In this document: piece by piece, positions 1 through 64,000 of the stretch | How the letters are laid out: the number at the start of each line of letters is the position of its first letter | Numbering within the stretch: the stretch's first letter is position 1 | NCBI RefSeq assembly: GCF_963506605.1 | Contig: NC_083288.1 | Span: forward strand, 43,090,001 to 43,154,000 | DNA length: 64,000 bases | Origin: Zootoca vivipara | Taxonomy: Eukaryota | Direction: 5' to 3' | The notes under the pieces: generated by a model | Databases searched by the model: none | Told to the model about the DNA's origin: nothing | Seen by the model: only the letters and a program-made list of their open reading frames with translations | Made by a program: the position numbers and the translations under genes

Positions 1-23410: not shown

Positions 23411-24167
23411 AGGAATTTAACTTTTCTTATTCTTTACTTTGCTCATTTCAAACTTGTGTCTCCATACACACCTGCAAAATACTAAATCATGTTTAGATGA
23501 AAAGCCCATCAGGGCATGTTGATTATTCAGGTGTGGTAGAGCAGGGAGATCATATGGAATAATGGGCATGGCTGGCCTGTTATGTGAACAATCTCCTATG
23601 GTAACAAATGATTACCTGGGAACTTACTGTCTTCAGAAAGTGGGACCTGCATATAGATTAAACTACCATTCACTTTCCCTGGACTTAACCAGTCCCTCAT
23701 CTCACCACACTTTCAAGACATTTTTACTCTCAAGGGACAACCCTTTTGTCTTTCTTTGCCTCTCAAACATTCCTGTCCATCCTTGGACTTTTATGTGGCT
23801 GCAGAGCAGAATGGCTGATGACTCAATAGCTGAATTAATTAAGACACTTTTTCCATTGGAATGAGCAGCTTGTATTATTTGAAATCCCACTTGATTAGAC
23901 AATGCATCCATACATTTATGCGTGCAATTCAAAGGCTAGATTTGTATTATTATTAGTACACAAAGCTGGTGGTGTTACTGTTGGTTTGCTCTTATATTAT
24001 TGTTTGTAAAACACCATATGGTGTTTATATGCATATTGGAAACCACCGAGAAGTTTTAAAAGCAAGGAAATGCAAGCATTTCAAGTGAATTTTGTAATAA
24101 AGCACAGGACTTGTAATGAACATCTGAGACTGGTGATTCTTGATCATATTTGGATCTTTAGTTAACA

Positions 24168-24227
<60 letters not shown>

Positions 24228-25420
24228 CGGTTGCCGATAGTCACAGTCTTCTTCCACATTTTTTGAATGCTGATACCAAGAAATGGAAAAGAAACACAGA
24301 GTTGAAATACAAGAGATATTCAGGTGAGGTTTAAGTTTCTTGCAATAGAAAACTTCCATTCTGAAGAGTGAGCTGCCATCAAAAAGGTCTATTTCATTCT
24401 TCTCCTGCCCAAACTTGGTGCAGAAATAACTTTTTTCTGGGGGTATGCAGGGGTACGCATACCCCTAAACATTTTGTGAATCTTTGTACTTTTGTCCATT
24501 TACTGTATTTATTTTTCCTGATTTGAACTATAAAATGGTGATTTTCTTGAGTCAAAATGAGAGTTCCAATAAACATTTTTAAAGAAAAAAAGGACTGGAA
24601 ATAAAATGGTAAAAAAGGTTATCAAATTAGTATTAATACTTGTTGAAACAGGACGAAAACTAAGATGGGCATTGGAGCTTTGCATGCTAAGAGAATGGAA
24701 GGTGTTTGTAAAGGAAGCAAATTAGATTGCAGGACAGCTAAATAAATTCTTTACACCTTCTTTCACTGTGTAGGGTATACTGCAGATACTAGTGCCTGAA
24801 CAGATATTTCCAAAAGAACTCTCAAGTAAAAAAAGGGGGTGAATGTCCAGACCTTCCTGGAAAACTGCAATTCACAAGCCTCTCCTACTTAAGCTGGTCT
24901 TGGAAGAAGGGGCATCAAATGTACTTGAGGGCTGTATTAAGCCTTCACAGGAACAGATCGCCCATGAGGCACTATGCAATGGTTTCCTCAGGGTGGCAGG
25001 TTCCTAAATATTCCCGGTGCTCACTGAGTCCTCTTGCTCCTCTGCAAGTTCAGCTGTGTCCCCCTACCATGACAATTGAACTGAATGACAGAAGTATTGG
25101 CTCACGTGTCCCATAATCATCAAAATTGCCATGGCTAATTCTAGTGTGGTGTAGTGCTTAAGAGCGGTAGACTCATAATCTAGGGAACCGGGTTCACGTC
25201 TCCGCTCCTCCACATGCAGCTGCTGGGTGACCTTGGGCTAGGCACACTTCTCTGAAGTCTCTCAGCCCCACCCACCTCACAGGGTGTCTGTTGTGGGGGA
25301 GGAGGGAAAAGGAGATTGTTTGCTGCTTTGACACTCCTTTGGGTAGTGATAAAGCGGGATATCAAATCCAAACTACTGCTCCTCCTCTCCTCCTTCTATT
25401 TCATTTCAAGTCCTTCCTTC

Positions 25421-25755
25421 TGTTGTGACGTGGGGTTTGTGATTTCAGCTCTCTTGACAAAACATGCTGGAGACAGTTCTCTAGTAACAGCTCTTTATTA
25501 AAGTGAACAAGACTGACTGTGAGGGCAGGAAGGCTACATTTATAGGGACAGGGAACTAGCTAGAAGGGGATACATTTTGGAGGGAACAATATCAGGCAAT
25601 CACAGTGCTGCCTTTTGGAGGGAACCAATAAGACAGAGGATCCAAATACAGCAGCTTAAATGAACCAATAGTAGCTGTACCCTCTGGAACCAAAAGGCAG
25701 TTACTTTATCCTAATGCAAATACAGACAATAATAATACAGAGATAAAATCCTTTG
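25421..25755 (-). mobile_element. LTR (TGTTGTG...CACAACA type), runs into gap
   Basis: Starts TGTTGTG; minus-strand TATAAA and AATAAA; shares ~140 nt with 50558-50697, which ends CACAACA. Confidence 0.7.
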
Positions 25756-26529
25756 NNNNNNNNNNNNNNNNNNNNNNNNNNNNNNNNNNNNNNNNNNNNN
25801 NNNNNNNNNNNNNNNNNNNNNNNNNNNNNNNNNNNNNNNNNNNNNNNNNNNNNNNNNNNNNNNNNNNNNNNNNNNNNNNNNNNNNNNNNNNNNNNNNNNN
25901 NNNNNNNNNCCTCATCTTGCTTCATAATAATTGAAGTTCCCATTTGAATTTTGCTTCTTTCTCATTTTGTAAATCCAGCCNNNNNNNNNNNNNNNNNNNN
26001 NNNNNNNNNNNNNNNNNNNNNNNNNNNNNNNNNNNNNNNNNNNNNNNNNNNNNNNNNNNNNNNNNNNNNNNNNNNNNNNNNNNNNNNNNNNNNNNNNNNN
26101 NNNNNNNNNNNNNTTGGCCTCATCTTGCTTTTTCTTAGCTCACCTGCCACTTGCAATCCCATAAATGACCACAGGCGGCTTCTATTGAGCTGTAATAACT
26201 ACATTTCCTCTGTACTAGCACAGAGAAACTACAACAGTATTGACTCATGCAGCCTATAATCATCAAAATTGCCATGGTTAATTCTACTTCTTTTCAAGTC
26301 CCTATAGATTTCCAGTGAACACGGCAAAACAATGAAGTCTGAATGATGTCGTTAATATTCCTTGCTCCATTTGGAGCTGGGTCTAGAGACAGATTTATAG
26401 CCTTCCACCCTTCTGATTATTTTCATTGTCAGGGCTTCCAAATCAACCTATGGTGTGATTGTTCTTGCTATTTCAATAATCATGTTAGACGAGTCAAATT
26501 GGTGACTGGGAGGTAGATTTTCAGTCAAT

Positions 26530-26747
26530 ATGGTACTATTCGTGGTCTCAATATTAGTGTTCCTGCCTTATATGATATGCAGTGTTCCTGTTGCCACATA
26601 CACTGCTGACACTCCTCTTTCTATTATGCACAATTATTATCATTCAGGAGATCTCATCATTGCTGGAATTATTTCTCAGATCTACATGACATTTGATTCA
26701 ATGGATTTCAGAGGACATCCATCTGAGAAACTGATTGATGATATCAT
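26530..26747 (+). CDS. V2R: V2R-C exon 1
   Basis: 218 nt homolog. Confidence 0.87.
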
Positions 26748-28034
26748 GTACGAAGTAGCTGTTTTTAATCATATCATAATATCCACAGGCATTCTGATCT
26801 GATGTCTTTGGGTTTATGTGGGTGGGGGAGTGATTGCCAAAAAGACAGTCGATCTGCTTTTAGATTCTTCTTGGATGCGGCTGCATCTCAATTTTTTAAG
26901 TTAGCTCTTTCACTGTAGGATTCAGGATTTCCATACCACAAGTTATAATTGATGGAGGTTGGCTGGGATGCATACAACATTCCAGCCTACCTACATCACT
27001 GAGCTGTAGATAGGCAAAACTTTGATCAGGTTTAATTGCTGTTTGAAGTACTTAATTTAACATTGGAATGGGAGAGATCATCAGGGGGTTTGGCTTGGGT
27101 GTTCATCAGTATGCGGATGATTCCCAGCTCTACATCTCTTTCAAATCAGAACCAGTGAAGGCGGTGAAGGTCCTGTGTGAGTGTCTGGAGGCGGTTGGAG
27201 GATGGATGGCAGCTAACAGATTGAGGTTGAATCCTGACAAGACAGAAACACTGTTTGTGGGAGACAGGAGGAGGGCAGGTGTGGGGGACTCCCTGGTCCT
27301 GAATGGGGTAACTTTGCCCCTGAAGGACCAGGTAAGCAGCCTGGAAGTCTGGCATGGGGGGGGGGAATGGCCTTCCGGCTGACTGTCTGCCGGTCCCTTC
27401 TTCCACTGCTCTCTCTCCCTCCCCCTGGAGCAAGGGCTCTCTGATGCTGTCAGAGCCTTGGTTCCCCCTTTCTGTTTCCTGGCTCTTGTAACCTGATCCT
27501 GTGCTTGACTTATTGCTTGGCGAGGAACTCGACCTGATGAGGGGGGGGGGGTTGTTCCCTGTAAGCCTTCCCCCTTACAGTATACTTTTATACTCTCATT
27601 ATTGCCCTAGATAATATTATTCATTGATTCTTCATTCACCAAGCTACTTCTCCCCCCCCCAATAAATTCAATGCATTGTTGACAAAGATTTAGTTGTTTA
27701 TTTAGTTGTACCTTGGCTGTTGTTTCTGTGGGTTTCCTTTACCATGTGTCCAGGTAGACTTTTCCAACCACAGATTGTGCTTGCAGTCACTCCCACAATA
27801 CCTGTTCCAGTAAACTGGAATTTTCAGGCTTCTATTTAATCTCTATAATCCTTATATTTAATCAATGGTGTGATATACAGCATATGTAAACTATATATGT
27901 AGATATGCAACCATATAAATATATAGGTATATATGCATAGCACTTCCTAAAATTCCAACAAGTTGAAATCTCTAATACTGGAACGAATACCAATGCTTCT
28001 TCACAATTCTCTGCACTGCAAACATATTATCTTT

Positions 28035-28065
<31 letters not shown>

Positions 28066-31000
28066 CCCACCCACCACAAGCAATGTTATTAGCAGGCATA
28101 TATTGAAATCAAATGTTACACATTTTATATTCAGAAGTAGATGCACTTTGACACAGCATGCCAATCCCATTGCAGACTCTTTTTCCAAAACTATCAGCAT
28201 ATCTTGGCCTTGGTATATGCTGTAAAGGAGATCAATGAAAATCCACAAATGTTGCCTAATATTACCCTGGGCACACACATCTATAATAGCTATTTCCAAG
28301 CAAGCTGGACCTACCTCGCTTCAATGGACCTTCTCTCCACACAGGGAAGATTTATCCCTAACTTCAAGTGTGATGCCCAAGACAACGCAATAGCTGTTAT
28401 CACAGGACCAAATTCTCACATCTGTCATTTCATGGCACACATTCTTAGCACCTACAAGATACCACAGGTAGGATGTGCTTATCAAACATGGATTTACAAC
28501 TAATTTATTCCCCAATTCTCCTCTATGTGAATTTTTGTTTTTGGAGGTAGAACGCACCAGGATTGAAGGTGTTCATAAGTCAAAAAGATGTAATCAAGGA
28601 AAATAATTCTTCTCTTTATTTCATTTGTGGGGATATTGGTGAATACTTTCTCTTCTTGAGTAGGTAGTTCCCAACCAGCTCCAGAAACTCGTGGATATGA
28701 TTAATTTTCTAGTTCTTAGTTTAGGGTTCAGGTTTAGTTGTGATACTGAAATTGTATATTAGACACAAACTCCCCTATCTCCCAATTTTATTTCATTTTG
28801 TTTCTTAGCTTGTATATGGCTCTGCTCCAGTGACCAATGGCAAGCCTGAAGCTGTTTTCTTCAACCAGATGTTCCCCAATGAGGACCATCAGACCTGGGG
28901 GATTCTTCAGTTGCTGCTGCATTTTAAGTGGACATGGATTGGGGTGGCTTATATAAGTATTGAAAGTGGAGAGAAATTTATACAGAATGTGCTTCCCATG
29001 TTTTCACAAAGAGGTATATGCTTTGATTTTATAGAACAACTGCCAAAAGAATCCTTTTCCAGTAACTTTGATGAAATGATGAATGGCTTTTCTCGGGTAA
29101 ACAGTATTGTTCTGAGGAGCAGTGCCAGCACTGTGATCATACATGGTGATGTTCAGTTCACAGTCATTCTTAGAACAATGCTTGCTGGATATGATGGCAT
29201 AAAAATGAATAGTAAAGGTAAAGTCTGGATTATGACAGCCCAGATGGAGTTCACATCAGTTCCCTTTCAAAGAATGATGGACTTAGAGGCCTTCCATGGA
29301 GCTTTATCCTTTGCAGTTCCTTCTAAGCAGGTATTCGGATTCCTGGAATATCTTCAGATGAAAAATCCTACCTTGGAAAAGGAAGATGGTTTTATCATGC
29401 TCTTTTGGGAAATGGCATTTGAATGTTCTTTCCCCATGGATGACACCACAGATGAGGAAATGTGTACTGGAGAAGAGAAGTTGGAGACTCTTCCTACCTC
29501 TGTTTTTGACATGAGCATGACTGGCCACAGCTACAGTGTCTACAATGCTGTGTATGCTGTGGCGCATGCTTTGCAAGCCATGCATTCATCCAAATTCGGA
29601 CACAGAGCAATGGCATATGATGGGAGAGGGATTCTTCTAAAACAGCAGTTGTGGCAGGTAATATTCTAAGTGCCTTTCAATGTTGTTCCCCAACTCCACA
29701 ATCTTTGTAAAAAAATAGGGAAGTCAGCACTGGGAAGGTTAAGCCAGAGAATCAGCATACTGTTTGAAATGAGCATGACTGGCCAAAGGCAATATGTCAA
29801 TGCCTGCCACACCTTTATTATGTAAATGCAAATTAACAGTAATGTATGGAGAGAGGTGGGTGCTTCTGATTCTACAGCCATGGCAGCTAATGTCCTAAAT
29901 GTATATCTACAGAGGAATCCATCATAAATGCAATTTCAACAGAAGACCAGTAAATGTCTATCTACAACTTAAGGCTGGAGTGTTGACATCGGAATGGTAT
30001 TTTTGCCATAGTTTCCCTTCCGATCCAATTTGATATTGCTCCCCTGCAATCATTTCCCAGTGAAGACTATGAAACAACCCACAATGGTCAGACTTATAAT
30101 CTTAATTGTCAGTGATGTCTAAAAGAGAGCTATATTTCCATTTGTCCAATTCATTTTACTTATTCATTAGATTTGATTTCTGTAGGCAAGAGCACTAACC
30201 ATAGTTTCCAAATGGTCATTGCCATCACTATATTTGCCTGTTATTGTGCATTTATGATTGTGTCTCTTTGCTTCCATTTAGATTCACCACTATCTGAGAA
30301 GTGCCTCATTTAACAACAGTGCAGGCGAACAATTTACTTTTGATCAAAGTGGGCAAGTTGTCGCTGGGTTTGATATTGTAAACTGGGTCACATTCCCAAA
30401 CCAATCCTTTCTCAGAGTCAAAGTTGGAAAAGTAGACCCCTTGGCTGCCAAGGACAATGGGTTCACCATTTCTGCAGATGGCATTGTTTGGCCAAGCATC
30501 TTTAACCAGGTAGGTCTTGTGCAAATTTCAGCATTCAGGAGGATGTCTCCAACCTGGTAGGAGAACCTGAACCATTAAAAAACAACAACATGGGTCTAAT
30601 TATGGCTTTAACAGGGGAGTGAAAACACAGCCATCATGCTAGTACTCACTGCTAGCTTTATCCTCCATTAGTTTGTCTAATCCTCTTTTAAAGCCATCAT
30701 TGTATCCTGTACGAATAAGTGTCACATATTTTCCTAGCCATGCAGATAGACAGACTTCCTTCCACGTGTCCTGAATGTTTCAACATTCAGCTTCATTGAA
30801 TATCCCTGAGTTCTAGTGTTTTGAGAACATTGGATCTGAATTTATTTGAAATGGTAATTTGTTATTTTATTTATACAACTCTCTCACTTTTATTATATAT
30901 CCAGTTGTTCTTAATCTGTTTTTATAGTGTAGCAAATTTCTTCAGGAAGCCTCATGAGTAGCAATTCATAAACAAATTCATAAACAAACAAACAAACAAA

Positions 31001-31452
31001 CAAATAATAATGATAATGTATTGTGTCTTTATCTGCTTTGGTGTGTATTAAGAGGTCTTACCTGCCCTGAGATGAGCAATGGTGAGAAACAAGATCCAGA
31101 ACTTCTTCAATAAAGAAAAGCACTAATAAAATATTTGGTCAAACCATTTGTAACTGTGAAGAAACCACTGAAATATAAAACTCCCAAAATAGAATTGATG
31201 GTCATTATAGAACATTTCTGCTTTTATTTATTGACAGGGACAACCCCTTTCTGTGTGTAATGACAATTGCCATCCAGGGTATAGTAAGATAAAGTTGGAA
31301 GGGAAGCCATTTTGCTGCTATCATTGCCTCCCATGTCCTGAAGGGAAGATTTCAAATCAGAATGGTAAGAAATGCAAAGTAGAGCATTTGTTCAAATTTC
31401 AAATATAATGTGCTCGGATAATGACTTTTTAGCTTCCCCTCCCCCGTCTCTG

Positions 31453-31498
<46 letters not shown>

Positions 31499-34400
31499 AT
31501 TTCTATACCACCCTATACCTGAAGTTCTGTTCATGAACAGCCCTGGAACCTTCTAAATCTACTCTGGATTTTCCCTCCGCCCTCCAGAGCAGGTAAGAGT
31601 TAGGTGTGGAGATAACACAGAGAGAGAAGAGATCCCTGCATTTCATTGTACAAAGCAGTACCAGTGCATCTATTTTGTTTCTGACTGCTCATTGGAATTA
31701 ATCCAAAATATTGATGTATATATCAGGTTCCACAGGCATTGATTGATTGTTGGTTTTTGTTTTGTTTTTACTATTTCGAAGGTGACATAACCATTGCTGA
31801 TGTAACCAGTGACGGCATTGTATCTTTTTGTAAAAATTTCTGTAAGGGCTTTATGTGGGTGGTTTATTTATTTTTTTAAAAAAGTTGTTAACTTTTAAAA
31901 ACTTTTTAAAAAAAATTAAAACAAATTTGATTAGGAAAATTCAACAATATCAACAATATTACAATATATTACAAACATATTACAAGCCTGACCACACTCA
32001 TACATACATTCTTAATTGCAAATACAATACTGACTGCGCACATCTACATACTCATTTTCCCCACCACCACCCGATGTGATAGACTTCCAATCACATCAGC
32101 TCTAATTTATTTTATATTCCATTACTTTCTCTTGCATACTGTTATCTCTATACACTTCTTATCCTTCTTTACTATAAATACTAACTAATACTAACTAATA
32201 TTTCATATATCATTTTCATCTTCCTGTTTCTCTATATGTTAATTACAGAACTTGTCTTAATCTGATATAAATTCCAGCTTTTCAATATACTTTTAAAAAT
32301 ATTCTTTAAACATCTTCCATTCTTTCTCCGTTTTTTTCTTTTGAAACCCTTCCAATATTCCCCATTAATTTGACCAAATTATAATATTCTATTAATTTTG
32401 CTAGCCACTCTGTTTTCATTGGTATCTGGACGCTTTTCCAATTTTTCGCTCACAGAAGCCTCACAGCCACTGTTGCATATAGATACAATACCTTGTCTGC
32501 TTCCTTTAAATTTACTGGCACTATTCCCAATAGAAATCCTTCTGGCATCTTCTTGAATATTCATTTAAACATTTCATTATAAATGAAATCCCAACACTGT
32601 TTAATATTAGCACAGTCCATAGCTGCCAAGTTTTCCCTTGTCTCGCGAGGAAGCCTATTCAGCATAAGGGAAAATCCCTTGAAAAAAGGGATAACTTGGC
32701 AGCTATGGCACAGTCTCACCAAATATGAATCATGATTCAAAAATGTTTTTAAATGTAGTACTATATTTTGTTGTAAGGCATCTGAAAGCTTAAGGGGAAG
32801 GGTTGGTAATGAAGTAAAATAAAACCAATCAAATATAATATAGAACATGATTTCAGAGAAATATGGTGGAATTCATTATAACCAATCTGATGACTGAGGG
32901 CATTCCCGGATCACTGATAATTTGAGGTTTTTGGCAGACATAATACTGGGTAACGAGATCATCCAAAACAGAGGGCATCTGATCTGCATGCAGAAGGTCC
33001 CAGATTCAATCCCAGCATCATCTATCTGAAATGCTGGAGAGCCATGGACAGTCTGCAGAGAGAATTATGAGCCAGAGAGATCAATAGTCTAATCTGCTAT
33101 AAGGTAGATTCCTGTGTTCCTGTGTTATGAGAAGATTTCCCCAATATAAATACACTTATTTACTATAAGGAAGATGCTTCTTCTACCAAATGAAACGGCT
33201 TCCTACAAGAGAGAACAGTGACTGTTTCAAAGAAACTCCACTGAATGTAATTTGTTGAAGAAAAAAGCTTGGCTTTTACATTCATTTGAGCTTCCTTGAT
33301 TCAGGACTTCATAGTACTAACGCTTAAATACTGCAGTGCACTATGTATTGCTGTTTTTATTTTAAAGAAAACCATGTTTTCCTTTCCAGACATGGATGCG
33401 TGTTTTCAATGTCCAGAAGACCAGTATCCAAATGACCAACATGATTCCTGCATTCCGAAATATACAAGTTACTTATCTTATGAAGAACCTTTGGGATTAT
33501 GTTTCGCTGTTTCTGCTCTTTCCTTATCTGTTCTCACGTTTTTGGTACTCAGAGTCTTCATTAAGTACTGGCATACTCCCATAGTCAAAGCCAACAACAG
33601 GGACCTCACCTTCGCACTCCTAATATCTCTCCTGCTCTCTTTCCTTTGCGCTCTGCTCTTCATTGGCAAGCCTAATAAGGTGACCTGTCTCCTTCGACAA
33701 ATTACTTTTGGTCTCATCTTCTCAGTGGCGGTTTCTTGCATATTGGCCAAAACCACCATAGTGATTTTAGCTTTCATGGCTACCAGGCCAGAGTCCAGTA
33801 TCAGGAGATGGGTGGGGAATAAATTGGCCATTACCATTGTTCTTTCCTGCTCCCTAATTCAGACCAGTCTTTGTTGTGTGTGGCTGGCAACATCACCCCC
33901 ATTCCCAGATCTAGACATGCACACAATGACTGAAGAGATTGTGCTTGTATGCAATGAAGGTTCAGTCACCATGTTCTACTGTGTCCTGGGCTTCATGGGC
34001 TTCCAGGCCACAATCTGCTTCATTGTGGCTTTCCTGGCTAGGAATCAATCAATGCCTGTGGAACCTGACTCCAGGTAGGTCTTGTGCAAATTTCAGCATT
34101 CAGGAGGATGTCTCCAACCTGGTAGGAGAACCTGAACCATTAAAAAACAACAACATGGGTCTAATTGTGGCTTTAACAGGGGAGTGAAAACACAGCCATC
34201 ATGCTAGTACTCACTGCTAGCTTTATCCTCCATTAGTTTGTCTAATCCTCTTTTAAAGCCATCATTGTATCCTGTACGAATAAGTGTCACATATTTTCCT
34301 AGCCATGCAGATAGACAGACTTCCTTCCACGTGTCCTGAATGTTTCAACATTCAGCTTCATTGAATATCCCTGAGTTCTAGTGTTTTGAGAACATTGGAT

Positions 34401-35017
34401 CTGAATTTATTTGAAATGGTAATTTGTTATTTTATTTATACAACTCTCTCACTTTTATTATATATCCAGTTGTTCTTAATCTGTTTTTATAGTGTAGCAA
34501 ATTTCTTCAGGAAGCCTCATGAGTAGCAATTCATAAACAAATTCATAAACAAACAAACAAACAAACAAATAATAATGATAATGTATTGTGTCTTTATCTG
34601 CTTTGGTGTGTATTAAGAGGTCTTACCTGCCCTGAGATGAGCAATGGTGAGAAACAAGATCCAGAACTTCTTCAATAAAGAAAAGCACTAATAAAATATT
34701 TGGTCAAACCATTTGTAACTGTGAAGAAACCACTGAAATATAAAACTCCCAAAATAGAATTGATGGTCATTATAGAACATTTCTGCTTTTATTTATTGAC
34801 AGGGACAACCCCTTTCTGTGTGTAATGACAATTGCCATCCAGGGTATAGTAAGATAAAGTTGGAAGGGAAGCCATTTTGCTGCTATCATTGCCTCCCATG
34901 TCCTGAAGGGAAGATTTCAAATCAGAATGGTAAGAAATGCAAAGTAGAGCATTTGTTCAAATTTCAAATATAATGTGCTCGGATAATGACTTTTTAGCTT
35001 CCCCTCCCCCGTCTCTG

Positions 35018-35078
<61 letters not shown>

Positions 35079-58400: not shown

Positions 58401-61400
58401 TGATTTTATAGAAAGTTTTCCTAAAGTATCTTTTTCTGATGATTTCGAAGAACTGGTGGAGGAAGGTTCTAAAACAATCAGCATGATTGTGGGAAGCACC
58501 ACCAATGTTGTAGTTGTGAATGGTGAAATTCATACAATTATGGTAATGAGAATGATGCCCAGACTTGCAGAAGCAAATGGTATAAAAATAGAAGGCAAGG
58601 CAAAAGTCTGGATTATGACAGCTCAGATGGACTTCACATCCTTTCCCATTCAAAGAGGTTGGGACATAACTTTCCTCCACGGTGCTCTGTCCTTTGCAGT
58701 CCATTCTAAGGATCTTCTAGGATTCCAGAAATTTATTCAGATGAGAAACCCGACCTTGGAAAAAGAAGATGGCTTCATCAGGCTTTTCTGGGAAGAGGCA
58801 TTTAATTGTTATTTTACTGATCCTGCTTTGGAGGAGAAAGACAAACAGATCTGCACTGGGGAGGAGAATATCGAGAGCCTTCCTGGGTCTGTTTTTGAAA
58901 TGACCATGACAGCCCACAGCTACAGCATCTACAATTCTGTATATGTTGTGGCACATGCTTTGCACACCATGCTTTCTGCCAAATTAAAATACAGAGGAAT
59001 GGCAGGTACAGTAAGGTGGGAACTTCTGAATCAACAGCCATGGCAGGTAAAGTTCTATTCCAAATAATACAGAGGTTTGTTGCTAAATCTGGCTAGTTAC
59101 AGAGTACCATGATATCATAATTCATATGAAGTCAGCCATTGAATTCCAGGAAAGTGAAGAAGCCCTAAATATTGTGCTAAAGGATTATTATTATTATTAT
59201 TATTTATAAAAATTGCCAACACGTATCATGCTCAAGGCAATCCAAAGCAAATTACAACAAACAAATATCCAATAAACCCAACATAGATTAGTAATAATAA
59301 TATATTTATACCCCACCTATCTGGCTGGGTTTCCCCAGCCACTCTGGGCGACTTCCAACAAAATATTAAAATACAATAGTCTGTTAAACATTAAAAGCTT
59401 CCCTAAACAGGGCTGCCTTCAGATGTCTTCTAAAACTCTGGTAGTTGTTTTTCTCTTTGACATCTGGTGAGAGGGCGTTCCACAGGGCAGGTGCCACTAC
59501 CGAGAAGCCCTCTGCCTTGTTCTCTGCAACTTCCCTTCTCGCAGTGAGGGAACTGCCAGAAGGCCCCTGACACTGGACCTCGGTGTCCAGGCAGAACAAT
59601 AGAGGTGGAGAAGGTCCTTCAGGTATACTGGACTGAGGCCGCTTAGGGCTTTAAAGGTCAGTACCAACACATTGAACTGTGCTCGGAAATGTACTGGGAG
59701 CCAATGTAGGTCTTTTAAGACCGGTGTTATGTGGTATCGGCGGCCACTCCCAGTCACCAGTCTAGCTGCCGCATGCTGGATTAGTTGTAGTTTCCGGGTC
59801 ACCCTCAAAGGTAGCCCTACATAGAGCGCATTGCAGTAATCCAAGCGAGAGATAACTAGAGCATGCACCACTCTGGTGAGACAGTCCACAGGCAGGTAGG
59901 GTCTCAGCCTGCATACCAGATGGAGCTGGTAAACAGCTGCCCTAGAGACAGAATTGACCTACGCCTCCGTGGACAGCTGTGAGTCCAAAATGACTCCCAG
60001 GCTGCACACCTTTGTCCTTCAGGGGCACAGTTACCCCATTCAGGACCAGGGAGTCCTCCACACCTGCCTGCCTCCTCTCCCCCACAAACAGTACTTCTGT
60101 CTTGTCAGGATTCAGCCTCAATCTGTTAGCCGCCATCCATCCTCCAACCGCCTCCAGACACTCGCTTAAAACCAAAGGAAAAAGAAATACAATAAAAATA
60201 TCTCACCCACTTTTAAAAGGCCCAATGTGTGGTTACAGAGGACAGTTTTCTGCCTGGCTCCTAAAGATATATAGTGATGGTGCCAGGTGAGCAAAACTGG
60301 GGAGAGCGTTCCTTAAACAGGGAATGCTGCAGAAAACTCCTGTTCTTGTGTTGCCACCCTCTGGACCTCGCATAGAGTGGGCACAAGAAGTAGGACCTCC
60401 CATAATGAGTGCAGGGTCTGGGTTGGTTCACATGTGAAGAGATGGTCCTTGAGGTATTGAGGTCCCTGAACCATTTACGGCTTTTTAGGAAACTAGTTGG
60501 CCCTGCCATGCGTTGCGGTGGCTCAGTTTGTTAAATGGAGCCTCAGAGTCCCACTTCAGACTCCCCTCACCTTCAGAGTCCCCCTGTTTTTGTGTGTGTT
60601 ATGTTTACATAGGCACATCCCTGTGTCTCCCCCCACCCTGTTCTGATCCATTACCTATCCCTGCCCCCATTCGGATCCCCCCCCCCAGGCAGGCCCCTAC
60701 CTCCACTTGGCCTAGTCTGAAAAGTGGCCTAGTCTGTTGCAGCCTATTCAGTCTGCTGGGCAATGTTGGGCCTTGTTGCTGCAAAAGGCCTGTTTTCAGT
60801 TGGTTGCTGTGGAATTTTGTGATGTCATCTGGTGGCGCGGCTTTGGAGGCAGCAGGGTGCGATATGTCTTTCTTTTGGATGCTGTTGGAGTCTTCAGACC
60901 TTCTGCTGGTGATGTATAATTTGGGCGCCACTTTTTGTGTTTAATCATTATTTTAGGTGTGAAAGGTGTGCTTTAGGGGGGGAATCACGCCAGATCCCTC
61001 CCTGATGGGCATGGAACATTGTGGCCAAATTTGTTGGAATTCAGTTCACCGGTTATGGAGGAAGGGTGCTACATCTGTGCACACAGTGGGAACATTTATA
61101 TATATATATAGACTAATACAATGGTTCTCGAACTTAATCCATTCCAGGAGTCCGTTCGACTCCCGAAACTGTTCAAAAACCAAGGTGCGGCTCCTGCTTG
61201 GCTGCAGGAGCTTCCTGCTCTTAAGCCATTGAATAATAATAAGGATAATAATAATTAATTTATACCTCACCCATCTGGCTGGGTTTCCCCAGCCACTCTG
61301 GGTGACTTCCAACCAAATATTAAAAACAATACAGCATCAAACATTAAAAACTTCCCTAAACAGGGCCGTCTTCCGTTGTCTTTTAAAAGTAAAATAGTTG

Positions 61401-62202
61401 CTTATTGCCTTGACATCTGCTGGGAGGGCATTCCACAGGGTGGGTGCCACTACCGAGAAGGCCCTCTGTCTGGTTCCCTGTAACCTCACTTCTCGCAATG
61501 AGGGAACCGCCAGAAGGCCCTTGGCGCTGGATATCAGTGTTCGGGATGAACGATGGGGGTGGAGACGCTCCTTCAGGTATATAGGACCGAGGCCATTTAG
61601 GGTGGATGTTCGGCTTCCGAAAAACCTTTGCAAACCGGAACACTTAGTTCTGGTCATATCAAGAGAGTAAAAAGCTTAGGACCCATCTACCTGAGAGAAT
61701 GTCCTGTTTGACCTTTGAGGTTCATTTTGTAAACAAAAACAAATGAACATTCAAGTACATCATATTGCTTAAAAGAATCAACACTATCACCCTTTTTATA
61801 GGCCCATAAGTCAATTCCCCCTCTTTCAGCAACTTCAATTATCTAAGTAGGGCTAGAGAGAGAGAGAGAGAGCTTTTAAAGATACCACAAACCATTATAT
61901 CAATCATGAAATATAATCACAGTGTCATTGTGTTAGGGCACATATTCATGAATTCTCTTCCACCTCCAATATAGCTCCACCACTTTCTGAGAAACGTATT
62001 GTTTAATAATAGTGCTGGGGGAAAAGTTTCATTTGACCAAAATGGACAATTAGTATCTGGATTTGATATTATCAACTGGATCACATTCCCAAATGAGTCA
62101 TTTCTTAGAGTCAAAGTTGGAAGGCTGGATTCCCAGGCTCCTCTGGGCAAGGGGTTAACCCTTCATGATGATGCCATCATGTGGCCAGACAGATTTAACC
62201 AG
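55170..62202 (+). CDS. V2R: Divergent V2R paralog E, exons 1-4; exons 5-6 not in window
   Basis: join(55170-55432,56705-56996,58186-59046,61975-62202); GT/AG, phases consistent, no stops; start codon uncertain. Confidence 0.88.
56071..56108 (+). repeat. (AATGAT)n hexamer repeat
   Basis: Direct reading. Confidence 0.9.
56390..56661 (+). mobile_element. tRNA-derived SINE with CR1-like tail, interrupted by a degenerate MITE (56481-56607)
   Basis: GGTTTGATCCC B-box-like; tail CCCTTCCAACTCTACAATTCTATGATTCTATGA; 8-bp TSD GGCTAAAT (56473-56480, 56608-56615). Confidence 0.7.
56705..56996 (+). CDS. V2R: V2R-E exon 2
   Basis: 292 nt; [28 protein letters not shown]. Confidence 0.93.
57134..57230 (+). 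mobile_element. Tc1/mariner-like MITE fragment; related pieces ~61121-61220 and ~61600-61650
   Basis: TA|CAGTCAAACCTC start; shared TAATCC(G/A)TTCC...AACCAAGG(C/T)GC core. Confidence 0.55.
57429..57880 (-). mobile_element. Probable solo LTR
   Basis: TGTGGCAG...CTGCCA ends, minus-strand AATAAA near 57499-57504, GC-richer than flanks. Confidence 0.5.
58186..59046 (+). CDS. V2R: V2R-E exon 3
   Basis: 861 nt; [37 protein letters not shown]. Confidence 0.94.
59292..60163 (-). mobile_element. L2 LINE 3' portion
   Basis: Minus ORFs [36 protein letters not shown]. Confidence 0.9.
61230..61600 (-). mobile_element. L2 LINE 3' fragment
   Basis: [15 protein letters not shown]; same 3' UTR as other L2 copies. 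Confidence 0.88.
61975..62202 (+). CDS. V2R: V2R-E exon 4
   Basis: 228 nt; [15 protein letters not shown]...[21 protein letters not shown]. Confidence 0.93.
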
Positions 62203-62243
62203 GTAAGTTCCATTTCAGAAAGTCTGCTGATATTTTTTCCAGT

Positions 62244-62439
62244 TACAGGTAGGTAGCCGTGTTGGTCTGAGTCGAAGCAAAATAAAAAAATTCCTTCAGT
62301 AGCACCTTAAAGACCAACTAAGTTTATATTTTGGTATGAGCTTTCGTGTGCATGCACACTTCTTCAGATACAGATACATGCACACGAAAGCTCATACCAA
62401 AAATATAAACTTAGTTGGTCTTTAAGGTGCTACTGAAGG
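62244..62439. mobile_element. Penelope-like terminal remnant with 62-bp inverted repeat; partial copy at 63034-63100
   Basis: Arms 62293-62354 and 62377-62439; 15-bp flanking duplication GATATTTTTTCCAGT; family call is by resemblance only. Confidence 0.7.
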
Positions 62440-62555
62440 GATATTTTTTCCAGTGGGCCATAACAATTTCACTGTAATATATTAAAGGATCCGTTCTCAG
62501 ATCAAACTAGATGTAACACTAAGAGATTGCATAAAGGGCAATGAATAATGTAAAA

Positions 62556-62920
62556 TTTTGAATTATGGTGCTGGAGGAGACTCTTGAGAGTCCCGTGGAC
62601 TGCAAGAAGATCAAACCTATCCATTCTGAAGGAAATCAGCTCTGAGTGCTCACTGGAACAGATCCTGAAGCTGAGGCTCCAATACTTTGGCCTCCTCATG
62701 AGAAGAGAATACTCCCTGGAAAAGACCCTGATGTTGGGAAAGATTGAGGACACAAGGAGAAGGGGACGACAGAGGACAAGATGGTTGGACAATGTTCTCA
62801 AAGCTATGAACATAAGTCTGACAAAACTGCAGGAGGCAGTGGAAGACAGGAGTGCCTTGTGTGCTCTGGTCCATGGGGTCACAAAGAGTCGGACACGACT
62901 AAACGACTAAACAACAACAA
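62556..62920 (+). mobile_element. BovB 3' fragment
   Basis: [20 protein letters not shown]...TRLND, (AAC)n tail. Confidence 0.93.
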
Positions 62921-63242
62921 ATATTAAAGCATCCATTCTCAGATGAAACTAGATGTAACACGAAGAGATTGCATAAAGGGCAATGAATAATGCAAAAATC
63001 CATTAATGGTTTCTCTATATATAATATGTTGAAGTTACAGGTAGGTAGCCGTGTTGGTCTGAGTCGAAGCAAAATAAAAAAATTCCTTCAGTAGCGTCTT
63101 TAATATGTTGAACTCGATGCTTTTGTTCTTGAAAAAAAATGGTTCTAGTACTGTGTACCCTTGAATACCCCCAGGAAAAAAGCATTAGCTGAATGTTTTC
63201 TACTTCACTAAGACTCTTGACTTCTAAAAGTTGATGTTGTTG

Positions 63243-63892
63243 CACCGATTGGCAGAGTAAATTACACAATTTTGCCAAAATTGAGCAATTAACAAACAGT
63301 CTTAGAGACAATTCAAAAGTAATTAAAAAAAATGGGATAGGTACAAGAAATATGTTCAAAAGTATAGCAAAAATGTAGTATCCATGATAGCGTTTGAGTG
63401 ATCTTAAAAGGAAATTAGGGGTTGAATAATAATTGTTAGGATGTAAAAGGAAGTAAGAATGTACTAGATTATTTGCTTAAGAAGTTTGTACTAAGGTATT
63501 TACATTCAAGTGTAAAGAATAAGTATATACTCGAGGAATTAACAGGAAGTCCAAAGCTTTTATTTTTATCTTTATTACATATACATATACAATTTTTTAT
63601 TTTGCTTTTTTAAATTTTATTTATTTATCGGCTCTTTTTTTAAAAAAAATTAAATTATTTATTCATTCATTTTTCTTTATTTAGGGGAGGAAAATGCAGG
63701 AAAAAGAAAAAGAGGAAAGATAAATTAATACAGAAAGGAAATACTTGTAACAATTACCAGATAAATAGTAGAATGTAATCTGTAGGATGTCTACTTTGTA
63801 TAATGTATATATTCTTTGTATGTTTTATATGCTATATATATTTTATAGTTATTAAAAATACGCAATAAAAAGGATTAAAATAAAAATAGAAA
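63243..63892 (+). mobile_element. L1 3' fragment
   Basis: DWQSKLHNFAKIEQLT resembles the L1 ORF2 end; AATAAA and A-rich tail; 18-bp TSD TAAAAGTTGATGTTGTTG (63225-63242, 63893-63910). Confidence 0.8.
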
Positions 63893-64000
63893 TAAAAGTT
63901 GATGTTGTTGAAACATTTACCAATATGGTTTTTCATGAAACCAAAGGTGTAGGAGTAATGGTAGAGGCACAGATTCCAGTACTGGAGTTTGTTGCAAATA

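Follow-up and report, generated by a model that had tools for sequence, protein, structure and literature searches.

The stretch of Zootoca vivipara DNA analyzed here (the window; 64,000 nt, positions 43,090,001 to 43,154,000 of contig NC_083288.1 in assembly GCF_963506605.1) carries an array of class C GPCR genes, comprising genes A, B, C and D and a more distant fifth. Gene B (11376-23410) is intact and encodes 873 amino acids (aa). Gene A (767-8648) consists of exon 1 and exons 5-6 without exons 2-4, and its intron 1 meets intron 4 at ~2112. Gene C (26530-37871, + strand) is a six-exon class C GPCR gene, which we take to be of the vomeronasal V2R type from its six-exon structure and its tandem clustering; it is likely to encode a pheromone receptor. 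The exon model places exons 1-4 at 26530-26747, 28176-28467, 28809-29657 and 30282-30509, followed by two copies each of exons 5 and 6 at 31238-31364 (5a), 33390-34043 (6a, cut short), 34803-34929 (5b) and 36970-37871 (6b). Pfam assigned ANF_receptor (PF01094) to exon 3 and 7tm_3 (PF00003) to exon 6, and the translated product has a hydrophobic N-terminus, seven hydrophobic segments and a cysteine-rich segment recognized by eye, which is the domain content of a V2R. Apart from the duplication described below, gene C is an intact six-exon gene: exons 1-5 are open, and 871 aa would be encoded if one copy of exons 5-6 were skipped. At least 40 exon-6-like matches were found in the 1.44-Gb genome.

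Several additional features of the array were observed. Just before the join in gene A there is a perfect AT palindrome of 22 nt (2079-2100), together with an apparent 8-nt repeat that is missing from intron 1 of gene D; the region of the join (2079-2112) is possibly a second repair scar, in addition to the one in gene C. A LINE with endonuclease and reverse-transcriptase frames, presumably RTE-like, lies at 2489-5800 and 17379-20545, in intron 5 of genes A and B and by the GTT microsatellite, and none is present in gene C; the copy in gene A has a 1104-codon open frame and that in gene B is in two frames. Self-inverted repeats at 53439-53697 (~250 nt) and 62284-62448 (~165 nt) are related to intron-5 segments of genes A and B (relatives of the former at 6537-6692 and 21286-21441, respectively), and are probably small non-autonomous DNA elements. 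Divergence between gene C and its intact neighbor gene B was 0.4-2.6% per exon and was uneven (0.4-0.7% in exons 1, 2 and 6; 2.4-2.6% in exons 3-5), a pattern suggestive of gene conversion, of unequal crossover or of selection acting on the ligand-binding region. The modeled exon-1 donor of gene C at 26747 (CAT/GTACGA) is a weak predicted site with 6 of 9 consensus matches; the same site is found in genes A, B and D, and its use keeps the frame.

Inside gene C, two direct head-to-tail copies of a 3.54-kb segment adjoin at one novel junction and constitute a tandem duplication. Copy 1 (30506-34043, + strand, 3538 nt) begins with the final 4 nt of exon 4 and ends at codon 790, within exon 6, whereas copy 2 (34071-37623, + strand, 3553 nt) runs on into the intact end of exon 6. 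Self-BLAST identity between them was 99.55%, and the only differences were one substitution (30602A/34167G) and the length of a microsatellite, (GTT)15 versus 20. Since gene B has the copy-2 base, copy 1 is likely to be the derived one at 30602. The divergence of the copies was 0.028% (1 substitution in 3538 nt; 95% interval 0.0007-0.16%); that between genes B and C at the head of intron 4 was 2.4%. Judged from the near-identity of the copies, the event is young, or else it involved copying from a homologue.

The two copies are separated by an inverted templated insertion (34043-34068, + strand, 26 nt). Self-comparison of the window found a single + occurrence of these bases and reproduced the claim of the sequence-only reading, which preceded this analysis, that they are the exact reverse complement of intron-5 sequence at 31723-31748 in copy 1 and at 35303-35328 in copy 2 (both read on the − strand; as sources, the two sites are indistinguishable). 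The first base (A, 34043) is common to the exon-6 flank and represents 1-nt microhomology, leaving 25 nt that are strictly new. The duplicated segment contains the template, at a distance of 1217 nt from the start breakpoint and 2295 nt from the end breakpoint. The paralogous template sites in genes A (6034-6059) and B (20779-20804) are one base off (GGCTCC versus GGTTCC), and gene C is the only exact source of the insert. GGTTCC had initially been regarded as a C-type allele; the base difference from A and B stands, but paralog D also has GGTTCC, so that this base of the template is probably ancestral and not specific to gene C.

When up to one mismatch was allowed, the insert was found at five places genome-wide, none of them beyond the insert itself and the sites in genes A, B and C, whereas a reversed control gave 0. 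Thus, no better or longer template was found elsewhere in the genome at this threshold, and a BLAST-type genome search with the junction revealed no better template among the 40 of 96 candidates that were scored. By chance, the 25 unambiguous bases would be expected 1.3e-10 times in the window and 2.9e-6 times across the genome; the inserted bases match a unique local template beyond chance. The insert is followed by two untemplated bases, CT (34069-34070, + strand), which have no template at either donor site and agree with neither the continuation of the template nor the bases upstream of 30506. A template for these two bases in the window was considered and rejected, as only matches of 8-10 nt, a chance length, were obtained. 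After CT, the sequence restarts at the copy of 30506 (the last 4 nt of exon 4 plus the donor). This order of insert, CT and exon-4 end with its donor is also what had been read from the letters, and it was borne out.

We then considered whether the junction is present in public sequencing data, in which 8 of 24 listed runs were examined: seven contig sets (seven sample codes) and one raw RNA run. The junction was found in contigs of three of the seven samples (X1, X2 and X3), with zero differing letters in each. The record spans 34014-34100 in both X1 (depth 55.6) and X3 (depth 6.7), and 33578-34100 in X2, where the left join is bridged under a 31-letter rule. The 87-nt records of X1 and X3 reach 30 letters past each join, one below that rule, and have the shape expected of a 31-letter-word contig over novel bases. 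It should be noted that X1, X2 and X3 share study code P1 and possibly come from one animal, possibly the assembled one; they do not represent three independent individuals. An assembly or library artefact, that is, a chimeric read or a false duplication, might be suspected from the near-identity of the copies and from the shared study code with its possible ties to the assembly. However, the same junction was recovered without a differing letter from three runs with three sample codes, at considerable depth in X1, and a chance chimera would not recur in this way. The same junction in three public runs supports the conclusion that it is no assembly or library chimera; the artefact explanation is largely refuted, and we regard it as highly improbable.

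The sequence-only reading had proposed that the event is real, that reads would carry the junction and that the duplicated segment would have about twofold depth. The first point agrees with the contigs of the three runs, all from study P1; the second holds for three of seven samples, within a single study and perhaps a single animal. For the third, the intron-4-to-junction depth ratios in X1 and X3 were 1.74 and 1.67 (2 would be expected if every copy of gene C were duplicated), and junction depth was ~0.6 of duplicated-intron depth in both; these values are near the proposed one and provide a weak hint, as contig depth is no copy number. Over 33500-34500 in X2, the depth of exon 6 (167-181) was similar to that of intron 4 (156-187), and in X1 and X3 exon 6 was 1.6-2.4 times higher; the X2 pattern may reflect library bias or a different copy number.

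In the remaining four contig sets (X4, X7, X9 and X11), a contig passes 34071 unbroken and the insert has no cover, and in X7 and X11 the loose end at 34071 corresponds to intact exon 4. The X7 and X9 contigs were of gene-B type over 34071-34362, with a 2-nt insertion after 34126 and, in X9, T at 34328 and 34330. These animals may be without a duplicated gene C, or without gene C at all, and contig simplification may also account for the pattern. Absence of the insert from these four contig sets is not proof, since contigs drop variants and X4 and X11 are shallow (~9); X2 itself has no break where the intact branch must leave. No RNA run was listed among those carrying the junction, and the RNA run X22 gave 0 reads at the locus, with ~6 in 100 of the run read. 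Taken together, the four of seven samples without the junction, with X7 and X9 of gene-B type and X4 and X11 shallow, weakly hint that the duplication is polymorphic.

Considering the origin of the junction, its anatomy supports the earlier proposal of a multi-switch event, and a single event of this kind, which is common to the fold-back and fork-switching readings, is very probable. If there had been two events instead, a simple tandem duplication would have been followed by a later break at the junction, patched from the nearby intron. Repeated damage is plausible in a cluster with other rearrangements, such as the loss of exons 2-4 from gene A. However, two hits at one base would be needed, for which a single substitution over 3538 nt leaves little time, and no simpler junction was found in the seven contig sets examined. 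We therefore consider two events improbable.

Within a single event, the reading that we favor, at somewhat better than even confidence, is one germline repair accident that combined copy-extension, fold-back priming and Pol-theta-like end joining. A break near the exon-4 donor would have been followed by copying of ~3.5 kb from the sister by one end, which would then be displaced as a single strand. The displaced 3' end, closing a 4-bp hairpin, would misprime 2.3 kb back on its own strand and copy 25 nt in reverse; it would then release, gain untemplated bases and perhaps snap back, giving a 5-nt match to the other end, and the ends would be joined by a Pol-theta-like polymerase. An equally good fit is given by the mirror-image order on the opposite strand. 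Because the displaced strand would prime on its own strand, the copy would be inverted and would come from inside the duplicated segment; self-priming on a displaced strand specifically predicts an inverted, kb-distant template in such a position.

Both joins have the potential for hairpins. The left-join hairpin (34031-34044, + strand) has a 5-bp stem and a 4-nt loop, and 4 bp of the stem pre-exist in the reference exon, ending exactly at the breakpoint. The right-join hairpin (34063-34076, + strand) has a 5-bp stem and a 4-nt loop containing the untemplated bases, and amounts to a direct match of 5 nt shared by the template start and the acceptor start (chance 1.3%). In 20,000 simulated same-locus junctions, a stem of at least 5 was observed at the left join in 10.6%, at the right join in 11.2% and at both in 1.2%; in a stricter test of the donor end, 213 of 5061 positions (4.2%) had a terminal stem of at least 4. 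These tests were framed after the junction had been seen and are suggestive only, each hairpin alone having a probability of ~11% under the lenient null. Direct microhomology was 1 nt at the left join and 0 nt, plus the two untemplated bases, at the right join; if hairpin snap-back is allowed, these values become 2 nt and 5 nt, and ~2-3 nt would be expected around a Pol-theta-type template.

Snap-back synthesis is known to create new microhomology (PMC5728401). As in snap-back SD-MMEJ, which involves a motif of at least 4 bp whose distal end lies within 30 bp of the join, 5-bp inverted motifs were found at both joins, although post hoc and with ~11% chance each; SD-MMEJ covers only a few bases per join and not a distant 25-nt template, and its lenient criteria are often satisfied by chance. 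For kb-scale duplication, an SDSA- or BIR-extended end that fails to re-anneal can be joined by Pol theta, producing tandem duplications with templated insertions (PMC8654963, PMC13031629, PMC13031928). Joining of failed SDSA intermediates has been reported to give duplications that range from ~100 bp to 10 kb and occasionally carry templated insertions (PMC8654963), and in worms and plants the same process operates at larger scale (PMC13031629, PMC13031928). The duplications in C. elegans helq-1 and tnsl-1 and Arabidopsis tonsoku mutants resemble the present one in head-to-tail kb copy gain with a templated insertion at a single junction (PMC8654963, PMC13031629, PMC13031928). In those repair mutants, however, the templates described flank the junction and the inserts are 1-20 bp, whereas here a longer insert of 25 nt, from a template 1.2/2.3 kb away, is found in a natural vertebrate allele. 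For Pol-theta insertions, the distribution of template positions peaks within 20 bp of the join, in a survey that was limited to 500 bp and consisted mostly of deletions (PMC11541566), and the distances here, 1217 and 2295 nt, lie far outside this peak. In yeast, MMBIR-type inserts derive from templates no more than 100 bp away (PMC8421209). Fold-back over a kb-scale distance is therefore an extrapolation from known ranges.

On the other hand, pure replicative template switching (FoSTeS/MMBIR) without end joining, in which a stalled or collapsed fork left exon 6 for intron 5 on the opposite strand, copied 25 nt and then jumped back to the exon-4 end and resumed, duplicating 3.5 kb, is a close rival, though less probable. 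It would explain the copy gain, the three segments (with at least two discontinuous ones, as expected of such a process) and the kb-distant template. FoSTeS/MMBIR has been invoked for PLP1, where head-to-tail duplications have junction insertions of 11 and 27 bp (PMC6902434). In humans, a template lies within 10 kb at 871 complex deletion sites, or 53% of those assessed (PMC4617611). These 1000 Genomes structural-variant breakpoints are similar to the present junction in having a match of at least 10 bp within 10 kb, but are deletions, whereas a duplication is found here (PMC4617611). Human PLP1 junctions (PMC6902434) and germline MMB-TIs (PMC8421209) likewise contain short insertions from iterative switches at head-to-tail junctions, and inverted templates occur among them; ~100 germline MMB-TIs of at least 25 bp per person were reported in two people (PMC8421209). 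However, such junctions usually have at least 2 nt of microhomology or microhomeology (PMC6902434, PMC8421209), whereas the first switch here has 1 nt and the second 0 nt with two untemplated bases; in the PLP1 data, joins with 1 bp, blunt joins and joins with insertions form a minority (PMC6902434). Moreover, fork switching by itself predicts neither an inverted template inside the segment nor hairpins at both joins, and no cluster of new substitutions was found at the junction, the lone substitution lying 97 nt into copy 1. The sequence-only reading had left FoSTeS/MMBIR and Pol theta open. One junction can neither decide between them nor name an enzyme; with its template at a distance of 1.2-2.3 kb, the insert does not fit a simple local Pol-theta fold-back.

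The duplication has predictable consequences for the product of gene C. The exon-4 splice donor is recreated at 34072-34080 (+ strand; cut between 34074 and 34075) and has 8 of 9 consensus matches, the top score among the donors of gene C. A read-through stop (34076-34078) lies within it, and the read-through product would have 800 aa with an 11-residue new tail, of which 8 full codons plus 2 nt come from the antisense intron. If the recreated donor were used, a frameshift stop would be encountered in exon 5b (34855-34857, + strand), giving 817 aa. As stops 50-55 nt or more before the last junction trigger NMD and this one is 72 nt upstream of the last exon junction, the spliced transcript is predicted to be an NMD target. 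Other single-skip forms would have 814 aa and 578 aa. Every non-skipping transcript, as well as the single-skip forms, stops before TM6-7, and the cut exon 6a covers positions 1-189 of 251 of Pfam 7tm_3. The earlier suggestion that antisense intron sequence supplies new C-terminal codons is correct for the in-frame reading; the strong exon-4 donor at the junction, however, makes splicing into exon 5b with its frameshift stop the likelier predicted outcome. Since either product would be without TM6-7, gene loss is a more likely result than a new protein end. Unless skipping of two exons occurs, this allele of gene C is likely to be a pseudogene, newly formed within a large family of receptors.

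The squamate V2R repertoire is indeed large, and snake V2Rs commonly include pseudogenes that stop short of the end of TM7, among them 39 putative corn snake pseudogene contigs (PMC3590772). No large insertions or deletions were seen in the transcripts of that study, in contrast to the intragenic duplication found here (PMC3590772). No lizard case of a templated insertion at a duplication was found in our literature search, which was too narrow to call the present case unreported. The scar belongs to a class already known from humans, worms and plants, and inserts with a local template are commonplace, given 871 human sites and ~100 insertions per person. One junction changes nothing known of these pathways, and its significance is modest. 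A stronger interpretation would be that of a still-segregating germline allele whose nascent strand self-primed 2.3 kb back, with hairpin snap-back at each switch; this would extend Pol-theta-type fold-back ~hundredfold beyond its measured range and would make such events a source of receptor pseudogenes within a pheromone-receptor cluster of a reptile, and we consider it tentative and rather unlikely in this full form. Nevertheless, the junction in gene C may serve as a polymorphic marker, and it provides a clean, read-supported example in which one receptor of an expanding family was likely disabled by a single repair accident.
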